Translations under genes and position numbers: made by a program
Assembly: GCA_024654025.1 (NCBI GenBank)
Contig: JANLIR010000003.1
Location: forward strand, 1,658 to 65,657
DNA: 64,000 bases
Reading direction: 5' to 3'
DNA from: Candidatus Wolfebacteria bacterium
GTDB taxonomy: Bacteria; Patescibacteriota; Minisyncoccia; UBA6257; UBA9933
Shown: in pieces, positions 1 to 64,000 of the stretch
Position numbering within the stretch: the first letter of the stretch is position 1
How the letters are laid out: the number at the start of each line of letters is the position of its first letter
Notes under the pieces: model-generated
Told to the model about the DNA's origin: nothing
What the model saw: only the letters and a program-made list of their open reading frames with translations
Databases searched by the model: none

Positions 1-1
1 A

Positions 2-340
2 GAATACGTGCCGCAGGCAATGGACATGGTCGGGCTTAAAGATAAAATGAGAAATTTTCCGAAAGAGCTTTCCGGCGGAGAAAAACAAAGGGTTGCGATT
101 GCGCGGGCTATGATTAATCATCCCGATGTGTTGATTGCCGACGAGCCGACTGGAAATTTGGATCCGATAAATACGTGGGATATTATTAAATTACTTTTAA
201 AAATAAATGAACTCGGGACAACGATAATTTTAGCGACTCACAACAAGGACATAGTTAATTTTTTAGATCGAAGAGTTATAAGTTTGGAAAATGGTCGGGT
301 TATAAGAGACGAACAAAAAGGACGATACATACTCGTTTAA
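2..340 (+). CDS. ftsE: Cell-division ABC transporter ATP-binding protein FtsE (5' partial, gene runs off window start)
   Basis: ABC signature LSGGEKQRVAIARA, Walker B VLIADEPTGNLD, H-loop ATH; directly followed by ftsX. Confidence 0.85.
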   Translation, partial: EYVPQAMDMVGLKDKMRNFPKELSGGEKQRVAIARAMINHPDVLIADEPTGNLDPINTWDIIKLLLKINELGTTIILATHNKDIVNFLDRRVISLENGRVIRDEQKGRYILV

Positions 341-359
341 AATTTCTACTTTTTAACAC

Positions 360-1271
360 ATGTTTCTTACTAAATTATTCAGGACAATAAAATACGGTTT
401 TTTGAGATTTTGGCGAGAGGGTTCGCTTTCGACGGCGACTGTGGCTATAGTTTTTTTGGTTTTAGTCGGATTTGGAGGACTGATTCTTTTTAATACGATA
501 TCCAATAAAACTCTTGGTTATATCCAGGATAAAGTTGATATTAGCGTTTATTTCAAGCCAGACGCCAATGAGGATGAAATAATAAGGATGCAAAAGTCTC
601 TTCAGCAGATGACTGAGGTGAAATCCGTTGAATATGTTTCTAAGGACAGGGCTCTTGAGATATTCAAAGAACGGAACGCGAATGACCCAAAAATTTCTCA
701 AGCGCTCGTGGTTGTTGATACTAATCCATTCGGAGCGTATCTCAATATTAAAGCGAGGGAATTGAAAGATTACGCGGCTATTAATACGTATTTAGACAAA
801 GATGCTTTTAAGAGCGAGGTAGATAAGATTTCTTATACTGAAAGCGCGGCTGTGATAGAACGGTTAAAAAAAATAAAAACAACGGTTGAGCAAAGCGCGT
901 TCGTGCTTTTGATTTTTATCGTGGCAACGGCGGCTTTGATAATTTTTAACACGATAAAATTAGCTATCCATTCAAATCGCGACGAGATTGGAATAATGCG
1001 ATTAGTAGGCGCGTCCAATTATTTTATTCAAGGGCCATTTTTGGTGGAGGGAATTTTATACGGGATATTGGGAGGAATTATGGCGACTTTGGTGATTGGA
1101 GGAGGAATTTATTATCTTTCTCCGTATATGAGAATTTTTGTTCCGGATTTGGACGGCTGGAATTATTTTGTTTCCAATTCGTTTAGATTTTTGGTTTACG
1201 AAGTTCTTTTTGGAATTTTATTGGGAGTTGTTTCGAGTTATATCGCGGTAAGAAAATATTTGAAGATTTAA
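360..1271 (+). CDS. ftsX: Cell-division permease FtsX
   Basis: N-terminal TM, periplasmic domain, C-terminal 3-TM FtsX fold; gene order ftsE-ftsX. Confidence 0.8.
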   Translation: MFLTKLFRTIKYGFLRFWREGSLSTATVAIVFLVLVGFGGLILFNTISNKTLGYIQDKVDISVYFKPDANEDEIIRMQKSLQQMTEVKSVEYVSKDRALEIFKERNANDPKISQALVVVDTNPFGAYLNIKARELKDYAAINTYLDKDAFKSEVDKISYTESAAVIERLKKIKTTVEQSAFVLLIFIVATAALIIFNTIKLAIHSNRDEIGIMRLVGASNYFIQGPFLVEGILYGILGGIMATLVIGGGIYYLSPYMRIFVPDLDGWNYFVSNSFRFLVYEVLFGILLGVVSSYIAVRKYLKI

Positions 1272-1335
1272 TTTACGAATCTATATATTAAAATAACGGC
1301 CGTAAGCGGCCGTTATTTTAATATGGAATGATTAA

Positions 1336-3279
1336 TCAGTCTAACTTATACACAAATAATGTTGTTCCTACGCGGTAATCGGGTTTGTATGGATCTTTTA
1401 TTTTTTGCAACCAGCGATATTCGTCTTCCGGTTTTCTTTGTTGGCCAATACGCAGTTTGCCTATATCGCCTTGAAGATTGTTTATTGACACTGCCAGCCA
1501 GTAAATTTCGTCGTATTTGGGATTGTTTTTAGAAGACTGCCAGTCTTCGGCCTTGTTTCCTAGATAATATTTTAAATTGCCGCCCCCGAAATAATCAATC
1601 GCTATTTTGTCTATTTTTTCTCCAGCCGGCGGATTATCAACAAATTTTTTGAGGCGTTTTAAGTCTTGTCCCCAGTCATAATTTGAGTCAGTAACGGATT
1701 TGTAGCCATTGTAAATGCCGCCGCCCAGTTCGTTGAAATAAGAAAGAAAATATGGATAAGCGAAAGCGGTTTCCAAAAAGAACCAAACAGCAAGAATTAT
1801 AATAAGCGCGGTTTTGGCGGAAGATTTGAAGGCTTGAACGGTGAATTTGAAAAGATTTCTGAAAAAACCGCCTTCAAAATAAGTTCTATTTTTAGACCAT
1901 TCCTTCAAAACCACCGTTGATAAAATATAGATCAAGGGAATGGTTGGTAAAATATGCCGATAGCCGATATTTAGCGGACTTTTTATGCTATAGAGCCAAT
2001 AAAATATGGCAAACGCGAGCATTGAGAATTCCGGAAAAGAAACGCCGATATAATCGGATAGGTTTTTTAAGCCCAACTCTCTTTTGAAAATTTTTCTAAT
2101 TAATCCGCCCAGCGCTATGAATATTGCCAAAGCGATAATTATAAGAGAGGGAATCGGTTCTTTTAAGAGAAACACGACTGGGAAATAGTACCACCAACCG
2201 GCGGCAGAAACTTCTCCTAAGAAATATCCCGTGTTTCCTCCGGAAGATCTTTGCATTACCATCAAGACTCCGAGCATGTACTCGCCAAGCGGCCTTAAAA
2301 TTTTACTCTTGGCCATTAAAATATTTACTTCAGCAAGGCATCTGACACGGCGCGCGAGAGGCACGCCGCTATTTAATTTACATGTTGAAAGATTAGTGTC
2401 CGGCCCATTGGCAAAGGAAGTTAAAATAAATGTTGTGTCGGAAACTTGTTTTTCCACGGGATAGTTTATTGTGAAAACAAAGTAAACAGCGTAAACAAGA
2501 ACGTAGCCGAGCGCGAAAACGGCAACAACGTATTTCAAATAATAAAACAGCTCTTTTACAAGTGTCAGCAGTTTGCCGAAAAAATTTTGACCGAACCATA
2601 AATTTTTCGCTTTCCAAATAGCATACACAATAGCGAGAAAAATAAAAAACGGAATTAAAAGAACCGCCGAAAATTTTAAAAGTTGGGCGATGCCAAAAGC
2701 GATTCCGGCGTAAATCAGGCGTTTGCCCGAAGGATTAAGAGTGAATTTTACAAAATAATAAAGAGCGACAAAAATTCCAAAAGTGGCGGCAATGTCGGTT
2801 GTAACATAATGGCTGTGCGCCAAAACGGTCGGCGAAAACGCGAATAGAAATGTTGGCAGAAAAGCCCACCAACGGCCGACGATTTCACTGGCCCAGATGT
2901 AAATGAATAATATAAGAAGAAGAGTCAAAAGCATCGGAGCTAGCCGGGCCCAGTTGATTATCTGGTCGGCGTTGTTTCCAGATTCATAAAGAAATTGCGT
3001 TCCTAATGCCCATTGTCCGTTTATTTCTGTTTGCCAGTCGCGGCTTTGAGTTGGAAAATTCAGTTTTTGAAAAAGAAGAGGAAGCGCCGATAAGGCTTTA
3101 ATTAGCGGCGGGTGTTCGGGATTTAGCCGATAATCAAGATAACGAACGTATCCATAGCCGGCAGGGATATGGGCGAGTTCGTCCATAACCGCCGATTCCT
3201 GGAGCGAAACGCTCAGCGATAAACCAAACGACGCTATGATAATTAAACCTACAAGAGACCATTGAAAATATTTAGACAT
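1336..3279 (-). CDS. GT-C fold glycosyltransferase, PMT/ArnT-like (GT39/GT83 family) polytopic membrane protein
   Basis: 647 aa, >10 TM helices, N-terminal DE..AHIPAGYGYV..HPPL loop typical of dolichyl/undecaprenyl-phosphate-sugar dependent transferases. Confidence 0.6.
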   Translation of the reverse strand: MSKYFQWSLVGLIIIASFGLSLSVSLQESAVMDELAHIPAGYGYVRYLDYRLNPEHPPLIKALSALPLLFQKLNFPTQSRDWQTEINGQWALGTQFLYESGNNADQIINWARLAPMLLTLLLILFIYIWASEIVGRWWAFLPTFLFAFSPTVLAHSHYVTTDIAATFGIFVALYYFVKFTLNPSGKRLIYAGIAFGIAQLLKFSAVLLIPFFIFLAIVYAIWKAKNLWFGQNFFGKLLTLVKELFYYLKYVVAVFALGYVLVYAVYFVFTINYPVEKQVSDTTFILTSFANGPDTNLSTCKLNSGVPLARRVRCLAEVNILMAKSKILRPLGEYMLGVLMVMQRSSGGNTGYFLGEVSAAGWWYYFPVVFLLKEPIPSLIIIALAIFIALGGLIRKIFKRELGLKNLSDYIGVSFPEFSMLAFAIFYWLYSIKSPLNIGYRHILPTIPLIYILSTVVLKEWSKNRTYFEGGFFRNLFKFTVQAFKSSAKTALIIILAVWFFLETAFAYPYFLSYFNELGGGIYNGYKSVTDSNYDWGQDLKRLKKFVDNPPAGEKIDKIAIDYFGGGNLKYYLGNKAEDWQSSKNNPKYDEIYWLAVSINNLQGDIGKLRIGQQRKPEDEYRWLQKIKDPYKPDYRVGTTLFVYKLD

Positions 3280-3358
3280 AAAAAATTAAAATTCAGGCGA
3301 AATTTAAGCGACTTTTTAAATTTTGTTATTTTAATAATTATAATATAAAATCTTATTA

Positions 3359-3676
3359 ATGATAACAGTGGGAAAGAGCAAACCGCTTTTTTGGACAGCG
3401 CACAGCAAAGGGAAAATGAATTTTTACCGGCTATCGGCGGGAAGAGTGAAAAGAATAATACATTCTCCTGAAAGAATTGAGGTTGGAATTGCCCCTAACA
3501 CTATCGCGATGATGCAGTCGGTAAAAAGCCAAAAACATCCGTATGAAATTTGGACGATGATTCAGGAAACAAGAACGAAGCGTAGAGTGATTTCCGCGTG
3601 GAGATATCCGGGTATAACTAAGCCGGGCGACTCGATTCCGGAAGAAATTTTAAGGGAATTGAAAAATGTTTTATGA
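3359..3676 (+). CDS. Hypothetical protein
   Basis: 105-aa ORF, basic, no recognisable family; start uncertain (internal Met MNFYRL possible). Confidence 0.35.
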   Translation: MITVGKSKPLFWTAHSKGKMNFYRLSAGRVKRIIHSPERIEVGIAPNTIAMMQSVKSQKHPYEIWTMIQETRTKRRVISAWRYPGITKPGDSIPEEILRELKNVL

Positions 3677-3693
3677 CGGTATTTATCATATTA

Positions 3694-3721
3694 TTGACTT
3701 TTTTTATAATTGGACTATAAT
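3694..3721 (+). promoter_or_regulatory. Putative sigma70 promoter of nusA (TTGACT - 16 bp - TATAAT)
   Basis: ttgact at 3694-3699, tataat at 3716-3721. Confidence 0.45.
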
Positions 3722-3734
3722 TAAAAAGATTAAT

Positions 3735-3760
3735 GGATCCGCGGCCCGCGGGTCTTTTTT
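3735..3760 (+). terminator. GC hairpin plus T6 in the nusA leader (attenuator-like intrinsic terminator)
   Basis: ggatccgcggcccgcgggtc followed by tttttt, located between the putative promoter and the nusA ATG at 3770. Confidence 0.5.
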
Positions 3761-3769
3761 AAAAAAAAT

Positions 3770-5041
3770 ATGGATTTTAAATCATTAAATTGGGCGATAA
3801 AGCAGATTGCGGAAGAAAAAGGCATTGAACCGGATAAGGTTTTCGAAGCCGTCGAATCCGCGATCGCGGCCGCCTACAAAAAAGAATATTGCAAGAGAGG
3901 AGAAATTGTTCACGTGAAAATGGATCCAAAAACCGGAAGCCTTAATTTTTGGAAGACAAAAATAGTTGTTGATGAAACAACGGTGAGAATAGAAGAGGAG
4001 CCCTCCGTCGCTGAGGTTTTGGAGGGTAAAGAAGGGATGAAAAGGGGTGTGTCCTTTGAAATTTTAGCGAAGGAGGATGATGAAGAAAAAATCCCCAAAT
4101 ATAATCCCGACCGGCATATTTTAATAAAAGAAGCGAAAGAAATAAAACCCGATGCGGAATTAGACGAAGAATTAATTTTTCCTCTGGAAGAACACGAGGA
4201 TTTTGGAAGAATTGCGGCCCAAACCGCCAAACAAGTCATTATTCAGAAATTAAGAGAGGAAGAAAGAATGTCGGTGCAAAGAGAATTTCAAGGCAAGGAA
4301 GGCCAGATTGTAAGCGGTATTGTGCAGAGAATTGAAAGAGGAAATGTTTTTGTCGATCTCGGCCGGGCGGCCGGAATTATGTTTTTTAACGAAACAATTC
4401 CCGGAGAATATTATCGAGTAAGCGAAAGGTTAAAATTTTATCTTTTGGCGGTACAAAACGAAGAAGGAAAACGGCCCGGAATTATTTTGTCTCGCAGCCA
4501 CCCTCAATTTGTGGCAAGGCTTTTTGAACTTGAAGTGCCGGAAATTGCCGACGGTTTGGTAGAAATAAAAGGAATTGCCAGAGAAGCCGGAAGCAGAACA
4601 AAAATCGCCGTTGCCTCAAAAGAAGAAGGTATTGATCCGGTTGGCGCGTCTGTCGGTCAAAGAGGCACGAGAGTAATGGCTGTTACTAATGAGCTTGGAA
4701 ACGAAAAAATAGATATCATTGAGTGGCACGAAGAGATAGAAAAGTTTTTAGCCGCGTCTTTGTCTCCGGCAAAAGCGAGAGATGTGGAAATTATGCCCAG
4801 AAGAGAAGCTAAAATTTTTGTTCCTGAAGATCAGCTAAGTTTGGCTATAGGAAAAGACGGCCAAAATGTCCGTTTGGCGGCGATGCTTACGGGTTGGAAA
4901 ATAGATATTCGTTCTCAGTCGCGTCCGGATCAGGTTCAGGAAGGGGGAATTGCGGAAATCCAAAACGAAGGAGAAAAAGCAGAAGAAAAAACAGAAGAAA
5001 TTACCGAAGAAAAAGTTGAAAAAAACGAGGAAAATAAATAG
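3770..5041 (+). CDS. nusA: Transcription termination/antitermination factor NusA
   Basis: NusA N-terminal domain (AIKQIAEEKGIEPDKVFEAVESAIAAAYKK), S1 and tandem KH domains, acidic C-terminal tail. Confidence 0.85.
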   Translation: MDFKSLNWAIKQIAEEKGIEPDKVFEAVESAIAAAYKKEYCKRGEIVHVKMDPKTGSLNFWKTKIVVDETTVRIEEEPSVAEVLEGKEGMKRGVSFEILAKEDDEEKIPKYNPDRHILIKEAKEIKPDAELDEELIFPLEEHEDFGRIAAQTAKQVIIQKLREEERMSVQREFQGKEGQIVSGIVQRIERGNVFVDLGRAAGIMFFNETIPGEYYRVSERLKFYLLAVQNEEGKRPGIILSRSHPQFVARLFELEVPEIADGLVEIKGIAREAGSRTKIAVASKEEGIDPVGASVGQRGTRVMAVTNELGNEKIDIIEWHEEIEKFLAASLSPAKARDVEIMPRREAKIFVPEDQLSLAIGKDGQNVRLAAMLTGWKIDIRSQSRPDQVQEGGIAEIQNEGEKAEEKTEEITEEKVEKNEENK

Positions 5042-5088
5042 AATTAATTAATAAATTTAAAAGGTCATATTATTTATAGTTGTAAAAT

Positions 5089-5166
5089 GTCATCCTGAGC
5101 CGCAGGCGAAGGATCTCATCCAATTCCGACGAGATTCTTCTCCGTCGGCTGACGGATCAGAATGAC
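5089..5166 (+). repeat. Imperfect palindromic repeat unit (REP-like), copy 1
   Basis: gtcatcctgagccgcaggcgaaggatctc ... gagattcttctccgtcggctgacggatcagaatgac; the two halves are imperfect reverse complements; the right half recurs at 17283-17321. Confidence 0.55.
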
Positions 5167-5176
5167 GGAATAAGAA

Positions 5177-7147
5177 ATGTTTTATTTTACAGTTGTTCCA
5201 GCATTGATAGCGATTTTGTACAGTGTTTACATAATTTTTTGGCTTCGAAAGCAGCCGGATGGGGACGAGAAAATGAAAGAAATTTCCGGCGCGATTAAAA
5301 CGGGCGCGATGGCGTTTTTAAACAGAGAATATCGCACGGTCGGGATTGTTGCGTTAGTTATATCAGTCGTTTTATTTATAGCTTTCGGATGGCTATCGGT
5401 TTTGGGATTTTTAATCGGCGCGTCAGCGTCGGCCTTCGCCGGTTATATCGGGATGTTAATTTCGGTCAGTTCTAATTTAAAGACAACCGAGGCGGCGAAA
5501 AAAGGTTTGGCGCCGGCTTTGTACGTAGCTTTTAGAGCCGGTTCAGTTACCGGATTTTTAGTTGTAGCGCTTTCTCTTTTGGCGGTGAGTTTATTTTATT
5601 TCGCGACAAACGATTTGAAAGTTTTAGTTTCTTTGGGATTTGGCGCGAGTTTGATTTCCATATTCGCGCGGCTCGGCGGGGGAATTTTTACCAAAGCCGC
5701 TGACGTGGGAGCGGACTTGGTTGGGAAAGTTGAAGCCGGAATTCCCGAAGATGATCTGAGAAATCCGGCGGTTATCGCCGATTTAGTTGGAGATAACGCG
5801 GGTGATTGCGCGGGAATGGCAGCCGATCTTTTTGAAACTTACGCAGTTACTTTAATTGCTTCTATGCTTTTGGGCGCTTTGACTTTTGTCGGCAATGTCG
5901 GAATTTATTTCCCTTTGGCTTTGGCTGGAACAGCAATTATAGCTTCTGTTTTGGGAAGTTTGTTCGTGAAGCTTGGTAAAGACGGGAAAATTATGAAAGC
6001 GCTTTATAAAGGAGTTTTCGCTTCAACGATAATTTCGGCGATTTTGTTTTATCCGGTATCAATAATTTATTTTGGAAATAGTTACGGCGGTTATTATTTG
6101 AGCGCGTTGGTTGGATTGGTCGTGATGGTTTTGATGGTGGTGGTAACCGATTATTATACTTCGAAAAGTTTTAGGCCGGTTAAATCAATCGCCGACGCGT
6201 CCAAATCTGGACATGGAACAAATATTATTATGGGTTTGGCAATAAGTATGGAGTCTACATTTTTGCCGGTTGTGATAATCGGCGCGGGGATTTTAGCGAG
6301 TTTTTATTTGGCGGGAATTTACGGCGTGGCTACCGCGGTTTTGGCAATGCTTTCAGCTACGGGAATGATTGTGGCAATTGATTCTTTCGGGCCTATTACC
6401 GATAACGCCGGCGGAATCGCGGAGATGACGCACCAACCGGAAGAGGTCAGAAAAGTTACTGACGCTTTGGATGCGGTAGGAAACACAACTAAAGCGGTTA
6501 CTAAGGGATATGCTATTGCTTCGGCAGGGCTGGCGGCTTTGGTTCTTTTTGCCAGTTATTCGCAGGAACTATCCGCGCATCTGGGAGGAATTAATTTTGA
6601 TTTGAGCGACCCGTTAGTAATTATCGGATTAATTGCCGGAGCTTCTATCCCTTATTTATTCGGGTCGTTCGCGATGCGCTCAGTTGGAAAAGCCGCGGGA
6701 ACGGTTGTTGAAGAAGTTAGGAGGCAGTTTCGGGAAATCCCCGGAATCATGGAAGGCACTGGAAAGCCGGATTACCACAGGGCGGTTGATATTGTTACCA
6801 AAGCGGCTCTTAAAGAAATGATAGTGCCGGCGCTTCTTCCGATTGCCGCTGTTTTACTTGTTGGGTTTTTACTTGGCGCTAAAGCTTTGGGGGGGCTTTT
6901 AATCGGTTCGATTATTTCCGGACTTTTTGTGGCTATTTCAATGACGTCAGGAGGAGCGGCGTGGGACAATGCCAAGAAATATATTGAAGAAGGAAATTAC
7001 GGCGGAAAAGGTTCTGACGCCCATAAAGCAGCAGTTACCGGAGATACTGTCGGCGATCCTTATAAAGACACTGCCGGTCCGGCGATAAATCCTTTGATAA
7101 AAGTCATAAACATAGTCGCGCTTTTAATTGTAAAGTTTTTGAAGTAG
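5177..7147 (+). CDS. hppA: Membrane-bound proton-translocating pyrophosphatase (V-type H+-PPase)
   Basis: [20 protein letters not shown] and [19 protein letters not shown] motifs, 15-16 TM. Confidence 0.9.
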
Positions 7148-7165
7148 AGGTATAATTATGTTCTT

Positions 7166-7759
7166 ATGGAACTAATACCCACAGTAATAGAAAAAGTGCA
7201 GGGAGGGGAAAGGGCTTATGATATTTATTCGCGGCTTTTGAAAGAGCGTATAATTTTTCTTGGCGGGTCGATTAATGACGCGGTTGCCAATTCAGTAATT
7301 GCCCAATTATTATTTTTAGAGCATGAAGACGCAAAAAAAGACATTAAGCTTTATATAAATAGCCCGGGAGGAGTAGTTTCAGCGGGACTCGCTATTTATG
7401 ACACGATGCAGCACGTTAAACCGGATGTTTCAACGATTTGTATCGGTACTGCGGCTTCCGCGGCGGCCTTGCTTTTATCGGCGGGGAAAAAAGGCAAAAG
7501 ATTTTCTCTTCCTAATGCCGATATTTTACTTCACCAGGTAATGGGAGGAGCGGAAGGACAAGCCGTTGACGTGGAAATTGCGGCGCGGCAGATTTTGAAA
7601 ATCAGAGAACGAATAAATCAGATTTTGGTAAAACACACGGGACAACCGATGTCTAAAATAGAAAGAGATACGGACAGGGATTTTTGGCTGTCGGCTTTAG
7701 AGGCGAAGCAGTACGGTGTGATTGACGAAATCATAAAAGGCAAAAACGGCCGCATTTAG
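7166..7759 (+). CDS. clpP: ATP-dependent Clp protease proteolytic subunit ClpP
   Basis: [37 protein letters not shown] catalytic Ser and His motifs. Confidence 0.9.
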
Positions 7760-7781
7760 AACAATTGTTTTTTTTAATAAT

Positions 7782-8846
7782 ATGTTCTCTAAAAAACCAA
7801 AAATCGCGATAAACGGATTTGGGAGAATAGGAAGATTGTTTTTCCGACAAGCGTTTCCCGCCCGAGGCGGATCCGCCTTTGGCGGAGACGCGGAGAAATT
7901 TAATATTGTTGCCATAAATGATTTGGGAGATATTGAAAATTTAGCGTATTTATTGAAATACGATTCTGTTTACAGAATTTATGATAAAGAAGTTAAAGCC
8001 AATAGAGAAAAGGGCGTAATTTTGGTTGACGGAAAAGAAGTTAAATTTATTTCTGAAAAAGATCCAACTAAGTTGCCGTGGAAAGAATTAGAAATCGACA
8101 TAGTGGTTGAGTCGACAGGAGCGTATGAATCTTTTGAAAAATCCAAAGCGCATTTGGATGCTGGAGCCAAGAAAGTAGTTTTAACTGCTCCCGCTAAAGA
8201 CCAAGACGGCCAAATAGGAAAAACTGTTTTGGTTGGATTAAACGAAAACGAGTTGAAAACTTGCAATATAAGCTCTAACGCGTCTTGTACGACCAACGCG
8301 GCTTCGCCGGTAATCGCCATAATGTCCGAAGAGCCGGGTATTGAAAAAGCTGTTTTAAACACTATACATGCATATACCAATACGCAGACGATTGTTGATA
8401 GCCCTGTTAAGGGAAATGATTTTAGACGCGGTCGGGCCGGAGCTCAAAATATAATTCCTTCGACAACCGGAGCGGCGATAGCGGTAACGCGGGCTTTTAA
8501 AGAATTGGAAGGAAAATTTGACGGCATTGCCATAAGAGTGCCGGTTGTAACCGGATCAATTGCGGATATAACTTTTATTTCAAAAAGAAATACTTCAGCC
8601 GAGGAAATAAACGAAATTTTTAAAAAAGCGGAGAAATCAAAACGCTGGCAGGGGATTTTAAAAACAACCGAAGATCAGATTGTTTCAACGGATATCATCG
8701 GTGAGCCATACGGAGCGATTGTTGATTTAAAATTTACCAAAGTCATCGGCGGCAATTTGGTGAAAGTTTTGAGCTGGTATGATAACGAAGCCGGATATGT
8801 GGCAACTCTTATAAAACACGTTCTTAAAGCTGCGGAGAGTTTATAA
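7782..8846 (+). CDS. gap: Glyceraldehyde-3-phosphate dehydrogenase (with a 12-aa GC-rich loop insertion near the N-terminus)
   Basis: INGFGRIGR, SNASCTTNAASP active-site motif, WYDNE; insertion PARGGSAFGGDAEK between the Rossmann strand and VAINDL. Confidence 0.9.
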   Translation: MFSKKPKIAINGFGRIGRLFFRQAFPARGGSAFGGDAEKFNIVAINDLGDIENLAYLLKYDSVYRIYDKEVKANREKGVILVDGKEVKFISEKDPTKLPWKELEIDIVVESTGAYESFEKSKAHLDAGAKKVVLTAPAKDQDGQIGKTVLVGLNENELKTCNISSNASCTTNAASPVIAIMSEEPGIEKAVLNTIHAYTNTQTIVDSPVKGNDFRRGRAGAQNIIPSTTGAAIAVTRAFKELEGKFDGIAIRVPVVTGSIADITFISKRNTSAEEINEIFKKAEKSKRWQGILKTTEDQIVSTDIIGEPYGAIVDLKFTKVIGGNLVKVLSWYDNEAGYVATLIKHVLKAAESL

Positions 8847-8866
8847 TTATCAATAAGCAAATTGTT

Positions 8867-8995
8867 TCTCGCTACCGTTCGCTCGCCCAGCGAGCGTGCT
8901 CACTGGCGTTCGTCGTTCGCTCCTCCGACACTTCGGTCGGAGACCATGCCCGCTCACTCCTCAAGCCGCGCTCGAAATCAATTTTCTTATTGTAA
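8867..8995. other. GC-rich hairpin-dense intergenic segment (candidate structured RNA or leader upstream of trmD)
   Basis: about 60% GC in an AT-rich genome; hairpins cgctcg-cccag-cgagcg and ctccgac-acttcg-gtcggag; no ORF. Confidence 0.35.
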
Positions 8996-9013
8996 ATACA
9001 ATTTAAAGTATCC

Positions 9014-9667
9014 ATGAGATTTGATATTATTACGATTTTTCCTCAAATTTTTGACTCGTATTTAAACGAGTCGATTTTAAAGCGCGCGCAAGCAAAGAAA
9101 TTGATTGATATAAAAATCCATAATTTGAGGGATTTTACTTCTAATAAACATAAAAAAGTTGACGATAAGCCGTTTGGAGGCGGACCGGGAATGGTTTTAA
9201 TGGCTGAACCAATAATTAAGGCTGTAAAGAAGGCGGTAAAATCGAAAAAAACAAAGGTAATTTTGTTTTCTGCCGGAGGCAAGCAATTTGATAATAAAGC
9301 CGCTCGTGTTTTGTCTAAGTATAACCAATTGGTTTTTGTGTGTGGAAGATATGAAGGCGTAGATGAGCGGGTAAAAAAAGCGGTAAAAGATTTGGGTTTG
9401 GGCGTGGAGGAGATTTCTATTGGTCCGTACGTTTTGACGGGAGGGGAGCTTCCGGCGATGGTTTTAATTGACGCGATTTCAAGACAAATAAAAGACGTTT
9501 TGGGAAAGCAAGAATCATTGGAAGAAAAAAGATTGGGCGTTGGAGTGCCGGGTTATACTCGACCGGAAGCTTTTATTTTTCGCAAGAAAAAATATCCAAC
9601 TCCTAAAGTTCTTTTATCCGGCAACCACCAAAAAATAGAGGAGTGGCGCCGAAAAAATAAAAAGTGA
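9014..9667 (+). CDS. trmD: tRNA (guanine37-N1)-methyltransferase TrmD
   Basis: MRFDIITIFP..FGGGPGMVLM..VCGRYEGVDERV SPOUT knot motifs. Confidence 0.9.
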   Translation: MRFDIITIFPQIFDSYLNESILKRAQAKKLIDIKIHNLRDFTSNKHKKVDDKPFGGGPGMVLMAEPIIKAVKKAVKSKKTKVILFSAGGKQFDNKAARVLSKYNQLVFVCGRYEGVDERVKKAVKDLGLGVEEISIGPYVLTGGELPAMVLIDAISRQIKDVLGKQESLEEKRLGVGVPGYTRPEAFIFRKKKYPTPKVLLSGNHQKIEEWRRKNKK

Positions 9668-9726
9668 TTGAAAAGATTAAATTAAATAACTAGGCGTTGT
9701 GGTATACATTTACTACAATTGTTTCC

Positions 9727-9770
9727 GATCGGAAACAATTGTAGTAAATGTGAATAACCGACAGATATAA
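9727..9770. repeat. 44-bp perfect palindrome (19-6-19) centred on CGATCG
   Basis: catttactacaattgtttc cgatcg gaaacaattgtagtaaatg; checked by hand to be perfectly self-complementary. Confidence 0.8.
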
Positions 9771-9791
9771 TAACTGGTAAGTGAGGGGGGC

Positions 9792-9822
9792 TTGACAAGT
9801 ATACCTAGGGGGGAGGTATAAT
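9792..9822 (+). promoter_or_regulatory. Promoter (TTGACA - 19 bp - TATAAT) containing a CsoR-type operator TATACCT-AGGGGGG-AGGTATA
   Basis: 7-7-7 G-tract pseudo-palindrome at 9800-9820 matches the ATACC-N(G/C tract)-GGTAT operator class bound by CsoR repressors; lies immediately upstream of a csoR homologue. Confidence 0.7.
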
Positions 9823-9831
9823 GAATAATTA

Positions 9832-10098
9832 ATGAAAAAAAATAAAGAAATTATTACGGCGCTTAAAAAAGCGGACAGCCATTTAAAAAATATTATAGAA
9901 ATGGTTGAAAAAGAAGAGTATTGCGTAGATATTCTTCAGCAGAACTTGGCGGTTATCGGCCTTTTAAAATCAGCCAATAATAAGTTGATGGAGGGTCATT
10001 TGAATACTTGTTTTATTGAAGCAATAAAAGGATCAAATAAAAGGAAGGCGCAGAAAATGATTGACGAGCTTTTGCGGATAAATAAAAAAGTTCAATAA
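9832..10098 (+). CDS. csoR: CsoR/RcnR-family metal-sensing transcriptional repressor
   Basis: EEYCVDILQQNLAVIGLLKSANNKLMEGHLNTCF: the conserved Cys...His...Cys copper-ligand signature of the CsoR (DUF156) family. Confidence 0.8.
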   Translation: MKKNKEIITALKKADSHLKNIIEMVEKEEYCVDILQQNLAVIGLLKSANNKLMEGHLNTCFIEAIKGSNKRKAQKMIDELLRINKKVQ

Positions 10099-10111
10099 TT
10101 TTACGAATTTT

Positions 10112-11014
10112 ATGGAAAATAAAAACAAATACTTATTGCCTGTTTCGTTTTTTATATCAGCGATTTTAATTTCCGCCGCATTTATTTACAGCGCCGGATT
10201 AAAAAGCAAAGAAGGCGGGAATTATCCGGAAAGTGTCGCGTTAGCCAATAAATCCGGAGAGTCTAATTTTAGAGAAATTACGGCTCCGCCTCAAGGAACG
10301 GAATTGCCGGTTAAATGGGGAGATCTTGGGAAAAAAATGGTTGAAGCCGGAGTTATTGACTCAGAACAGATAAAAGCGATCTATGACAAAAGAGGAGGAC
10401 TAAGCGAAGAAGATAGAAATATTATTTTTGGAGATAACAACGGAAATTTAGTGATTACTCCTAAAAATTCCGGTTTGATTTTGAACATGCTTTGGGCGTT
10501 GGGATTAGTTAATAAAAATGAAATTCTAGAAAAAGGGCCGATGCAAAATTACGGCGACGCGGGAAAATTTGCTTCTACCGGCGGATGGTCGCTTGCCAAG
10601 GGAAGCGCCATGAATTATTACAGTAGCCGCGAGTTTGTGAAATTAACGCCGGCTCAACAAGATTTAGTGGAAAGAGTTTCCAAAAATATTTATCGGCCGT
10701 GTTGCGATAATTCGACTTATTTTCCAGATTGCAATCATGGGATGGCGATGCTGGGATTTTTACAGCTAATGGCCAGTCAAGGAGTTGGTGAAAGCGATAT
10801 GTATAGAGCGGCGCTAGTGTTGAATTCTTACTGGTTTCCGGATAATTATGCGACAATAGCCAAATATTTTAAACAAAAAGGAGTTGAATGGGACAAAGTT
10901 GACGCTAAAAATGTTTTGAGTGAGGAATTTTCAAGTATCTCCGGATACGAAAATATTGTTTCAAAAATAACCGAGCCCAAAGAAAATAAAGGAGGCGGAG
11001 GTTGCGGAGTATAA
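10112..11014 (+). CDS. Exported/membrane-anchored hypothetical protein with a Cys/His/Met cluster (putative metal-binding)
   Basis: N-terminal TM/signal; RPCCDNSTYFPDCNHGMAM cluster; C-terminal GGGGCGV; sits between csoR and the Cu-efflux genes. Confidence 0.5.
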   Translation: MENKNKYLLPVSFFISAILISAAFIYSAGLKSKEGGNYPESVALANKSGESNFREITAPPQGTELPVKWGDLGKKMVEAGVIDSEQIKAIYDKRGGLSEEDRNIIFGDNNGNLVITPKNSGLILNMLWALGLVNKNEILEKGPMQNYGDAGKFASTGGWSLAKGSAMNYYSSREFVKLTPAQQDLVERVSKNIYRPCCDNSTYFPDCNHGMAMLGFLQLMASQGVGESDMYRAALVLNSYWFPDNYATIAKYFKQKGVEWDKVDAKNVLSEEFSSISGYENIVSKITEPKENKGGGGCGV

Positions 11015-11018
11015 AATT

Positions 11019-11870
11019 ATGAGTTTACTGATAAGCGCATCGTTAATAGCGGCTTTTTTCGCCGGGGTAGCGGCATTATTCGCGCCGTGTTGTGTGACGG
11101 TTCTTTTACCGTCTTATCTAGCCTCAATTTTTAGGCAAAAATATAAATTGTTTTTGATGACGTTTATATTCTTTTTGGGAATCGCAACTGTGTTTTTGCC
11201 TATAGGGTTGGGAGCTGCGGCGCTGGCTCAAATTTTCAGTCGGTATCACAACGTAATTTTCGGGGCCGGCGGAATATTTTTGATAATTATGGGATTAGTT
11301 CTTGTTTTGGGAAAAAAGTTTTCATTGCCGTTTAAAGTTCATCCGAAATTGGAAGCTAATAATGCGGGGTCGGTTTATGTGCTGGGAATTTTTTCCGGCA
11401 TTGCCACGACTTGTTGCGCTCCGGTTTTGGCGGGGGTTATTGCTTTAACGGTTATGCCCGGTTCGGTGTTTTTGGGAGTTATGTATACCCTAGCTTATGT
11501 TTTAGGAATGGTGATACCGCTTTTTATTTTGGCGTCTTTGGTTGATAAAACAAACGCAACTAACAGGTTTATGGTTTTAAAAAGACAGGTTGAATATACA
11601 TTTTTGGGAAGCAAAATTCGCGTCGCGGTTTCGGATATTATTTCCGGAGCGATATTTTTACTGATGGGATTAATAACAACTTATCTGGCTTTTACGAATA
11701 AGCTTTTTGTCCATTCGGCGTATCAAATGAACATAAATATTTATGTGGATAAAATAACCAAGGCAATCGGCGGTATTATCGGATTTGTGCCCCAGTATGT
11801 TTGGGCGTTGGTTGTGCTTTTGATAATAATTTTAATAACTAAAAAGTCGATTAATCAATTTAGAAAATAG
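11019..11870 (+). CDS. CcdA/DsbD-family transmembrane thiol-disulfide transporter-like protein
   Basis: polytopic membrane protein with membrane-embedded Cys pairs (FAPCCVTVLLP, ATTCCAPVLAG) as in DsbD/CcdA-type electron-transfer proteins. Confidence 0.55.
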   Translation: MSLLISASLIAAFFAGVAALFAPCCVTVLLPSYLASIFRQKYKLFLMTFIFFLGIATVFLPIGLGAAALAQIFSRYHNVIFGAGGIFLIIMGLVLVLGKKFSLPFKVHPKLEANNAGSVYVLGIFSGIATTCCAPVLAGVIALTVMPGSVFLGVMYTLAYVLGMVIPLFILASLVDKTNATNRFMVLKRQVEYTFLGSKIRVAVSDIISGAIFLLMGLITTYLAFTNKLFVHSAYQMNINIYVDKITKAIGGIIGFVPQYVWALVVLLIIILITKKSINQFRK

Positions 11871-12461
11871 ATGAAAAAATTTAGTATTTTTATAGCGGTT
11901 GCCGCTATTGCGCTACTTGGAGGAATGTATTATTTTGGCGGTCGAAATATTCAAAGCAATAATATTGGCGGACAAAAAACAAGCGCCGGATCGCTTGATG
12001 GTTTAGTCGGAAAACCAGTGTTAGGGTTTTCTTTGACCGATAGAGAAGGCAAAATTTATTCTTCCGAAAATTTGAAGGGCAAAAATTATGTCTTGTTTTT
12101 TAACGAGGGACTAATGTGTTATCCGGCTTGTTGGAGCCAAATGGCAGAGTTTGGAAAAGACGAGCGTTTTAATAAAGAAGATTTATTGGCATTTTCCGTT
12201 GTCGTTGATTCCAAGTCCGAATGGCAATCCGCGATTTCTAAAATGCCGGAGTTGGCCAGAACTAAAGTTTTGTTTGATAGCGGCGCAATTGTTTCCAGAA
12301 AATTCAATGTTTTAACGGTTAATTCCTCAATGCATTACGGCTCAATGCCGGGCCATACTTATATTGTGGTTGATAAAAGCGGCGTTGTCAGATACGTATA
12401 TGACGATCCGACAATGGCAATAAACAACGATATGTTGTTTATTAAAATTAATAGCTTTTAA
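11871..12461 (+). CDS. Sco/SenC-like thioredoxin-fold copper-binding protein (membrane-anchored, extracytoplasmic)
   Basis: N-terminal TM, CxxxC (CYPAC) followed about 90 aa later by a His in [14 protein letters not shown], the Sco1/SenC Cu-ligand arrangement; start abuts the upstream stop. Confidence 0.6.
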
Positions 12462-12493
12462 TTAAAATTTGGCTTTGTGCTATTTCTAACGGT

Positions 12494-14785
12494 ATGAAGA
12501 AAACTTTTCAAATTATAGGAATGGACTGCGCGTCGTGCGCGGCGGCAATAGAATATTCAGTTAAAAAAATAAATGGCGTTAAAGACGCCAATGTTAATTA
12601 TGCCTCCGAAAAGCTGTTTGTTGACTTCGAAAAAGAAATAAACGACCAAGAAATAAAAGAAGCGGTTAAAAGAACCGGTTACCAAATTATTTCCGGAGGC
12701 GACCACGCGTCAATGGATCATAGTCAAATGGATCATTCTAAAATGGATCACGCCGAACATGGCGAAGAACACGATCACGCTAAGATGTTGAGCGAGGCAG
12801 AGACAAAGACGCTTAAAAATAAATTTTGGTTTGGGACGATTGCGTCTTTGATAACTTTGGTTTTGAGTTTTGGTAAAAGTTATATCGGTTTTATACCAAA
12901 AGATTTTAATTTAGTGTTGCTTGTTATTCTAGCGACGCCGGTTGAGTTTTGGGTGGGCAAGCAATTTTGGAGAGGAGCGTACTTTGAATTTAAAAATTTC
13001 AGGCCGGGCATGGATAGTTTGGTTGTGCTTGGCACCGGAGCAGCTTATTTTTTCAGCGTAGTTGTGTCGGTTTTTAATATTATTCCGGCGTTTAATAATT
13101 TTTTTATAGCTCAATTTGAGCCGTATTTTGACGTGGCGGTAGTAGTTGTCACTTTTATAATCTTGGGGAAATTTTTGGAAGCCAAGGCAAAAGGTTCGGC
13201 TTCGGAAGCGATAAAAAAATTATTAAAACTTCAAGCTAAAACCGCCCATCATATTATGCCTGACGGCTCAATACATGATATTGATATTGATAACGTGAAA
13301 GTCGGCGATGTTTTATTAGTAAAGCAAGGCGAAAAAATTCCGGTTGACGGCGTTATTTTTGAGGGAGCGACGTCAATTGACGAGTCAATGGTGACCGGAG
13401 AATCGCTTCCGGTTGATAAAAAAGAGGGCGATAAAGTTATCGGCGCCACCATTAACAAAAGCGAGTTGTTTAAAATGAAAGCGACTAAGATAGGTAAAGA
13501 CACTTTTTTGTCGCAGATTGTTAAAATTGTTGAAGAGGCGCAGGCGTCAAAAGCGCCGATTCAAAAATTGGCCGATAAAATAACCGGAGTTTTTGTGCCG
13601 ATAGTTATAGCGGTCGCCACATTGACGTTTATTGTATGGATGATTTTGGGACCGGAGCCGCGTTTTGTTTACGCTTTGATAAACGCCGTAGCGGTTTTGG
13701 TTGTTGCGTGTCCTTGCGCTTTGGGGCTTGCCACTCCGATTGCGGTAATTACCGGCACGGGTAAAGGCGCGGAAAACGGAATCATAATAAGAAACGCCAG
13801 TTCTTTGGAAACAGCGGGGAGAATTAATACCGTGGTTTTGGATAAAACCGGAACCATTACTAAAGGCGAGCCGGCTATAACGGATATAATAACCAACGAC
13901 CCACAAATAACGAAAAACGACATATTGCAGATTGGGGCGAGTTTGGATCAAAACTCGTCGCATCCTATCGGCAAGGCAGTTGTTTTAAAAGCCAAAAACG
14001 AAAATATTAAACTAAGTTTGGTTTCGGAATTTTCAACGATTCTCGGAAAAGGAGTAAAAGGAAAAATTGAAAACAAAGAATATATTTTCGGAAGCAAAAA
14101 AATAATAGGCGATTATCAAATTGATTTCCCGACGCAATTAATGCACTCGCTTGAAGAATTGGAAGAGCAAGGGAAAACGGTTTTGATTTTGTCCGACACA
14201 AAAAAGATTTTAGGCATAGTGGCGGTTGCCGATACTTTGAAAGAGACTGCCAAAGAAACTGTTGATAAGTTAAAAAAATTAGAGGTGGATGTTTGGATGA
14301 TAACTGGAGATAACGAAAGAACCGCGCACGCTATTGCCGAGAAGGTCGGCATTAAAAATGTTTTGGCTTCGGTTTTGCCGGAGCAAAAATCTCAAAAAGT
14401 AAAAGAATTGCAGGATAAAGGATTTGTTGTGGCAATGGTTGGTGATGGTATTAACGACGCGCCGGCTTTGACGCAAGCCGATATTGGAATCGCTATTGGA
14501 ACCGGGACGGACATTGCTATAGAATCAGCGGGCATAACTTTGGCTTCCGGCGATCCGGTTGGAGTGTATAAGGCGATTCTGCTTTCCAGAAAAACTTTGA
14601 AAAACATCAAGCAGAATCTTTTTTGGGCCTATGCTTATAATATAGCTTTGATTCCTGTGGCAGCCGGGGTTTTGTATCCGGCATTCGGATTGCTTTTGAA
14701 CCCGATTTTGGCCGGCGCGGCAATGGCTTTTAGTTCGCTTTCGGTTGTGCTAAACTCGTTGAGGTTAAAGAGAATCAAGTTTTAA
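12494..14785 (+). CDS. copA: Copper-translocating P1B-type ATPase CopA
   Basis: N-terminal HMA domain [12 protein letters not shown], His-rich MDH repeats, CPC ([12 protein letters not shown]), DKTGTIT phosphorylation site, GDGINDAP. Confidence 0.9.
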
Positions 14786-14825
14786 ATTAGGGAGTAAGTC
14801 GGCTCCTTATAATAAAAATTTAATT

Positions 14826-15104
14826 ATGTACTACAACAATATGATGAATCCTTATGGTTGGGGAGGCGGATACGGGATGATGCAGTTTGGATTGCTGGGA
14901 TGGATTTTTATGGTTTTGTGGTGGGTTATAGTCATTGCCGTGATTGTCTGGGTGATCAGAGCGATTTTTGGACGAGGAAGAAGGAATTATTGGCAAGAGT
15001 GGCATGGAGAAAAAGGACCTTTGGAAATTTTAAAAGAAAGATACGCGAAAGGAGAGATTGATAAGAGTGAGTATGAAGAGAAAAAGAAAGACCTTGAAAA
15101 ATAA
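14826..15104 (+). CDS. SHOCT-domain small membrane protein
   Basis: TM helix then LEILKERYAKGEIDKSEYEEKKKDL (SHOCT-like C-terminal motif). Confidence 0.55.
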   Translation: MYYNNMMNPYGWGGGYGMMQFGLLGWIFMVLWWVIVIAVIVWVIRAIFGRGRRNYWQEWHGEKGPLEILKERYAKGEIDKSEYEEKKKDLEK

Positions 15105-15129
15105 TACTTCGGCCAGCTTAGTATAAACT

Positions 15130-15160
15130 AAAACAGTCCCGCCACGGCGGGACTGTTTTA
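15130..15160. terminator. Bidirectional rho-independent terminator
   Basis: aaaacagtcccgcc-acg-ggcgggactgtttt, perfect 13-bp stem flanked by an A-run and a T-run. Confidence 0.8.
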
Positions 15161-15199
15161 GTTATTGGTGTATTTATTGTACCAAGCGCGAACCTATTT

Positions 15200-15394
15200 T
15201 CAAAACAAGTGATGTTCCGCCAGAGGCGGACAGGCGCACGCACGGAGCGTGTGGTGGCTTAAGATTGAGTCGAGATTGCAACTCTTGTGTTTTTTACACC
15301 ACGCCTCGTATTTTTCCGCCCATTCCTTGTCTCGGTATTTTAATCCGCACTCAGAGCATTGGTAGGACTTTTGGTTTTGATTGGCGTTATTCAT
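15200..15394 (-). CDS. Small Cys-rich (zinc-ribbon-like) protein
   Basis: CSECG...CKKHKSC; start abuts the upstream stop codon (translational coupling). Confidence 0.4.
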   Translation of the reverse strand: MNNANQNQKSYQCSECGLKYRDKEWAEKYEAWCKKHKSCNLDSILSHHTLRACACPPLAEHHLF

Positions 15395-15865
15395 TTATTC
15401 AACCACAATCGTACCACCTTCACCGGGGTTAAGATGATTGTGATATTTCCAGTTGCCTGCCTTAGTGAAAGTAAAAGAATAATTTTCGCCCCTTGAGTAT
15501 CCGCGTTTTGCGTCAAAACCAGAATAATCGGTATGAATCGGATGAGGGTTTGAAGCAACCCACATCGGCCCTGACTTTTCGTTTTTGAAGATAACTGTTG
15601 TTCCGATCTTCACGCGAAGAATGCTCGGAGAAAATCCTGAATCGCTGTATGCTACGACATTCTTTTCTGTGGCTGGCGCTTGACTTACGGATGGCTGCGA
15701 AACTGGCTGCTCGGTTGACGGCACCGAAGTTTGCTGTTGCGGAACTGTTTGCTGATTTGATGTTTGAGGAACCGACGGTGTCGATTGGGATGTCCCCTTA
15801 AAAAGAAAATATCCGCCAACGAGAACAACTGCGACGATAACAATTGCGATGATAGATTTGTTCAT
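15395..15865 (-). CDS. Secreted cupredoxin-fold-like protein (His-rich, no Cys; putative metal binding)
   Basis: signal/TM then a Ser/Thr/Pro/Gln linker then a beta-rich domain KIGTTVIFKNEKSGPMWVASNPHPIHTD...WKYHNH; fold assignment is tentative. Confidence 0.4.
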   Translation of the reverse strand: MNKSIIAIVIVAVVLVGGYFLFKGTSQSTPSVPQTSNQQTVPQQQTSVPSTEQPVSQPSVSQAPATEKNVVAYSDSGFSPSILRVKIGTTVIFKNEKSGPMWVASNPHPIHTDYSGFDAKRGYSRGENYSFTFTKAGNWKYHNHLNPGEGGTIVVE

Positions 15866-15927
15866 ATAAGTTTAGTTATTGATTAAAGTTAATAAATTAT
15901 TTTTAAAGGCTTTCGGCTTTGGCCCTT

Positions 15928-16116
15928 TTATTTTTCTTTCCATTTCCACCATACAAGTCCAGCCGCAACTAAGAAAGCAACTCCGATTATCCCATGTATG
16001 TTGTGTAGATATAATCCAAATTGTTCATGATTAAGTGGTAATGGAGCTGTGTGGTCAATAAGCCAATAAAGTCCGATAATAACTAAAACGATAACCGTAA
16101 TAATTGTTTTGTTCAT
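15928..16116 (-). CDS. Small two-TM membrane protein
   Basis: 62 aa, two hydrophobic helices, Trp-rich C-terminus. Confidence 0.4.
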   Translation of the reverse strand: MNKTIITVIVLVIIGLYWLIDHTAPLPLNHEQFGLYLHNIHGIIGVAFLVAAGLVWWKWKEK

Positions 16117-16139
16117 ATTGGTTAAGATTACTAATTATT

Positions 16140-16760
16140 TTATCCGCGAGCGTTTTTGAGGGCGCGGGTCCACCACAAAAGTTGAGTGATCATGGCCTTT
16201 GCCTGATCTGCAAGCGAGGCGAAAAGTTCTTTTGCGTCCATTTTGCCAAAGAGCACTTGGAAATACTGCTCGCCGGGAATGTGCACCGCCACTCGGATCG
16301 GCGCCATTTGAAGCTCAACGGCATTGAGGCGTAACTGTTCAACTGCGCGCGCTCCGCCGACACCGCCATAACTTACGAAGGCAACCGGCTTATTGTTCCA
16401 TTCCTGATAGACCCAATCGAGAGCATTTTTCAGCACGCCGGACGTGCCGTGGTTGTATTCCGGGGTAATCATAATAAAAGCGTCTCCCTCTGCAATTTTT
16501 TTGGTAAAGCGCGTGACTGCCTCGTTCTTAAACGGCTCTTGCTTGAATGACGGACTCACGGGTTCGTTAAAAAACGGCATCTCGTAATCCCTCAAGTCAA
16601 GCACCTCGACCGAAATCCCGTTTTGTTTCTTGATTTCATCGGCAATCCACACAGCGGCTTTATCGCTAAATCGGCCTTCGCGAGTGCTACCTGCTATTAC
16701 TTTGATGTTGAGTGATGTAGTGTTTTTCATAGGTTGTAAAATTAATTTAATAAATCTCAC
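16140..16760 (-). CDS. NAD(P)H-dependent FMN reductase (flavodoxin-like fold, ArsH/ChrR family)
   Basis: IKVIAGSTREGRFS...PEYNHGTSGVLKNALDW motifs of PF03358; GTG start overlaps the arsR-family stop (GTGA); alternative ATG at 16730. Confidence 0.7.
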   Translation of the reverse strand: MRFIKLILQPMKNTTSLNIKVIAGSTREGRFSDKAAVWIADEIKKQNGISVEVLDLRDYEMPFFNEPVSPSFKQEPFKNEAVTRFTKKIAEGDAFIMITPEYNHGTSGVLKNALDWVYQEWNNKPVAFVSYGGVGGARAVEQLRLNAVELQMAPIRVAVHIPGEQYFQVLFGKMDAKELFASLADQAKAMITQLLWWTRALKNARG

Positions 16761-17059
16761 GCGCTACTTTTTCGCTTTTTCTTTGGTCTAATCTCCTCTG
16801 CAAGGCGTTTGAGGAGGTGGATGGTGTGCTCGACATTGAGCGTATACCGAACTTCCTGCCCTTGCCGTTCATCTTGCACCAAGCCAGTTTCCCTAAGAAC
16901 GCGCAGGTGCTGAGATACGAGGGGTTGAGACAGTTTTGTTTTCCTCGCAAGCTCGCTTACCGTCTTATGGCCGGAGAAAAGTGCCTCCACGATGCGATAG
17001 CGCGGAACACTCCCGATACCCTTACCAAACTTTTCCATTTCCTTGCACAAATCTGTCAT
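16757..17059 (-). CDS. ArsR/SmtB-family HTH transcriptional regulator
   Basis: RYRIVEALFSGHKTVSELARKTKLSQPLVSQHLRVLRETGLV winged-helix signature. Confidence 0.75.
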   Translation of the reverse strand: MTDLCKEMEKFGKGIGSVPRYRIVEALFSGHKTVSELARKTKLSQPLVSQHLRVLRETGLVQDERQGQEVRYTLNVEHTIHLLKRLAEEIRPKKKRKSSA

Positions 17060-17153
17060 ATGTAGATATTAGCATATTCTAATAGACCAATGCAAGCCAA
17101 AAATTCCAAAATAAAGCCCGCGCGGAGCAGTCATTTCCGAACAAGTCAGTTTT

Positions 17154-17239
17154 GGTGCGCGGGAGAGGATTTGAACCTCCAAGCCCTTGCGGGCGCTACC
17201 ACCTCAAGGTAGTGCGTCTGCCAGTTTCGCCACCCGCGC
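17154..17239 (-). tRNA. tRNA-Leu (anticodon GAG)
   Basis: hand-folded cloverleaf: acceptor gcgcggg/cccgcgc, anticodon stem ctacc/ggtag with loop ttGAGgt, long variable arm, TtC loop ggttcaaatcc, encoded CCA. Confidence 0.8.
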
Positions 17240-17254
17240 ATAGTTTAATTATCA

Positions 17255-17278
17255 TTAAAAAACTTGAATTTTCAAGTT
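17255..17278 (-). terminator. Hairpin plus U-run on the minus strand downstream of rplS
   Basis: minus strand reads aacttga-aaat-tcaagtt then tttttt. Confidence 0.45.
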
Positions 17279-17282
17279 CAAA

Positions 17283-17321
17283 CGAGATTCTTCATCCGAC
17301 AGTTGGCGGATTCAGAATGAC
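17283..17321 (+). repeat. REP-like repeat, copy 2 (half unit)
   Basis: cgagattcttcatccgacagttggcggattcagaatgac, about 85% identical to 5130-5166. Confidence 0.55.
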
Positions 17322-17362
17322 CAAGGAGGATGTTGTCTGCGTAGATCTGCCGCTTTGATTTG

Positions 17363-17400
17363 TTGTAGGTTGTAGGTCGTTGGTTGTGGGTTGTTAGTTA
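17363..17400. repeat. Degenerate heptamer tandem repeat (TTGTAGG)x5
   Basis: ttgtagg ttgtagg tcgttgg ttgtggg ttgttag, in the 3' UTR of rplS (CCTACAA on the transcribed strand). Confidence 0.6.
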
Positions 17401-17402
17401 GC

Positions 17403-17729
17403 TTACGCCGCCACTCCGATTTTTTCTCGAGACTTTTTCTTGGAGAGATTTCTTACAAAATAAATTTTTGAGCGGTGCACTTTTTTGGGCGAGCTCGTAA
17501 TTTCAACTTTATCTATTAACGGCGAATTTATGGGATAAATTTTTTCCACTCCAACTCCGGCAACCGTTGAGCGGACCGTGAAAGTACCACCGGACTCATT
17601 TCCGTGTTTTCTGGCAATCACAAGCCCTTGGAACCTGCCGATTCTTTCCTTGTCGCCTTCTTTTATTTTTTCGTAAACCCGGACCATTGCCCCAGATTTG
17701 ATTTTATCGAGTATCTCTTGCTTTATCAT
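17403..17729 (-). CDS. rplS: 50S ribosomal protein L19
   Basis: MVRVYEKIKEGDKERIGRFQGLVIARKH...GVGVEKIYPINSP L19 signature. Confidence 0.9.
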   Translation of the reverse strand: MIKQEILDKIKSGAMVRVYEKIKEGDKERIGRFQGLVIARKHGNESGGTFTVRSTVAGVGVEKIYPINSPLIDKVEITSSPKKVHRSKIYFVRNLSKKKSREKIGVAA

Positions 17730-17741
17730 GGTTTTTATATA

Positions 17742-18530
17742 TTAGTTAGTGTTTTCTAATTTGTCAACGATTTTTTGCAATTCCTTGGGCAGACCAGCTT
17801 CTATTTTAATTCGACGGTTTTCTGAAAGATTGAATTCAAGAGATTTTGCGTGAAGAAATTGTCTATTTAATTTGAAGGGGACTCCCTTGGACAAGTCGTT
17901 CGACCCTGAGGGTCTCAGACCCGATGGGCTCAGGACGGGTTTTTTAGGACCATACAGAGAGTCGCCTACAATTGGATGGCCGATGGAAGCGAGGTGTACT
18001 CTGATTTGGTGCGTTCTGCCTGTTTTTGGTATAACTTTCAGCAGGCTGAAAGTAGTGGATTTATGCGAATGAATAACGGATTTATACGGATCAAAAAATT
18101 TCAATACTTCGTATTCTGTAATGGCTGGTTTTTCCATTTTCCCTTTAAAAACCGTTCTTTTGGTGGTGCCGGGTTTTAGGCTGATTGGTTTTTCTATAAC
18201 CCCTTTTTTGTTTTTAACTTCGCCCCAAACTAAAGCTAAATACGTTTTTTTGATTTTGCGTTCCTGAAATAATTTTTTTAGATATTCAAAGTATTTTTGG
18301 TTTCTAGGAACGATAATTATTCCGGAGGTGTCTTTATCAAGCCGATGGACTATGCCCGGCCGATTTTTGGGATCGTCGCCGACATTTTTTATTTCCGGGT
18401 ATTTTTTAACCAGCCAATCGGAGAGAGTTTTCTCAGTGCTGGTTGCGGTTGGGTGAACAAGCAGCCCCGCCGGCTTGTTGATGGCGATTAGATTTTTGTC
18501 TTGGTAGAGAATTTCAATTTTTTCGTTCAT
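17742..18530 (-). CDS. RluA-family 23S rRNA/tRNA pseudouridine synthase
   Basis: LIAINKPAGLLVHP, HRLDKDTSGIIIV catalytic Asp motif. Confidence 0.8.
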   Translation of the reverse strand: MNEKIEILYQDKNLIAINKPAGLLVHPTATSTEKTLSDWLVKKYPEIKNVGDDPKNRPGIVHRLDKDTSGIIIVPRNQKYFEYLKKLFQERKIKKTYLALVWGEVKNKKGVIEKPISLKPGTTKRTVFKGKMEKPAITEYEVLKFFDPYKSVIHSHKSTTFSLLKVIPKTGRTHQIRVHLASIGHPIVGDSLYGPKKPVLSPSGLRPSGSNDLSKGVPFKLNRQFLHAKSLEFNLSENRRIKIEAGLPKELQKIVDKLENTN

Positions 18531-18556
18531 GTTTTTGCGTATGATATAAATATAGC

Positions 18557-18590
18557 AAAAATCCGCCTAATTTTAATTGGGCGGATTTTT
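18557..18590. terminator. Bidirectional intrinsic terminator downstream of the tRNA-Ile/tRNA-Val pair
   Basis: aaaaatccgcc - 12 nt loop - ggcggattttt. Confidence 0.7.
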
Positions 18591-18592
18591 TG

Positions 18593-18664
18593 TGGGCGTT
18601 AGAGGGATCGGACCTCTGACCTTTTCGATGTCAACGAAACGCTCTACCACTGAGCTAAACGCCC
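18593..18664 (-). tRNA. tRNA-Val (anticodon GAC)
   Basis: gggcgtttagctcagtggtagagcg...ttGACat...ggtccgatccctctaacgccca; CCA not encoded. Confidence 0.8.
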
Positions 18665-18667
18665 TTC

Positions 18668-18742
18668 TGGTGCGTGTGGAAGGAATCGAACCTTCGACCT
18701 CTGTCTTATCAGGACAGCGTTCTACCACTGAACTACACACGC
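18668..18742 (-). tRNA. tRNA-Ile (anticodon GAU)
   Basis: gcgtgtgtagttcagtggtagaacg...ctGATaa...ggttcgattccttccacacgcacca; CCA encoded. Confidence 0.8.
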
Positions 18743-18791
18743 ATAAAATAAAAAACGGTATTTAAAAATATACACGTTTTTTTAAAATTGT

Positions 18792-18989
18792 CTATTCTTT
18801 TATAATCCCGATATTTTTGAGTTTTTCAAAATTAAATCTTGCAACCGGAGAGGCTAAATTGTTTTGGCCTTCTATACTTTGAAAAATATTTTTGGCAAAG
18901 GTGATGGTAAAAAAGATTACGATAAGAAGCGCTGTTAGGATTAAAACGCCGGCGATTGTAAAAATAATTTCCCGTTTTTTTGAGTTCAT
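18792..18989 (-). CDS. Small membrane protein, hypothetical
   Basis: 65 aa with one central TM helix. Confidence 0.4.
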   Translation of the reverse strand: MNSKKREIIFTIAGVLILTALLIVIFFTITFAKNIFQSIEGQNNLASPVARFNFEKLKNIGIIKE

Positions 18990-18996
18990 CGTTATG

Positions 18997-19524
18997 TTAA
19001 AAAGAAAATATTTGTCCGTTTAAATTTCCATTGAAAGCGCGGCTGTTTTCAAAATTTAAATCCATTGATGTTAGTTGGACGGCGTATTTGCTGTTTTCAA
19101 TAGCTTTTAAAAAGTTGGCGATACTTAAAAATCCTCCCGAAGCGCTATTTAAGGACAGGACCATAGAGGTTCTGCGAGCCTTATTTTCAAGGGAGGGAGT
19201 TTCTTCGCGAAATTCCAAATTTAAGTTTATGCCGTTTGTTTGCGCCAATGCAATCAATTCTTTTTTGGAATTTATTAATTGCTCTTTTGTTATCAGCGCT
19301 GAGTCGAGCTCCGCGGAATAAGAAGCGGCTTTTTGTGATTCGGATTGTAAAATCGTCAATAATTCCAAGCCACGATTTTTTCTTGAGATCTCCAATTTTG
19401 CCTGGCTAATTTGCTGGGCTTTTTTGCTTGAATCGCTGGCCAACAATATTACCGTTACTAGAACGATTAAAATAAGCCCTAAAATAGCCGAAATTGTAAT
19501 TATCAAATATTTCCGAAAATTCAT
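18997..19524 (-). CDS. Membrane-anchored coiled-coil protein, hypothetical (start taken at MNFRKYL, not the longer ORF)
   Basis: the longer ORF would overlap dprA; an internal Met followed by a TM helix is more plausible. Confidence 0.45.
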   Translation of the reverse strand: MNFRKYLIITISAILGLILIVLVTVILLASDSSKKAQQISQAKLEISRKNRGLELLTILQSESQKAASYSAELDSALITKEQLINSKKELIALAQTNGINLNLEFREETPSLENKARRTSMVLSLNSASGGFLSIANFLKAIENSKYAVQLTSMDLNFENSRAFNGNLNGQIFSF

Positions 19525-19547
19525 TTTATATACTAATATATTATCAA

Positions 19548-20420
19548 ATGGCGCCGTTAAAAACAATTTATTCTCATGATGAAAATTTTCCCGCGCTTTT
19601 AAACCAAATTTCAAATGTACCGGAAAAAATTTTTGTTTTGGGAGATGAGGCAGTTTTGAATGAAAAGTTAAAGATCGCGATAGTGGGGACGAGGAAGGCG
19701 TCTTTGGCGGGCAGGAATTTAGCAAGAAAATTCGCTAAAGAATTGACTCAGTTTGGAATAACCGTAGTTAGTGGTCTGGCTATGGGAATAGACTCTGCCG
19801 CTCACGAAGGAACAGTTCAAAATGCCGGTAAAACAATAGCGGTTTTAGCCAATGGTTTGGATAAAATTTATCCGGCTCAGAACGAAAATTTGGCCAATGA
19901 AATTTTAAAAAATGGCGGCGCTCTAATTTCAGAATATGCTCCGGGTTTGCCTTCTTTACCGCACCAGTTTTTGGAAAGAAACAGAATTATCAGCGGTTTG
20001 TGCGTGGCTACAATAATTATTGAGGCGCCCGATAGGTCGGGATCTTTGGCAACGGCCCGTTTTGCGGCAGAGCAGGGAAGGGAAGTTTTTGTCGTGCCGG
20101 GACCGATAAACGACGTTAATTATATCGGTTCTCATAAATTAATTAGAGACGGCGCCAGATTAGCGTCTTCGATAAAAGATATTTTTGAAGATTTGGATAT
20201 TGAGATAGTCGGAAATGAAAATAAAAAAGAAAGAATTTTTAATATTGATGATCCTGAAAAAAAGCAGATTGTGGATATTTTAATTGAAGCCGGCGAGCCT
20301 CTTTCGATTGACAAAATTGCGAATCTCACTAAACTTGAGCCTCAAGTGATTAACCCAAAAATTGCATTTTTGGTGATTGAGGGAATAATTAAAGAAACAG
20401 AGAAGGGATACACTCTGTAA
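19548..20420 (+). CDS. dprA: DNA processing protein DprA (Smf)
   Basis: IAIVGTRKAS..GITVVSGLAMGIDSAAHEG Rossmann-like DprA core plus C-terminal winged helix. Confidence 0.85.
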   Translation: MAPLKTIYSHDENFPALLNQISNVPEKIFVLGDEAVLNEKLKIAIVGTRKASLAGRNLARKFAKELTQFGITVVSGLAMGIDSAAHEGTVQNAGKTIAVLANGLDKIYPAQNENLANEILKNGGALISEYAPGLPSLPHQFLERNRIISGLCVATIIIEAPDRSGSLATARFAAEQGREVFVVPGPINDVNYIGSHKLIRDGARLASSIKDIFEDLDIEIVGNENKKERIFNIDDPEKKQIVDILIEAGEPLSIDKIANLTKLEPQVINPKIAFLVIEGIIKETEKGYTL

Positions 20421-20505
20421 GAAAATTCTAAGCACTAAACTCTAAATTCTAAATAAATTCAAAACGTTTAGGATTTCGATATTAGAATTTAGGATTTTAA
20501 AATGT

Positions 20506-22716
20506 ATGGATTTAATAATAGTTGAGTCGCCGGCAAAGGCGAAAACAATTTCAAAATATCTTGAAGGTAAATACGAAGTTAAGGCAAGCGTGGGGCATAT
20601 CCGCGATCTTCCCAAAAGCAACAAAAGCGCCATAGACATAGAAGGAGGTTTTATTCCTTATTATGTGGTGCCGAAAGAAAAAGAAAAAGTTGTCGGAGAG
20701 TTGCGGGCATTGGTAAAAAAAGCCGATAAAGTTTATTTAGCGACTGACCCTGATCGCGAGGGTGAGGCGATTGCGTGGCATATTAAAGAAGCGATTGGAT
20801 TAAAAAAGCCTAAAAGGGTTGTTTTTTATGAAATCACTAAGGATGCCGTTAAAGAAGCGATGGAGCACCCCCGGGCCATAGATGATGATTTAAGGCGAGC
20901 GCAAGAAGCGCGGCGAGTTTTAGACCGTTTGGTCGGATATGATTTATCCGGGTTGATTTGGAAAAAGGTGCGTTACGGGCTTTCAGCTGGCAGAGTCCAG
21001 TCGCCGGCGCTTAGAATAATAATGGAGCGCGAACGGGAGATAAGAGCGTTTATTTCGGAAAAATTCTGGGTTATCCAGGCGGAGGTCAAAAATAAAAATA
21101 ATGAAGTATTTATTTTGACTTGCGTTGAAGAGCCGCGAGAGCAAAAATTAGTTGAGAAGATAATAGAAATTGGCAAAAAAGGAATTTGGAAAGTTAAAGA
21201 CACTTCGGAAACAGAAGTGAAGCGATCTCCAAAGGCGCCGTTTATCACTTCAACCTTACAACAAGCGGCGAGTTCGCGTTTGGGGTTTTCTCCGTCTCGA
21301 ACAATGGGCATTGCCCAAAAACTTTACGAAGCGGGAATGATTACTTATATGAGAACCGACAGCACGAATTTAAGCAAGGTCGCGCTTGGCCAGGCTTATG
21401 CTGTTATAGAAAAAAAATATGGAAAAGATTATTTATCCCCGAGGACTTACGCGGGAAAAGTGATGCACGCGCAAGAAGCTCACGAAGCCATAAGACCCAC
21501 GAATTTTTCCAATGAACGAGCCGGGACAAGCGATGACCAGAAAAAACTTTATAAATTAATTTGGCAGAGAACAATCGCTTCGCAAATGTCCGATGCGAAG
21601 CTGATGAGAACAAAGATAGTAGCGGAAGTTGAAAACGAAAAAGAAAAAACAGGGGAAAAAACAGGAGAAAAAATAAGAATTCCGGATTTTGCGATCAGCG
21701 GATCAAGAACTATTTTCCCCGGTTGGCTCAGAGCTGATACGGAGGCGAACGGAGAAGATGTTGAATTGCCGAAAGTTTCCGTTGGAGAAATTTTAAAACT
21801 TATTGATTTAACATCCCAAGAAAAAGAGACTCAGCCGCCCGCGCGTTACACCGAAGCCGGCCTTGTAAAAGAATTAGAAAAACGCGGCATAGGCAGGCCG
21901 TCTACTTACGCGTCTATAATACGAACAATTGAAGAGCGCGGTTATGTTGAAAAAACAAATAAAACTTTATATCCAACCGACACGGGCGACGTGGTCAGCT
22001 CTTTTTTGGAAAAGTATTTTTCCCAATATATTAGCGATTCGTTTACTTCTGATATGGAAAGCAAGCTTGATTTGATAGCTGAAGGAAAAGAAGAATACAA
22101 AAAAACACTAGCCGATTTTTACAAGCCGTTTTCTAAAGACGTTAAGTCAAAAGAGAAGATTGAAAAAATAACTAATTTAGGAGAAGCGAGCCCGGAATTA
22201 AAATGCCCTGTTTGCAAAGGGCCGATGATAATAAAACTTGGAAGAGCGGGTAAATTTTTAAGTTGCGCAAAATTTCCCAAATGCGAAGGGTCGAGAACTA
22301 TTGATGGGAAAGTTATGGAAGCGCCGAAAGAAACAGGGGAGATATGCCCGGTTTGCGGAGAGTCCAAAGGCGGAAAGCTGGTTGAAAGAGAGGGCAAACA
22401 CGGAAAATTTATTTCCTGCAACCGGTTTCCCAAATGCAAATATATTAAAAAAGATTTAGAGTTGGAAAAGCAGAATTCCACGGGCATAGAATGTCCGGTG
22501 TGCAAGAAGGGTTTTATGACTGAAAGAAGAGGGAGGTTTGGAATTTTTTACAGCTGTTCCAATTACCCGGAATGCAAATACGCTATTAAGGCAAGGCCAA
22601 CAGGCGATATTTGCAAAATCTGCGGAGCCTTGATGATGCAGGGGACTAAAACAATTCCTGTTCGTTGTAGCGACAAAAACTGCCCCAATCACAACCCGCA
22701 TAAAATCAATAAGTAA
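20506..22716 (+). CDS. topA: DNA topoisomerase I with four C-terminal zinc ribbons
   Basis: TOPRIM MDLIIVESPAKAKTI, active-site Tyr region, four CxxC...CxxC modules at the C-terminus. Confidence 0.9.
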   Translation: MDLIIVESPAKAKTISKYLEGKYEVKASVGHIRDLPKSNKSAIDIEGGFIPYYVVPKEKEKVVGELRALVKKADKVYLATDPDREGEAIAWHIKEAIGLKKPKRVVFYEITKDAVKEAMEHPRAIDDDLRRAQEARRVLDRLVGYDLSGLIWKKVRYGLSAGRVQSPALRIIMEREREIRAFISEKFWVIQAEVKNKNNEVFILTCVEEPREQKLVEKIIEIGKKGIWKVKDTSETEVKRSPKAPFITSTLQQAASSRLGFSPSRTMGIAQKLYEAGMITYMRTDSTNLSKVALGQAYAVIEKKYGKDYLSPRTYAGKVMHAQEAHEAIRPTNFSNERAGTSDDQKKLYKLIWQRTIASQMSDAKLMRTKIVAEVENEKEKTGEKTGEKIRIPDFAISGSRTIFPGWLRADTEANGEDVELPKVSVGEILKLIDLTSQEKETQPPARYTEAGLVKELEKRGIGRPSTYASIIRTIEERGYVEKTNKTLYPTDTGDVVSSFLEKYFSQYISDSFTSDMESKLDLIAEGKEEYKKTLADFYKPFSKDVKSKEKIEKITNLGEASPELKCPVCKGPMIIKLGRAGKFLSCAKFPKCEGSRTIDGKVMEAPKETGEICPVCGESKGGKLVEREGKHGKFISCNRFPKCKYIKKDLELEKQNSTGIECPVCKKGFMTERRGRFGIFYSCSNYPECKYAIKARPTGDICKICGALMMQGTKTIPVRCSDKNCPNHNPHKINK

Positions 22717-22791
22717 AAAATATGACGTTATTTCTTGACAACTTTAATGGTTTTCTGATATGTTTTTAAGGTTCTCTAAATTTAAAAAAGT

Positions 22792-23202
22792 ATGCCGACT
22801 ATTGGGCAGTTAATTAAAAAAGGGAGAAAGCCGATTGCGAAAAAATCAAAATCCCCGGCAATGGGGCTTTATTTTAATACAATTAAAAACAGGCCGGTGA
22901 ATTCTTCTTCGCCGTTTAAAAGAGGGGTTTGTTTGAAGGTTTTTACAACCACTCCAAAAAAACCGAATTCGGCGCTTCGAAAAGTGGCGAGAGTCAGATT
23001 GACTAACGGACAGGAAGTCACGGCGTATATTCCCGGTGAAGGCCATAATCTTCAGGAGCACTCGGTTGTTTTGATAAGAGGCGGAAGAGTGAAGGATTTG
23101 CCCGGAGTTAGGTATCATATTATAAGAGGTATTTTGGATACGACTGGAGTTGAAAATAGAAAACAACAGAGGTCAAAATACGGCGCGAAAAGACCCAAAT
23201 AA
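22792..23202 (+). CDS. rpsL: 30S ribosomal protein S12
   Basis: [12 protein letters not shown]...[19 protein letters not shown]. Confidence 0.95.
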
Positions 23203-23209
23203 ATAAAAC

Positions 23210-23674
23210 ATGCGTAAACCGAGAAAATATAAAAGAGTTCATAAATCAGATATTAAATTCGACTCAGTCGCGGTCGGCAGATTTGTTAATTATTTAATGA
23301 AGGGCGGAGAAAAATCAGTTGCGGAAAAAGTGTTGTATAAAACATTTAAAAATATTAAAGAAGAAACAAAGGAAGATCCGATTAATGTTTTTGAAAAAGC
23401 CCTTGATAATGTTTCGCCGATGCTTGAGGTGGTTTCTAAGCGAGTTGGCGGTGCCAATTATCAGGTGCCGCGCGAGGTAAGGCCGGAAAGAAAGTTTTTT
23501 TTGGCGTGCCATTGGATTATTGACGCGGCTCGCGCGAAAAAAGGAAAACCAATGGATAAAAAATTAGCCGAAGAACTTATTTTGGCGGCGAAAAACGAAG
23601 GTTCGGCTATTAAGAAAAAGCAAAATGTCCACAGAATGGCGGAAGCTAACAGAGCCTTCGCGCACTTCGCTTAA
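23210..23674 (+). CDS. rpsG: 30S ribosomal protein S7
   Basis: S7 family; gene order S12-S7-EF-G. Confidence 0.9.
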   Translation: MRKPRKYKRVHKSDIKFDSVAVGRFVNYLMKGGEKSVAEKVLYKTFKNIKEETKEDPINVFEKALDNVSPMLEVVSKRVGGANYQVPREVRPERKFFLACHWIIDAARAKKGKPMDKKLAEELILAAKNEGSAIKKKQNVHRMAEANRAFAHFA

Positions 23675-23679
23675 TTTAA

Positions 23680-25824
23680 ATGAGACAATACCCTCCTGAA
23701 AAATATCGAAATATCGGTATTATCGCGCACATCGATGCCGGTAAAACAACCATAAGCGAGCGGGTTCTTTTTTATACCGGAATTTCCCATAAGATCGGGG
23801 AAGTTCATGAAGGAGAAGCGGTGATGGACTGGATGGAGCAGGAAAGAGAAAGGGGAATTACTATAACCGCGGCGGCGACAAATTGTTTTTGGACGCCGGT
23901 TCGATTGCTTTCAAGAGCTAGCGATGAAAACGAACAACAGAAAATAAGAAGCGAAAAAGAACACCGGATAAACGTTATTGACACTCCCGGACACGTTGAT
24001 TTTACCGTTGAAGTGGAAAGATCTTTAAGGGTTTTAGACGGCGGAGTTGTGGTTTTTGACGGCGTTGCCGGCGTTGAACCGCAGTCGGAAACGGTCTGGC
24101 ACCAAGCGGATAAATATAAAGTGCCGAGAATGTGTTTTATAAATAAGCTGGACAGGATGGGAGCGAGTTTTGAAAATTCTTTCAAGTCAATTTATGAAAA
24201 ATTGACGCCCAGCGCGGTGGTAATACAATTGCCAATAGGTTTGGAGGCTAATTTTGAAGGAGTTATTGATTTGATAGAAAGGAAGGCTTATTACTTCGAA
24301 GGCGAGCGCGGAGAAAAAGTTTTAGAAAAAGAAATTCCTGAAAATTTAAAAGCGGACACGGAAAAATATCGGGCTAAATTGGTTGAAAAAATCTCCGAAT
24401 ACAATGAAGAGTTGCTTTCAAAATATTTAAATGGAGAAGAAATTTCCATCGATGAATTAAGACTCGGCTTAAGAAGCGCGACTTTAAAAAATCAACTGGT
24501 TCCGGTTCTATGCGGTTCGGCTTTGAAAAATAAAGGCGTGCAGCTTCTTTTGGACGCAGTTTTGGATTATTTGCCGTCGCCTAAGGATCTTATTGAACTC
24601 AAACCGATAAAGGGAATAGATCCGAAAACCGGCGCGGAAATAATTAGAAATCCGAGCGATGACGAACCTCTTACCGCTCTGGCTTTTAAAATCGCCACCG
24701 ACCCTTTTGTGGGAAGCCTAACTTATTTTCGAGTTTACAGCGGAGTGCTTAAAAAAGGAACTTATGTTTTGAACTCTTCAAAAAATGATCAGGAACGGAT
24801 AGGAAGAATAGTGCGAATGCACGCTAACAAGCGCGAGGAAGTTGATGAAATGTACGCCGGCGATTTGGGAGCGATAGTCGGTTTGAAAAACACGTCTACC
24901 GGAGATACTCTTTGTGATCCGGATTCGCCGATTGTTTTGGATAAAATCACTTTTCCGGAACCGGTTATCTCGGTTCGTATTGAGCCGAAAACAAAAGCTG
25001 ACCAGGAAAAAATGGGTATTGCTCTCAGAAAATTATCCGATGAAGACCCGACATTTCGAGTCAGCGGCGATATGGAAACAGGGGAAACTATTATTTCCGG
25101 AATGGGCGAGCTTCATTTGGATGTTTTAGTTGACAGAATGAAAAGAGAATTTGGAGTTGAGGCCAACGTGGGAAGGCCGCAAGTCGCCTATAAAGAAACT
25201 ATCAAAGGAGAGGCCCAAGCGGAAGGAAAGTATATCCGCCAATCCGGCGGACGCGGCCAGTACGGCCATGTTTGGCTCAAAGCGAAAAGTTTGGAAAGAG
25301 GCAAGGGATTTGTTTTTGTTAATCAAATCAAAGGAGGCGTTATTCCGCAGGAATTTATTCCGGCGGTTGAAAAAGGAGTCAAAGAAGCGCTGGATAAAGG
25401 AGTGGTCGCGGGCTATACATTGACGGATATAGAAGTTACGCTTTATGATGGTTCATATCACGATGTTGATTCTTCGGAAATCGCGTTTAAAATAGCCGCT
25501 TCTATGGCGCTTTCGGAAGCGGCCAGAAGGGCAAAGGCGGTTTTACTTGAGCCGATAATGAAGGTTCAGGTTGTAGTTCCTCCGGAATTTTTCGGAGACG
25601 CCAGCGGAGATTTAAATTCAAGGCGGGGCAAAATCGAAAATATGAGCGACCGGGCCAATATGAAAATCATTGACTCGAAAGTTCCTTTGGCGGAAATGTT
25701 CGGTTATGCCACAAAATTAAGGTCAATAACCCAAGGCAGAGGAAGTTTTCCTCCTATGGAATTAAGCCATTACGAGGAAGTGCCAAACAATATAACGCAA
25801 CAGATAATAGAAGGGAAGAAATAA
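23680..25824 (+). CDS. fusA: Elongation factor G (with about 14 extra residues in the G domain before the DTPGH motif)
   Basis: [22 protein letters not shown]; domains II-V present. Confidence 0.9.
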
Positions 25825-25825
25825 T

Positions 25826-26170
25826 ATGGATTACACAATTGACGCCGCAAAAAAAAGATTAGGAAGATTGGCAAGTGAAATTGCCGTAATTTTGCAAGGA
25901 AAGAAAAGCGCGAATTATAATCCGAGGCTTCCGGGCGAAGACAACGTTATAATCAAAAATATCGATAAGCTTGAAGTTAGCGGAAAAAAAGAAAAGCAGA
26001 AAATTTACTTCCGCCATACCGGATATATGGGACATTTGAAAGAAGAAAAATTTTTAGACGTGGTCAATAAAAAAGGCAAAGGCGAGGTTTTGAGAAGGGC
26101 GGTTATGAGAATGCTTCCTAAAAACCGTCTGCAGATAAAAAGGATAAAAAGACTGGTAATAGAGAAATAA
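25826..26170 (+). CDS. rplM: 50S ribosomal protein L13
   Basis: LGRLASEIAVILQGK...YFRHTGYMGHLKE L13 signature. Confidence 0.85.
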   Translation: MDYTIDAAKKRLGRLASEIAVILQGKKSANYNPRLPGEDNVIIKNIDKLEVSGKKEKQKIYFRHTGYMGHLKEEKFLDVVNKKGKGEVLRRAVMRMLPKNRLQIKRIKRLVIEK

Positions 26171-26180
26171 TTTTAAATTT

Positions 26181-26645
26181 TTGAGCATGACTTTAAAAGA
26201 GACAACTAAAAAAGAAATTAAACACGAAAAAAATGAGAAAGCGCCGGTCGTCAAAAAGGAGCGTTATTTTGAAGCGGTTGGTCGAAGAAAAACGGCCATT
26301 GCCAGGGTTCGGCTTTTAACCAAAAAGAAAGAATTTATAGTCAACGAGAAAAATATCGACAAATATTTTTCTTTAGAGGGGCTTGTGAAAACGGCTCTCA
26401 GGCCTTTGGAAGCGATGAAAATAACCGATAAACTTGGGGCTTCAATAAAAGTTTCCGGCGGAGGAATCAACTCACAAGCGGAAGCGATAAGATTGGGCAT
26501 AAGCAGGGCGCTGGTCAAATTCAATCCTTTATTTATGAAACGGCTTAGAAAATTAGGATTTCTTACCCGCGATTCAAGAGCGGTAGAAAGAAAGAAATAC
26601 GGATTGAAAAAGGCAAGAAGAGCTCCACAGTGGACGAAACGGTAA
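26181..26645 (+). CDS. rpsI: 30S ribosomal protein S9
   Basis: GRRKTAIARVRL...GGGINSQAEAIRLGISRAL...RAPQWTKR. Confidence 0.9.
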   Translation: MSMTLKETTKKEIKHEKNEKAPVVKKERYFEAVGRRKTAIARVRLLTKKKEFIVNEKNIDKYFSLEGLVKTALRPLEAMKITDKLGASIKVSGGGINSQAEAIRLGISRALVKFNPLFMKRLRKLGFLTRDSRAVERKKYGLKKARRAPQWTKR

Positions 26646-26685
26646 GGTAGCAAGTTGTTAATTAGTTATCGCGAAGATTATTCCT

Positions 26686-26717
26686 AAAAAACACCTCGAA
26701 AATTCGGGGTGTTTTTG
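26686..26717 (+). terminator. Rho-independent terminator after rpsI
   Basis: aaaaacacctcgaa-aa-ttcggggtgttttt. Confidence 0.7.
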
Positions 26718-26755
26718 TTTATGGTTGCGTGGTTGGCGTGATATAATTAAAAAAA

Positions 26756-27274
26756 ATGGTTTATCATTCAAAATCTTTAAAAGACACTCAAAAATTTGCC
26801 GCATTACTGGCAAAAGCCCTTCGACCCATTCGACAGGACTTCGATGGTGAGCCCTTCGGTGGTGAGTCGCTCAGGACGGTCGAACCGCTCAGTCGAACCG
26901 CTCATGGTAGGCAAGCTTTAGTAATTGCTCTGAAAGGAAATTTAGGGTCGGGGAAAACTACTTTTACGCAGGGGTTTTTAAGAGGGTTGGGAGTAAAGAA
27001 AAAAATAACCTCGCCCACTTTCGTTATTTTTAAGCGTTACGAGTTAATAGTTAATCGTTACAAGTTTGTTTACCACATCGATTGTTATAGGATTAAAAAA
27101 AGCCAGGAACTTTTGATTTTAGGGATAAAAGAAATTTTTGATAATCCTAAGAACATTGTATTGATAGAATGGCCGGAAAAGATAAAAAATATTTTACCGA
27201 AGGAGAGATTTAATTTGAGATTTGAATACGGAAAAAAAGAAAATGAGCGTAGTATTATGATGTCTGATTATTAA
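26756..27274 (+). CDS. tsaE: tRNA t6A37 biosynthesis ATPase TsaE (with an approx. 30-aa GC-rich in-frame insertion)
   Basis: P-loop GNLGSGKTTFTQG; insertion RPIRQDFDGEPFGGESLRTVEPLSRTAHGRQ encoded by GC-rich DNA containing a 13-bp tandem duplication. Confidence 0.8.
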   Translation: MVYHSKSLKDTQKFAALLAKALRPIRQDFDGEPFGGESLRTVEPLSRTAHGRQALVIALKGNLGSGKTTFTQGFLRGLGVKKKITSPTFVIFKRYELIVNRYKFVYHIDCYRIKKSQELLILGIKEIFDNPKNIVLIEWPEKIKNILPKERFNLRFEYGKKENERSIMMSDY

Positions 27275-27380
27275 ATTTCAAAAAAATGTTATAATTAATT
27301 AATAAAGTGGGCATTAACCATTTAGATTTTTGTAGGTTTTTGCTAGAAATTAGATATTAATAATTAGAAATTCAATTTAT

Positions 27381-28451
27381 ATGTTCAATATTTTCGGTCC
27401 TAAATCGTATTTAGGCGTTGACATAGGAACAACTTCGATAAAAATCGTGGAAATCGCCAAGAGTGATCCGAAACCGCGATTGATTAATTACGGAATTTTG
27501 GAAAGCTCCGGTCATTTGGAAAGAATTAATAACGCCATTCAAACTAGCTCGTTAAAAATTGTCGACAAAGACGTTGCCGAACTTTTAAAAACAATTGTTA
27601 AAAAATCTAATTTCCGAAGCAACGAGGCGGTAGCGTCTATTCCTTCTTTTTCGGTTTTTATAACGCTTTTGGAATTTCCGAAAATGCCGAAGGAAGAAAT
27701 GATAAATGCGATGCCTTATCAGATAAAACAGTACATACCGCTTCCGGTTACCGAAGTGACTTTTGATTGGTTTATTGTTGGAGAAAGGCAAGATAATGAA
27801 GGATTTTTTAAAGAACAGGTTTTGCTTGTTTCGGTTCCTAATGAGGTGATAAATAAATATAAAAATATTTTTAGGCTCGCGGGTTTGAATTTGAAAGCGT
27901 TGGAGGTTGAAAGTATGAGTTTGATAAGGTCTTTGATATCAGGTGATCCGACGGCAACCGTGCTTGTTGATATCGGAGCGCGTTCGACAAACATCGCCAT
28001 TGCTCAAGAGAACTCCTTAAGATTTAATCAGCAAACCGATTTTGCCGGTACTTCATTGACTCAAGCCCTTTCGAGCGGACTGGGCATAAATATTAGAAGG
28101 GCAGAAGAACTTAAAAAAGAAAGGGGACTTTTGGGAACCGGCGATGAATTTGATTTATCCACATTGATGGTGCCTTATCTTGATGCTATAATAAATGAAA
28201 CAAAGCGAACGAAAGATAATTACGAGAAAAAAACCGGCGCTAAAATCGAACGCGTTATTTTAGCGGGACAAGGAGCGAAACTTCTGGGGATAGAAAAATA
28301 TTTTGAGAGCCAAATGGCTTTGCCGACGGCAATAGGAGATCCGCTCATTGGCGTGGATTATTCCCAAGAGTCTACTCCTTTAATCAAAGAATTAGCTCCC
28401 GGGTTCGCGGTTGCGGTTGGTTTAGGAATAAGAGAGTTTAATAAAAAATAA
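27381..28451 (+). CDS. pilM: Type IV pilus assembly ATPase-like protein PilM
   Basis: actin-like fold LGVDIGTTSIKIVE...; followed by pilN/pilO-like genes. Confidence 0.85.
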   Translation: MFNIFGPKSYLGVDIGTTSIKIVEIAKSDPKPRLINYGILESSGHLERINNAIQTSSLKIVDKDVAELLKTIVKKSNFRSNEAVASIPSFSVFITLLEFPKMPKEEMINAMPYQIKQYIPLPVTEVTFDWFIVGERQDNEGFFKEQVLLVSVPNEVINKYKNIFRLAGLNLKALEVESMSLIRSLISGDPTATVLVDIGARSTNIAIAQENSLRFNQQTDFAGTSLTQALSSGLGINIRRAEELKKERGLLGTGDEFDLSTLMVPYLDAIINETKRTKDNYEKKTGAKIERVILAGQGAKLLGIEKYFESQMALPTAIGDPLIGVDYSQESTPLIKELAPGFAVAVGLGIREFNKK

Positions 28452-28457
28452 ATTAGC

Positions 28458-29024
28458 ATGCCTTTTAACAAAACACTTCTTGAGCAGGAATTAAAAAAAG
28501 GGGAAGAGCTTCAAGTTGGCTGGCCGTGGCGAATTATGGTTTTTAGCGCGATAGTTTTTATAACCACGACCGGTATTTTTTTAGGCGCTGAATTTGGGTT
28601 TAAAACTTATGTCAAATCCCAAATAACGCAGGTTGATTCTAAAATAGACGAGTTAACGCGGTCTATTCCTGAGGACCAGCAGAAAAGTTTTTTAATTTTT
28701 TCCGCTCAAGCCAATAACATTCAGAAAGTGTTAAATGATAGATACAATACCCCGAGCATTTTCGATTTTTTGGAAAAAAACACCATTAAAAATGTCTTTT
28801 ATAAAGGTGTTACTTTTGACGCTAAAGAATTAACGGTTAATATCGACGGCGTGGCTCCGGATTTTAACATTTTAGCCCAGCAGTTGGAAATTTTTAGAAA
28901 CGCAACCGGTACAATTTCTAAGGCTTCGCTAGGAAGATCGAGCGCTATAACAGAAAAGGATAAAGCGGGAAGAGATTTATCGTCGAATGTAAGCTTTGCG
29001 GTAGTTTTAAAACTTAAAAAATAA
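28458..29024 (+). CDS. pilN: PilN-like type IV pilus inner-membrane assembly protein
   Basis: short cytoplasmic N-terminus, single TM, periplasmic domain; operon position. Confidence 0.6.
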   Translation: MPFNKTLLEQELKKGEELQVGWPWRIMVFSAIVFITTTGIFLGAEFGFKTYVKSQITQVDSKIDELTRSIPEDQQKSFLIFSAQANNIQKVLNDRYNTPSIFDFLEKNTIKNVFYKGVTFDAKELTVNIDGVAPDFNILAQQLEIFRNATGTISKASLGRSSAITEKDKAGRDLSSNVSFAVVLKLKK

Positions 29025-29026
29025 TT

Positions 29027-29587
29027 ATGAGACCATCATCCAAAAGAGCTTTGAGTCTTTTAGCGTCAATGATTTTTTTCATCGGCTCTTTGATCGTTTA
29101 CGTAAATTTTATTAAGCCGGCTTACGATAAGATAGATCTGTTACGCGGAGAATTAGAAACAAAAAGGCAACAATACGACGATTATAAAAGCATTATTGAC
29201 AGATTAAGGCCCGTGTTCGAGTCTTTTCAGTCGGCTTCTCAGTTACAGCAGAGTTTTTCTTCAATGCTCCCAACGAATCCTATGGTTCCCCAGGCTGTTG
29301 CTCAGCTGAATGGTTTGGCTAGTCAGAGTTTGATGAGTATTAATTCTATAAATATCAATGAATTAGCTGTTGTTTCGCAGAAGAGCGCCTTATTAAAAGG
29401 AGCGGGAATTATTGATTTGAATTTAGCAATATCTTCAAATTCATACGAATCCATCAAATCATTTTTACAAAATGTGGAATCGAACATCAGAGTTTTTGAT
29501 ATAAAAAGAATTAATGTCAGCAAGCGGGATAACGTGAATTCTTTCGTCGTTAATCTGGATGTTTACGGGTATTATCAAGTTCAATAA
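29027..29587 (+). CDS. pilO: PilO-like type IV pilus assembly protein
   Basis: single N-terminal TM, coiled coil, ferredoxin-like C-terminal domain; operon position. Confidence 0.55.
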   Translation: MRPSSKRALSLLASMIFFIGSLIVYVNFIKPAYDKIDLLRGELETKRQQYDDYKSIIDRLRPVFESFQSASQLQQSFSSMLPTNPMVPQAVAQLNGLASQSLMSINSININELAVVSQKSALLKGAGIIDLNLAISSNSYESIKSFLQNVESNIRVFDIKRINVSKRDNVNSFVVNLDVYGYYQVQ

Positions 29588-29595
29588 TAAAAAAA

Positions 29596-29889
29596 ATGGC
29601 AATAACTTTTGAAGAGGATAAAAAAAGAATGAATTGGCCGATGATAATTAGCGTGATATTTATATTGGCGCTAATAGCCACGTCCATAATTTACCTGTTT
29701 TTTATAAGTCCGGAAAAAACAGAGGTTTTAGTTTCGCCTAAACTTCAAAATATTTCAGAGGTTAGTAAAATTGCTTTAAATTTTGATCAGCTGACAAACA
29801 GCGAAGCGTTTAAGAATTTAAAAGAAATTGTTATTTTTAATATTCCTTCCCCTGAAAATATCGGCAAAGCGAATCCGTTTTTGCCGTAA
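29596..29889 (+). CDS. Small single-TM protein in the pilMNO operon (PilP-like position)
   Basis: 97 aa, N-terminal TM; fourth gene of the pilM operon. Confidence 0.4.
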   Translation: MAITFEEDKKRMNWPMIISVIFILALIATSIIYLFFISPEKTEVLVSPKLQNISEVSKIALNFDQLTNSEAFKNLKEIVIFNIPSPENIGKANPFLP

Positions 29890-30060
29890 CTCGGAGAAGG
29901 CGTCTAGCCGCAAATTCCTATGAGTACCGGCGGTTCTTCGGCTCCAGCGGCCAAAGCCCGCCTGCGCTCTCGGCATCGCAAGTCGCCTAAGGCGACACCA
30001 AGCTTGCGATGCCTGCGAGAGCTACTCTACGGAACTTACGGCTGGGCGAAGGTTTTTTTG
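29890..30060 (+). other. GC-rich (about 60%) structured leader/candidate ncRNA upstream of pilB
   Basis: nested hairpins gctctcg-gcatcgcaag-[tcgcc taa ggcga]-cttgcgatgc-cgagagc; ends in gggcgaagg + T7; the only ORF is frame-shifted relative to pilB and composition-driven. Confidence 0.4.
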
Positions 30061-30070
30061 TATATAAGCA

Positions 30071-31804
30071 ATGGACAACAAAATTCTCATACAAGAATTG
30101 GTAAAAAATAATCTTTTAGAATCAAACGCCGGCACTAAGATTTTACAGGAGGCTTCTTTAATCAGGCGGCCAGTGGAGGAATTGATTTACGAGAGAAGGA
30201 TGGTGGGTGAAAAAGAATTGGCTCGTGTTAAAAGCAAGGCGTTAGGCATTCCTTATAAAGATATCGAGTCAAAAGATATAGGCGAGGATTTGCTAAAAAT
30301 TTTTCCCGAAGAAACAGCAAGGAATTATAAAACCATTCCCATAAGTTTAAAAGATAATCTTTTAATTGTTGGGATGATTAATCCAGATGACCAGACCGCC
30401 CAGGAAGCGGTCAAATTTGTAGCTAAACAAAAAAGGGTTAATTTGGGAGTTTATTTGATTTCACAATCGGTTTGGGAAGATGTGCTTAAAAAATATTCTC
30501 CTTATCGGAGTTTGATTGACGAAGCGACTAAAGCGTTGTCCAGCGCTTATAAAGACACTAGCCAATTCGTTCAATTGGAAGAAAAAATGAAAGGATCGGA
30601 TGAGGCGCCGATAATTAAAATAGTATCGTCTACTTTGAAAGAGGCGATTTGGGAAAAAGCGTCCGATATTCATATTGAGCCTCAAAGAAACAGATTAAGA
30701 ATCCGTTTTAGAATTAACGGCGAACTTCAGGAATCAGCTTCGCTTCCCATAGAACTTCATCAAGCGATAGTTTCAAGAGTTAAAATTTTATCTAATCTTA
30801 AAATTGATGAAAATAGAATTCCGCAAGATGGCAGATTTCGAACAATTCTTTCCGGGCGAGACATTGATTTTCGAGTAGCAACTTTTCCGACTCCGGTTGG
30901 CGAAAAGGTTGTTATCAGGGTGCTTGACCCTCTGGTTGGTTTAAGAGGCTTGGAAGAATTGGGTATTTCCGGAAGGAATCTTGAAATTGTCAAAGAAGGA
31001 ATTAAAAAACCTTACGGAATGATACTTTTGACCGGCCCTACCGGATCGGGAAAAACCACCACTTTGTATGCGATGATGCAGTTATTAAACAATGAATCGG
31101 TTAATATTGTCAGTTTGGAAGATCCTGTTGAATATTTTATAGACGGAATGAATCAATCGCAGGTAAAGCCGGAAATTGGCTATGATTTTGCTTCGGGGCT
31201 CCGGCAAATTTTAAGGCAAGACCCGGACGTAATAATGGTCGGTGAAATAAGAGACGACGAAACAGCCGGTTTGGCGGTTCACGCGGCTTTGACCGGACAT
31301 ATAGTTTTATCAACTTTGCACACCAATAATTCCATCGGCGTTATCCCGCGGCTTATCGATTTGAAAGTTAAAGCGTTTCTTTTGCCGTCTTCTTTGAATT
31401 TGATGGTGGCGCAAAGACTGCTTCCCAAGCTTTGCGATAACTGCAAAAAGCCGGAAAAAGCGCCTGAAGAAATAAGCAAGATTATTGAAAAGGAAATAGG
31501 TAAAATTTCCAAAGAAATTTTAGAGAAAAGTAAAGTGGAAATTTCTAAACCTTATAAGATTTACAAAGCGCCGGGTTGCGAGGTTTGCAAGGGTAAGGGC
31601 ATATCCGGCAGAGTGGCGATTTTTGAAATTTTAACAATGACGCCGGAATTGGAAGAAGTTATAAACAGCTCTCCGACTGAAACCAAAATATTGGATGAAT
31701 TTAGAAGACAGGGCAATGTTAATTTGCGGCAAGACGGAATTTTAAAAGCCCTTCAAGGACTCATGTCAATTGAAGAAGTGTTGAGGGAAACAGAGGAGGT
31801 GTGA
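30071..31804 (+). CDS. pilB: Type IV pilus assembly ATPase PilB (GspE family)
   Basis: Walker A LLTGPTGSGKTTTL, Asp box, Walker B, His box, tetracysteine motif CDNC...CEVC. Confidence 0.9.
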   Translation: MDNKILIQELVKNNLLESNAGTKILQEASLIRRPVEELIYERRMVGEKELARVKSKALGIPYKDIESKDIGEDLLKIFPEETARNYKTIPISLKDNLLIVGMINPDDQTAQEAVKFVAKQKRVNLGVYLISQSVWEDVLKKYSPYRSLIDEATKALSSAYKDTSQFVQLEEKMKGSDEAPIIKIVSSTLKEAIWEKASDIHIEPQRNRLRIRFRINGELQESASLPIELHQAIVSRVKILSNLKIDENRIPQDGRFRTILSGRDIDFRVATFPTPVGEKVVIRVLDPLVGLRGLEELGISGRNLEIVKEGIKKPYGMILLTGPTGSGKTTTLYAMMQLLNNESVNIVSLEDPVEYFIDGMNQSQVKPEIGYDFASGLRQILRQDPDVIMVGEIRDDETAGLAVHAALTGHIVLSTLHTNNSIGVIPRLIDLKVKAFLLPSSLNLMVAQRLLPKLCDNCKKPEKAPEEISKIIEKEIGKISKEILEKSKVEISKPYKIYKAPGCEVCKGKGISGRVAIFEILTMTPELEEVINSSPTETKILDEFRRQGNVNLRQDGILKALQGLMSIEEVLRETEEV

Positions 31805-31839
31805 TATAATAAAATTAAAAGGTTGTAGGTTAATTTTTT

Positions 31840-32913
31840 ATGACTGATTATAAACAAAAATTAAATGAATTTTTATTGGCAGCGGCCAAGCAGAATGCGT
31901 CGGATTTGCATATAGGAGTTGGCCGGTATCCAACATTAAGAATAGACGATGTTTTGGTGCCGCTTCAAAAAGAGTCGCTTTTGACTCCGGAAAGCGCTGA
32001 AGGTTTGATAACGGCGCTTTTGACTCCCGAACAAAAAGAATATCTTTCCAAATACAGAGAAATAGATTTTTCTTATGGGTTTGAAGATAAAGCGCGATTT
32101 AGGGTTAATGTTTTTTATCAAAGAGGTTTTTTGGCCGCTGCTTTGAGGCTTATACCCTCGGTTGTTCGAAACGTGGAAGAATTGAATTTGCCGCCGATAC
32201 TTCATGATTTTACTAAGCTCTCGCAAGGGTTTTTCTTGGTTGTGGGTCCGGCAGGGCATGGAAAATCTACCACTCTAGCGGCTTTGATAGATGAAATTAA
32301 TCATTCTCGCACTGATCATATAATTACAATTGAAGATCCTATTGAATATATTTATGTTCAGGATAAATCTATTATTTCGCAAAGAGAAGTTGGTTCGGAC
32401 TCTTTAGATTTTTCCAATGCCTTAAAATCGCTTTTGAGGCAAGACCCTGACGTAGTAATGATAGGCGAAATGAGAGATCCGGAATCAATAGCAACCGCTA
32501 TGACTGCGGCGGAAACCGGACATTTGGTTTTTTCGACTTTACATACAAATTCCGCGTCGCAGACAATCGACAGAATAATTGACAGTTTTCCCGCTGAACA
32601 GCAAAATCAAGTTGCTTCGCAGCTGGCCTCGACGTTGGTGGGAATAATTTCCGAAAGATTGATTCCCAGAATTGACGGCGGAAGAATACCGGCTTGCGAA
32701 ATTATGATAGTTAATCCGGCGGTCAGAAATTTGATTCGGGAAAGGAAAACTTACCAAGTTGATCTTGTTATCGAAACGTCTGTTCAAGAAGGAATGATAA
32801 CTTTAAATCGTTTTTTGGCCGATTTGGTTAAAACAAAACAAATTTCTCTGGAAAACGCCGAGCTTTATTCGGTTAATCCGGGAGAGTTGAGGATACTTTT
32901 AGAGAGAAGCTAA
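31840..32913 (+). CDS. pilT: Twitching-motility retraction ATPase PilT
   Basis: FLVVGPAGHGKSTT, GHLVFSTLHTNSA; compact PilT-size protein. Confidence 0.85.
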   Translation: MTDYKQKLNEFLLAAAKQNASDLHIGVGRYPTLRIDDVLVPLQKESLLTPESAEGLITALLTPEQKEYLSKYREIDFSYGFEDKARFRVNVFYQRGFLAAALRLIPSVVRNVEELNLPPILHDFTKLSQGFFLVVGPAGHGKSTTLAALIDEINHSRTDHIITIEDPIEYIYVQDKSIISQREVGSDSLDFSNALKSLLRQDPDVVMIGEMRDPESIATAMTAAETGHLVFSTLHTNSASQTIDRIIDSFPAEQQNQVASQLASTLVGIISERLIPRIDGGRIPACEIMIVNPAVRNLIRERKTYQVDLVIETSVQEGMITLNRFLADLVKTKQISLENAELYSVNPGELRILLERS

Positions 32914-32986
32914 ATGACGTCCGCCGTCGCCAAGGCTTTGGCGGATGCTCATTTTATAGATAAATTTCTGAATAAATTTATATAAA

Positions 32987-34204
32987 ATGGCAAAGTTTAA
33001 ATACAAGGCGCGAACTAAAGAAGGGGAGCTCCAAGTCGGTTATGTGGAGTCTTTTAATAAAGAAGGCGCTACAAATATTTTAACCTCCCATAACCTTTTT
33101 ATTTTAAGCATTGAAAATGCCGAGGTTGTTACTTGGTATGAGCGGTTTTTGGAAATTTTCAAAAAAGTAAAACAGCGCGATCTGATGGTTTTTAGCCGGC
33201 AACTGTCGCTACTTATGGAATCAAAAGTCCCGCTTTTAGATTCTCTAAAAAGTTTATACGAACAAACGTCCAGTGGTTTTTTCAAGGATATTATTTACGA
33301 AGTTCAAAGAGACGTAGAGGCGGGCCTTTCTTTGTCGCAGGCCTTGGCAAAACACAATAAAGCCTTCAGTGAATTTTTTGTAAGCATAATTCGTTCCGCT
33401 GAAGTTACCGGCCAATTAGAAGAGGCGGCGCTTTTTTTGGCCGATTATATTGAAAAAGAAAGTATATGGCGTTCTAAAATAATAAACGCTTTAATTTATC
33501 CTATTTTTCTAATCGTTAGTTTTTTCGCCGTGGTTATTTTGATGGTGACGGTGGTTTTCCCGAAAATCTTGCCGGTTTTTGAAGAGATGAATGTTCAGCT
33601 TCCGATTTATACCAGAATAATTTTAGGCAGTGGAACTTTTTTGTTGAATTGGTGGTGGGCGATATTGGTGGTTATTATCCCTTTTATTTTCTTTCTTATT
33701 GATTATGCAAGAACCAAAGAAGGAAAAGTTGTTATTAACGAAACATTACTTAGAATTCCGGTACTGGGAGAGCTTTATAGAAAACTTTATGTGGCGAGAT
33801 TCGCCGAGTCGCTAAGCGTTCTTCTTAAAGGCGGAGTGCCCGTTGCTCAGTCATTGGAAATAACTTCTCATTCTATCGGGAGCTATGTTTATAGGGATTT
33901 AATCCATAAAGTTGCGGAAAAAGTCAGGGAAGGGGAGCTTTTGTCGGAAATTATGAAGAGGGAATTTTATTATTTTCCAATATTAGTGAGTCAAATGGTG
34001 GCGGTTGGGGAAAAAACCGGAAGAATAGAGGAAATCCTTTCAAAAATCGCCGTGTTTTATAACCGAGAAGTTGAGGATCTTTTAAACCGTTTGGCGGAAT
34101 TAATTCAGCCGTTTTTAATAGCCATTATAGGTATTTTTATAGCAATTTTGTTTGCTTCCGTGATGATGCCATTGTTTAATTTGATGCAGGGATTCAGGTT
34201 ATGA
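32987..34204 (+). CDS. pilC: Type IV pilus inner-membrane platform protein PilC (GspF family)
   Basis: two GspF repeats, 3 TM, 405 aa. Confidence 0.85.
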   Translation: MAKFKYKARTKEGELQVGYVESFNKEGATNILTSHNLFILSIENAEVVTWYERFLEIFKKVKQRDLMVFSRQLSLLMESKVPLLDSLKSLYEQTSSGFFKDIIYEVQRDVEAGLSLSQALAKHNKAFSEFFVSIIRSAEVTGQLEEAALFLADYIEKESIWRSKIINALIYPIFLIVSFFAVVILMVTVVFPKILPVFEEMNVQLPIYTRIILGSGTFLLNWWWAILVVIIPFIFFLIDYARTKEGKVVINETLLRIPVLGELYRKLYVARFAESLSVLLKGGVPVAQSLEITSHSIGSYVYRDLIHKVAEKVREGELLSEIMKREFYYFPILVSQMVAVGEKTGRIEEILSKIAVFYNREVEDLLNRLAELIQPFLIAIIGIFIAILFASVMMPLFNLMQGFRL

Positions 34205-34275
34205 GGATGTTGATAAGTTGATTTGTCGTAATCGTTAAATGGCGGTAATATTAATTTAATAGGAAAGGTCGAGAA

Positions 34276-34806
34276 TTGAAGTCTAACTATTTTAAAATGA
34301 ACAGAAAAGGTTTTACATTAATTGAATTATTAATTGTTATTGCGGTTATCGGGATTTTAGCGGGTGTTTTCTTTATCGGCGTGACTGGATTTCGAAACAG
34401 CGCTTTGGACGCAAGAAGAGTGGCGGATTTGAAAAATGTCCAAAATTCTTTAGAACTTTATTATTCAAAGTGCCGATTGTACCCAAATGCAACGGTTTCT
34501 GGGGCTAACTGCCCGAGTGGGACGGGAAATAGCCCGGCTAGCTACGCGGATCTTGTTACTATTTTGAGGGCTGCGCAAATAGGCATAACAGCAGTTCCGA
34601 ACGATCCGGTTTCCGGACAAACATACGACTATATTGCCGATGGGTCCAATTATGTTTTGTCGGCAACGCTTTCAGGAGATCGCGATGTGTTAAGAGACGC
34701 GGCGGCAGTAAGGGGAACTCAGACAATTGGCGGCAGAACAATCAATTGTTATTTGGATTCCAACACGCCGAATAGCTATACTTATTGCCTTGGAGGAATG
34801 AGATAG
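34276..34806 (+). CDS. pilA: Type IV major pilin (prepilin)
   Basis: leader ...NRKG|FTLIELLIVIAVIGILAG class III signal with Glu+5; TTG start 7 nt after aggaaagg; Cys pairs in the C-terminal domain. Confidence 0.8.
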   Translation: MKSNYFKMNRKGFTLIELLIVIAVIGILAGVFFIGVTGFRNSALDARRVADLKNVQNSLELYYSKCRLYPNATVSGANCPSGTGNSPASYADLVTILRAAQIGITAVPNDPVSGQTYDYIADGSNYVLSATLSGDRDVLRDAAAVRGTQTIGGRTINCYLDSNTPNSYTYCLGGMR

Positions 34807-34828
34807 TTTAGTTTGTTAGTTTAGAAAA

Positions 34829-35728
34829 ATGAATTTTTTGCTCAATTCAATTCTTTTTTTAGCAGGTATATCTGTTGGAAGTTTTATAAATGTAATTTCC
34901 TTAAGATATAATCCTGAAGAAAAAATTTTGAGTAAACGAACAATAGGCGGCCGATCTCGCTGTCCTTATTGCCATAAAGAGCTTAGGTGGTTTGAATTGA
35001 TTCCGTTACTAAGCTTTTTGTGGCAAAAAGGGAAATGCCGAGGATGCGGCCGCTTTTTGTTTTGGCAATACCCAGTTGTGGAAATTTTAAGCGGTTTAAT
35101 CTTTTTGCTTGTCCCGCTTAAAATTTTCAATTTTAAATTTTCAATTTTAAATTTTCAAACAATTTTAAATTACCAATTATTAATTACTGTTATTTGGGTT
35201 TTAATTTTTTTAATCTTTCTCCTAATTTCAATAATAGATTTTCGACACTATATAATTCCAGACCAATTGAATTTATCCCTTGCGTTTATTGGATTTTTTT
35301 TTCTTATTCTAAACCAATTTACTAATTTGCCAATCAGCCAATTAACTAACCCAGTTTCTTTTCTTGGGTATTATGGCGCTTTAATAAATCCATTTTCTAA
35401 TATTTGGGTAAATCATTTTTTTGCCGCTTTTATAGCGATGTTTTTTTTCGGGGCAATAATTCTTTTGACTCGCGGAAAAGGAATGGGCTGGGGAGATTTT
35501 AAACTTGCGGGCGCTCTGGGGTTGATTTTCGGTTGGCCCGATATTTTGATTGCCGTTATGCTTTCTTTTGTTATCGGATCAATAATAAGCATTGTTTTGA
35601 TGCTAAAAAGAAAAAAAACAATGAAAGACGCGGTGCCGTTCGGGCCATTTTTGGTAATCGGCGCGACGACGGTGTTTTTCTTTGGTTATCAGTTGGTTAA
35701 TCTTTATTTTAAGCTTTTTATAAGCTAA
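34829..35728 (+). CDS. pilD: Prepilin peptidase PilD (A24 family) with N-terminal zinc-binding CxxC pairs
   Basis: CPYCHKEL...CRGCGRF, conserved aspartates in the TM core; contains an internal 14-bp tandem repeat. Confidence 0.8.
   Translation: MNFLLNSILFLAGISVGSFINVISLRYNPEEKILSKRTIGGRSRCPYCHKELRWFELIPLLSFLWQKGKCRGCGRFLFWQYPVVEILSGLIFLLVPLKIFNFKFSILNFQTILNYQLLITVIWVLIFLIFLLISIIDFRHYIIPDQLNLSLAFIGFFFLILNQFTNLPISQLTNPVSFLGYYGALINPFSNIWVNHFFAAFIAMFFFGAIILLTRGKGMGWGDFKLAGALGLIFGWPDILIAVMLSFVIGSIISIVLMLKRKKTMKDAVPFGPFLVIGATTVFFFGYQLVNLYFKLFIS
35121..35166 (+). repeat. 14-bp tandem repeat (aaattttcaatttt, about 2.5 copies) inside the pilD coding sequence
   Basis: encodes KIFNFKFSILNF; the unit length is not a multiple of three. 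Confidence 0.7.
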
Positions 35729-35772
35729 GCTTATTAGTAATGGTAAATTTGCGATCTAAAAACGGAGGGTTC

Positions 35773-35906
35773 ACCCCGCACCTTTGGAGGATCGCGAAGC
35801 AATAAAAGTTTACCATTTTATTAAAAATTGATGCGCCATTTCAAATTGGAAATTGATATTATTAAGGTATCTTCGAATAAAATTAAATCCTCCAAAGGTG
35901 CGGGGT
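35773..35906. repeat. Inverted-repeat pair (18-bp perfect, ACCCCGCACCTTTGGAGG) flanking a 98-bp segment; the right arm encodes the KGAG prepilin motif of the downstream minor pilin
   Basis: 35773-35790 is the reverse complement of 35889-35906; the left arm sits inside a local palindrome (tggtaaa/tttacca, gcgatc/gatcgc). Confidence 0.75.
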
Positions 35907-36436
35907 TCACCTATTTAGAGATGCTTATTGTTATAGCGATTATTATACTGTTCGCCTCATTTATAATAACTTATAACCACGTTTCAGAGCGGCAGCTTAT
36001 TTTAGTTAAAGATCAAGCGATAATTTTAGGCGCTTTGCAGAAAGCAAAGGCCAGCGCTTTGGCTACTTTCAGCGAAGTGGGAATTTCGTGCGGATTCGGA
36101 GTTCATTTTTCAAGTTCAACAATTCCCAATCAAATTGTTATTTATAAAAATATACCGCAGACAACAAGCACGAACTCATTAGCTCTTTGTTTGGCCATGG
36201 ATCACTCTTATCAACCGACTATTTTGAGTTCGACAACGGAAATAATTTATCTGGACAAAGATATTAGGTTTAAAAGCGTTAGTTCAACCGATATATTTTT
36301 TGTACCGCCCGACCCGACAATATTTATAGACAACAGTTCTTCTACGCCGGCAAGCACAATTGAAATCGAAACAATAGACGGTTTGGCTACAAAAGCAGTG
36401 AAGGTCAGTAATTTTGGACAAATAACCATTAAATGA
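35828..36436 (+). CDS. Minor pilin/pseudopilin (GspH/FimT-like) with prepilin-type N-terminal cleavage/methylation domain
   Basis: ...SSKGAG|FTYLEMLIVIAIIILFA; the leader length depends on which start is used. Confidence 0.7.
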   Translation: MMRHFKLEIDIIKVSSNKIKSSKGAGFTYLEMLIVIAIIILFASFIITYNHVSERQLILVKDQAIILGALQKAKASALATFSEVGISCGFGVHFSSSTIPNQIVIYKNIPQTTSTNSLALCLAMDHSYQPTILSSTTEIIYLDKDIRFKSVSSTDIFFVPPDPTIFIDNSSSTPASTIEIETIDGLATKAVKVSNFGQITIK

Positions 36437-36993
36437 AAAAAAATAAAAAACAAAAAGGTTATTTGCTTATTGAGTTGATGGTGGCGATTTCGGTTTTTGT
36501 AATCGGTGTTTTGGGTTTTGTGGGGCTTCTCTCTAACTCATTATCTTTAAACAGGGAAGTTGCTGATAAGTTTACCGCCAATTATTTGGCTGCCGAAGGA
36601 ATTGAGCTTACTAAAAATTTAATTGACGCAAATATTTTAGGAAGCGTTTCCGGTTTAAATCCGTGGAATGACGGGTTTGCCGGAGATTTTTCCAGACAAC
36701 GAGATTGTTTTGAGGTTGATTATACAAATGACCGTAACGATGTTCGGCCGATCTCTCCCTGTAATATTAATACTACCGCGCGTGAATATTTAAGATTTTC
36801 TTCTTCTACCGGCTATACTTATTCGTCTGGAAATTTTACGCCATTTAGGCGGTTAATCAGAGCATCGCGTCAGGGAGGCGGTCCTGTAGTGGGAGATAAT
36901 TATATAAAAGTTGATTCTATTGTGACGTGGCAAGGCAGAGGCGGCAGTTTAAATGAAATAAAATTGGAAGATTATTTTTTCAATTCAAAATAA
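36433..36993 (+). CDS. Minor pilin/pseudopilin
   Basis: MKKNKKQKG|YLLIELMVAISVFVIGVLG. Confidence 0.7.
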   Translation: MKKNKKQKGYLLIELMVAISVFVIGVLGFVGLLSNSLSLNREVADKFTANYLAAEGIELTKNLIDANILGSVSGLNPWNDGFAGDFSRQRDCFEVDYTNDRNDVRPISPCNINTTAREYLRFSSSTGYTYSSGNFTPFRRLIRASRQGGGPVVGDNYIKVDSIVTWQGRGGSLNEIKLEDYFFNSK

Positions 36994-37007
36994 TCTAATT
37001 TATTAAA

Positions 37008-37646
37008 ATGAAGATTTTTTTCGACAGATTGGATAATAAAGGAGTTTCGCTTATTGAGCTGATGGTGGCGGTTTCGGTTTTTATTGTTTTAATCAGCATC
37101 GCGGTCGGTTCTTTTGTGCAATCAATGAAGACCCAAAGAATCACGCTTGCTCTAATTTCTGCCAATGACAGTATGAATTTATCAGTTGAGCAAATGGCAA
37201 GGGAAATAAGGACCGGCTATATTTTTTGCACGCGACATGTTGGCGCCGCGACTACTACTGATTTGGGTTGCGGAAATTTAGCGGATTTTTCCGGTGACTA
37301 CGAAGTTCAATTTGTAAATGCCAACGGAATTTTTGTCAGATACCGGCTGAATAACAGCACCTTCGCTTTGGAAAAAGGCGTTTTTGATTCAATTTGTCTT
37401 GGCGGGTTATTAAATTCCGACGGATTTTGTTATAGACCCATTACTGCCGACAATGTTAAGGTTGCTGGGTTTGTAGTGGAGCTTAGGCATGCGGATACAG
37501 AGCCGAATCCTTATTCGCCCCGAGTTACTTTAATAATGAGCGTTACAAGCAAAGAACCGGATGTCGAGCCGCTAAATATTTTTACTGATATAGAAACGAG
37601 CATCAGTCCGAGATGCGGACAAAATGGATGCCCGTCGGATATATAA
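37008..37646 (+). CDS. Minor pilin/pseudopilin
   Basis: ...NKG|VSLIELMVAVSVFIVLISIAVGSF. Confidence 0.7.
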   Translation: MKIFFDRLDNKGVSLIELMVAVSVFIVLISIAVGSFVQSMKTQRITLALISANDSMNLSVEQMAREIRTGYIFCTRHVGAATTTDLGCGNLADFSGDYEVQFVNANGIFVRYRLNNSTFALEKGVFDSICLGGLLNSDGFCYRPITADNVKVAGFVVELRHADTEPNPYSPRVTLIMSVTSKEPDVEPLNIFTDIETSISPRCGQNGCPSDI

Positions 37647-46124: not shown

Positions 46125-46487
46125 ATGAATCGAACGAAAAATATAAATAAAAAAATAGAAAGAAGGAAGAAAAGGACCAGGAGTAAAATATTGGGCACGG
46201 CGAAAAAGCCGCGGCTTTCGGTTTTCCGCAGCAATCGTTTTACTTATGTCCAGCTTATTGACGATGAAAACGGCAAAACATTATTAAGCGCTTCGACAAA
46301 GTCTTTCAGTAAAAAAGAAACGTCTTTAAAACAGCTTGAGCAAGCTAAATTATTGGGAAAACTTTTAGCTTCGGGAGCGGTGGAAAAAGGTTTTAACGAA
46401 GTGATTTTTGACCGGGGAAGTTATAAATACCACGGGAAAATAAAATCAGTCGCTGAAGGAGCGCGCGAAGGAGGCTTAAAATTTTAA
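46125..46487 (+). CDS. rplR: 50S ribosomal protein L18 (ATG start; the longer listed ORF uses an upstream TTG at 46107)
   Basis: L18 family C-terminal GSYKYHGKIKSVAEGAREGGLKF. Confidence 0.85.
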   Translation: MNRTKNINKKIERRKKRTRSKILGTAKKPRLSVFRSNRFTYVQLIDDENGKTLLSASTKSFSKKETSLKQLEQAKLLGKLLASGAVEKGFNEVIFDRGSYKYHGKIKSVAEGAREGGLKF

Positions 46488-46500
46488 TTTAAAATTATTC

Positions 46501-46962
46501 ATGTATCACAAAGACACCATAAAGAAAAAATCGGATTATAAAGAAAAAGTTTTGGAATTAAGAAGAGTATCAAGAGTTGTCTCCGGAGGAAAGAGATTTA
46601 GTTTTAGAGCTACTGTTGTTATAGGAAACGAAAAAGGCTCTGTTGGCGTGGGCGTTTCCAAAGGGCATGACGTTGCCCAGTCGATTGATAAAGCTAAATC
46701 AGACGCCAAAAAGAATTTAATCCATGTATCGCTAAAAGGAAGAACAATACCTCATGAAGTTGAAGCAAAATACAGCGCTGCCAGAGTGAGGATAAAGCCA
46801 GCTAGGCCCGGGCACGGACTTCGAGCCGGAGGAGCGGCTAGAAACGTTTTGCTTTTGGCCGGAGTAAAAGACGCCAGCGCTAAATTGCTGGGAACGACTA
46901 AAAACAAATTGACAAACGCATTTGCTACGCTGGAGGCGCTTAAACAAATAAAGAAAAAATAA
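46501..46962 (+). CDS. rpsE: 30S ribosomal protein S5
   Basis: RVSRVVSGGKRFSFRATVVIGN... dsRBD plus S5 C-terminal domain. Confidence 0.95.
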   Translation: MYHKDTIKKKSDYKEKVLELRRVSRVVSGGKRFSFRATVVIGNEKGSVGVGVSKGHDVAQSIDKAKSDAKKNLIHVSLKGRTIPHEVEAKYSAARVRIKPARPGHGLRAGGAARNVLLLAGVKDASAKLLGTTKNKLTNAFATLEALKQIKKK

Positions 46963-46964
46963 AT

Positions 46965-47110
46965 ATGCCCAGTATTATAACTTCGACGAATTCTCTATTA
47001 AAATTTTTGAGGATTTTAGAAAAGGCAATATTGGGCAAAAAATAAAAAACATTAATTAACCATCAATTTCGAGAATTAACTCAAAAATAGTCGAAATTGT
47101 AATACTGGGT
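46965..47110 (+). mobile_element. MITE-like element R3 (copy of R1), occupying the position where rpmD (L30) is normally found
   Basis: same TIRs; between the rpsE stop and the rplO ATG. Confidence 0.7.
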
Positions 47111-47530
47111 ATGCAACTCCATCAATTAAAAACCAAAAATAAGTTAAAAGATAAGAAAAGAGTAGGCAGAGGCGGAAAGCGGGGTACGACTTCGGGGAAA
47201 GGCCAGAAGGGCCAGAAATCCCGCGCCGGTCACAGAATACGGCCGGCTATCAGGGATTTTTTGATGAGAATTCCTAAACTTCGCGGATCTAAAAATAAGC
47301 CGACAAGCTCTAAATTTGTTCCGGTTAATTTAAATACTTTGGAAAAGAAAATAAAAGAGGCTGTAATAGACCGGCAAATTTTGATAAAATATAATATCAT
47401 TAAGGGTTCGGAAAAAAATATAATTGTTTTAGGAAGCGGCGATTTAAAGCGGGCGCTTGAAATAAAAGGACTCAAAGTTTCGCAAAGCGCTAAAAAGAAA
47501 ATAGAAGAAGCGGGAGGGAAAATAACATGA
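47111..47530 (+). CDS. rplO: 50S ribosomal protein L15
   Basis: KRVGRGGKRGTTSGKGQKGQKSRAG. Confidence 0.9.
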   Translation: MQLHQLKTKNKLKDKKRVGRGGKRGTTSGKGQKGQKSRAGHRIRPAIRDFLMRIPKLRGSKNKPTSSKFVPVNLNTLEKKIKEAVIDRQILIKYNIIKGSEKNIIVLGSGDLKRALEIKGLKVSQSAKKKIEEAGGKIT

Positions 47531-48795
47531 ACTTTTCCAAGTTTTTCCAAGTTTTCAAAATAAAAGATCTTCGCGACAAGGTTTTAATGGTGGCGTTTCT
47601 TTTGTTGTGTTTTCGAATTTTAGCGGTTATTCCAATTCCCGGCATCGACCAAGTTGCTTTAAAAAATTTCTTCGGTTCCAATCAGCTGTTTAATTTTTTG
47701 GGCATAATGGCCGGAAGCACATTGAGTAATCTTTCAATAGTGATGATGGGAGTAAGCCCTTATATTACTTCTACCATCATAATGCAGCTTCTGACCATGA
47801 TATTTCCGCGACTCAAGGAAATGTATTACGAAGAAGGCGCGGTTGGCAGAGCAAAATTCAACCGCTATTCGCGAATTTTAACAGTTCCTCTTGGTATACT
47901 TCAGGCATACGGGTTTCTCAATTTGCTTAGCTCTAAAAACGCTGTTCATTTCAACGGGTCGTTTGATCTTATTAAAAACGTCATTATTGTGACAGCCGGT
48001 TCTATGATTGTAATGTGGGTTGGCGAGCTTATTACCGAGCAAAAAATAGGCAATGGCGTTTCGCTTTTAATTTTTGCGGGCATTGTTAGTAGCGTTCCTA
48101 ACGTTATCGTTTCGCTCATAGCGTCTTATAGCCCGGAAGTGCTAGTTACTTATATCGGTTTTGCGATTATGGCGATTTTTGTTATTGCCGGCGTTGTTTT
48201 AGTTAATGAAGGAGAAAGAAAAATTCCAATTTCTTACGCCAAGCAAGTAAGAGGCAATAAAATGTACGGGGGCGTTTCAAGCTACCTGCCGATAAAAGTG
48301 AACCAGGCTGGAGTAATTCCGATAATTTTTGCTATTTCAGTGCTTCTTTTCCCGCAATTTATAGCTCAAATAAGTTCGGTTTTTTCAAAAAGTTTTTCAT
48401 TAAAAATGATTGACTGGGTAAATGCCGTTTTTAATAACGTGTATATTCACAGCGCGTTTTATTTTGTTTTAGTTGTTGTTTTCACGTATTTTTATACCGC
48501 TATTACTTTTGATCCAAAAGAGATTTCCAAAAACCTTCAAAGATTCGGCGGGTTTATAACGGGCATCCGGCCTGGCGAATCAACCGCTATTTTTCTTTCT
48601 AAAGTTACCAGCCGTATTATTCTTTGGGGCGCCGTATTTTTGGGATTAATCGCGATATTGCCTAATGTGGTTCAAATCATCACGGGACTTAATTTTTTGA
48701 CTATCGGCGGTACGGCGATTTTGATAGTCGTTTCGGTTGCGCTGGAAACAATAAAACAAATTGATTCTCAATTAGTGATGCGCGAATATGAATAA
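47527..48795 (+). CDS. secY: Preprotein translocase subunit SecY
   Basis: 10 TM, SecY signature; follows rplO. Confidence 0.95.
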   Translation: MNFSKFFQVFKIKDLRDKVLMVAFLLLCFRILAVIPIPGIDQVALKNFFGSNQLFNFLGIMAGSTLSNLSIVMMGVSPYITSTIIMQLLTMIFPRLKEMYYEEGAVGRAKFNRYSRILTVPLGILQAYGFLNLLSSKNAVHFNGSFDLIKNVIIVTAGSMIVMWVGELITEQKIGNGVSLLIFAGIVSSVPNVIVSLIASYSPEVLVTYIGFAIMAIFVIAGVVLVNEGERKIPISYAKQVRGNKMYGGVSSYLPIKVNQAGVIPIIFAISVLLFPQFIAQISSVFSKSFSLKMIDWVNAVFNNVYIHSAFYFVLVVVFTYFYTAITFDPKEISKNLQRFGGFITGIRPGESTAIFLSKVTSRIILWGAVFLGLIAILPNVVQIITGLNFLTIGGTAILIVVSVALETIKQIDSQLVMREYE

Positions 48796-49468
48796 TAATA
48801 TTGCGGTTATATTTTATGGTCCTCCCGGATCTGGAAAAGGCACGCAAGCCAAACTTCTTTCAGATAAGCTCAATTTGTACCTTTTCGATACCGGCGATTT
48901 TTTAAGAAAAATTTTTAGCAATCCGAAATTTAAGAATAACAAAGAAATTCAAGCGCAGAAGAGGCTTTACAATGAAGGGAAGCTTGTTTCGTTTGAGTGG
49001 GTTTTAAAAAATGTCAGCCAGAAAGTAAAAGAATTGGCAAAATTGGACCAATCCGTAGTTTTTAGCGGTTCGGCAAGGAGTTTGTTTGAGGCTTTTGGCG
49101 ATAATAAACATAAGGGTTTGGTTAAAATCTTGGAAGAAATCTTTGGTAAACATAATTTATATTTTTTCTATTTAGATATTTCAGATGAAGAATCAATCAA
49201 AAGAAACAGCCGGCGATTAATTTGTCCGACTTGTAAAAACGCGCTTTTGGCTTTCGCCTCAAGTATGAAAAACTGCCCTCTTTGCGGAGATAAAATTGAA
49301 CACCGCAGCGATGACAAAAAAGAGATTATTGTAAAGCGTCTTAAGGAATACCGCCAGATGACTTTACCGGTTATTAAAGAATTAAAAAAGCGGAAATATA
49401 AAGTTATTAAAATTGACGGTATGCCCGCGCCATACAAAATTTTCAATAAAATTCTCAATTATTTCTAA
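48788..49468 (+). CDS. adk: Adenylate kinase (zinc-binding lid)
   Basis: GPPGSGKGTQA P-loop; CPTC...CPLC lid. Confidence 0.9.
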   Translation: MNNNIAVIFYGPPGSGKGTQAKLLSDKLNLYLFDTGDFLRKIFSNPKFKNNKEIQAQKRLYNEGKLVSFEWVLKNVSQKVKELAKLDQSVVFSGSARSLFEAFGDNKHKGLVKILEEIFGKHNLYFFYLDISDEESIKRNSRRLICPTCKNALLAFASSMKNCPLCGDKIEHRSDDKKEIIVKRLKEYRQMTLPVIKELKKRKYKVIKIDGMPAPYKIFNKILNYF

Positions 49469-50226
49469 TGGTAAAAATCTATACGTCTGATGAAATTAAA
49501 ATAATCGCCGAAAGCGGGAAAATTTTAGCCATTGTTTTTAAACAGCTTAAGCAGGAAATAAAAATCGGGGTTTCGTTAAAATACTTAGACAGCCTTGCTC
49601 AGAGGATCACAAGAGAAAACGGCGCCCAGCCGGCCTTTTTGGGATACCGGCCCGAAGGCGCGCGAAAGCCGTATCCGGCTTCTATTTGCGCTTCTTTAAA
49701 CGATGTTGTGGTGCATGGCCTTCCAAATGACTACCAATTAAAAGAAGGCGATGTTTTAAAAATCGATTTTGGAGTTAAATACAGGGGATTTTATTCTGAC
49801 GCGGCGTTTACTGTTGAGTTGGGGAAAATTCCGGCTGAAGCTAAAAATTTAATAAAAGCCACTAAGGCCGCTTTAGAAGAGATGATTCGCCATGCTAAGC
49901 CTGGGAATCATTTGGGAGATTTAGGCTGGGCAGTGGAAAGAGTGGCAAAAAAATTTAATGTTAGCGTTATAAAAGGCTTGACTGGCCATGGCATCGGCAA
50001 GGAACTTCATGAAGATCCCAGTGTTTATAATTACGGCGAAAAAGGAAAGGGGATGGAGTTAAAGCCGGGAATGGTTTTGGCTCTGGAGCCGATGCTTTCA
50101 ACCGGAAGCGGAGAAATAAAACAAAAATCAGATGACAGCTGGGCAACAATGGACGGCAAATTTTCCGCGCATTTTGAACACACTATAGCGATTACAGAAA
50201 GGGGCTCTCAAATTTTAACAATTTAA
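49468..50226 (+). CDS. map: Methionine aminopeptidase type I
   Basis: metal ligands D..D..H..E..E in pita-bread fold, GHGIGKELHEDP. Confidence 0.9.
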   Translation: MVKIYTSDEIKIIAESGKILAIVFKQLKQEIKIGVSLKYLDSLAQRITRENGAQPAFLGYRPEGARKPYPASICASLNDVVVHGLPNDYQLKEGDVLKIDFGVKYRGFYSDAAFTVELGKIPAEAKNLIKATKAALEEMIRHAKPGNHLGDLGWAVERVAKKFNVSVIKGLTGHGIGKELHEDPSVYNYGEKGKGMELKPGMVLALEPMLSTGSGEIKQKSDDSWATMDGKFSAHFEHTIAITERGSQILTI

Positions 50227-50365
50227 GAACGGTACTTGTGGTGAAATTACGAATCGTTGACAAAATAGTAAAAATATGTTTATCTTGAAACAGAACTTAT
50301 TAAGATTCCCTGCTGGTGAGGCCGAGCAATAAACCACTGAGGCGAAAGCCGGAAAGGAAAAGGAA

Positions 50366-50743
50366 ATGATATTCGAGATTTTTCTGAAGGTGGTAGGATT
50401 TTTCGTTGACGTGATTGCGATCCCGATAGCGATAGTCGCCAATGTAAACGATCACCAAAAGGCGATGGAGATTCTTGGCTGGTCGGATGATGTAAAGACT
50501 TGGTTGCGAGAGCGCAAGCCCAACCCACTGAGTGTCTTTTTGGCCGTGGCTGGGTTTGTAATGGCTTGCGTGGGGACCAATATTATCTGGTCGGCGTGGC
50601 ATATAAAGGCGCCGATGTACGTTGCCGTTGAAGAGAAAATCGGATTTGCGGTAGCCGGAGGATTCGTGTATCTCACCGGTTTGATACTATGTTTAGCCGT
50701 ATTTCGCAAGTATTTTCGAAAGGAGGTGAAGCGGGGCGCTTAG
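50366..50743 (+). CDS. Hypothetical 4-TM membrane protein (GC-shifted insertion after map)
   Basis: 125 aa, about 50% GC versus about 38% background; has its own promoter-like TTGACA and terminator. Confidence 0.5.
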   Translation: MIFEIFLKVVGFFVDVIAIPIAIVANVNDHQKAMEILGWSDDVKTWLRERKPNPLSVFLAVAGFVMACVGTNIIWSAWHIKAPMYVAVEEKIGFAVAGGFVYLTGLILCLAVFRKYFRKEVKRGA

Positions 50744-50757
50744 CGCCCCATTTTTTT
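50733..50757 (+). terminator. Rho-independent terminator overlapping the stop codon
   Basis: ggggcgct-ta-agcgcccc then ttttttt. Confidence 0.7.
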
Positions 50758-50834
50758 ATCCGTTTCTTGCTTAAAAAAATTTTCCATATTATAATTTAGG
50801 TAAATTAATTACTGGTTATTCTGTTGGTTATCCT

Positions 50835-51626
50835 ATGGAAAATATTCGGGAAAAACCTTATCTTTCTGTTATTATCCCGGCTTATAATGAAGCAAAAAGA
50901 TTGCCGTTAACTTTAATTGATATAAATAAACATCTTTCCAAGGCGGATTTTTCCGCCATAGGCGGATCTCCGCCCAAGGCGGATGCGCCTATGGAGCACG
51001 CCTCCGGAGGAGATTATGAAATAATAGTTGTTGACAACAATTCCAAAGACGCTACTCGTGAAGTTGCCGAGAGATTTACTCACTTGCTAAAAAATGCAAA
51101 GGTGATAGAGTGTACCATTCAAGGAAAAGGCGCGGCAGTAAAAGCTGGTATGCTTGCGGCAAAGGGCGAATATAGGCTGTTTATGGACGCGGATAATTCC
51201 GTATCAGTTGATCAGGGGATTAGCGCGCTTAAATACTTTAAAGAAAGCTACGGAGTTGTTATTGGTTCGCGCGACGTAGGCGGCGCTAAAAATGACCAGC
51301 CGTGGTACAGGCAAATCGCCGGTAATATTGGAAATCTAATAATTCAAGTTTTGCTTTTGCCGGGATTGTGGGATACGCAGTGCCCGATGAAAATATTCAC
51401 TGGCGAGGCCGCGGAAAAAGTTTTTCCGCTGATGAAAATAAACAAATGGGGCTTCGATGTGGAAGTGCTGGCATTGGCTAAAAAATTCGGATTTAAAATT
51501 AAAGAAGTCCCGGCTATTTTTATAAACGACCCGAATTCGAAAGTAAAAGCTTCCGCTTATATCAAAACTTTTTTAGAAGTTTTTAAAATCAGGCTGTGGT
51601 TATGGTTCGGAAAATACGAAAATTAA
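50835..51626 (+). CDS. GT2-family glycosyltransferase (polyprenyl-phosphate sugar synthase-like, DPM1/GtrB type) with a GC-rich loop insertion
   Basis: YLSVIIPAYNEAKRL, VVDNNSKDAT, DAD motif; insertion FSAIGGSPPKADAPMEHASGGD encoded by three AGGCGGAT repeats. Confidence 0.8.
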   Translation: MENIREKPYLSVIIPAYNEAKRLPLTLIDINKHLSKADFSAIGGSPPKADAPMEHASGGDYEIIVVDNNSKDATREVAERFTHLLKNAKVIECTIQGKGAAVKAGMLAAKGEYRLFMDADNSVSVDQGISALKYFKESYGVVIGSRDVGGAKNDQPWYRQIAGNIGNLIIQVLLLPGLWDTQCPMKIFTGEAAEKVFPLMKINKWGFDVEVLALAKKFGFKIKEVPAIFINDPNSKVKASAYIKTFLEVFKIRLWLWFGKYEN

Positions 51627-51693
51627 GAAAGAATTCCGAAATAAATATTTTAAAGTAAAAACCTCGTTTTAACGAAGGAAGAAATTTTTTATT

Positions 51694-52155
51694 ATGACGC
51701 ATTATTTGTCTAAGGAGGGTCTCGAGGAATTAAAAGTGGAATTAAAACGGCTTAAAAAAGACGAAACTTTTGAAATTGCCGAGAGATTAAAAAAAGCTAA
51801 AGAGTTTGGCGATCTTTCGGAAAACTCCGAATATTCGGAAGCGAAAGAAGCGCAAGCCAAACTGGAGGCGCGTATGTTTGAATTGGAAGAAGTAATCAGA
51901 AACGCCGAGATAATAAAAAAATCTCCGGGTAAGAAAAGCATAGTTCATATTGGCTCAACTCTGACTGTTTCCAAAAATGGAGATGTTATAAAATATACCA
52001 TTGTCGGTTCAATGGAGGCTAAGCCTGAAGCAAAGCTTATTTCTAACGAATCGCCGTTGGGAAGGTCTTTTTTAGGTAAAAAAATCGGAGAAGTTGTGGA
52101 GACAACTTTACCTAACGGAAAAGTTTTCAAATATAAGATAATCGAAATCGAGTAA
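51694..52155 (+). CDS. greA: Transcription elongation factor GreA
   Basis: coiled-coil N-terminal domain with DLSENSEYSEAKE acidic tip; FKBP-like C-terminal domain. Confidence 0.85.
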   Translation: MTHYLSKEGLEELKVELKRLKKDETFEIAERLKKAKEFGDLSENSEYSEAKEAQAKLEARMFELEEVIRNAEIIKKSPGKKSIVHIGSTLTVSKNGDVIKYTIVGSMEAKPEAKLISNESPLGRSFLGKKIGEVVETTLPNGKVFKYKIIEIE

Positions 52156-52505
52156 GGGCTTTGTCTCTGGCGTTTCGCCGGAGTAACAAAACCTTACCCC
52201 GCCCTCTATGCATTACGCATATGTGCTAAAGTGCCAGAAAAATGAATGGTATATAGGCTATACCAATGATTTATGAAGAAGACTAGCGGAACATCAAAAA
52301 GAATGGAAATGTGATTTAATGTATTATGAAGCGTATCAAATAGAGAAAGCTGCGCGAGAACGAGAAAGAAAATTAAAGCATTATGGCAGCGCATGGAGAG
52401 CGCTCAAGAAAAGAATTATAGCTTAGAGGGCGGGGTACTCAATGTTGTAGTTAAATTTTCGTCGCTACGCACTGAACTTCGCTAGAAAATTTAAACAACA
52501 TCGGT
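52153..52505 (+). mobile_element. TIR element carrying a GIY-YIG nuclease gene: TAAGGGCTTTGTCT left flank, 14-bp IRs TACCCCGCCCTCTA/TAGAGGGCGGGGTA, right flank homologous to 37815-37871
   Basis: perfect 14-bp inverted repeats at 52195-52208 and 52424-52437 bracket the ORF; about 40 bp of each flank is shared with the element at 37644-37871. Confidence 0.65.
52208..52426 (+). pseudogene. GIY-YIG nuclease (YhbQ/UPF0213-like), interrupted by an in-frame TGA and internally shortened
   Basis: MHYAYVLKCQKNEWYIGYTNDL-TGA-RRLAEHQKEWKCDLMYYEAYQIEKAARERERKLKHYGSAWRALKKRII; GIY..YIG..R..E signature; TGA is used as stop elsewhere in this window. Confidence 0.65.
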
Positions 52506-54122
52506 ATGTTTTGGGCGGATAAAATAGCGGAGGAAATAAAAAATGAATATCGGGATAAAATCGTCCTTCAAGCGGATTCAGGACAGGCCAAAGGAGAGGC
52601 GATTATTATTCGAGATGAAAAAACCGCTTCCGGAAAAATACACGTCGGGTCTCTGAGGGGCGTTGCGATACACGGAATAATCTCTGAGGTTTTAAACGAG
52701 CAGAACATTAAAAATAAATTTCTTTATGAGATAAATGATTTTGATGTTATGGACGGATTGCCGGTTTATTTAGATAGGGAAACTTTTTTGCCTCATATGG
52801 GCAAACCGCTTTGCAATGTTCCTTCTCCAGACGGGAAAGCCAAAAATTACGCGGAGTATTTCGGGCAAGAATTTATTAAAATTATCGAGTCGCTCGGGTT
52901 TAAACCGGAATTTTATCGTTCCAGTGATTTATATAAAACCGGGGAATTCAACGAAGCCATAAAAACTGCTTTGGAAAATGCCGATAAAATCAGGGAAATT
53001 TATAAAAAAATTTCCGGAGCTGACAAGGAAAAAGGCTGGCTTCCGATAAGTATGGTTTGCCAAAACTGCGGGAAAATCGGCACAACTAAAGCGATTTCTT
53101 TTGATGATAAGGAAGTAGAGTATATTTGCGAGGAAAATTATGTTGAGTGGGCAAAGGGTTGCGGCTACCGAGGGAAAATTTCTCCTTTTGACGGCAACGC
53201 CAAGCTTCCTTGGAAAGTGGAGTGGGCCGCAAAATTTTCGGTTTTAGACGTTAGTGTGGAGGGCGCCGGGAAAGATCATTCAACAAAAGGCGGCGCAAGA
53301 GAGGTGGCTGATACTATCAGCAGAGAAGTGTTTAAAAGAAAACCTCCTTTTGATATTAAATACGAATTTTTTCAGGTTGGCGGAAAAAAAATGTCTTCGT
53401 CAAAAGGAGCGGGTTCGTCGGCAAAAGAAATCGCAGATTCGCTCCCGCCGGAAATTTTCAGATTTTTACTTTTATACAAAGAGCCGCGCCAAGTCATAGA
53501 TTTTATTCCGGACGGCGACACGATTCCGATTCTTTATGACAATTACGATAAAATGGCCGAAGATTATTTTACGGATAGAAAAGGAGATTATAAACGGATT
53601 TTTTATTTGAGCCATACGCCTCAGCAGCGTGCAGAAATCATAAAAAGATTTTTGCCGAGATTTTCACAAATTGCTTTTTTGGCGCAGATGCCGCATATCA
53701 ATATCAGCCAAGAGGTTGAGAAAATTAAAGCTGGAAAATTATCCGACGAAGATGAAAGCGAGGTTGAGTACAGGACCAGATATGCCTTAAAATGGCTTTC
53801 TGTTTACGCGCCGGAGGATTATAAGTTTGAGCTCCAAACAAAGGAAATTCCTTTGAAAGCAAAAGAGTTGGGCGAAAAGCAAAAACAAGCTTTGAAAATA
53901 ATTTTGGATTACGTCAGTTCAAAAGATGTTTTGGACGGACAAGAGCTGCACAGCAAGCTTCACGAAATTAAAAGTGATTTAAAAATCGAACCGAAAGAAC
54001 TTTTCAGCGCTATTTATTTAAGTTTTTTAGGTAAAGTTAGCGGGCCCAAGGCAGGATGGTTTTTGAGCGTTTTAGATAAAAAGTTTTTAGAAAAGCGGCT
54101 AAACGAGGTAGTTAGTAGTTAG
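52506..54122 (+). CDS. lysK: Lysyl-tRNA synthetase, class I (archaeal-type LysK)
   Basis: HIGH-like KIHVGSLRG and KMSKS-like KMSSSKG class I motifs; length and domain order of class I LysRS. Confidence 0.8.
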   Translation: MFWADKIAEEIKNEYRDKIVLQADSGQAKGEAIIIRDEKTASGKIHVGSLRGVAIHGIISEVLNEQNIKNKFLYEINDFDVMDGLPVYLDRETFLPHMGKPLCNVPSPDGKAKNYAEYFGQEFIKIIESLGFKPEFYRSSDLYKTGEFNEAIKTALENADKIREIYKKISGADKEKGWLPISMVCQNCGKIGTTKAISFDDKEVEYICEENYVEWAKGCGYRGKISPFDGNAKLPWKVEWAAKFSVLDVSVEGAGKDHSTKGGAREVADTISREVFKRKPPFDIKYEFFQVGGKKMSSSKGAGSSAKEIADSLPPEIFRFLLLYKEPRQVIDFIPDGDTIPILYDNYDKMAEDYFTDRKGDYKRIFYLSHTPQQRAEIIKRFLPRFSQIAFLAQMPHINISQEVEKIKAGKLSDEDESEVEYRTRYALKWLSVYAPEDYKFELQTKEIPLKAKELGEKQKQALKIILDYVSSKDVLDGQELHSKLHEIKSDLKIEPKELFSAIYLSFLGKVSGPKAGWFLSVLDKKFLEKRLNEVVSS

Positions 54123-54141
54123 TAATCGCCATTTTAATGTT

Positions 54142-55869
54142 ATGACCTTAACAGAACAAATTAAAGACAAGCTTGATATTGTCGATTTTATCGGCTCGTA
54201 TGTCCAGCTAAAGCCGGCGGGCAAAAATTTAAAAGGGATTTGTCCTTTTCACAAGGAAAGAACCCCGTCTTTTATGGTATCTGGCGACAGGCAAATGTGG
54301 CATTGTTTTGGTTCTTGCAGTGAAGGCGGGGATATTATCAAGTTTTTGATGAAGTATGAAAATATTGAATTCTCTGAGGCGCTCAAAGTTTTGGCGGAGA
54401 AGGCCGGCATTGAAATTCGAAGAGTAAGTCCGATGGAGCAAAAACAATTCGGAATTTTGTACGATATTAATGAAGCCGCCAAACAATTTTTTAAAAACAC
54501 GATTTTAAATAGCCGCGAAGCGCAGGATTATTTGAATTCTCGGAAATTAAATAAAGAAACCATAGATGAATTCGGAGTGGGTTTCGCGCCAACTAATCCT
54601 GATGAGCTTACCCTTTATTTGATTAATCTCGGTTACGAAATAAAAGATATTGAAAGAGCGGGATTGAATTTTAAAAGCGAACGAGGCGGATATTTCGACA
54701 GGTTCAGGGGAAGAATTATGTTTCCTATAGATAATCATTTTGGCAAGACCGTTGGTTTCAGCGGCAGGATTTTACCAAAATACGACAATGGCGATATGGG
54801 CAAATACATAAACAGCCCGGAGACGCTTATATATAATAAATCGAAAATTCTTTACGGATTAAGCAGGTCCAAGAATTTCGTCCGTGAAGAGAGCCGAGCG
54901 GTTTTGGTTGAAGGGCAGATGGATTTTTTGATGCTCTGGCAGGACGGCGTAAAAAATATAGTGGCTACTTCGGGAACGGCTTTGACCGGCGAGCATTTGA
55001 AGGCCTTAAGAAAACAAACTGATAAATTAATTTTTTGTTTTGATAATGACGAAGCCGGAATAAAGGCGGCTGAAAGAAGCATTGAGTTGGCGAATCAATC
55101 GGACTTTAGCGTTAATATTTTAATTTTGAAAGACTATAAAGATCCGGCTGAGGCAGTGGAAAAAAATCCGGGTTTGTTCAAAAGCCTGACTCAGAGCGCT
55201 AAGCCGGTTTTTGAGTTTTATTTTGAAAAGTATTTGCCACTCATAAACGACGGCGATTTTTCGGAAATTAAAAAAAATATCCGTTTTGTTTTATCCAAAA
55301 TAAAAAATATTTCAAGTCCGATTGAAAAATCCCATTGGTTGAAAGAATTGGCGGATCGGACAAAAATGGATGAAAAAGCTTTAATGGAAGAAATGGAAAA
55401 ATTAGCCGGTTCGATTTTCAAGAAAACAGCGGGAATAGTTCAAGAGGAAACATTTTCTCAAAAAGACCGTTTAGGTCTTATAGCAGACAGAGTTATCAGC
55501 ATAGCAATGGCCCAAGAGCCCTTGTTTATAAAAATAAGCGATTTTGCGGATTATTTACCCAAAGAGCACCGCTTAGTTTATGAACAATTAAAAAATAAAG
55601 TTAAAACAGATGATCCGGGAATTATAAAAATGCTGGACTCCTTGTCTCTTAGGTCGGGGTTTGAACTCGAGCTTTTTGAAAATGACCTTGATAAATTAAG
55701 CAAAGAATTTGAAAGCCTCCTTTTAAATTTAAAGGCCGAATATTTAAAAAAAGAAAGAGAGAATTTGATGTTAATGATTAGTGAGGCCGAAAAAGCAGGT
55801 GATGGAGAAAAATTGGGGAATCTTTTAAAAAAATTTGACGAATTGTCAAAAATAATACAAAATGTATAA
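54142..55869 (+). CDS. dnaG: DNA primase DnaG
   Basis: zinc-binding [11 protein letters not shown]...CFGC, TOPRIM domain EGQMDFL..DNDEAG. Confidence 0.9.
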
Positions 55870-57115
55870 AATGAAAAAAAAGACCTCCAAAAAGCGAAAT
55901 TATTTTAAAAAAACCGCTTCAAAAAAGCTAAAAATAAAAAAAAGAAAGGTTTTAACTAGAAAACCTAAAAAACAAAAAAAGGCTAAAAAGGCCTTAATTT
56001 ATCATAAGCGAAAAAAAATAAAAGCGAGAGAGGCTATTTCAAGCCAAAACGAAGCTCTTATAGCTGAAGTTATAAAAAGAGGGAGAAGTCGGGGTTTTAT
56101 AACCGATGCGGAAATTTTATATCATTTTCCGAATATTGAAGACGATATTTCTTTATTGGAGGAGATTTACGATCGTTTGGCAAAGAGCGACATAAAAGTT
56201 ATTGAAACTTCAGCGCTAATTCCTGTTGTCGCCGAGGAAATTACGAAAAAAGAATTGGAAGAGGCGACTATTATAAATCAGACTTCGGAAATGCCAGACT
56301 CGGTGCAATTATATTTAAAAGAAATCGGCAGGACGCCGCTTTTGACGGCAATGGAAGAAAGGGAAATAGCCAAGAGAGTTTCCAGAGGCGACGAAGAGGC
56401 GAGAAGAAAATTGATTCAAGCCAATCTTCGTTTGGTTGTTTCAATCGCAAAAAAATACGCTTATCGAACGCATCAATTGAGTATTTTAGATTTAATTCAG
56501 GAGGGCAATATCGGCCTTTCAAAAGCAGTGGAAAAATTCGATTACAGGAAAGGATTTAAATTTTCCACTTACGCCAGCTGGTGGATAAGACAGGCGATAA
56601 CCAGAGCTTTAGCCGACCAGGCGCGAACCGTCAGAATTCCGGTTCATATGATAGAAACGATTTCTAAATTTAACCAGACCAAGAGGCGATTAATGCAAGA
56701 ATTAGGCCGAGAACCGCTTCCGGAGGAAATAGCCATTGAAATGGGCACAACTGTCGATAAAATTTATTATTTGCAAAAAATTTCCCAGGAGATTATATCG
56801 CTCGAAACGCCTTTAGGCGACGACGAAGACTCCACCTTGTCGGAGCTTATAAAAGACGAAAAAAATCTTTCGCCGTCACAGATAGCGGATTTGTCTTTGC
56901 TTAAAGAAAAAGTTAGGGCGATTTTAGTGGATTTAACGCCAAGAGAACAGGAGATTTTAAAATTGAGATTCGGTTTAGACGACGGCGTCACCCATACATT
57001 GGAAGAGGTTGGCAAAAAATTCGGCGTTACCAGAGAACGTATCAGACAAATTGAAGCTAAGTCACTTTTGAAAATGAAAGCGCATCATAGGTCGAAGGAA
57101 CTGGAGGAATACTAA
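55862..57115 (+). CDS. rpoD: RNA polymerase primary sigma factor (sigma-70, RpoD) with Lys-rich N-terminus
   Basis: regions 1.2 to 4.2: [62 protein letters not shown]. Confidence 0.9.
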
Positions 57116-57166
57116 GGGAAACGACGAAAAATATTTCCTAATAAAAGATTAAAAAAATTATTTAAC

Positions 57167-58981
57167 ATGACTTCAGAAGAACTGCGAAAATCATTTTTAG
57201 ATTTTTTTAAATCAAAAGGGCATGCGATTGTTTTGTCTTCATCTTTAATACCAGATGATCCGTCTGTGCTGCTTACAACCGCCGGAATGCAGCAATTTAA
57301 AAAATATTACACCGGCGAGCTTAACGCGATGAGCGATTTTAAATCTCAAAGAACCGCCTCAGTCCAAAAGAGTTTTCGGACCAGCGACATTGAAGAGGTT
57401 GGCGATAAAACGCACCTAACTTTTTTTGAGATGCTTGGCAATTTTTCTTTCGGCCCTGTGGGAAGCGACAAGCCGGACGATTTGGAAACGGACGGTTATT
57501 TTAAAAGGTCATCTATTCATTGGGCGTACGAATACATTACTAAAGTGCTGGAGATTGGATTAGACAGAATTTACGTGACTGTTTTTGAGGGTAACGATGA
57601 AGTTCCTTTTGACGAGGAGTCGTATAAGATTTGGCATGAGGAAATTAAAATGACGAAGGAAAAAATTCTAATGGGTAACCGCGCGGATAATTTTTGGGGG
57701 CCGACTGGAGATTCGGGCCCGTGCGGGCCAACAACGGAAATCTATGTGGACGGAGTTGAGGTTTGGAACGTTGTTTTTAACGAATATTTCCAAGAAAAAG
57801 GCGGAAAGTTGAGAAAAGTTGAAAATCCGGGTGTTGATACTGGAATGGGCTTTGAAAGGCTGCTGTCGGTTTTGCAGGCAAAGGAAAGTGTTTTTGAAAC
57901 CGATGTTTTTGAGGGCTTTGTTTCTAAAATAAAAGAATTGGCGCCTTCTTTAGCGGACAAAGAAAATGGCAAAGAAAATATTGTCCGGATTTTTGCCGAC
58001 CATTTAAGAGGGGCGATATTTTTGACAGCTGACGGCATAAGGCCGTCGAACAAAGAGGCGGGATACGTTTTGAGGCGGTTGATACGCCGATTATTGGCTT
58101 ATGAAGTCAAATATGACATTCACGCTAATTTTTTTTCCGAGGCGATAAAAATTATTAAAAATAAATTTGCCGAAGTTTACCCGGAGTTAAATAACGATAA
58201 AATTATTCTGGATGTTTTGGAAGGTGAACGAACAAAATATCAGGAAGCAATAGGTTTGGGCGCTAAGGAAATAGAAAAGCTTAACGCTCTGGGCGAAAAG
58301 ATTACCGGAGTCGTAGCGTTTAATTTATATCAAACTTTTAGCATTTCGCCGGAAATTACGTTGGAATTGGCGAAAAACGTTGATAAGGATAATTTTCAAA
58401 AAGAATTTGATGAAGAAACTAAAAAGCATCAGGAAATTTCCCGCGCCGGAGTTGAGAAAAAATTCGGCGGTCACGGTTTAATTTTAGACACTGGAGAGCT
58501 TAAAGCGGGAAGCGAGGAAGAAATGAATAAAGTTATCCGTTTGCATACCGCCACTCATTTGCTTCATCAGGCGCTCAGAGATGTTTTGGGCGATGGCGTT
58601 GACCAGCGCGGCAGCGATATTAATCCCGAGCGGGCGCGATTTGATTTTCTTTTTAACAGAAAACTTACGGCTGATGAGATTAAAAAAGTTGAGGAAATCG
58701 TGAATGAGAAAATAAACCAAAAATTGCCGGTTCGTTTTAAAGAAATGCCGAAAGAAGACGCGGAAAAAACCGGAGCTCGCAAATTTTTTAAAGGTAATTA
58801 CCCGCTAATTGTGAAAGTATATTATATTGGCCAGGAAGACGATATTTTGAAAGCGTATTCCAAAGAGTTTTGCGGCGGGCCTCACGTAGAAAATATTTTT
58901 GAGATAGGGAAATTTAAAATTATTAAAGAAGAGGCGAGTTCGGCTGGAGTCCGCCGGATAAGAGCAACAATCAGCGAATAA
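57167..58981 (+). CDS. alaS: Alanyl-tRNA synthetase, short form (catalytic, tRNA-recognition and editing domains; no C-Ala domain)
   Basis: N-terminal class II core TSEELRKSFLDFFKSKGHAIV..LLTTAGMQQF; editing-site HxxxH...CGGPH; only 604 aa. Confidence 0.8.
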   Translation: MTSEELRKSFLDFFKSKGHAIVLSSSLIPDDPSVLLTTAGMQQFKKYYTGELNAMSDFKSQRTASVQKSFRTSDIEEVGDKTHLTFFEMLGNFSFGPVGSDKPDDLETDGYFKRSSIHWAYEYITKVLEIGLDRIYVTVFEGNDEVPFDEESYKIWHEEIKMTKEKILMGNRADNFWGPTGDSGPCGPTTEIYVDGVEVWNVVFNEYFQEKGGKLRKVENPGVDTGMGFERLLSVLQAKESVFETDVFEGFVSKIKELAPSLADKENGKENIVRIFADHLRGAIFLTADGIRPSNKEAGYVLRRLIRRLLAYEVKYDIHANFFSEAIKIIKNKFAEVYPELNNDKIILDVLEGERTKYQEAIGLGAKEIEKLNALGEKITGVVAFNLYQTFSISPEITLELAKNVDKDNFQKEFDEETKKHQEISRAGVEKKFGGHGLILDTGELKAGSEEEMNKVIRLHTATHLLHQALRDVLGDGVDQRGSDINPERARFDFLFNRKLTADEIKKVEEIVNEKINQKLPVRFKEMPKEDAEKTGARKFFKGNYPLIVKVYYIGQEDDILKAYSKEFCGGPHVENIFEIGKFKIIKEEASSAGVRRIRATISE

Positions 58982-58982
58982 A

Positions 58983-59381
58983 ATGAAATTACTGGATTTT
59001 TTAAAAAAGATTTTTCTTTTCCGGTTTTTCGATAAACTGGAGGATAAAATTAGAGGTAAATTAAGCCATCATCCGGTTATTTACGCGATGATTGGAAGCG
59101 TGGGGATAATCTTGTTGTGGCGCGGTATTTGGATAATAGCGGATAATTACAATATGAGCGGATTGGTGTCTGTTATTTTGGGGGCGGCGATTTTACTGGC
59201 AACCGGTCTTTTTGTGTCGTTTTTTGTGGGTGACCGTGTAATAATCAGCGGAATTAAGGAGGAGAAAAGAATAGACGAAAAAACCGAGGAGGAGATAAAA
59301 AAAGAAACAGAGGAGATAAAAGAGATAAAAACAGAACTTAAGGAGATAGGAAAAGACATCGAGGAGCTTAAAAACAAATAG
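58983..59381 (+). CDS. Hypothetical membrane protein with Glu/Lys-rich C-terminal coiled coil
   Basis: 2 TM then EEIKKETEEIKEIKTELKEIGKDIEELKNK. Confidence 0.45.
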   Translation: MKLLDFLKKIFLFRFFDKLEDKIRGKLSHHPVIYAMIGSVGIILLWRGIWIIADNYNMSGLVSVILGAAILLATGLFVSFFVGDRVIISGIKEEKRIDEKTEEEIKKETEEIKEIKTELKEIGKDIEELKNK

Positions 59382-59447
59382 AGGTTTTTATGTTAAACAA
59401 TTTTTTAAATTATTTGGCAATAAAAGCCGAAGTTTATCGTCTTTATT

Positions 59448-59975
59448 ATGAGCGGCTTAAAAGGAAAAAAATTGGAGAAGCAATTTCTGGAAGCCTATGA
59501 TCAATACGCAGAAGCGATTTTAAGGCATGCCTATCTTAGAGTGAGTAGCCGGGCCATAGCTCAAGATTTGACTTCGGAGACCTTTGTTAAAACATGGCAG
59601 TTTGTCGCCGGCGGCGGAGAAGTAAAGAATTTCAAAAGTTTTTTGTATCGGGTATGCAATAATTTGATAATTGATTATTACAGGAGCAAGGCGAAAACCA
59701 ACGTGTCTTTAGAGGACGTGGCAGAACAATCCGAGCCGGTTCAAGAGGCGCCGCATAATGATATTGATACGGTTATCGCTTTTGAGTCCATAAAAAAACA
59801 TTTGGATTCTTTGCCCCATGATTACAAACAAATTTTGATACACCGATATATTGACGAGCTCGATATCGTGGAAATTAAAGAAATCACCGGAAAATCAATG
59901 ACTAATATTTATACAATAATCCACAGAGGCTTGAAGATGTTAAGAAAAAAAACAGAAGATGATCAAAAGAATTAA
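59448..59975 (+). CDS. ECF-type sigma-70 family sigma factor
   Basis: region 2 LTSETFVKTWQ and region 4 HTH IVEIKEITGKSMTNIYTIIHRGLKML. Confidence 0.8.
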   Translation: MSGLKGKKLEKQFLEAYDQYAEAILRHAYLRVSSRAIAQDLTSETFVKTWQFVAGGGEVKNFKSFLYRVCNNLIIDYYRSKAKTNVSLEDVAEQSEPVQEAPHNDIDTVIAFESIKKHLDSLPHDYKQILIHRYIDELDIVEIKEITGKSMTNIYTIIHRGLKMLRKKTEDDQKN

Positions 59976-61089
59976 ACCAAAATTAATATTGAAAGAATTG
60001 AAGAAAATTCCTTCTGATGAGAAGTTTTTAATGTCCTTGCGTGAGGGGCTGGTTAATTATGTTAAAACGAATCCGGCAGCGGATTATGAAATAAAAGTTC
60101 TTGAGAAAACGCCGTTTAAAACAAGTAAAATAAGGATGGCTCCAGCCGCGCTTATCGGAATAATCGCGGTTTTGTCGGGCGCGGGAACGGTTGCCGCGTC
60201 TCAAAACAGTTTGCCCGGAGAAGCGCTGTACAATATAAAATTATTAAGCGAGAGGGCGCGAGTCGCGGTTGTTTTGAATCCAAAAAACAAGGCGGATTTG
60301 CAGTTCGCGCTGGTTCAAAAAAGAATAAATGAAGCGAAAGAATTTCTTGAAAAAGCAAAAATGGAGCAGTTGACGCGCCAACAACAAGAATCGGATTTAA
60401 GCGCCGCGGTTGATAATTTTAATGAGAATCTTAGCGGAGTTTACGGATGGGCTGATAATTTGAAAAAAGAGGGGAATTTTGAAGACGCGATTCAAGTAAA
60501 TTCCGATTTAAAAACAGCGGCCAGCGTTTATCAGCAAATTTTAGAACAGAATCTTGACGGCGATATTTATGAAAAAACCAGCGAAATAAATAAGAGTATG
60601 GCCGTGGTTGATGAATGGAAAAACAAAGCAAAAAGCGAGATTGAAGATATTAATCAAAAAGAATCATCTGGAGTTCGGTCAAACGGTTTTGAAAACAGCG
60701 CCCAAAATAAGATAAACGCCGCCTCTAAAAAAGTTGAAACAATAGAAAAAATAATTGAGAAAAAGAGAAATAATTTAGATTCTCAAACTCAGCAATTATC
60801 CCGACAAAAAATAGAAGACACTAAACAAATTTTGGAAAATGCTCAAAGCGATTATAACAGCGGAAATTATGAAAACGCTTTTGAAAAATCTCAGGATCTG
60901 ATAAAAAATCTTTCGGGGACTAAAGCGTTTTTTGAGATTTCTCCGGAAATCAACTCCGATAGTTTAAGAAATTTTTGGGATGAAGACAAAAGCAGTGGCG
61001 ATAATAAGGAAAACTCAAAGATTGAGAGAACTAAAAATTCGGAAAAAAGCGGAGAGAAAATAAAATCGCAAGAAAACAGTGAAAATTAA
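59959..61089 (+). CDS. Putative anti-sigma factor / DUF5667-like membrane protein
   Basis: overlaps the ECF sigma gene by 17 nt; single TM MAPAALIGIIAVLSGAG, extracytoplasmic helical domain. Confidence 0.45.
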   Translation: MIKRIKPKLILKELKKIPSDEKFLMSLREGLVNYVKTNPAADYEIKVLEKTPFKTSKIRMAPAALIGIIAVLSGAGTVAASQNSLPGEALYNIKLLSERARVAVVLNPKNKADLQFALVQKRINEAKEFLEKAKMEQLTRQQQESDLSAAVDNFNENLSGVYGWADNLKKEGNFEDAIQVNSDLKTAASVYQQILEQNLDGDIYEKTSEINKSMAVVDEWKNKAKSEIEDINQKESSGVRSNGFENSAQNKINAASKKVETIEKIIEKKRNNLDSQTQQLSRQKIEDTKQILENAQSDYNSGNYENAFEKSQDLIKNLSGTKAFFEISPEINSDSLRNFWDEDKSSGDNKENSKIERTKNSEKSGEKIKSQENSEN

Positions 61090-61090
61090 T

Positions 61091-61477
61091 TTATTCGTCT
61101 TTTAGTTCGCGTATTTTGTATTTTACTTCTTCTGACAAACCGCGAAGATGAGCTATTTCAGTGTTTACCCGGTGAAGGTTATCAAAAGCGATAGAGCCGC
61201 GGCTAACACGCTCGTTTTTGTCCTTTTGGGCAATGGCGGCGTTATAATTCATTTCTAATTTCTCAGCTATTTTTTCGAGGTCGTTTATTTTTTCTGCCAG
61301 CTCTTTTAATTGCTCCTCTAAGTTTTTTATGTCTTTTATTTCGCGATTTTTTTCAAAGGAAAAAACCTCGGTAAATTTCCCAGGCTGGGAACGAGTTTTG
61401 GCCGGCTTAACGTTTCTTACGGCTTCGCCGGCTTTTTTAAAGTCAATAATATTATTTAGATTTTCAGATTTTTCCAT
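61091..61477 (-). CDS. Hypothetical coiled-coil protein
   Basis: 128 aa, heptad-rich; convergent with the anti-sigma gene. Confidence 0.45.
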   Translation of the reverse strand: MEKSENLNNIIDFKKAGEAVRNVKPAKTRSQPGKFTEVFSFEKNREIKDIKNLEEQLKELAEKINDLEKIAEKLEMNYNAAIAQKDKNERVSRGSIAFDNLHRVNTEIAHLRGLSEEVKYKIRELKDE

Positions 61478-61503
61478 AATTAGATTTTAACAGAAAAAAT
61501 ATT

Positions 61504-61538
61504 TAAAAAAAGCCGCCATACCCAGAGGGGTTGGCGGC
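61504..61538 (-). terminator. Intrinsic terminator (minus strand)
   Basis: gccgcca - 13 nt loop - tggcggc followed by a U-run on the minus strand. Confidence 0.55.
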
Positions 61539-61564
61539 GGATCTTGTTTCTGTTAATCACGGAG

Positions 61565-61759
61565 TTATCGGCGACAATCAGGACAAAGATCGTTTTCGTC
61601 CAGATGTTCGTTTCGGGTAACACGCTGACACTTTTTGCAGTACCTTCCATCTCCGTTTAGAAGGAGATGGAAGTCATCTATTATCTCACCCCCGCCATAA
61701 GGAGATTTTCCTTTTTTGGGCGGTTCGTTTGAGGTGGGCTTGCGCGTCAGATATCCCAT
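61565..61759 (-). CDS. Small zinc-ribbon protein
   Basis: CKKCQ...CPDC; SD caggagga 5 nt upstream of the ATG. Confidence 0.55.
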   Translation of the reverse strand: MGYLTRKPTSNEPPKKGKSPYGGGEIIDDFHLLLNGDGRYCKKCQRVTRNEHLDENDLCPDCRR

Positions 61760-61790
61760 AGGTCCTCCTGAAAGTCAGATGGTTTGTGGT

Positions 61791-61958
61791 TTATACAACT
61801 GCGCCTTCTTTGCGGAGATTTTCCGCGCATGAGTCGCAGACCTGGCCTACGCCTTCAACATAATTTCTGCGTAGGTCCACTGGAGTGTCTTTTGTGAAAG
61901 GCGTTTCTTTTTGGCAGATGACGCAAATTTCTTTCTGGTCTTTTTCTTTCTTGTCCAT
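61791..61958 (-). CDS. Small zinc-finger protein (start at MDKKEK, preceded by gaaggagg)
   Basis: CVIC...CDSC; strong SD supports the internal start over the longer ORF. Confidence 0.5.
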   Translation of the reverse strand: MDKKEKDQKEICVICQKETPFTKDTPVDLRRNYVEGVGQVCDSCAENLRKEGAVV

Positions 61959-62378
61959 CTCCGTGTCCTCCTTCGGTAGGGTATTTTCGGGCGAAAATCG
62001 CGAAAATCGTTTAATTTGAACTGCAAAAATAATATCAGGAAAACAGGGGATTGTCAAATAAAATACCTTTTCGGGTGTTTTATTTTTTGGCTCGCCCTGC
62101 TCAACGATTTCCGAACTTTTGACTGGGCAAGCGAATACAAATATCCGACTGTAGTTTTAGACCAAATGAAAGAAATGCTGGCTAAGTACGCGAATGTATA
62201 ACCCGTTCTTGCCCCGTGTTTGCCCGTGTGGCGAGCGGTTCACCAGAAGTAAGAGATTTGCACCAATACGAAAACCAAAAATGATTGTGAACGAGTTTTG
62301 AGACTTTAAAACGATTTGCTTAACTTCCCAAAAGTTAAGCAAATATGACTCCGCTGGACTTGTTCCCCGGGCAAGCGT

Positions 62379-62702
62379 ATGTTCTTGCTTGCTATGGAGG
62401 ACGATGACATTGAAGCGATCCTTGCGACCGCCAAAAACATAAGAATGCCACATCGACGCGGATCATTTAATCCGTTATCTTCACTTCCGGAACCGAAAGC
62501 CAAACTCAAACAAGCGATTAAGGAACGAATCAGACTCTTGGCTGGTGCTTATATCTCACTGGCCGGATTTGTGGACGATGACGATATAAGATTTGCCGAG
62601 GATAATCCGAAGTCAAAGAAAACTCAAGCTATATATCTCAAAGTGCTTGAGGATATGGAAACGGCGAAAAAGGAAATAAAGGAATTTAAACTTATTGAAT
62701 AA
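62379..62702 (+). CDS. Hypothetical acidic protein
   Basis: 107-aa ORF with protein-like composition; no SD; overlaps an antisense ORF judged less plausible. Confidence 0.3.
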   Translation: MFLLAMEDDDIEAILATAKNIRMPHRRGSFNPLSSLPEPKAKLKQAIKERIRLLAGAYISLAGFVDDDDIRFAEDNPKSKKTQAIYLKVLEDMETAKKEIKEFKLIE

Positions 62703-62711
62703 GCTGATTTT

Positions 62712-62873
62712 TTATTTTTTCTTAATTTTAATTATTCCAATAATACCGCCAATGACCGCTAAAACTCCGAGTCCTTGAGCTCCAGGACTATCATCATATC
62801 CGCCATAAACAAATATAAATATTCCAAACAATATCGCAAAGATTAAAAATGCTATTTTAAGCTTTTTATTCAT
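62712..62873 (-). CDS. Small membrane protein (53 aa)
   Basis: MNKKLKIAFLIFAILFGIFIFVYGG...GVLAVIGGIIGIIKIKKK; below the ORF-track cutoff, found by reading the strand. Confidence 0.4.
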   Translation of the reverse strand: MNKKLKIAFLIFAILFGIFIFVYGGYDDSPGAQGLGVLAVIGGIIGIIKIKKK

Positions 62874-62875
62874 AA

Positions 62876-63052
62876 TTATTTATTTTTAACATCGGCTTCT
62901 TCTTTAGCTTTTAATTTCTGTTCGTGTTGATGATCTAAAAGTCTAACTATAAGATCAGCCAAACGGTCGGAAAAAGCCTCTTCCATTTGCTCAACGGTCA
63001 TTCCTTTCGGAAGTGTTCTCGGTTTTATTTCTTTTTTAACTTCTTGTGCCAT
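62876..63052 (-). CDS. Small hypothetical protein (58 aa)
   Basis: MAQEVKKEIKPRTLPKGMTVEQMEEAFSDRLADLIVRLLDHQHEQ...; its stop abuts the start of the downstream small membrane protein. Confidence 0.35.
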   Translation of the reverse strand: MAQEVKKEIKPRTLPKGMTVEQMEEAFSDRLADLIVRLLDHQHEQKLKAKEEADVKNK

Positions 63053-63080
63053 AGCTTTGATAATTTAGCGTCTACCGTAA

Positions 63081-63998
63081 CTATTTTGAACCCAATTTGA
63101 TTGTCTGGATAATGCGATCAACTGTTGAATCAAGATCGAAAGATGTTCGCTCGTTCTTACATGTCGTCTTTTGCAGATCATCGTAATTGTCGCATTGCGG
63201 ATAGACCAGAGTAAAACTTACTGTCACCAATTTATCATCCTTGATCGTGGAGTAGTCATAAGTAGTATAAACAGAACCGGCCGCACCCTCGCTACTTGCT
63301 TTGACACAATATGTCCGATTGTCGACCATCCGCTTTGCAACTCTCTGGGGTAGACTGCTCTCGGCTGGCGTTTCTAAACAATTTAACTGACGACCATTGT
63401 TTAATACAGCAACCTTCGGAGGCCAGGATTGAGTAAAGATATAATCGGTTAATAATCTTTCCGGATACTTAAACGAGATTCCAGTTTGGTCGTCAGCACT
63501 AAGTTTCCATAGATCATTATTTGCTTCATCCGGGCATTGGGCAAATTCACATCTAGGTCCAGTGCGTCCAACATACGAGCCGTCCGGACAAAGCTTGGCT
63601 TCTTCTGTGCAAGCCATTTGTCCTAAATTTGCCGAACTGTTGAGTTGCCAAATTGAATAATTAAGATACCCGGCAAAACTTACCCAAAGGATGTACGGAA
63701 AAAGAAGCCACATGGCCGGACGAGATATTTTTGCAAAGGTGATGATCGTGGCCAAAATGGCGAGCCAGAGAAAAACCATCTCAAAAAGTGCTCCGCCCGG
63801 GCTGTGCAGACCGAAAAAGATAATCGACCATAGAGTATTTAAAACCATTTGAACCCCAAAAGCCCAATAGGCCAGGCGTTTGCTTTTTCCGCTCTCATCC
63901 TTCCAGACAAGATAAAGTGCGTAGCCCATCAAAAGGAACAGCGTCGTCCAAACCGGTCCGAATATCCATGCTGGTGGATTTAGAGCCGGCTTGACCAA
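63081..63998 (-). CDS. tspO: TspO/MBR (tryptophan-rich sensory protein) family membrane protein with a C-terminal Cys-rich extracytoplasmic domain; 5' end beyond the window
   Basis: PPAWIFGPVWTTLFLLMGYALYLVW...W-rich TM helices; C-terminal CTEEAKLCPDG...CEFAQCPDE. Confidence 0.6.
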   Translation of the reverse strand: MVKPALNPPAWIFGPVWTTLFLLMGYALYLVWKDESGKSKRLAYWAFGVQMVLNTLWSIIFFGLHSPGGALFEMVFLWLAILATIITFAKISRPAMWLLFPYILWVSFAGYLNYSIWQLNSSANLGQMACTEEAKLCPDGSYVGRTGPRCEFAQCPDEANNDLWKLSADDQTGISFKYPERLLTDYIFTQSWPPKVAVLNNGRQLNCLETPAESSLPQRVAKRMVDNRTYCVKASSEGAAGSVYTTYDYSTIKDDKLVTVSFTLVYPQCDNYDDLQKTTCKNERTSFDLDSTVDRIIQTIKLGSK

Positions 63999-64000
63999 CA

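Follow-up and report, generated by a model that had tools for sequence, protein, structure and literature searches.

A 30-nt double-hairpin element in coding genes of a Candidatus Wolfebacteria bacterium and of other uncultured lineages

Introduction

In a stretch of 64,000 nucleotides of DNA from a Candidatus Wolfebacteria bacterium (hereafter the window), the gene for glyceraldehyde-3-phosphate dehydrogenase (GAPDH), gap, carries a GC-rich palindrome that lies in frame within the coding sequence. How does a palindrome come to lie within a conserved housekeeping gene without interrupting its reading frame? An earlier note on this DNA had pointed to the segment 7856-7900 and to similar motifs in other genes, and had proposed a family of tiny GC-rich palindromic elements that insert into, or expand within, coding loops. 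Here we describe the unit that underlies these segments, its occurrence in other genomes, and the explanations that may account for it.

Results

Copies in three genes of the window

The palindrome reported for gap is present as GGCGGATCCGCC at 7866-7877, and it forms part of a longer element that has relatives in two further genes. The features referred to in the following are:

7782-8846, plus strand: type I glyceraldehyde-3-phosphate dehydrogenase gene (gap), a host gene; open reading frame (ORF) with PDB matches to E 1.6e-93
7857-7886: 30-nt element CCCGCC-CGA-GGCGGA-TCCGCC-TTT-GGCGGA in gap, in frame, read as PARGGSAFGG (residues 26-35)
50835-51626, plus strand: family-2 glycosyltransferase (GT2) gene, a host gene; Pfam PF00535 at 1.1e-26
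50952-51011: 60-nt in-frame insertion in the GT2 gene, apparently two nested 30-nt elements, delimited by its sequence and by the empty site of orthologue L128
15200-15394, minus strand: gene for a 64-residue CxxC...C zinc-ribbon-like small protein, a host gene; family with 333 matches
15216-15230: single 15-nt hairpin TCCGCC-AGA-GGCGGA (loop TCT on the minus strand)
26815-26912, plus strand: GC-rich in-frame insertion in tsaE, of a different family

In the window, GGCGGA-N(0-12)-TCCGCC was observed three times versus 0.04 expected, and exact TCCGCC-NNN-GGCGGA hairpins were located at 7872, 15216, 50952 and 50969, with one further hairpin containing a single mismatch at 7857. A scan for the generalised hairpin NNNGCC-NNN-GGCNNN gave 7 matches versus 1.7 expected, and five of the seven fall at the gap, GT2 and zinc-ribbon-like loci, all three of which are intragenic. 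The bare hexamer GGCGGA is also twofold enriched (68 versus 34 expected, 51 of the 68 on the coding strand), which we do not count as evidence because it largely reflects strand-biased Gly-Gly codon usage; the match at 25235, for example, is a conserved EF-G motif. An Rfam scan of the window returned three tRNAs only.

Filled and empty sites

The gap product is 100% identical to a protein of a Candidatus Wolfebacteria metagenome-assembled genome (MAG). The element is located directly 3' of the codon TTT (Phe25), and comparison with the 82%-identical orthologue L001, whose empty site reads GCG TTT TCT GCG GGG AAA, delimits an insert of exactly 30 nt with intact native flanks. As the earlier note had stated, GAPDH thereby gains an additional loop, of 10 residues, at a site that is short elsewhere, both in solved GAPDH structures and in 115 of 120 homologues. 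In an AlphaFold2 model the insert is predicted to form a loop that joins helix 15-24 to strand 41-46, pLDDT values being below 50 for residues 27-35, in line with the surface-loop location that had been suggested. In every insert-bearing GAPDH the nearest neighbour is free of the insert, with at least three gains at the identical nucleotide position and a further gain elsewhere in the gene (L005), which suggests that other GAPDHs acquired the element independently. A TsaE homologue (P0331) with the segment FSAGGGSSSGG points in the same direction. However, since the closest GAPDH among 5.8 billion proteins is only 82% identical, each gain is deduced from trees of diverged genes and could partly be a loss. 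Recurrence at one codon boundary could reflect structural tolerance instead of targeting; other, unrelated GC-rich inserts occupy the very same TTT boundary.

In the case of GT2, whose homologues carry the source name dolichyl-phosphate beta-glucosyltransferase, three tandem copies of the motif had been proposed. An in-frame insertion is indeed found at 50952-51011, amounting to 60 nt when compared to the 87%-identical orthologue L128, and the filled/empty pair (empty site GAT TTT|GAT TAT GAA) defines a clean site directly after the TTT codon without target-site duplication. However, the first GGCGGA (50942) is native sequence that encodes the conserved K-A-D-F, the native site reading GGCGGATTTT and resembling an element end, and the remainder is better described as two copies, one probably nested inside the other. 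The outer element would comprise 50952-50968 plus 50999-51011 (TCCGCC ATA GGCGGA TC^CGCC TCC GGAGGA) and the inner one 50969-50998 (TCCGCC CAA GGCGGA TGCGCC TAT GGAGCA). Nesting is preferred because it is the only arrangement that gives each dimer a first loop ending in A and a second loop beginning with T (nnA, Tnn); three tandem copies, or two tandem dimers with +2/-2 indels, break this loop rule and were rejected.

The motif noticed at 15218-15233 corresponds to the single hairpin at 15216-15230. It is read as PPLAE and lies in a 50-nt GC-rich segment (15211-15260) that encodes an unconserved C-terminal tail (...ACACPPLAEHHLF); homology of the ORF stops at about residue 47, upstream of this tail.

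Architecture of the unit

The unit is a 30-nt double hairpin with the consensus TCCGCC-nnA-GGCGGA-TCCGCC-Tnn-GGCGGA, that is, two adjoining 15-nt hairpins. In each of them a GC-rich stem of 6 bp (canonically TCCGCC/GGCGGA) is closed by a loop of 3 nt; loop 1 has a final A and loop 2 an initial T. Among compensatory double changes in degenerate copies, 32 fit the two-hairpin structure and 3 fit one long hairpin, and a single 15-bp hairpin or cruciform is thus ruled out as the conserved structure. In the copy of GAPDH L005, for instance, the stem has become CCAGCC..GGCTGG, which changes the peptide to P-A-S-G-W and preserves the pairing. Judged from these sequences, the conserved object is the nucleic-acid hairpin rather than the peptide.

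Perfectly complementary loop pairs are depleted (50 observed versus about 95 expected), which indicates that structure matters, and the middle loop position is anti-complementary. That the dimer arose when a single hairpin underwent simple inverted duplication is not supported, since loop complementarity is at chance level (24 versus 16.7, with a null maximum of 30). Similarly, the flanks are not an extension of the palindrome, as flank positions do not covary and the GT2 flanks are native. The segments fold far better than their shuffled versions (z of -4.2 to -4.4), and in about 1 Mb of loci in which the seed copies had been masked, the perfect 6-bp hairpin found most often was TCCGCC with a 3-nt loop. 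In the collection where the 30-nt dimer gives at least 120 matches, a 45-nt trimer gave none; because of this, and because the GT2 insert can be read as two 30-mers, one inside the other, we consider the dimer to be a discrete unit. The notion of tiny palindromic elements in coding loops therefore holds as far as insertion is concerned, which is borne out by empty sites and recurrence, but not with respect to free expansion.

Distribution, reading frame and flanks

The exact 30-mer pattern (24 specified bases) has at least 120 matches on genome contigs and at least 120 on metagenome contigs, where far less than one would be expected, so that public genomes and metagenomes contain at least 240 further copies of the element, in unrelated genes as well as between genes. 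All genome matches listed belong to MAGs, mostly of Patescibacteria and also of Omnitrophota, PVC and Ignavibacteria, and they stem from independent projects and assemblers, contigs of 0.7-1.6 Mb included. Among 2.9 million viral contigs only two carry the element, and phages were therefore discarded as the vector of cross-phylum spread.

The following statistics on frame, flanks and orientation rest on copies that were chosen for perfect stems. About 74% of the copies are genic (72-76% in two data sets) and 24-28% intergenic; compared to a coding fraction of about 87%, this is a mild depletion in genes and not the enrichment inside coding sequences for which a test had been suggested. Clearly, genic copies are not distributed evenly over the frames: 158 of 184 are in the single frame that reads SAxGGSAxGG (75:8:8 and 83:2:8 in the two data sets), though all frames are open, and off-frame copies read PPxAD or RRIRLWR. 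An orientation bias (77:19) was found in frame-0 genic copies only, with none in other frames and a ratio of 9:12 for intergenic copies. Frame, orientation and genic depletion together demonstrate statistically that translated copies are under selection, and from the frame and orientation bias alone we infer that the inserts are retained in the mRNA.

With regard to the flanks, 85% of copies have T at -2 and 78-84% have A at +2, which was reproduced in the genome and the metagenome set. Both flanks are conserved together in 72%, and this joint conservation does not fit a simple one-sided target of the IS200/IS605 type. Flanking direct repeats of at least 5 nt accompany about a fifth of the copies (24 versus 6.6 expected), and some copies lie within 7-nt tandem repeats. 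Copies have no consistent position relative to gene starts or ends; an N-terminal enrichment in the genome set was not replicated in the metagenome set and was dropped.

Discussion

A probable proliferating mini-palindrome, filtered by selection

In our view the copies probably represent a proliferating, non-autonomous mini-palindrome that is filtered by selection on the translated loop. Each new copy would enter as one discrete block of 30 nt, preceded by a T-rich triplet and followed by an A-rich one (consensus TTY^RAA), without target-site duplication; within genes the preceding triplet is typically a TTT codon for Phe. Because the element is palindromic, its hairpins are kept by compensation and no duplication is formed, a hairpin-recognising single-strand process supplied in trans may be responsible. 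The mover could be an enzyme of the HUH/IS200-IS605/RAYT type, or the element could pass through RNA and cDNA, which has been proposed for mitochondrial double-hairpin elements; 10 otherwise unannotated ORFs of the window contain no transposase or reverse transcriptase domain, and no RAYT/Y1 transposase is among them. As the statistics show, insertion is roughly indifferent to gene, frame and orientation, and selection then purges most genic copies. Those that survive occupy surface loops or tails that tolerate them, are phased so as to be translated into two Ser-Ala-x-Gly-Gly repeats, a flexible peptide that resembles a linker, and mostly have the orientation with Lys/Glu plus Ser, not Arg plus Phe. 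Such inserts would be translated and harmless, and peptides such as FSAKGGSASGGK would be expected.

A broader reading is possible, and we advance it with rather less confidence. The 30-nt unit may belong to an undescribed cross-phylum class of ultra-small double-hairpin insertion elements that enter as discrete blocks at TTY^RAA without target duplication, and are mobilised outside the known transposon classes (by hairpin-guided single-strand insertion or via RNA/cDNA). Jointly with sister families (of the GCCCTTCGAC...GTCGAAGGGC and CCTTCGACAGGCTCAGGAC types), such elements would then give rise to a major share of the loop insertions found in proteins of uncultured lineages such as Patescibacteria and Omnitrophota. 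No prior description of the 30-nt element was found in the literature.

Alternative explanations

Spread might instead require no dedicated enzyme and depend on template switching, or on gene conversion mediated by microhomology, in the course of replication or repair: stalled at a T-run, a 3' end would pair with another copy, replicate its hairpins and return. The lack of target-site duplications, flanks made of simple T-runs and A-runs, the similarity of the native GT2 site to an element end, several unrelated GC-rich palindromes at the same TTT boundary, copies within short tandem repeats typical of slippage, and 10 window ORFs free of transposases all agree with such a route. However, the unit is strictly discrete at 30 nt with trimers absent, its precise termini are identical in many phyla, which is hard to obtain from microhomology alone, and the empty GAPDH site of L001 has no GGCGGA-like microhomology. 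We regard this route as unlikely.

It is more doubtful still that the hairpins are functional nucleic-acid sites under selection, comparable to REP/BIME functions, for example because they are recognised by a conserved protein that binds DNA or RNA, stabilise mRNA or direct its processing, or serve in supercoiling or as cruciforms, with genic copies tolerated only because there is almost no intergenic space. Preservation of each stem by compensatory changes, conservation of the stem sequence across phyla, the scarcity of perfectly complementary loops and the folding scores would be in agreement with a function. At each site examined, however, the closest relatives are devoid of a copy, positions vary among orthologues, placement relative to gene starts and ends is inconsistent, and outside frame 0 there is no orientation bias. 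Moreover, a function would be compatible with a mobile element, and it would account for the persistence of copies, not for their origin.

Selection on the peptide, with (SAxGG)2 as a useful flexible linker and the palindrome as a by-product of codon choice, could draw on the strong frame and orientation preference in genes and on the use of GGSASGG-like peptides as engineered linkers. Yet it is largely refuted by the intergenic and off-frame copies, among them the PPLAE copy of the window, and by compensatory changes that alter the peptide and keep the pairing, as in L005; also, synonymous codons are not freely used, and we give this explanation very little credence. Ordinary lineage-specific loops, chance palindromes or assembly artefacts, in favour of which one might cite the metagenomic assembly of all genome matches listed, can practically be dismissed, as counts are far above chance, the element recurs in independent projects and assemblers, long contigs included, and artefacts would not be expected to produce frame bias and compensatory variation.

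Relation to known systems

The 30-nt element appears to be a bacterial analogue, though a much smaller one, of the 'selfish DNA in coding genes' of Rickettsia and mitochondria. Rickettsia palindromic elements (RPE; Ogata et al., 2000, 2002) are described in PMC10969869 as several families of about 100-150 bp in Rickettsia only. What they have in common with the present case is that palindromic repeats lie in frame in unrelated housekeeping genes, in a genome that is small and dense in genes; translation yields extra surface segments compatible with function, and the repeats are interpreted as selfish DNA (PMC10969869). RPE are five times larger and have no sequence relationship to the 30-nt element, which differs in its fixed double-hairpin architecture, its presence in many phyla and the roughly one quarter of copies between genes.

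Mitochondrial double-hairpin elements, yeast GC clusters and repetitive hairpin-forming elements of sponges are short, GC-rich and made of one to three hairpins in AT-richer genomes; they are found in intergenic regions as well as in variable stretches of genes for rRNA and protein, and they are retained in transcripts (PMC2800124). Like them, the 30-nt element has two adjacent hairpins, each behaving as a unit. Its inserts lie in variable loops and GT2 shows no duplication; in Allomyces the absence of flanking duplications led to the idea of an RNA intermediate (PMC2800124). However, the mitochondrial elements are organellar, species-restricted and mostly intergenic, with no reported codon-phase or peptide signature (PMC2800124), whereas the 30-nt element lies on bacterial chromosomal contigs, crosses phyla and is mostly genic. 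MITEs (Correia, ERIC, BOX, RUP and others) are likewise non-autonomous, dispersed and sometimes fused in frame, but they measure at least 50 bp and have IS-derived terminal inverted repeats and target-site duplications (PMC10969869), whereas here the whole element is the palindrome, there is no known parent IS and the GT2 site is unduplicated. The stringent palindromes within functional coding sequence of Nematomorpha mitochondria are similar in their location, but they are long and both arms encode conserved protein (PMC6649704).

REP/BIME sequences, which are associated with RAYT (IS200/IS605-like Y1) enzymes, resemble the 30-nt element as imperfect palindromes of 20-40 nt in many dispersed copies, recognised as single-stranded DNA hairpins without target-site duplication. 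They are extragenic by definition, lineage-specific and marked by a conserved GTAG/CTAC tetranucleotide, whereas the copies described here are predominantly intragenic and flanked by TTY and RAA. The cyanobacterial HIP1 (GCGATCGC), a GC-rich 8-mer palindrome with a GATC core, is abundant in genes as well and arises via substitution, not block insertion.

Until now, selfish palindromes in coding genes were an oddity of Rickettsia and organelles, and the present element would be their smallest form yet, in many uncultured phyla. Its inserts would repeatedly alter the length of protein loops in Patescibacteria and other uncultured phyla, and would be a natural experiment on which loops of essential enzymes tolerate a flexible insert of 10 residues. 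They may account for odd Gly/Ala/Ser-, Pro- or Arg-rich segments and for spurious 'hypothetical proteins' in MAG annotations, and may serve as lineage markers in candidate-phyla genomes. Discrete size, absence of duplication and the TTY^RAA junction constrain the search for the enzyme or process that moves the element.

Other GC-rich segments of the window

Two further segments had been linked to the same motif in the earlier note. The one near 61512-61540 is not a member of the family, as 61505-61545 forms an intrinsic terminator on the minus strand, with a hairpin followed by U7. The tsaE insert is real, as is its 13-nt tandem duplication (26879 and 26892), and as for gap and GT2 the nearest orthologue, here the 74%-identical P0241, is without the segment, so that the suggested alignment of orthologues argued for insertion in all three genes. 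However, it belongs to a different GC-rich family by sequence and repeat structure: about 22 residues long (26834-26899 by protein alignment), it consists of three short tandem duplications flanked by the imperfect 12-nt inverted repeats AGCCCTTCGACC/GGTCGAACCGCT, and it has the words TTCGACAGG and GCTCAGGAC in common with the insert of the GT2 orthologue L131.

Hairpin elements in the window

The window has a G+C content of 39.5%. Its GAPDH shows 100% identity with a protein from a Candidatus Wolfebacteria MAG, which places the host in the Patescibacteria (Candidate Phyla Radiation). The window is rich in housekeeping genes (H+-PPase, ClpP, gap, trmD, fusA, ribosomal proteins, tsaE and a family-2 glycosyltransferase (GT2) gene). 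Scanning the window for GGCGGA-N(0-12)-TCCGCC gave 3 matches where 0.04 were expected. What is repeated is a hairpin, TCCGCC-NNN-GGCGGA, found exactly at 7872, 15216, 50952 and 50969 and with one mismatch at 7857. A relaxed scan for NNNGCC-NNN-GGCNNN with at least five of six bases paired detected 7 sites in the window versus 1.7 expected, and 5 of the 7 lie at the gap, 15216 and GT2 loci. The twofold excess of bare GGCGGA was rejected as evidence, because the coding strand carries 51 of the 68 copies and because some matches, such as that at 25235, are the conserved Gly-Gly codons of EF-G.

Hairpin features in the window
7857-7886: cccgcccgaggcggatccgcctttggcgga, within the GAPDH ORF 7782-8846
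15216: hairpin in the C-terminal tail of a 64-residue zinc-ribbon-like ORF, minus strand

The earlier note had placed the gap segment at a short turn of other GAPDHs, and solved structures indeed have a short turn where the window protein carries 8-10 additional residues. The closest of 120 GAPDH homologues (P0002, 82-85% identical) reads FRQAF-SAGK-FNIV where the window protein reads FRQAF-PARGGSAFGG-DAEK-FNIV; the DNA of the relative is GCG TTT TCT GCG GGG AAA, and the window has exactly 30 nt more, after the TTT codon. Similarly, a GT2 orthologue (87% identical) reads GCG GAT TTT^GAT TAT GAA; in the window, TTT and GAT are separated by exactly 60 nt, with both flanks intact and no duplication. 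The nearest orthologues of both genes thus lack the segments, as the earlier note had supposed. Of the three GT2 copies it listed, the first is native, its GGCGGA belonging to K-A-D-F codons. As the best reading of the 60 nt, we infer a 30-mer TCCGCC CAA GGCGGA TGCGCC TAT GGAGCA nested within TCCGCC ATA GGCGGA TC^CGCC TCC GGAGGA, since this reading alone gives both elements the loop rule of the family. In an AlphaFold2 model of the GAPDH (mean pLDDT 80.7) the insert lies between helix 15-24 and strand 41-46, with residues 27-35 below a pLDDT of 50, so that the surface loop foreseen in the earlier note is predicted, and predicted to be disordered.

At the third locus, the zinc-ribbon-like family is real (333 matches), homology ends at about residue 47, ahead of the GC-rich tail, and the tail is read in the PPLAE frame. 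A minus-strand block at 15395-19725 (cupredoxin-like, FMN reductase, ArsR regulator, L19 and pseudouridine synthase genes and three tRNAs) breaks the otherwise plus-strand gene order, and a local drop in GC skew coincides with it.

Anatomy and conservation of the 30-nt element

In the copies listed, the final base of loop 1 is A in 94% and the first base of loop 2 is T in 91%, so that the centre is a perfect palindrome of 14 bp, A-GGCGGATCCGCC-T. The element is slightly asymmetric, because its commonest loops (AGA/TTY) read AAA/TCT on the opposite strand, and perfectly complementary loops are depleted (50 observed versus about 95 expected). The 5' flank is T-rich (T at -2 in 85%) and the 3' flank A-rich (A at +2 in 78-84%). 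TTT^AAA, TTC^AAA, TTT^CAA and TTT^GAA are the most frequent junctions. Since the two flanks showed no covariation among the element copies tested and are native sequence in GT2, they may reflect a preferred target, TTY^RAA. Of 123 copies, 24 are flanked by direct repeats of 5 nt or more (6.6 expected). Some 30-mers in other MAGs lie inside tandem repeats of about 7 nt that match on the two sides, such as AAGATTG, AAAAGTC or AGGATTT (L064 2465, L066 7364, L041 4743, L107 6217, L039 1191).

Degenerate copies with 1-6 mismatches contain 23 + 9 = 32 positions at which both stem partners changed and pairing was kept, yielding for example the stems TCAGCC/GGCTGA, CCAGCC/GGCTGG, CCCTCC/GGAGGG, CTCGCC/GGCGAG, TGCGCC/GGCGCA, TTCGCC/GGCGAA, TCCACC/GGTGGA and TCTGTC/GACAGA. 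A single long hairpin was rejected as the conserved structure, with just 2 + 1 = 3 compensatory positions versus 32. Several compensatory changes alter the encoded residues, and this pattern of substitution points to the hairpin, not the peptide, as the conserved object.

Distribution and probable recurrent gain

The element is also present in four other GAPDHs, and every GAPDH copy directly follows a TTT codon.

Elements in other GAPDH loci
L002: TCCGCC CAA GGCGGG TCCGCC TCT GGCGGA
L003: TCCGCC AAA GGCGGA TTCGCC TCC GGCGGA
L004: TCCGCC CAA GGCGGA TCCGCC TCT GGCGGA
L005: TCCGCC AAA GGCGGA CCAGCC TCT GGCTGG; other position within the loop

In a distance tree, insert-bearing GAPDHs are scattered and the nearest neighbour of each lacks the insert; only P0011 and P0096 may share one insertion event. 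Judged from this tree of diverged genes, GAPDHs have probably acquired the element recurrently and independently. A TsaE from another genome carries FSAGGGSSSGG in its variable loop.

The pattern TCCGCCNNNGGCGGATCCGCCNNNGGCGGA, for which less than one chance match is expected because 24 bases are specified, gave at least 120 matches in GTDB species genomes and at least 120 in JGI metagenome contigs; only 2 of 2.9 million viral contigs contain it. The genome matches listed are all MAGs, and a rough tally of their record titles gave about 65 Patescibacteria lineages, 11 Omnitrophota, 13 PVC (Kiritimatiellae, Lentisphaerae, Verrucomicrobiota, Planctomycetes), 12 labelled uncultured Gammaproteobacteria, 5 Ignavibacteria or Bacteroidota (contigs of 1.6 Mb among them) and a few Chloroflexota and others. 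Host loci among the matches listed have a G+C of 28-72% (medians 43-46%). The 45-nt trimer had no match in the metagenome collection that gave at least 120 dimers, so the 30-nt dimer is a discrete unit. Even with the seed copies masked, no other perfect 6-bp hairpin was as common in about 1 Mb of loci as TCCGCC with a 3-nt loop (23 copies, versus 7 for the next GC-rich stem). Composite elements also exist, as TCCGCC hairpins are joined to other GC-rich motifs (ccctgagcgaagtcgaagg) in L009 (343 and 542), L010 (4587 and 6408) and L055 (7325) and, in one Kiritimatiellae MAG, lie within a larger repeated unit with identical flanks.

Coding frame and selection

Enrichment within coding sequences had been expected. 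Instead, copies are mildly depleted there: 91 of 126 and 93 of 123 in two independent sets of matches listed are genic, as assigned by crude ORF-based genes, when coding sequence makes up 87%. Codon phase 0 accounts for 75 of 91 and 83 of 93 genic copies, even though the other phases are equally stop-free. Copies in this phase encode [F/L/M/I/V]-SA[K/E/R/Q]GG-SA[S/F]GG-[K/E/N/D], most commonly SAKGGSASGG (48/158). Frame-0 genic copies are oriented 77:19 with respect to the sense strand, versus 9:12 for intergenic copies lying between co-directional genes and 6:9 for copies in other frames. Being confined to frame-0 genic copies, the bias tracks the encoded peptide rather than replication or transcription. 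Though indirect, this argues strongly that inserts are translated and unsuitable insertions purged.

Relation to known elements and possible mechanism

Rickettsia palindromic elements (PMC10969869) resemble the 30-nt element in behaviour, being in-frame, translated and tolerated, but differ in size and taxon. Its architecture is like that of mitochondrial double-hairpin, GC-cluster and RHE elements (PMC2800124), which are organellar whereas its hosts are bacterial. It lacks the extragenic location that defines REPs, and the target duplication, terminal repeats and size of MITEs. A full-text search including motif and peptides, in a searchable literature that is incomplete, found no description. 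We classify the element as a selfish coding palindrome, a known kind, in an undescribed form, which could prove to use a new insertion mechanism.

The element occurs as discrete blocks with clean, duplication-free junctions and a T-rich/A-rich junction preference, at many independent sites; its evolution preserves the hairpin, and a post-insertion filter acts on the translated product. Whatever makes the copies would recognise the folded single strand or depend on it. One candidate is an enzyme of the HUH/Y1 type acting in trans, like those of REP/RAYT and IS200/IS605, although conservation of both flanks jointly in 72% of copies counts against a simple IS200/IS605-like model. Another is a passage through RNA and cDNA, suggested for the double-hairpin elements of Allomyces on the ground that they likewise lack flanking duplications (PMC2800124). 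Copying by enzyme-free template switching is a serious alternative. Ten otherwise unannotated ORFs of the window included no candidate mobilising enzyme. In L129, the nearest tsaE relative, a 359-residue RVT_1 (reverse transcriptase) gene (1-1080) overlaps the tsaE start, where the window has ribosomal protein S9; nothing ties RVT_1 to the element.

Other GC-rich inserts and structures

The tsaE segment, which the earlier note had grouped with the others, is a lineage-specific insertion that adds about 22 residues compared to a 74%-identical orthologue, in a loop hypervariable across Patescibacteria, but its make-up is different: it has no TCCGCC/GGCGGA hairpins and is built of three short tandem duplications, with imperfect inverted repeats (AGCCCTTCGACC/GGTCGAACCGCT) at its edges. 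It shares words with CCTTCGACAGGCTCAGGACAAGCT, inserted after the same Phe codon in GT2 orthologue L131, and another GAPDH, L130, has a 45-nt palindrome (GCCCTTCAAC...GTCGAAGGGTT) after that codon. Thus, these boundaries are used by at least three families of short GC-rich insert. Unrelated GC-rich inserts (ALQQVQGNPERSRRV, PSTGSGQA, PSASSGQDA) occur at exactly the same post-Phe TTT boundary in GAPDH and GT2 orthologues (L130 741-1835, L131 1501-2253; P0058, P0115, P0144, P0175, P0177, P0240). Either this boundary is a hotspot that the inserts share, or insertions are especially well tolerated there.

A motif copy reported near 61512-61540 turned out to be an ordinary intrinsic terminator on the minus strand (61505-61545), made of a hairpin and a U7 tail (dG -20.4 kcal/mol, z -3.8). 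It lies downstream of a Cys-rich ORF of 64 residues on the same strand (61565-61759). At 29890-30060, an intergenic stretch of about 170 nt combines GC-richness with strong self-complementarity (gcgctctcggcatcgcaag...cttgcgatgcctgcgagagc) and a terminal T-run; Rfam gave no match at the gathering threshold, and the stretch is a candidate structured non-coding RNA. The gap-trmD spacer is filled by a GC-rich segment of about 110 nt (8860-8975) with hairpins cgctcgcccagcgagcg and ctccgacacttcggtcggag, where L001, the nearest GAPDH relative (82% identical), has an AT-rich spacer of 60 nt; it looks like a further, non-coding insertion of a different family.

What the first reader, a model, noticed from the sequence alone, without database searches (positions are those of the whole stretch)
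9792..9822. Textbook CsoR operator embedded in a 19-bp-spacer promoter, with flanking G6/G7 tracts
TATACCT-AGGGGGG-AGGTATA (9800-9820) is a 7-7-7 G-tract pseudo-palindrome of the class bound by copper-sensing CsoR repressors. It sits between a TTGACA -35 element and a TATAAT -10 element whose spacer is therefore 19 bp.

A second G6 run lies just upstream of the -35 element. The downstream gene is a clear csoR.

The long spacer is reminiscent of MerR-type promoters. The G7 homopolymer inside the operator/spacer could also vary in length by slippage and retune both promoter strength and repressor binding.
Basis: partly seen in the sequence, partly recalled or inferred. Interest (0 to 1): 0.55.

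Follow-up and report, generated by a model that had tools for sequence, protein, structure and literature searches.

The report
Copper-repressor operator in csoR–copA promoter
This is an ordinary binding site for a copper-sensing CsoR repressor, sitting on the promoter of a copper-export operon in an uncultivated Patescibacteria-type bacterium; the unusually long 19-bp promoter spacer is real, but it is a lineage-specific variant and not evidence of a special mechanism.

Summary

- **Layout.** TTGACA (9792-9797), a 19-nt spacer, and TATAAT (9817-9822) enclose TATACCT-AGGGGGG-AGGTATA (9800-9820). The start codon of an 88-aa CsoR lies 9 nt after the -10.
- **Sensor and operon.** The CsoR has an invariant x-C-H-C Cu(I) motif. 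The operon is csoR, orf300, a CcdA-like gene, a redoxin and a Cu-type CopA ATPase.
- **Conservation.** The 19-bp core box (ATACCT-N7-AGGTAT, i.e. TAC-N11-GTA) is present in every orthologous promoter in which the region upstream of csoR was captured (19 loci, 13 alleles).
- **Spacer.** The 19-bp spacer is not conserved. Most close relatives have a 16-bp spacer with the central tract inverted (C-rich on the top strand). More distant relatives place the same box just downstream of the -10.
- **Slippage.** No tract-length variation was seen. Seven assemblies of the same lineage all carry G6, and the 7-nt centre length is constant in all alleles.
- **MerR idea.** No MerR-type regulator was detected in the window.

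Best explanation: apo-CsoR blocks RNA polymerase sterically and Cu(I) releases it. This is a new member of a known kind, of low-to-moderate interest.

The parts
9785..9790 (+). Upstream G6 run. It is not a conserved feature and probably has no function.
   Evidence: Present. It reads GGGGGC (G5C) in 5 of 6 contigs that encode the identical CsoR. It is absent from relatives L161, L164, L001, L082, L181 and L183.
9792..9797 (+). -35 hexamer TTGACA
   Evidence: TTGACA is conserved in every orthologous csoR promoter in which the -35 region was captured. It is part of the only 12/12 consensus pair in the window.
9798..9816 (+). 19-nt spacer: 3 extra nt (AGT) followed by most of the operator
   Evidence: The gap between the -35 and the box is 3 nt here and in L161, and 0 nt in eight other close lineages, which therefore have a 16-nt spacer.
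9801..9819 (.). Conserved 19-bp CsoR box ATACCT-AGGGGGG-AGGTAT. TAC is at 9802-9804, G6 at 9808-9813, GTA at 9816-9818.
   Evidence: Unique in the window. TACCT-N7-AGGT is kept in 19 loci and 13 alleles. It matches the class description in PMC3902906 and resembles the S. aureus copA site ATACCtataGGGGGTAC (PMC5947656).
9817..9822 (+). -10 hexamer TATAAT, fused to the right arm of the box (AGGTATAAT)
   Evidence: The same fusion is seen in all close relatives.
9828..9832 (+). Inferred transcription start. The mRNA would be leaderless or have a leader of at most 4 nt, with no Shine-Dalgarno sequence.
   Evidence: Inferred from the 9 nt between the -10 and the ATG. In L001 and L183 the gap is 6 nt, which places +1 on the A of the ATG.
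9832..10098 (+). csoR, 88 aa, with the x-C-H-C Cu(I)-sensor motif (Y30, C31, H56, C60)
   Evidence: Pfam PF02583. It aligns to M. tuberculosis CsoR C36/H61/C65. The four residues are invariant in 121 homologues.
10112..11014 (+). orf300: a membrane-anchored, Cys-rich protein of unknown family, conserved as the second gene of the operon in the close relatives whose downstream genes were seen, except L178/L179
   Evidence: No Pfam, NCBIfam or PDB match. It has 5962 homologues. Synteny is shown; L178/L179 have an 81-aa ORF in this position instead.
11019..11870 (+). CcdA/DsbD-type thiol-disulfide transporter
   Evidence: Pfam PF02683.
11871..12461 (+). AhpC/TSA or Redoxin-family thioredoxin-like protein
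   Evidence: Pfam PF00578 and PF08534.
12494..14785 (+). CopA, a P1B-1 Cu(I)-exporting ATPase with an N-terminal HMA domain (CxxC) and a His/Met-rich linker
   Evidence: Pfam. TIGR01511 scores 614.8 bits against a cutoff of 397. The motifs CPC, YN(x)4P and M(x)2SS are visible in the translation.

Best explanation
The 19-bp box at 9801-9819 is the operator of the CsoR encoded immediately downstream. At low copper, the apo-CsoR tetramer (or tetramers) binds the TAC/GTA dyad arms and the A-philic G-tract. The box fills the -35/-10 spacer and overlaps the -10, so bound CsoR blocks sigma-70 RNA polymerase.

Cu(I) binding at C31/H56/C60 lowers the repressor's DNA affinity. That derepresses one autoregulated, essentially leaderless operon: csoR, orf300, ccdA, redoxin and copA.

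The 19-bp spacer is one of two promoter alleles found among close relatives: 16 bp with the C-tract on the top strand, or 19 bp with the G-tract on the top strand. It most likely only lowers the intrinsic strength of the promoter and does not imply a different regulatory mechanism.

**Shown:** the anatomy, family membership, sensor residues, conservation of the box, and the variability of its position and orientation.

**Inferred:** binding, the copper response, the transcription start site, and the effect of the spacer on promoter strength.
For: - **Sequence anatomy:**
- **Beyond chance:** the box is unique in the window, and the 12/12 promoter is unique at any spacer.
- **Regulator:** CsoR family. 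It aligns to solved Cu-CsoRs with C/H/C matched. Y30, C31, H56 and C60 are invariant in 121 homologues, and there is no N-terminal His or Cys. That gives x-C-H-C, the Cu(I) signature (PMC8643695, PMC11672702).
- **Operon context:** a Cu-type CopA lies in the same tightly packed operon.
- **Box conservation:** TACCT-N7-AGGT is kept in 19 loci and 13 alleles, always on or next to the core promoter.
- **Distant homologues:** Chloroflexi homologues carry ATAC-N9-GTAT G/C-tract boxes upstream in 71 of 77 loci.
- **Published description of the class:** TAC/GTA dyads flanking G-tracts, with A-like DNA (PMC3902906). The S. aureus copA promoter fragment containing ATACCtataGGGGGTAC binds CsoR in EMSA (PMC5947656).
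Against: - There is no experimental binding or expression data for this organism.
- The TAC-to-GTA spacing is 11, not the 9 of characterised Cu-CsoR sites. The tract is single (type-1-like), an architecture characterised for Ni/Co-RcnR (PMC3902906).
- The first Arg of the RLXR DNA-binding motif is Ala here (ALKK).
- The residue that aligns with the second-shell Glu of M. tuberculosis CsoR is Lys75. An invariant Glu79 lies one helical turn later.
- A 19-bp spacer would be expected to give a weak promoter.
Confidence: 0.85

Rival explanations
1. MerR-like logic. The 19-bp spacer makes the promoter inactive until a bound regulator (Cu-CsoR or an unseen MerR/CueR) untwists or shortens the spacer, so the site would act as an activation site and not as a simple repression site.
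For: - The spacer is 19 bp with perfect hexamers, and the dyad lies in the spacer.
- A second lineage, L161, also has a 19-bp spacer.
- CsoR binding increases A-like DNA character in G-tract operators (PMC3902906).
Against: - Eight close lineages have the same box with a 16-bp spacer, and seven more distant ones place it downstream of the -10.
- The adjacent regulator is a CsoR. The literature read here describes CsoR-family regulators only as repressors released by their inducer (PMC11672702).
- No MerR homologue was found in the window by tblastn.
Confidence: 0.03
2. Contingency locus. The G-tract changes length by slipped-strand mispairing, which would phase-vary both promoter spacing and repressor affinity.
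For: A homopolymeric G6 lies inside the spacer and operator. Tract length differs between lineages, at 5 or 6.
Against: - G6 is short for slippage.
- Seven independent assemblies of this lineage, drawn from several samples, all have G6.
- In 13 alleles the centre is always 7 nt and the box always 19 bp. The 5-versus-6 differences are substitutions.
Confidence: 0.03
3. The regulator senses something other than Cu(I), such as persulfide (CstR-like) or Ni/Co, and the box is the operator of a thiol-stress operon that happens to include copA.
For: - CstR operators look similar (ATATACCCTTATGGGGTATAT, PMC8643695).
- The operon carries CcdA and a redoxin.
- The single-tract box resembles the RcnR type-1 site (PMC3902906).
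Against: - His56 is invariant at the Y position, and there is no N-terminal W ligand.
- The main cargo of the operon is a Cu-type CopA.
- Relatives pair the same CsoR with cupredoxin, HMA and CopA genes.
Confidence: 0.07

Closest known systems
Staphylococcus aureus CsoR site in the copA promoter (ATACCtataGGGGGTAC; PMC5947656)
   Same: It has an ATACC left arm, a single asymmetric G5-6 tract and a GTA-type right arm. It lies in the promoter of a copA operon repressed by an x-C-H-C CsoR.
   Different: The TAC-to-GTA spacing here is 11, not 9. The arms here are longer and perfect (ATACCT/AGGTAT). Here csoR itself is the first gene of the operon.
Streptomyces lividans type-2 CsoR consensus ATATACCCCTNAGGGGTATAT (PMC3902906)
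   Same: It has AT-rich TAC/GTA dyads flanking G/C tracts, is about two helical turns long, and is autoregulatory at the csoR promoter.
   Different: The S. lividans site has two symmetric tracts (C4 and G4) and X9 spacing. The site here has one uninterrupted G6, asymmetric, with X11 spacing.
E. coli RcnR type-1 site TACT-G6-N-AGTA (as described in PMC3902906, citing Iwig and Chivers 2009)
   Same: The architecture is the same: short inverted arms around a 7-nt centre made of G6 plus one base.
   Different: RcnR is an H-C-H-H Ni/Co sensor with tandem sites. Here there is a single site, the arms are TACCT/AGGTA, and the sensor is x-C-H-C next to CopA.
Bacillus subtilis CsoR-copZA operator (Smaldone and Helmann 2007; sequence recalled from memory, paper not held, so not verified here)
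   Same: As recalled, it is a TACC...GGGGG...GGTA pseudo-palindrome overlapping the copZA promoter, and repression is relieved by Cu(I).
   Different: As recalled, it is about 3 bp longer. In B. subtilis csoR is not the first gene of the cop operon.
MerR/CueR-type promoters (19-20-bp spacer with a dyad operator in the spacer)
   Same: The spacer is 19 bp and contains a dyad.
   Different: The regulator family is different. The long spacer is not conserved among orthologues. The box overlaps the -10.

Membership tests
CsoR/RcnR-family operator | AT-rich inverted repeats (TAC/GTA dyad) flanking one or more G/C tracts | tested here: met
   ATACCT-AGGGGGG-AGGTAT. The definition is taken from PMC3902906. 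The spacing is X11 rather than the common X9, and the single tract makes it type-1-like.
CsoR/RcnR-family operator | Located on the core promoter of the regulated efflux operon, next to the regulator gene | tested here: met
   The box lies in the spacer and overlaps the -10, 12 nt upstream of the csoR ATG.
CsoR/RcnR-family operator | Conserved in orthologous promoters (phylogenetic footprint) | tested here: met
   19 loci and 13 alleles keep TACCT-N7-AGGT. Distant homologues carry ATAC-N9-GTAT in 71 of 77 loci.
CsoR/RcnR-family operator | Bound by the cognate tetramer and released by the inducer | not testable with these tools
   Needs EMSA or fluorescence anisotropy with and without Cu(I).
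Cu(I)-sensing CsoR (x-C-H-C) | Pfam PF02583 fold | tested here: met
   65.9 bits against a cutoff of 22.8. The best PDB hits are the CsoRs 2hh7, 4m1p and 4adz.
Cu(I)-sensing CsoR (x-C-H-C) | Cys, His and Cys at the X, Y and Z positions, with no N-terminal W ligand | tested here: met
   C31, H56 and C60 align to M. tuberculosis C36, H61 and C65 and are invariant in 121 homologues. The N-terminus, MKKNKEII, has no His or Cys.
Cu(I)-sensing CsoR (x-C-H-C) | Second-shell Tyr and Glu | tested here: inconclusive
   Tyr30 is invariant. The position that aligns to M. tuberculosis E81 is Lys75 (E in 59 and K in 50 of the homologues). An invariant Glu79 lies 4 residues later.
Cu(I)-sensing CsoR (x-C-H-C) | A neighbouring P1B-1 CopA | tested here: met
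   TIGR01511 scores 614.8 bits. The CPC, YN(x)4P and M(x)2SS motifs are visible.
MerR-type promoter | 19-20-bp spacer | tested here: met
   19 nt.
MerR-type promoter | A MerR-family regulator encoded at the locus | tested here: not met
   The adjacent regulator is a CsoR. tblastn with CueR and MerR finds only chance-level hits in the 64 kb.
MerR-type promoter | The long spacer is conserved among orthologues | tested here: not met
   The spacer is 16 bp in eight close lineages. The box lies outside the spacer in seven more distant lineages.
Phase-variable homopolymer (contingency locus) | Tract-length polymorphism among near-identical genomes | tested here: not met
   Seven assemblies all have G6. 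The centre is always 7 nt. Read-level data were not available.

The most novel reading that the evidence does not exclude
In the two lineages with a 19-bp spacer (the window and L161), CsoR might act as more than a steric repressor. The A-philic G-tract, with or without bound CsoR, could shorten or untwist an over-long spacer, giving MerR-like control of promoter geometry by a non-MerR protein.

A milder version of this reading: the 16-bp/C-top and 19-bp/G-top forms are two discrete promoter alleles, exchanged among strains to set the basal level of the copper operon.
Probability: 0.05. Interest if true: 0.75.

Novelty: new member of a known kind. Interest (0 to 1): 0.22.

Why it matters
It gives a clean regulatory annotation, supported by comparison across relatives, for a copper-efflux operon in Patescibacteria (CPR). 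Almost no promoters or operators have been defined in that group.

It shows that an x-C-H-C CsoR can use a single-tract box with TAC-N11-GTA spacing. It also shows that the box tolerates inversion of its asymmetric centre and relocation relative to the -10. Both points fit recognition by a symmetric tetramer through DNA shape.

It does not reveal a new mechanism.

Tried and rejected
- **Collection scans.** The genome contigs and metagenome-contig scans with the CsoR protein were dominated by Chloroflexi homologues that match one peptide pattern. Only about 12 loci were close relatives. The rest served as a distant outgroup.
- **Other copies of the box.** A regulon search in the window with up to 3 mismatches and with relaxed TAC-N9/10/11-GTA patterns found no second box.
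- **MerR homologue.** tblastn found nothing.
- **Other 19-bp-spacer promoters.** The one 11/12 match, on the minus strand at 31769, is antisense inside a gene and is judged to be chance.
- **Origin of replication.** A DnaA-box-like TGTGAATAA lies next to the upstream hairpin, so I checked for an origin. GC skew is uniformly positive and there is no origin in the window.
- **Rfam.** Neither the promoter and hairpin region nor the long leaders of relatives gave any family match, only sub-threshold hairpin matches.
- **Papers not held.** The primary papers for the B. subtilis and S. aureus operators (PMC3019219, PMC3075698, PMC3246313) were not available. The recalled B. subtilis sequence could not be found in the library.

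Full report
**1. Observation**

One search shows, on the + strand:
- G6 at 9785-9790;
- TTGACA at 9792-9797;
- a 19-nt spacer at 9798-9816;
- TATACCT (9800-9806), AGGGGGG (9807-9813) and AGGTATA (9814-9820);
- TATAAT at 9817-9822;
- an ATG at 9832.

The 'G7 homopolymer' is not: the run inside the box is G6 (9808-9813). The only G7 in the window is at 6889-6895.

The box is unique in the 64 kb at up to 3 mismatches, against 0.01 expected. No other TAC-N9/10/11-GTA site with a G/C run of 4 or more exists in the window. The -35/-10 pair is the only 12/12 match in the window at any spacer from 13 to 22. The tool's own promoter scan misses it because it allows only spacers of 16-18.

**2. Genes**

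The ORF at 9832-10098 (88 aa) is a CsoR/RcnR-family repressor: PF02583, 65.9 bits. Its best solved relatives are Cu-CsoRs (2hh7, 4m1p, 4adz). C31, H56 and C60 align with M. tuberculosis C36, H61 and C65.

In an alignment with 120 homologues, Y30, C31, H56 and C60 are invariant, and the N-terminus has no His or Cys. That gives the x-C-H-C pattern, which PMC8643695 and PMC11672702 describe as the Cu(I)-sensor signature. The same sources give H-C-H-H for RcnR, P-C-H-x for FrmR, and no His at the Y position for CstR.

Two departures are worth noting:
- The RLXR DNA-binding motif reads ALKK here.
- The residue that aligns with the second-shell Glu (M. tuberculosis E81) is Lys75, although an invariant Glu79 lies one helical turn later.

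The downstream genes are tightly packed, with gaps of 0-40 nt:
- orf300, which has no family match;
- a DsbD_TM/CcdA protein;
- an AhpC/TSA-Redoxin protein;
- a 763-aa P1B ATPase that passes TIGR01511 (copper-translocating) at 614.8 bits against a cutoff of 397. It shows GMDCASC, CPC, YN(x)4P and M(x)2SS in its sequence.

Close relatives keep the same flanking genes, H+-PPase, ClpP, GAPDH and TrmD upstream of csoR and orf300 after it, with a SHOCT gene after copA. L178/L179 have a different gene in place of orf300.

**3. Comparative test of the operator**

I collected the csoR upstream region from 19 loci, giving 13 distinct promoter alleles (table). All of them keep TACCT-N7-AGGT. The box is always 19 bp and the spacing always TAC-N11-GTA.

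Close relatives (CsoR at least 80% identical):
- The right arm is fused to the -10 (AGGTATAAT or AGGTATATT).
- Eight lineages (L181, L082, L164, L183, L001, L175, L178, L180) have TTGACA directly abutting the box. Their spacer is 16 bp and the central tract is inverted (ACCCCCT, CCCCCCT or ACCCCCC on the top strand).
- L082's box is the exact reverse complement of the window's.
- Only the window lineage and L161 (ACGGGGG centre) have the G-tract on the top strand plus 3 extra nt, giving a 19-bp spacer.
- These two are not sister lineages by csoR nucleotide identity or orf300 protein identity. Their regions upstream of the -35 do look related to each other by eye.

More distant relatives (65-72% identical: L184, L002, L185, L003, L004, L005, L085):
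- They carry the same G-top box. Five of the seven have the window's AGGGGGG centre.
- The box is placed directly downstream of the -10, with at most a few nucleotides between them, in a promoter whose -10 I read at 16-18 nt from TTGACA.

Chloroflexi homologues (28-32% identical) carry ATAC-N9-GTAT boxes with split C/G tracts in 71 of 77 upstream regions.

The operator is therefore strongly conserved. Its position on the promoter, its orientation and the spacer length are not.

**4. Slippage**

Six contigs from several samples encode the identical CsoR. Together with the window that makes seven assemblies, and all have G6 in the box. The only difference among them is a G-to-C substitution in the upstream run (G6 versus G5C).

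Between lineages the tract is 5 or 6 long, but the 7-nt centre never changes length. These changes are substitutions or an inversion, not indels. Arm spacing is evidently under constraint, which argues against phase variation. Read-level data were not available.

**5. The MerR idea**

The spacer length and a dyad within the spacer are the only features shared with MerR-type promoters.
- The neighbouring regulator is a CsoR.
- Orthologues work with 16-bp spacers, or with the box outside the spacer.

The few other strong promoter-like sites point to a normal optimum of 16-18 bp. One is TTGACT-16-TATAAT at 3694, in the intergenic region before the gene at 3770. The outgroup csoR promoters are the others. 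In that light the 19-bp allele looks like a weaker variant and not a designed feature.

**6. Mechanism**

The best-supported reading is classical. Apo-CsoR occupies a box that covers the spacer and the -10, or the -10 and +1 in the outgroup, and excludes RNA polymerase. Cu(I) binding at C31/H56/C60 releases it, which derepresses an autoregulated operon.

With 9 nt between the -10 and the ATG here, and 6 nt in L001 and L183, the mRNA is leaderless or nearly so. This is inferred from spacing alone.

That the asymmetric centre works in either orientation fits the published model (PMC3902906). In that model a symmetric tetramer reads the TAC/GTA dyads and the A-like shape of the G-tract.

**7. Comparison with known sites**

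PMC3902906 defines two site types:
- Type 1 has one G/C tract of 3-8 bases between AT-rich inverted repeats. An example is E. coli RcnR, TACT-G6-N-AGTA.
- Type 2 has two shorter tracts. An example is S. lividans, ATATACCCCTNAGGGGTATAT, with TAC-X9-GTA spacing.

The paper states that known CsoR sites are type 2. The present box has one uninterrupted G6 and a 7-nt centre, like the RcnR site, yet it serves an x-C-H-C sensor.

The closest characterised Cu site I could cite is S. aureus copA, ATACCtataGGGGGTAC (PMC5947656). 'Textbook' is therefore fair at the level of the class. In detail, this is a variant with X11 spacing and a single tract.

**8. Verdict**

This is a real, conserved and essentially ordinary CsoR operator and promoter in a Patescibacteria-type genome: a new member of a known kind.

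The mildly interesting residue is the dimorphism between 16-bp/C-top and 19-bp/G-top promoters among strains whose CsoR proteins are 80-99% identical.

Noticed in passing
window 9706-9751 (plus 9748-9756); also L082:2736-2773, L181:1234-1271, L178:1120-1157, L183:128-165, L161:216-255: A 46-nt perfect palindrome lies between trmD and the csoR promoter (RNA fold -33.8 kcal/mol, z -7). It belongs to a hairpin family with a conserved base (TTTACT/AGTAAA), a conserved apex (CGATCG) and a conserved 3' tail (TGTGGATAA, which resembles a DnaA box). The middle of the stem differs between relatives and co-varies.

A copy sits at a different intergenic site in L161, upstream of nusA. L183 also has a separate canonical terminator, so the hairpin is not simply the trmD terminator. 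There is no T-run after it and no Rfam match. Several short-read contigs break exactly at its centre.
   Followed up: partly
window 10112-11014 (orf300): The second gene of the copper operon belongs to a very large family (5962 homologues, mostly Patescibacteria, all labelled 'hypothetical'). It has no Pfam, NCBIfam or PDB sequence match and no Foldseek PDB match, although the AlphaFold model is decent (pLDDT 79, pTM 0.74).

It has an N-terminal membrane anchor, an invariant R-P-C-C-x-N-x3-F-P-D-C-N-H-G motif (C197, C198, C207, H209) and a C-terminal GGGGCG tail with an invariant Cys298. It is a candidate extracytoplasmic copper- or thiol-handling protein.
   Followed up: partly
L181:1330-1500, L082:2830-3000, L178:1300-1500 (absent from the window): In relatives whose CsoR is 88-99% identical, a leader of about 170-200 nt separates the operator and promoter from the csoR ATG. 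It ends in a 12-14-bp inverted repeat (CCCGTTAGAAAT ... ATTTCTAACGGG) that abuts the start codon.

The window, L001 and L183 lack this leader and are leaderless. No Rfam family matches, and three sequences are too few to show covariation. It could be a MITE-like insertion or a structured 5' UTR.
   Followed up: partly
window 11019-12461: A CcdA/DsbD-type transporter and a thioredoxin-like redoxin are co-transcribed with copA. From general knowledge, and not tested here, this recalls the Scs (suppressor of copper sensitivity) thiol-disulfide systems.
   Followed up: no
window 14826-17059: Several genes lie downstream of copA:
- a small membrane protein of the SHOCT type (14826-15104), identified by synteny with relatives;
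- on the minus strand, a 156-aa secreted protein that looks cupredoxin-like (15395-15865);
- a putative FMN reductase (16140-16760);
- an ArsR-like HTH protein (16757-17059).

The last three were judged by eye from the translations and were not run against any family library. None of these genes has a CsoR box upstream.
   Followed up: no
whole window: GC skew is strongly and uniformly positive (about +0.15 to +0.23), and nearly all long ORFs are on the + strand. The window therefore lies on one replichore with no origin or terminus inside it.
   Followed up: yes

Follow-up and report, generated by a model that had tools for sequence, protein, structure and literature searches.

Why should a copper-efflux operon of a Patescibacteria (CPR) bacterium carry three envelope thiol proteins between its repressor and its pump? 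We addressed this question in the window (the whole 64-kb stretch of DNA that was analysed) and in related loci of other genomes.

Organization of the copper operon

The operon (9832–15104) contains six tightly packed plus-strand genes, which run from one promoter to one hairpin terminator and are separated by gaps of 13, 4, 0, 32 and 40 bp. The operon features and one neighbouring gene are as follows:

9792–9822, plus strand: predicted operon promoter, TTGACA (9792–9797), 19-nt spacer, TATAAT (9817–9822); from sequence
9801–9819, within the promoter: putative CsoR operator ATACCTAGGGGGGAGGTAT, extended palindrome 9800–9820; from sequence
9832–10098, plus strand: csoR, apparently a Cu(I)-sensing repressor, 88 aa; PF02583, E = 4.4e-18
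10112–11014, plus strand: unk300, membrane-anchored exported protein of a new family, 300 aa; conservation from alignment A1, AF2 model
11019–11870, plus strand: CC-CcdA, membrane protein of the CcdA/DsbD_TM family; PF02683, 33.4 bits (cut-off 27.1)
11871–12461, plus strand: Rdx, membrane-anchored exported peroxiredoxin-fold protein, 196 aa; AhpC-TSA 2.1e-12, Redoxin 3.9e-10
12494–14785, plus strand: copA, P1B-1 Cu(I)-exporting ATPase; TIGR01511 1.6e-184, HMA 1.6e-13
14826–15104, plus strand: SHOCT-domain protein; PF09851, 2e-10
15126–15163, both directions: bidirectional intrinsic terminator, perfect 17-bp stem, 4-nt loop, A-run and T-run flanks
15200–15394, minus strand: Znf64, small Cys-rich protein (C13-x2-C16 ... 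C33 ... C39); one sub-threshold Pfam match only

A preliminary description of this DNA had listed the same gene order, and all six ORFs were recovered. The motifs it had pointed out are also present, namely PCCDNSTYFPDCNHGMAM in the 300-residue unk300, APCC and TTCC in the CcdA-like protein, and C83-x3-C87 with H155 and H162 in Rdx. The terminator is as perfect as described: its hairpin has a folding energy of −29.4 kcal/mol (z = −7.5), none of 200 shuffled sequences folds equally well, and it also serves the convergent minus-strand genes. The CsoR box pattern occurs once in the window, compared to 0.01 occurrences expected. Like known CsoR operators, in which a TAC..GTA inverted repeat flanks a G-tract (PMC3902906), the box of the window is a TAC..GTA repeat around a G-tract, with X11 spacing and not X9. 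The promoter was missed by the promoter scan because its 19-nt spacer exceeds the 16–18 range of the scan.

CsoR, CopA and the small proteins

CsoR scored 65.9 bits against PF02583 (cut-off 22.8 bits). Its C31, H56 and C60 have 25/4 spacing, matching the ligands Cys36/His61/Cys65 of Mycobacterium tuberculosis CsoR. The protein is apparently Cu(I)-sensing, and its box overlaps the promoter. CopA begins with a single HMA domain (M-D-C-A-S-C) and continues in a linker rich in His and Met, and its motifs are located at residues 10 (MxCxxC), 406 (CPC), 450 (DKTGT), 715 (YN) and 744 (MxxSS). As the preliminary description noted, a CopZ-type chaperone is absent from the operon: the window has no standalone CopZ/HMA ORF, and CopA has its own N-terminal HMA domain.

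The SHOCT protein contains one transmembrane segment, is rich in Met and Gly at its N-terminus and ends in a SHOCT domain; its homologues lie close to unk300 or CopA in 12–13 of 80 loci. The only Pfam match of Znf64, DUF7128 (5.8e-4), is below threshold. In one locus (L081), a member of the Znf64 family forms the N-terminal part of a CopA fusion, and in two others (L079 and L075) members are located directly upstream of CopA; we tentatively regard Znf64 as a candidate cytoplasmic metal-binding partner of CopA.

A new family of exported proteins

unk300 is the most interesting component of the operon. Searches of Pfam, NCBIfam and PDB sequences gave no match for it, and comparison of its AF2 model (pLDDT 83.8) with the PDB using Foldseek gave none either, the best hit having E = 1.6 and TM below 0.17. 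It is thus a new protein family without detectable family or fold match. The family comprises 5,962 homologues in 713 clusters at 50% identity, with at least 573 GTDB matches; the named matches are all patescibacterial, bar one partial sequence. Identity across lineages is 55–60%, and many non-ligand residues are invariant. The invariant positions of alignment A1 include R195-P-C197-C198, D206-C207-N-H209-G-M211-A-M213, FASTGGW and C298, the last of which sits in a flexible C-terminal GGGGCGV tail. From this Cys/His/Met site, we infer that unk300 may handle Cu(I). Some homologues form fusions, either with membrane domains whose CxxC lies inside the membrane or with a CPICAG membrane protein.

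CC-CcdA and Rdx

CC-CcdA contains two vicinal Cys pairs, APCC and TTCCAP, in hydrophobic segments where canonical CcdA has a single Cys, and a C-terminal extension of ∼100 aa. It aligns with Thermus CcdA (5vkv) at E = 2.8e-13, the first Cys of each pair falling on the canonical Cys. Both CC motifs are kept in 119 of the 120 top homologues. One homologue, P0502, is a CC-CcdA-Rdx fusion.

The invariant residues of Rdx (alignment A2) are M82-C83-Y-P-A-C87-W, S-S-M154-H155, P-G-H162 and D-D-P-x-M182. In the alignment to the Pro/Thr/Cys/Arg positions of peroxiredoxins it has E79/C83/C87/H162, and it lacks the peroxidase Thr and Arg. The preliminary description had taken Rdx for a Sco protein, an identity that does not hold. 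Against PF02630 (SCO1/SenC), Rdx scored 13.2 bits (cut-off 22.8, E = 0.086) over ∼40 residues only, compared to 47.5 bits over the full AhpC-TSA domain; PF08534 and PF00578 are found in all 120 top homologues; peroxiredoxins rank first when the family profile is searched against the PDB, and they make up all best 50 Foldseek matches of the AF2 model (pLDDT 81.1), with no Sco among them. Grouping with peroxiredoxins had been named beforehand as refuting a repurposed Sco system, and this grouping is what we found. Because CxxxC, two His and three Met are all invariant, we propose that Rdx probably binds copper, being Sco-like in chemistry and not in ancestry. It may also work as Sco does, with CcdA holding a Cys2-His copper site in the reduced state.

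Gene neighbourhoods across Patescibacteria

We surveyed 78 species-level unk300 loci for three-gene neighbourhoods and 80 loci for counts within ±8 kb. A Cys-bearing membrane partner was present no more than three genes away from unk300 in 63 of 78 loci, CopA, CsoR or SHOCT in 49, and one or the other kind of neighbour in 71. Within 8 kb, 63 of 80 loci contain CopA (P1B ATPase), 42 canonical CcdA and 23 CC-CcdA. A P1B ATPase is the commonest immediate downstream neighbour (21/78 loci), and the pumps adjoining unk300 are mostly of CPH type. One locus (L008) has all six genes in common with the window, and its unk300 match shows 90% amino-acid identity. Throughout the phylum, unk300 is firmly tied in its genomic context to P1B copper ATPases and to Cys-bearing membrane proteins; the six-gene combination is no chance arrangement, and most of the 78 loci have some variant of the cassette.

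Two alternative cassettes occupy the same position beside unk300, either DUF1573 with canonical CcdA (41 of 42 loci with canonical CcdA), in some loci additionally with a WCPHC thioredoxin, or CC-CcdA with Rdx (17 of 19 loci). The two CcdA types co-occur in only three loci. Since the pair of canonical CcdA and a CxxC thioredoxin relays electrons, this alternation argues for electron supply. CC pairs are found in three accessory families, as tails in cl6 and cl7 and within the membrane in cl11.

Where related loci have a csoR gene, most show an ATACCCC..GGGGTAT box ∼27 bp upstream of it. In at least two genomes, the boxes precede a thiol module separate from copA: in L033 at 3722, ∼545 bp before CC-CcdA with a cl3 gene in between, and in L038 at 7675, ahead of unk300-CC-CcdA-Rdx-csoR. 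In L018, the box lies between unk300 and CC-CcdA. In L001–L003, unk300 is surrounded by housekeeping genes without a metal gene in the vicinity, and metal genes are likewise lacking near unk300 in a few other loci. Of the overall interpretation in the preliminary description, the part that held is a CsoR-controlled copA operon with an extracytoplasmic thiol module: CsoR and CcdA passed the family tests it had proposed (65.9 and 33.4 bits), the CsoR box agrees, and the coupling is conserved in other genomes. The Sco identity did not hold, and the premise of a cytochrome-derived CcdA is not needed.

Proposed mechanism and alternatives

With a probability of about one half, the locus encodes a copper-induced envelope thiol-reduction relay that would serve unk300 as a new Cu(I)-handling protein. 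Rising cytoplasmic Cu(I) would cause CsoR to let go of its operator, and CopA would move Cu(I) out through the membrane to its outer face. In parallel, CC-CcdA would draw on cytoplasmic thioredoxin for reducing equivalents and pass them through the membrane to Rdx. Rdx, or CC-CcdA directly, would hold two parts of unk300 reduced, its Cys197/198/207 site and its C-terminal tail with Cys298, and the Cys/His/Met site of unk300 could then serve to bind exported Cu(I), to buffer it or to hand it on. The P0502 fusion and the fusions of unk300 to Cys-bearing membrane domains speak for such a relay, as do two precedents, Scs/CueP/CopA of Salmonella and CcdA-Etrx-MsrAB of streptococci. Against it speak the vicinal CC of CC-CcdA, unk300, cl6, cl7 and cl11, such pairs being typical of soft-metal carriers (MerT, MerF) and not of electron relays; the CxxxC of Rdx on a peroxiredoxin scaffold, where known CcdA partners have CxxC and a cis-Pro; the L001–L003 loci; and, in the window, the X11 box and the 19-nt promoter spacer.

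MerT and MerF carry vicinal Cys pairs within membrane helices, and CC-CcdA might likewise be a Cu(I) conduit via its four central thiols and not an electron carrier, with Rdx and unk300 as outer-face chaperones exchanging metal with it. The extra Cys is placed symmetrically at +1 of both canonical positions in 119/120 homologues, unk300 itself has invariant CC plus C, H, M and M, the invariant Met/His around the Rdx CxxxC would be superfluous for a plain redox relay, and the CC of cl6, cl7 and cl11 fit as well. However, single-Cys CcdA replaces CC-CcdA in 42/80 loci, with DUF1573 and sometimes the WCPHC thioredoxin, which points to electron transfer, and CC-CcdA has no MerT-family match at E ≤ 0.01 in Pfam or NCBIfam. 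A second exporter also seems redundant beside the CopA or CopB pump that is usually there, and Cu(I) import during CsoR derepression would be counterproductive; we consider a conduit unlikely. Also doubtful is a general repair pathway, in which CC-CcdA, Rdx and unk300 form a copper-induced reductase/isomerase system, copper catalysing wrong disulfides and oxidising exported proteins; unk300 would be its terminal repair enzyme and would not bind copper. The enzyme-like conservation of unk300, a Cys tail reminiscent of swinging-arm reductases, its occurrence apart from metal genes (L001–L003), the action of Scs and DsbC/DsbD systems in copper tolerance (PMC10907172) and the shared three-part logic of CcdA-Etrx-MsrAB operons (PMC3914529) would suit such an enzyme, but a P1B ATPase directly downstream in 21/78 loci is a tighter link than it predicts, and H-x-M-x-M and CC/C are typical Cu(I) ligand sets.

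That unk300, CC-CcdA and Rdx are incidental neighbours of copA with an unrelated envelope function is very unlikely: the loci without metal genes would agree, whereas the 63/80 and 71/78 counts given above, the boxes ahead of the module in other genomes and the single promoter-to-terminator unit of the window do not. Least probable, and only marginally credible, is a true Sco protein recruited to copper efflux with its CcdA partner from cytochrome oxidase or cytochrome c maturation. Rdx has CxxxC with a His 75 residues downstream and resembles Sco 4hde weakly in its N-terminal half only (E = 0.05 with the single sequence, 2.3e-4 with the profile), and Patescibacteria generally lack respiratory complexes I–IV (PMC8672522). 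Against recruitment stand the sub-threshold PF02630 score beside AhpC-TSA and Redoxin above theirs, the Redoxin/AhpC-TSA annotation of 120/120 homologues, and the profile and Foldseek rankings. In streptococci, CcdA also feeds Etrx/MsrAB (PMC3914529); as CcdA is a general exporter of reductant, no repurposing from cytochrome maturation, as presumed in the preliminary description, is needed.

Comparison with known systems

Like classical csoR-copZ-copA operons (Bacillus, Listeria, Streptomyces), the window combines CsoR C-H-C ligands, a G-tract pseudopalindrome operator and a CPC-type CopA. Different from them, it has no CopZ gene, its operator is X11 and not X9, and three envelope thiol proteins and a SHOCT protein are inserted. 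With MerP-MerT and MerF it shares vicinal Cys pairs in membrane helices and an outer-face Cys-bearing protein; however, the searches showed no relationship in sequence, CC-CcdA is a CcdA-family member, and regulator and pump are copper-specific. With Sco (SCO1/SenC) and TlpA or CcdA, it shares an exported member of the thioredoxin superfamily in which a His follows the CxxxC, plausibly making up a Cys2-His copper site that a membrane pathway keeps reduced. Rdx nevertheless fails the Sco HMM and fold ranking, has a peroxiredoxin scaffold and has no evident cytochrome oxidase client.

The streptococcal CcdA-Etrx-MsrAB operon, whose host has no cytochrome c pathway (PMC3914529), likewise joins CcdA to an exported, membrane-anchored protein of the thioredoxin superfamily and to a client, an exported Cys enzyme. 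The client is MsrAB there and, as proposed, unk300 here; the streptococcal relay uses CxxC in a thioredoxin fold, compared to CxxxC in a peroxiredoxin fold in Rdx, and it has neither copper regulation nor a link to CopA.

Salmonella CopA, CueP and ScsABCD form a copper-induced envelope system, as we propose for the operon, and exported thiol proteins there receive electrons from a membrane transporter of the DsbD/CcdA superfamily; further proteins reduced by ScsB are a periplasmic peroxiredoxin and a peroxiredoxin-like protein (PMC10907172). In Salmonella, a Cys-containing extracytoplasmic protein takes Cu(I) from the P1B pump, as proposed for the window. ScsB has alpha and gamma domains, whereas the transporter of the window is a bare CcdA with CC pairs; regulation is by CueR or CpxR, in contrast to the cytoplasmic CsoR; and in the window all components lie in one operon with copA. 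The exported proteins have no shown relationship, unk300 matching no family or fold. Different from Salmonella, the CPR host has no known outer membrane. The system of the window thus appears to resemble Salmonella CopA, CueP and ScsB/C/D in function while being built from unrelated parts, and its combination of CopA/CsoR, thiol carrier, Rdx and unk300 is conserved across Patescibacteria.

Organization and regulation of the cop operon

The cop operon contains six genes, and every ORF of the cluster that the preliminary description had placed at 9832–15104 was recovered there on the + strand. The intergenic gaps are 13, 4, 0, 32 and 40 bp, in order. One promoter precedes the genes and one hairpin follows them.

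Features of the cop operon
9792–9797, +, promoter −35 hexamer TTGACA, separated from the −10 hexamer by a 19-nt spacer
9801–9819, CsoR operator ATACCTAGGGGGGAGGTAT, a G-tract pseudopalindrome with a TAC..GTA inverted repeat, at csoR's own promoter
9817–9822, +, promoter −10 hexamer TATAAT, read from the sequence
9832–10098, +, csoR
10112–11014, +, unk300, exported protein of 300 residues
11019–11870, +, CC-CcdA, CcdA-family membrane protein with two vicinal CC pairs
11871–12461, +, Rdx, the protein previously described as Sco-like
12494–14785, +, copA
14826–15104, +, SHOCT gene
15126–15163, bidirectional terminator

The palindrome TATACCTAGGGGGGAGGTATA is located between the −35 and −10 hexamers, and the operator core, ATACC-N9-GGTAT, is found a single time in the 64 kb of the window, versus 0.01 times expected. 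Characterised CsoR operators are G-tract pseudopalindromes of the pattern TAC-X9-GTA (PMC3902906); the spacing of the box is X11 in both the window and its closest relative, L008. At the other end, the bidirectional terminator proposed earlier is borne out by a perfect 17-bp hairpin with A-run and T-run flanks (−29.4 kcal/mol, z = −7.5), which divides the cop operon from convergent minus-strand genes. A consensus scan inside the six-gene unit found no terminator comparable to this hairpin. Owing to the promoter upstream, the terminator downstream and the lack of a comparable internal terminator, the six genes are predicted to form one transcription unit.

An ATACCCC-N-GGGGTAT box is present ∼27 bp upstream of csoR in most of the related csoR-bearing loci. 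In the window, the −10 hexamer ends 9 bp 5′ of the csoR ATG, with no recognisable Shine-Dalgarno sequence (9817–9834). These features, taken with the position of the box, suggest that the csoR mRNA is probably leaderless across the related lineages. Boxes of this kind also precede copA in L035, L046 and L077. Moreover, they are found at the thiol module (unk300, CC-CcdA and Rdx) in two loci where it is located apart from copA: in L033, the box at 3722 is ∼545 bp before CC-CcdA-Rdx-unk300, with a gene of the cl3 cluster in between, and in L038, the box at 7675 precedes unk300-CC-CcdA-Rdx-csoR. In L018, the box sits between unk300 and CC-CcdA. Since boxes matching the characterised operator pattern stand ahead of the module, the thiol module is predicted to belong to the CsoR regulon in several lineages, beyond the window alone.

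Three of the encoded proteins were assigned as the preliminary description had named them. CsoR scored 65.9 bits against PF02583 (cut-off 22.8, E = 4.4e-18); its C31, H56 and C60 form a Cys-His-Cys triad with 25/4 spacing, equal to that of the Cu(I) ligands Cys36, His61 and Cys65 of Mycobacterium tuberculosis CsoR. CopA scored 614.8 bits against TIGR01511 (cut-off 397). It has a single N-terminal HMA domain (51.3 bits) with MDCASC, an MxCxxC motif; CPC in TM4, YN in TM5, MxxSS in TM6 and DKTGT together make up the signature by which a P1B-1 Cu(I) exporter is predicted. The SHOCT protein, with PF09851 at 40.5 bits (cut-off 27), carries this motif at the C-terminus, behind a single TM helix and an N-terminus rich in Met and Gly.

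The scanned neighbours in the window are housekeeping genes. Just upstream, among ClpP, GAPDH and TrmD, lies a membrane H+-pyrophosphatase (5177–7147; PF03030, 866 bits), in keeping with a cell that lacks a respiratory chain and energises its membrane by other means. A perfect 22-bp hairpin (9705–9752; −33.8 kcal/mol, z = −7.05) separates trmD from the csoR promoter; it is unique in the window, lacks a T-run and may serve either to terminate trmD or to bind a protein. Downstream, a putative second metal operon (15200–17059, −) converges on the cop operon and shares its terminator.

Genes of the putative second metal operon
16757–17059, −, ArsR/SmtB regulator
16140–16760, −, FMN reductase
15928–16116, −, 62-residue membrane protein
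15395–15865, −, cupredoxin-like protein with His-rich motifs and no Cys past the leader region; Pfam matches are below the cut-off
15200–15394, −, Znf64, small Cys-rich protein

Znf64 is one of a small family whose cysteines are spaced CxxC-x13-C-x3-C-x5-C; in the copy of the window, Tyr replaces the third Cys. In L081 (8938–11406), a P1B ATPase carries the Znf64 domain as an N-terminal fusion, and relatives are located directly upstream of the ATPase in L079 (9416–9595) and L075 (2639–2800). Judged by these contexts, Znf64 may be a cytoplasmic metal-binding partner standing in for CopZ.

Rdx is built on a peroxiredoxin scaffold

Rdx had been proposed to be a Sco protein. The match to PF02630 reaches 13.2 bits, versus a cut-off of 22.8 (E = 0.086), and covers residues 53–93 only. 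AhpC-TSA (PF00578, 47.5 bits versus a cut-off of 26) and Redoxin (40.1 bits), on the other hand, both span the whole domain. PF08534 and PF00578 are both present in each of the 120 closest homologues, every one of which goes by the name of redoxin or peroxiredoxin. When a family profile built from 45 members was searched against the PDB, peroxiredoxins ranked top, with the peroxiredoxin-like 2ywn matched over the full length at 9.7e-10; Sco appeared only at 2.3e-4, for the N-terminal half. The AF2 model (pLDDT 81.1) gave the same ranking in Foldseek: the best 50 matches are peroxiredoxins or AhpC/AhpE, plus one thioredoxin and no Sco, with E values of about 1e-9 and TM scores of 0.6–0.8 relative to the targets. 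HMM scores and fold ranking thus group the protein with peroxiredoxins and not with Sco, the outcome that the preliminary description had itself named as leaving its proposal unsupported, and homology to Sco was ruled out.

A working peroxidase was ruled out as well. When Rdx is aligned to 2ywn with HMMER, E79, C83 and H162 stand in place of the catalytic Pro, Thr and Arg, so that the Thr and Arg of the PxxxTxxC plus Arg site are missing, and of this site C87 alone, at the peroxidatic Cys position, is retained. The CxxxC motif is C83-Y-P-A-C87, both cysteines of which are invariant in the 45 sequences, as are H155 and H162, the latter at the place of the peroxiredoxin Arg; no alignment placed either of them on the distal copper-ligand His of the Sco-specific loop. 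Other invariant residues are M82, Y84, P85, W88, S152, S153, M154, P160, G161, D178, D179, P180 and M182. With invariant His and Met around it, the CxxxC motif is suggestive of a soft-metal site; a Sco-like copper site is therefore possible in Rdx, where it would be a case of convergence on a peroxiredoxin scaffold and not of common descent. By the positive-inside rule, the N-terminal helix that follows lysines is predicted to be a signal anchor, with the domain outside.

CC-CcdA carries doubled cysteines at the CcdA redox positions

The CcdA/DsbD-like identity of CC-CcdA is confirmed by PF02683 (33.4 bits, cut-off 27.1). Residues 6–181 align with Thermus CcdA (5vkv, E = 2.8e-13), whose two catalytic cysteines are matched by the leading Cys of the APCC and TTCC motifs. 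Each internal repeat therefore has its redox Cys (TM1 and TM4) and an extra Cys at +1. Of the 120 closest homologues, 119 keep both CC motifs; the sources of all 120 are named as patescibacterial or as unclassified 'bacterium'. The protein matches the transmembrane core of DsbD only; the periplasmic alpha (tandem Ig-like) and gamma domains of ScsB are absent. CC-CcdA may transfer electrons from cytoplasmic thioredoxin to an exported thiol protein, as indicated indirectly by its place beside Rdx (17 of 19 loci) and by P0502, a homologue in which it is fused to Rdx.

unk300 is a new protein family

No match to unk300 was found in Pfam or NCBIfam even at E = 10, or in the PDB by single sequence or family profile. 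Its AF2 model is confident (pLDDT 83.8); in Foldseek against the PDB, the best match has E = 1.6 and a TM score below 0.17. The cop operon thus includes a new protein family. It comprises 5,962 homologues at 90% clustering (713 clusters at 50%), and GTDB species representatives gave at least 573 matches. Named sources are patescibacterial or unclassified 'bacterium', with the exception of one partial sequence labelled Thermodesulfobacteriota.

Identity between lineages is 55–60%. The invariant residues include R195-P-C197-C198, N200, F204-P-D-C207-N-H209-G-M211-A-M213 and FASTGGW, as well as C298 within the C-terminal GGGGCGV tail. Model confidence is low in this tail, which is probably flexible. 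Like Rdx, unk300 has an N-terminal helix after lysines, predicted by the positive-inside rule to be a signal anchor that leaves the domain outside.

In some relatives, unk300 is joined to a multi-TM domain whose GxGCxxCG motif lies within the membrane, a domain found alone in L017, L035, L046 and L047; in others, unk300 is fused to a membrane protein of the cl7 cluster (CPICAG plus C-terminal CC). Together with the CC-CcdA-Rdx fusion, these fusions support direct partnerships. In long relatives, the N-terminal extensions gave no Pfam match, and one C-terminal extension contains a BNR repeat. A longer paralogue of ∼500 residues with the N-terminal GxGCxxCG multi-TM domain was observed in L018 (11465–12955, −), where it stands in one locus with a standard unk300, and as P0280, P0292, P0312 and P0336.

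Neighbourhoods of unk300

The ORFs of 80 species-level loci surrounding relatives of unk300 were compared with the window proteins and clustered all against all. Many loci end at contig ends.

Genes within ±8 kb of unk300 (80 loci)
P1B ATPase, 63/80
cl3, 137-residue membrane protein, no Pfam match, 50/80
DUF1573, 49/80
canonical CcdA, 42/80
CsoR, 34/80
cl6, 24/80
CC-CcdA, 23/80
cl7, 21/80
Rdx, 19/80
cl9, membrane-anchored WCPHC thioredoxin, 15/80
SHOCT, 12/80

The unk300 ORF is complete in 78 loci. In 63 of these, a Cys-bearing membrane partner is located within three genes of unk300, and in 49, CopA, CsoR or SHOCT is; one or the other is found in 71. The linkage of unk300 to copper pumps and Cys-bearing membrane proteins is thus conserved, and three cassette types recur.

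Cassette types
A: cl3 - DUF1573 - canonical CcdA - (cl6 or cl7) - (thioredoxin) - unk300 - ATPase
B, the type of the window: cl3 - Rdx and CC-CcdA in either order - unk300 - ATPase
C: DUF1573 - CC-CcdA - unk300 - ATPase

Canonical CcdA and CC-CcdA nearly exclude each other, with only three loci common to both. Rdx is accompanied by CC-CcdA in 17 of its 19 loci, and canonical CcdA by DUF1573 in 41 of 42; DUF1573 nearly always stands directly before CcdA (for example, in L012–L015, L019 and L028). In the related loci, DUF1573 consists of an Ig-like domain and a CxC (SCMC) motif, and with canonical CcdA it looks like a split DsbD. Selenoproteins bearing a UGC motif are counted among the DUF1573 proteins (PMC9312934), in keeping with a redox-active CxC.

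Several other traits of these loci were observed. cl3 opens the cassette in 50 of the 80 loci. cl6 (172 residues) and the membrane protein cl7 (CPICAG), both with a terminal vicinal CC, are located just upstream of unk300 and never occur together in one locus; cl11, also a membrane protein, has an SCCAH motif within the membrane. For representatives of cl3, cl6, cl7 and cl11, Pfam gave nothing significant. Across L008–L087, the pump adjoining unk300 is mostly CPH-type and CopB-like (13 CPH versus 4 CPC), and that adjoining csoR is mostly CPC-type (9 CPC versus 1). The window combines both contexts around one CPC pump.

Possible mechanism

The preliminary description had read the operon as a coupling of copper efflux to an extracytoplasmic thiol-redox module that includes a Sco-like protein. 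The coupling is real and conserved, as seen in the census and the CsoR boxes; the Sco assignment was wrong by HMM and fold. We favour, with a probability of about one half, an electron relay in which CC-CcdA and Rdx keep unk300 reduced for Cu(I) handling. Cu(I) would release CsoR, and CopA would export Cu(I). Electrons of cytoplasmic thioredoxin would reach Rdx through CC-CcdA; the Cys cluster of unk300 would be kept reduced by Rdx, or by CC-CcdA directly via the flexible C298 tail, and reduced unk300 could then bind or pass on the exported Cu(I).

The strongest argument for an electron supply is that CC-CcdA and Rdx are replaced elsewhere by canonical CcdA and DUF1573, sometimes with a CxxC thioredoxin, all of which look like electron-relay components. 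The main rival, a direct relay of copper between thiolates, draws on the vicinal CC pairs that recur in CC-CcdA, unk300, cl6, cl7 and cl11: such pairs are a hallmark of MerT- and MerF-type soft-metal carriers and not of redox relays. The likeness of CC-CcdA to MerT/MerF is limited to these vicinal cysteines, no MerT or MerF family match having been found in Pfam or NCBIfam at E ≤ 0.01, and we regard the thiolate relay as unlikely. A broader proposal, which we hold to be rather improbable, is that unk300, CC-CcdA and Rdx form an unrecognised thiolate copper-handling machine across Paceibacteria-type Patescibacteria. The CcdA scaffold would there have been turned, via four central cysteines, from an electron carrier to a carrier of Cu(I) or a device gated by it, with unk300 as a new-fold extracytoplasmic Cu(I) acceptor docking on P1B pumps of the CopA or CopB kind. 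It also seems doubtful that unk300 is a copper-induced repair reductase for envelope proteins.

Relation to known systems and significance

The closest functional analogue of the cop operon is CopA, CueP and ScsB/C/D of Salmonella. In Salmonella Scs, a DsbD-family transporter and thioredoxin-fold partners are copper-induced and bind Cu(I); the components cooperate with a Cys-containing periplasmic copper protein able to take Cu(I) from the pump, and ScsB of Caulobacter counts a peroxiredoxin and a peroxiredoxin-like protein among the proteins that it reduces (PMC10907172). Different from Scs, whose thioredoxin-fold partner has a CxxC motif, the cop operon has Rdx, with CxxxC on a peroxiredoxin fold. 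Judged by its components, the cop operon would work like Scs, yet not as a member of that system.

The same three-part logic is found in CcdA-Etrx-MsrAB operons, which occur in a host without cytochromes c (PMC3914529). Owing to this precedent, the earlier suggestion that CcdA was repurposed from cytochrome maturation is unnecessary. No kinship of the exported cop-operon components to Scs or Etrx-MsrAB proteins was demonstrated. CxxCH was also considered as a sign of cytochrome c and rejected; the only window ORF of at least 80 residues with this motif encodes a prepilin peptidase. In a groundwater study, Patescibacteria carry copA and almost all MAGs are without respiratory complexes I–IV (PMC8672522). 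In the literature searched on CsoR with CcdA and on Patescibacteria with CopA, this cassette is nowhere described.

CC-CcdA, a CcdA with doubled cysteines, and Rdx, a peroxiredoxin scaffold with a Sco-like CxxxC/His ligand set, are two cases of interest for protein engineering. The unk300 family, ∼6,000 sequences without known relatives or fold, is one of the larger 'hypothetical' CPR families, for which a concrete and testable function can now be offered. The genomes of Patescibacteria are very small; despite this, many of them retain a multi-gene copper/thiol cassette centred on this family. The link between copper efflux and envelope thiol maintenance, so far known from enterobacterial Scs/CueP, appears to have an independent origin here, with unrelated parts.

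Follow-up and report, generated by a model that had tools for sequence, protein, structure and literature searches.

The spacer between greA and the lysyl-tRNA synthetase gene (lysS) in a Patescibacteria genome holds a recently inactivated copy of a tiny selfish GIY-YIG nuclease gene wrapped in a perfect hairpin. This cassette occupies the middle hairpin of an abundant three-hairpin intercistronic module that runs from one gene's stop codon to the next gene's start codon, and that we found neither in Rfam nor in the papers searched. The window analyzed is a stretch of 64,000 nucleotides of Candidatus Wolfebacteria bacterium (contig JANLIR010000003.1), and its relevant features, numbered on the whole window, are the following.

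51694-52155 (+), greA, whose TAA stop (52153-52155) is the first three bases of hairpin P1.
52153-52196 (+), P1 hairpin of the module, with the outer stem TAAGG..TTTGT / ACAAA..CCTTA and the variable apical stem CTGGCG/CGCCGG.
52195-52208 (+), left terminal inverted repeat of the GIY-YIG cassette (TACCCCGCCCTCTA), its last base being the A of the ATG.
52208-52426 (+), GIY-YIG nuclease pseudogene of 72 codons, with an in-frame TGA at 52274-52276 and a TAG stop (52424-52426) lying inside the right repeat.
52424-52437 (+), right terminal inverted repeat (TAGAGGGCGGGGTA).
52437-52505 (+), P3 hairpin of the module, with the outer stem CTCAATGTTGT / ACAACATCGG and the inner stem TTAAATTTT / AAAATTTAA, ending directly at the lysS ATG.
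52506-54122 (+), class I lysyl-tRNA synthetase gene, whose start codon abuts P3, without a Shine-Dalgarno sequence.
37644-37877 (+), second copy of the module (element B), with P1 at 37644-37704, a gene-less 110-nt central hairpin of the CCCCGCACC subfamily at 37704-37813 and P3 at 37814-37877, running from the TAA of a pilin-like gene to the ATG at 37872.
35774-35905 (+), element C, a stand-alone gene-less hairpin of the same CCCCGCACC subfamily with 19-20 bp arms, inserted inside the leader-peptide codons of a pilin-like gene, with a 4-bp duplication TTCA at 35770-35773 and 35906-35909.
32914-32989 (+), reduced module (element D), with a GC-rich P2-like hairpin (TCCGCC...GGCGGA) and a P3 that ends in the ATG at 32987, but no P1.

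The observation made in the first-pass annotation, a GIY-YIG frame of 219 nt with one in-frame TGA, bracketed by perfect 14-bp inverted repeats and with flanks of about 40 nt shared with 37644-37871, was confirmed. The frame 52208-52426 translates to MHYAYVLKCQKNEWYIGYTNDL, a stop, then RRLAEHQKEWKCDLMYYEAYQIEKAARERERKLKHYGSAWRALKKRIIA and the terminal stop, and when the internal codon is read through the product matches Pfam GIY-YIG PF01541 at 32.1 bits (E 1.5e-7), above the cut-off of 22.6. The greA stop is the start of TAAGGGCTTTGTCT, and Pfam GreA_GreB_N and GreA_GreB were found on the identical product, whereas the lysS product matches tRNA-synt_1f (E 1.7e-88). The flank blocks, AACAAAACCTTACCCCGC, GCGGGGTRCTCAnnnTTGTAGTnAAATTTT and TAAGGGCTTTGTCT, occur exactly twice in the window, at this site and at 37644-37871, for about 0 to 0.5 matches expected from shuffled sequences. 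A third match to TAAGGGCTTTGTCT at 57910, with 2 mismatches, lies inside a coding region without any other part of the element and was discarded as a chance partial match.

The interpretation given in that annotation is only partly supported. It had proposed a single element starting immediately at the greA stop, carrying a recently inactivated selfish nuclease gene in which the segment that normally follows the His is missing, and having a miniature, gene-less member at 37644-37871. The gene bracketed by terminal inverted repeats, its selfish nature and its recent inactivation are supported. The possibility that TGA is recoded, considered unlikely there, was examined and rejected, since the stops of 54 ORFs of at least 150 aa are TAA 40, TAG 8 and TGA 6, and the same cassette in the sister strains L001-L003 (L numbers denote the loci examined) has CGA at this codon. 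The TGA is thus a true nonsense mutation, CGA having become TGA here, and the sister strains carry a 1-nt deletion and a GAA-to-TAA change elsewhere, so that no intact reading frame is present here and the inactivating mutations are independent. In contrast, the absence of the GKGAKYT..RRP segment is not decay of a longer gene, because the whole subfamily of about 72 aa, with more than 90 intact homologues, lacks it. Among 92 homologues, mostly about 72 aa and the best 83% identical over its full length, Y5, Y15, G17, R25, H29, E41 and E53, which are residues of catalytic type, are invariant or nearly so. The segment is absent from all type I proteins but present in type II relatives. An intact homologue, P0001, is predicted with confidence (pLDDT 92.6) to adopt a beta-beta-alpha-beta-alpha-alpha fold. 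Its closest solved structures are the UPF0213 proteins 1zg2 and 1ywl and Slx1 (6seh_C, TM 0.66), whereas a search of NCBIfam returned no specific family.

The inverted repeats are the boundaries of a discrete insertion unit of 243 bp. The same repeat, (A)CCCCGCCC[TC]CTA, wraps the ORF in about 40 genome loci, repeats of 12-27 bp are present in relatives, and the nuclease clades track the repeat types across different contexts. Relatives interrupt ORFs and RNA genes, with target duplications of 3-9 bp: GAAC in an Lcl_C gene, TAGA and TAA in an ORF6N gene, and TTCA around element C of the window. Removing the cassette and one duplicate restores full domains, ORF6N at E 4.5e-31, and removing element C with one TTCA restores MVNLRSKNGG joined to FTYLEMLIVIAII..., although the N_methyl match of this pilin-like gene is weak (E 0.0037, 17.2 bits, below the cut-off of 21.2). 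Cassettes also abut genes that ARAGORN calls tRNA-Ala, which excludes a reading of these targets as tRNA-Cys, with duplications of 8-9 bp and once in tandem, and others lie inside 23S and 16S rRNA genes and at the 5' region of an RNase P RNA gene. At the greA-lysS site itself no target duplication is seen (CTTA versus TACT), and the lengths found in relatives fit no single known cutting geometry. The only ORF of the cassette is the 72-aa GIY-YIG domain, and no transposase of a known class (DDE, HUH, serine, tyrosine, Cas1) is encoded.

The shared flanks are not the ends of this element but hairpins P1 and P3 of a separate and widespread module. P1 is seen in the minimum free energy fold. A survey of metagenomes gave at least 120 matches, with about 120 genuine copies among the 129 instances read. 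The module is always co-oriented with its genes: in 120 of 129 instances a stop codon abuts AGGGC, with a median of 132 open codons upstream, 108 have a P2 directly after P1, and 92 of these 108 have the downstream ATG a median of 62 nt after P2, preceded by ATTGGC. The arms of P1 are the same in the 129 instances, while its variable interiors fold with a median z of -4.7 (95% below -2), and compensatory variants of the outer stem are seen in L028, L029 and L214. P3 is supported by covariation across 40 sequences, with 96% of cells paired, 15 of 18 pairs with changes on both sides and 0 of 500 shuffles as good. The covariance model R1 scores 75.7 bits on P3 of this site and 77.9 bits on P3 of element B, but both sequences were in its training alignment. 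It also detects element D at 32942-32994 (37.6 bits, E 5e-6). Searches against Rfam 15, including group I/II introns, LOOT and the COG2827 motif if it is in the release, gave only sub-threshold, miRNA-like hairpin noise, with no family matching the element at E up to 10 and no meaningful match on compact modules. No intrinsic terminator or sigma-70 promoter was found on the gene strand of the module, the counts being no higher than in shuffles. Around type I cassettes, a co-oriented ORF is present upstream in 25 of 38 cases and downstream in 30 of 38, an antisense-only neighbor in 0, and the folding signal of their generic flanks is only moderate (median z -2.1 on the left and -1.5 on the right, n = 12).

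To follow the occupancy of the middle hairpin, the greA-lysS junction was compared between relatives. Those with 95% GreA identity keep P1 and P3 but hold gene-less ACCCAGCACC hairpins in the slot, whereas those at 88%, 86% and 71% lack the module, giving cassette-free junctions. The cassette-free spacer of L088 still contains TAAGGGC and may therefore be a deletion scar rather than a virgin site. The closest intact copies of the cassette sit in the same kind of module, between dnaB and recR and between RNaseH-like and RNase_H_2 genes. Element B is not a miniature of the greA-lysS cassette, since its central hairpin (ACCCCGCACCTTTTGG...) belongs to another repeat subfamily, whose full members encode nucleases of about 86-89 aa. 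This copy folds with a z of -7.6, and its upstream gene matches N_methyl. Elements B and C are short, bounded by inverted repeats and without ORF, but 97 of 111 P2 hairpins are singletons, which rules out a recently amplified miniature-element family as far as their interiors are concerned. The interiors of the P2 hairpins of about 100 nt are not structured (median z about 0). No slot-less module was found among the 129 instances, and the 19 without a detected repeat are chance matches inside genes, truncated contigs, or have weak P2 stems.

Taken together, these data are best explained by a nested composite, to which we give a probability of roughly 0.68. The outer part would be the module P1-P2-P3, read on the mRNA strand, common in Patescibacteria and filling the whole greA-lysS spacer, in which P2 is a GC-rich hairpin closed by ACCC...GGGT. 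In this copy the P2 slot would hold a cassette made of one minimal Slx1/UPF0213-like nuclease gene, with its start and stop codons buried in a perfect 13-14 bp terminal inverted repeat. In this view, such cassettes are discrete selfish units that sit at hairpin positions of host RNAs and sometimes land in ORFs. Our analysis demonstrates the anatomy, the membership in the GIY-YIG family, the discreteness of the cassette with target duplications in relatives, the turnover of the slot occupant between close strains, the independent inactivating mutations in sister strains, the conservation and covariation of P3 and the fixed position of the module between stop and start codons. Everything mechanistic, including nuclease activity, RNA processing and transposition, is inference. 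The nuclease, when intact, would cut cognate hairpin or cruciform sites, promoting a homing-like copying of the cassette into slots with matching termini and occasional ectopic insertion at staggered breaks. In the transcript, the long perfect stem would loop the cassette out of the host RNA and keep nuclease translation low, and RNase III may cut it as it does rRNA intervening sequences. P1 and P3 would insulate the flanking cistrons, acting as 3' and 5' stabilizing hairpins and giving SD-independent restart at the abutting AUG. However, the P2 hairpins of about 100 nt combine unrelated interiors with a sharp length mode, which simple decay of cassettes does not predict, and since all true module copies have a P2, this hairpin may be native to the module rather than derived from cassettes.

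Other explanations appear less likely. A single transposon running from TAAGGGCTTTGTCT to ...AAATTTAAACAA, mobilized by the GIY-YIG gene and with element B as its non-autonomous miniature, would account for the flanks shared exactly by the two window copies, for the absence of the whole module in the more distant relatives, which suggests a gain or loss as a block at some time, and for L086, where the same module is joined to a different downstream gene. This reading is nevertheless unlikely, because the central hairpins of the two copies belong to different subfamilies, close relatives keep P1 and P3 around other hairpins at the same site, and cassettes occur without P1 or P3 in ORFs, tRNA, RNase P and rRNA genes, with duplications directly outside the inverted repeat. 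Moreover, only 3 of 108 modules hold a P2 of at least 240 nt, the size of a full cassette. Long-range pairing of P1 with P3 as long terminal repeats is excluded, P1 being no more similar to the reverse complement of its own P3 than to that of other copies, and copies within one genome differ by compensatory changes, which is not what recent transposition gives.

Somewhat less improbable, although still doubtful, is the hypothesis that P1-P2-P3 is a native cis-acting RNA of Patescibacteria operons, for example a device for translational coupling or processing, with P2 as one of its own helices. The ORF would then be a passenger homing-endonuclease gene that invaded the P2 loop, as such genes invade peripheral loops of group I introns, the gene-less hairpins would be ancestral, and the hairpin-plus-ORF would have become portable secondarily. 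The presence of a P2 in every genuine module, down to GC hairpins of 20-22 nt with tetraloops, the unrelated P2 interiors, the strong positional constraint between stop and start codons, the covariation of P3 and a conserved alternative pairing inside P3 (longest helix 7.2 versus 5.0 in shuffles, p 7e-8) are in its favor. On the other hand, any function of the module is inferred, and the P2 terminus classes (CCCCGCC, CCCAGCAC, CCGAGCAC, CCCCCTC) are the same as the repeats of nuclease cassettes found in rRNA, tRNA and ORFs. In addition, type I hairpins of about 100 nt keep the cassette's ...CTCTATGC and GCTTAGAG... ends, and nested hairpin-in-hairpin copies exist in L173 and L195. A purely DNA-level phenomenon, with single-strand DNA or cruciform structures used for recombination or replication in the manner of attC sites, IS200/IS605 ends or REP sequences and the GIY-YIG protein as the recombination nuclease, seems very unlikely. 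The perfect palindromes, the closeness of the predicted fold to Slx1, a nuclease specific for branched DNA and the closest solved fold with a known function, and the frequent GCGAAGC-type loops in P1 could favor it. The counts of G-U versus A-C (11 versus 7 in P3, 131 versus 83 in P2) show no clear excess of G-U over A-C pairs and do not tell RNA-strand selection from DNA palindrome selection. However, the absolute co-orientation with the flanking genes and the anchoring on stop and start codons are not needed by a DNA-only structure, and relatives sit exactly at tolerated helix positions of rRNA and RNase P RNA, which points to selection on the transcript.

A more far-reaching proposal, which remains possible but doubtful, is that GIY-YIG hairpin cassettes are a so far unclassified class of prokaryotic mobile element, whose only gene is an Slx1-like nuclease of 72-90 aa acting on the hairpin or cruciform formed by its own inverted repeat, and that Patescibacteria operons carry a dedicated three-hairpin RNA module serving as the docking slot for these elements and keeping the flanking genes expressed. 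Patescibacteria have tiny genomes with almost no spacer DNA, yet tolerate many insertions in essential RNAs. If our reading is right, it gives a concrete picture of how: the cassettes are built as perfect hairpins, sitting where a hairpin can be extended without harm, and operon mRNAs offer them a standard slot between two conserved hairpins. This would link the unexplained non-intron GIY-YIG insertions in rRNA genes of this radiation, the classical rRNA intervening sequences and the palindromic miniature elements that have no known mobilizing enzyme, and would define an abundant structured RNA module absent from Rfam 15. Literature searches found no description of the cassette architecture or of the module.

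The closest systems are the non-intron insertion sequences with GIY-YIG ORFs in rRNA genes of CPR bacteria (Tsurumaki et al. 2024, PMC11270868, citing an earlier study), which have the same kind of small ORF in the same radiation, not associated with group I or II introns and scattered at stem-loop positions; our loci L058, L069, L072 and L073 are such cases. The text of that paper, as searched, mentions neither inverted repeats nor hairpins, reports these ORFs only in rRNA genes and considers them outside the context of homing, whereas here the cassette is in an mRNA intercistronic module and relatives also sit in tRNA-Ala, RNase P RNA and protein genes, with target duplications. The 23S rRNA intervening sequences of Salmonella, Leptospira and Coxiella (helices 25 and 45; background in PMC11270868) are likewise insertions whose ends pair into a long stem replacing a hairpin tip of a host RNA, sometimes with an ORF, and tolerated because they are looped out or cut out by RNase III. 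L069 and L072/L073 lie inside 23S rRNA genes and were assigned to helices 25 and 45 by eye against the E. coli 23S sequence. The host RNA of the present copy is, however, an operon mRNA, its ORF is a GIY-YIG nuclease and not the 23S_rRNA_IVP four-helix protein, and cutting by RNase III would be by analogy only. With GIY-YIG homing endonuclease genes (I-TevI, T4 Seg proteins) the cassette shares the catalytic domain, presence/absence polymorphism at one site and independent degeneration in sister lineages. It differs by the lack of a DNA-binding domain (72 aa in all), by the absence of any intron detected with Rfam, by the perfect inverted repeat around the gene and by the target duplications of ectopic copies, which classical homing does not produce. 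The Slx1 / UPF0213 (YhbQ, COG2827) structure-specific nucleases provide the closest sequences and folds (1zg2 at E 2.8e-8 for the profile; 1zg2, 1ywl and 6seh_C by Foldseek), but the central segment (G..ST..RRP) is deleted in this subfamily, only residues 2-34 align by sequence to 1zg2 and 1ywl, no RING or partner domain is present, and any substrate is conjectural. Finally, REP/REPIN-RAYT systems and palindromic miniature elements (Correia, ERIC, BOX, Rickettsia palindromic elements) resemble the present one in having a nuclease gene flanked by inverted hairpin repeats, plus many gene-less palindromic copies in transcribed intergenic DNA, some of them in frame within genes, as element C and Rickettsia palindromic elements are. 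Here the enzyme class is GIY-YIG and not HUH-Y1, the copies are not near-identical within a family, and the elements occupy a defined slot in a conserved three-hairpin module anchored on stop and start codons.

The sequence was found to be as described in the first-pass annotation, and its main features are the following.

51694-52155: greA, ending in a TAA that begins TAAGGGCTTTGTCT.
52195-52208 and 52424-52437: the two arms of a perfect 14-bp inverted repeat.
52208-52426: a 219-nt frame bracketed by the repeats, which reads MHYAYVLKCQKNEWYIGYTNDL, stop, RRLAEHQ...REKKLKHYGSAWRALKKRIIA, stop.
37644-37871: the only other place where the blocks flanking the repeats recur (element B).

When the in-frame TGA was read through, the translation scored above the Pfam cut-off for GIY-YIG (E 1.5e-7). 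TGA is an ordinary stop in this genome. The recurrence of the flanking blocks, exactly once more, is far beyond chance. Contigs with the identical GreA come from Hainich groundwater, and the nearest named GreA proteins are from Candidatus Wolfebacteria, in Patescibacteria.

A search of 5.8 billion proteins returned 92 relatives, most of them intact and about 72 aa, the best being 81-83% identical over full length. They all lack the G..ST..RRP segment of YhbQ-type proteins, and they conserve Y5, Y15, G17, R25, H29, E41 and E53, together with a basic C-terminal helix, LKHYGSAWRALKKRI. The short length is thus a feature of the subfamily and not decay. At the position of the TGA the homologues have K, R, P, G, Q or E. 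An intact member is predicted as a compact GIY-YIG fold (pLDDT 92.6), whose nearest solved structures are two UPF0213 proteins and Slx1, a nuclease for branched DNA. Three independent assemblies of the same population (L001-L003, with identical GreA) carry the same cassette with CGA where the window has TGA, but they also have a 1-nt deletion in the YIGYT codons and a GAA-to-TAA change. The gene has therefore been knocked out independently in sister lineages, which is the expected end-phase of a selfish nuclease gene.

A scan of one genome per species found 456 loci that encode relatives, of which 80 were retrieved. In these, the ORF is almost always wrapped by a perfect 12-27 bp repeat that starts CCCC or CCCA, the start and stop codons lie inside the arms, and the nuclease clades follow the repeat types. 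Cassettes interrupt recognisable genes, as listed below.

Host genes of cassettes, with locus and evidence.
Lcl_C-domain gene; locus L056; duplication GAAC.
ORF6N gene, two insertions; locus L060; duplications TAGA and TAA.
tRNA-Ala, 5' end; loci L055, L067, L074 and L077; 8-9 bp duplication, with two cassettes in tandem in L077.
23S rRNA, at the helix-25 and helix-45 positions; loci L069, L072 and L073; the Rfam LSU match spans the cassette.
16S rRNA; locus L058; a mini hairpin inside the SSU match, and a full cassette at its 3' end.
RNase P RNA, just 5' of AGGAAAGUCC; loci L071 and L075; the Rfam RNase P match overlaps the cassette in L075 only.

Removal of a cassette plus one duplicate restores a full ORF6N domain (E 4.5e-31) and an Lcl_C C-terminus. 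The helix-25 and helix-45 assignments are our own reading against the E. coli 23S sequence. The two tandem cassettes of L077 (1832-2426) are each flanked by GCCAGTAGT, and in two further loci, L173 and L195, a hairpin is nested inside a hairpin of the same repeat type (CCCTGTTAAAT). In L058 (939-1158) a group I intron (Rfam, 56.7 bits) sits immediately after a GIY-YIG cassette near the 3' end of the 16S gene, and a free-standing 23S_rRNA_IVP-family gene lies near the intact cassette of locus L213 (2127-2504). The nucleases carried in mRNA modules are short (72-76 aa) in at least three clades, whereas their clade-mates in rRNA, tRNA, RNase P or ORF contexts are 80-90 aa and keep the central segment (L052, L076, L053 and L057 versus L072, L069 and L058). 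Within the window, a gene-less hairpin (element C, 35770-35909, arms ACCCCGCACCTTTGGAGGAT) is inserted in the leader-peptide codons of a pilin-like gene with a TTCA duplication. An in-frame ATG at 35831, inside the element, gives a new leader ending in KGAG followed by FTYLEM, so that the prepilin cleavage motif is kept and the gene may still work.

In contrast, the shared flanks are a different thing. They fold into two hairpins, P1, which starts at the greA stop, and P3, which ends at the lysS ATG, the cassette forming the middle hairpin, P2. At the same greA-lysS junction, genomes with 95% GreA identity keep P1 and P3 at about 88-90% identity by our count, while their P2 slot holds gene-less ACCCAGCACC hairpins of 72 or 108 nt, the interior of the 108-nt hairpin being homologous to that of element B, and a further small hairpin is nested in P1. 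In one of these genomes (L086, 3209-3290, compared with L085) the same greA plus module is followed by the ribosomal protein L25 gene instead of lysS, a rearrangement whose junction lies at the 3' end of P3. Relatives at 88%, 86% and 71% have 26-, 117- and 72-nt spacers without the module, although the 26-nt spacer still contains TAAGGGC and may therefore be a scar. The P2 of element B itself (ACCCCGCACCTTTTGG) belongs to a subfamily whose full members encode nucleases of 86-89 aa.

The module is widespread and constrained. Metagenomes were searched with the pattern AGGGCTTTGT-N15-45-ACAAAACCTT, which hit at least 120 stretches. In total 129 instances were read, of which about ten are chance matches inside genes.

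Features of the module in the metagenome instances.
Stop codon (TAA, TGA or TAG) abutting AGGGC: 120 of 129.
Median open frame upstream of that stop: 132 codons.
P2 hairpin present after P1: 108.
P2 directly adjacent, without linker: 89 of 108.
ATG of the downstream ORF within 135 nt of P2: 92 of 108 (median 62 nt).
P2 of 90-119 nt: 60 of 108.
P2 of 20-49 nt: 26 of 108.
P2 of 240 nt or more (cassette size): 3 of 108.

The downstream ATG is usually preceded by ATTGGC, and there is no Shine-Dalgarno sequence. P3 is strongly supported by covariation, since 96% of cells are paired and 15 of 18 pairs change on both sides, whereas 0 of 500 shuffles reach this and slid controls pair at 29-57%. The P1 interiors fold with a median z of -4.7, and the variants of the P1 outer stem are compensatory. 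In spite of the sharp length mode of P2 at 90-119 nt in the metagenome modules (L093-L212), the interiors of these hairpins are unrelated in sequence, unstructured (median z about 0) and A-rich (40% A). The P2 terminus classes are the same as the cassette repeat classes. In the P3 alignment (A4) and the metagenome P3 sequences, the 5' strand of P3 (GCTCAATG...) has a complementary mimic in the P3 loop (...CATTGAGC...), with a longest helix of 7.2 bp versus 5.0 in shuffles (p 7e-8). This enriched alternative pairing hints at a two-state switch.

A covariance model of P3 finds the two window copies, which were in its training alignment, as well as P3 next to 13 of the genome cassettes. It also finds, with 37.6 bits, a reduced P2+P3 module at 32914-32989, between two pilus-assembly-type genes, made of a GC hairpin, TCCGCC...GGCGGA, and a P3-like hairpin whose 3' strand contains the ATG, without P1. 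Type I cassettes, the class to which the window copy belongs, are always co-oriented with their neighbours, the count of antisense-only neighbours being 0. Many of them (L010, L013, L018, L027, L032, L034, L037, L038 and L042) lie just upstream of mraZ-like starts (MFIGEY...), next to clusters of TGTGGATAA (DnaA-box-like) motifs. The two closest intact homologues sit in the same kind of module, between dnaB and recR and between RNaseH-like and RNase_H_2 genes. Rfam has no match for the module, and the literature searches found no description of it. Two other repeated structures were observed in the window. Another hairpin element of about 145 nt, with one truncated copy, is found at 43180-43276, 44243-44405 and 46962-47111; its arms are CCCAGTATTAYAACTTCGAC...GTCGAAATTGTAATACTGGG, it ends GGGT directly before ATG start codons, and it begins like the CCCAG-type cassette termini. 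The 167-nt spacer at 8846-9014 is full of GCTCACTnnCGTTCGC-like repeats and resembles the short flanks (GAGCGAAGCGAA ... GCTCAnnnnnTTCGC-ATG) seen around many type I cassettes in other genomes.

Taken together, the core of the first-pass interpretation, a dead selfish GIY-YIG gene between inverted repeats, is supported, but two of its claims are wrong: the missing segment is not decay and the flanks are not element ends. The result of more interest is at the family level, with a hairpin-cassette architecture for minimal GIY-YIG genes having many kinds of RNA host, and an abundant three-hairpin intercistronic module, running from stop codon to start codon, that serves as their slot. While the architecture and the distribution of these elements are read from the sequences, all statements on mechanism, including the activity of the nuclease, remain inferences.

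Since the start and stop codons of the cassette are paired within a GC-rich stem and there is no ribosome-binding site, its expression should be low and should depend on read-through from the host operon. The stem makes the insertion an extension of a hairpin, which in this view would explain why relatives survive at helix tips of rRNA and RNase P RNA, and in the P2 slot. P1 and P3 would protect the two mRNA halves and would allow initiation at an AUG that abuts a helix. Slx1, the nearest solved relative of the nuclease with a known function, cuts DNA structures, and a perfect palindrome can extrude as a cruciform; we therefore favor the hypothesis of a nuclease-triggered copying into slots with matching termini, with occasional ectopic insertion that leaves short duplications.

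By analogy with rRNA intervening sequences, a cutting of P2 by RNase III could plausibly occur. Although its text, as searched, does not mention inverted repeats or hairpins and does not report non-rRNA hosts, published work records GIY-YIG ORFs in non-intron insertions of rRNA genes in this bacterial radiation (PMC11270868).
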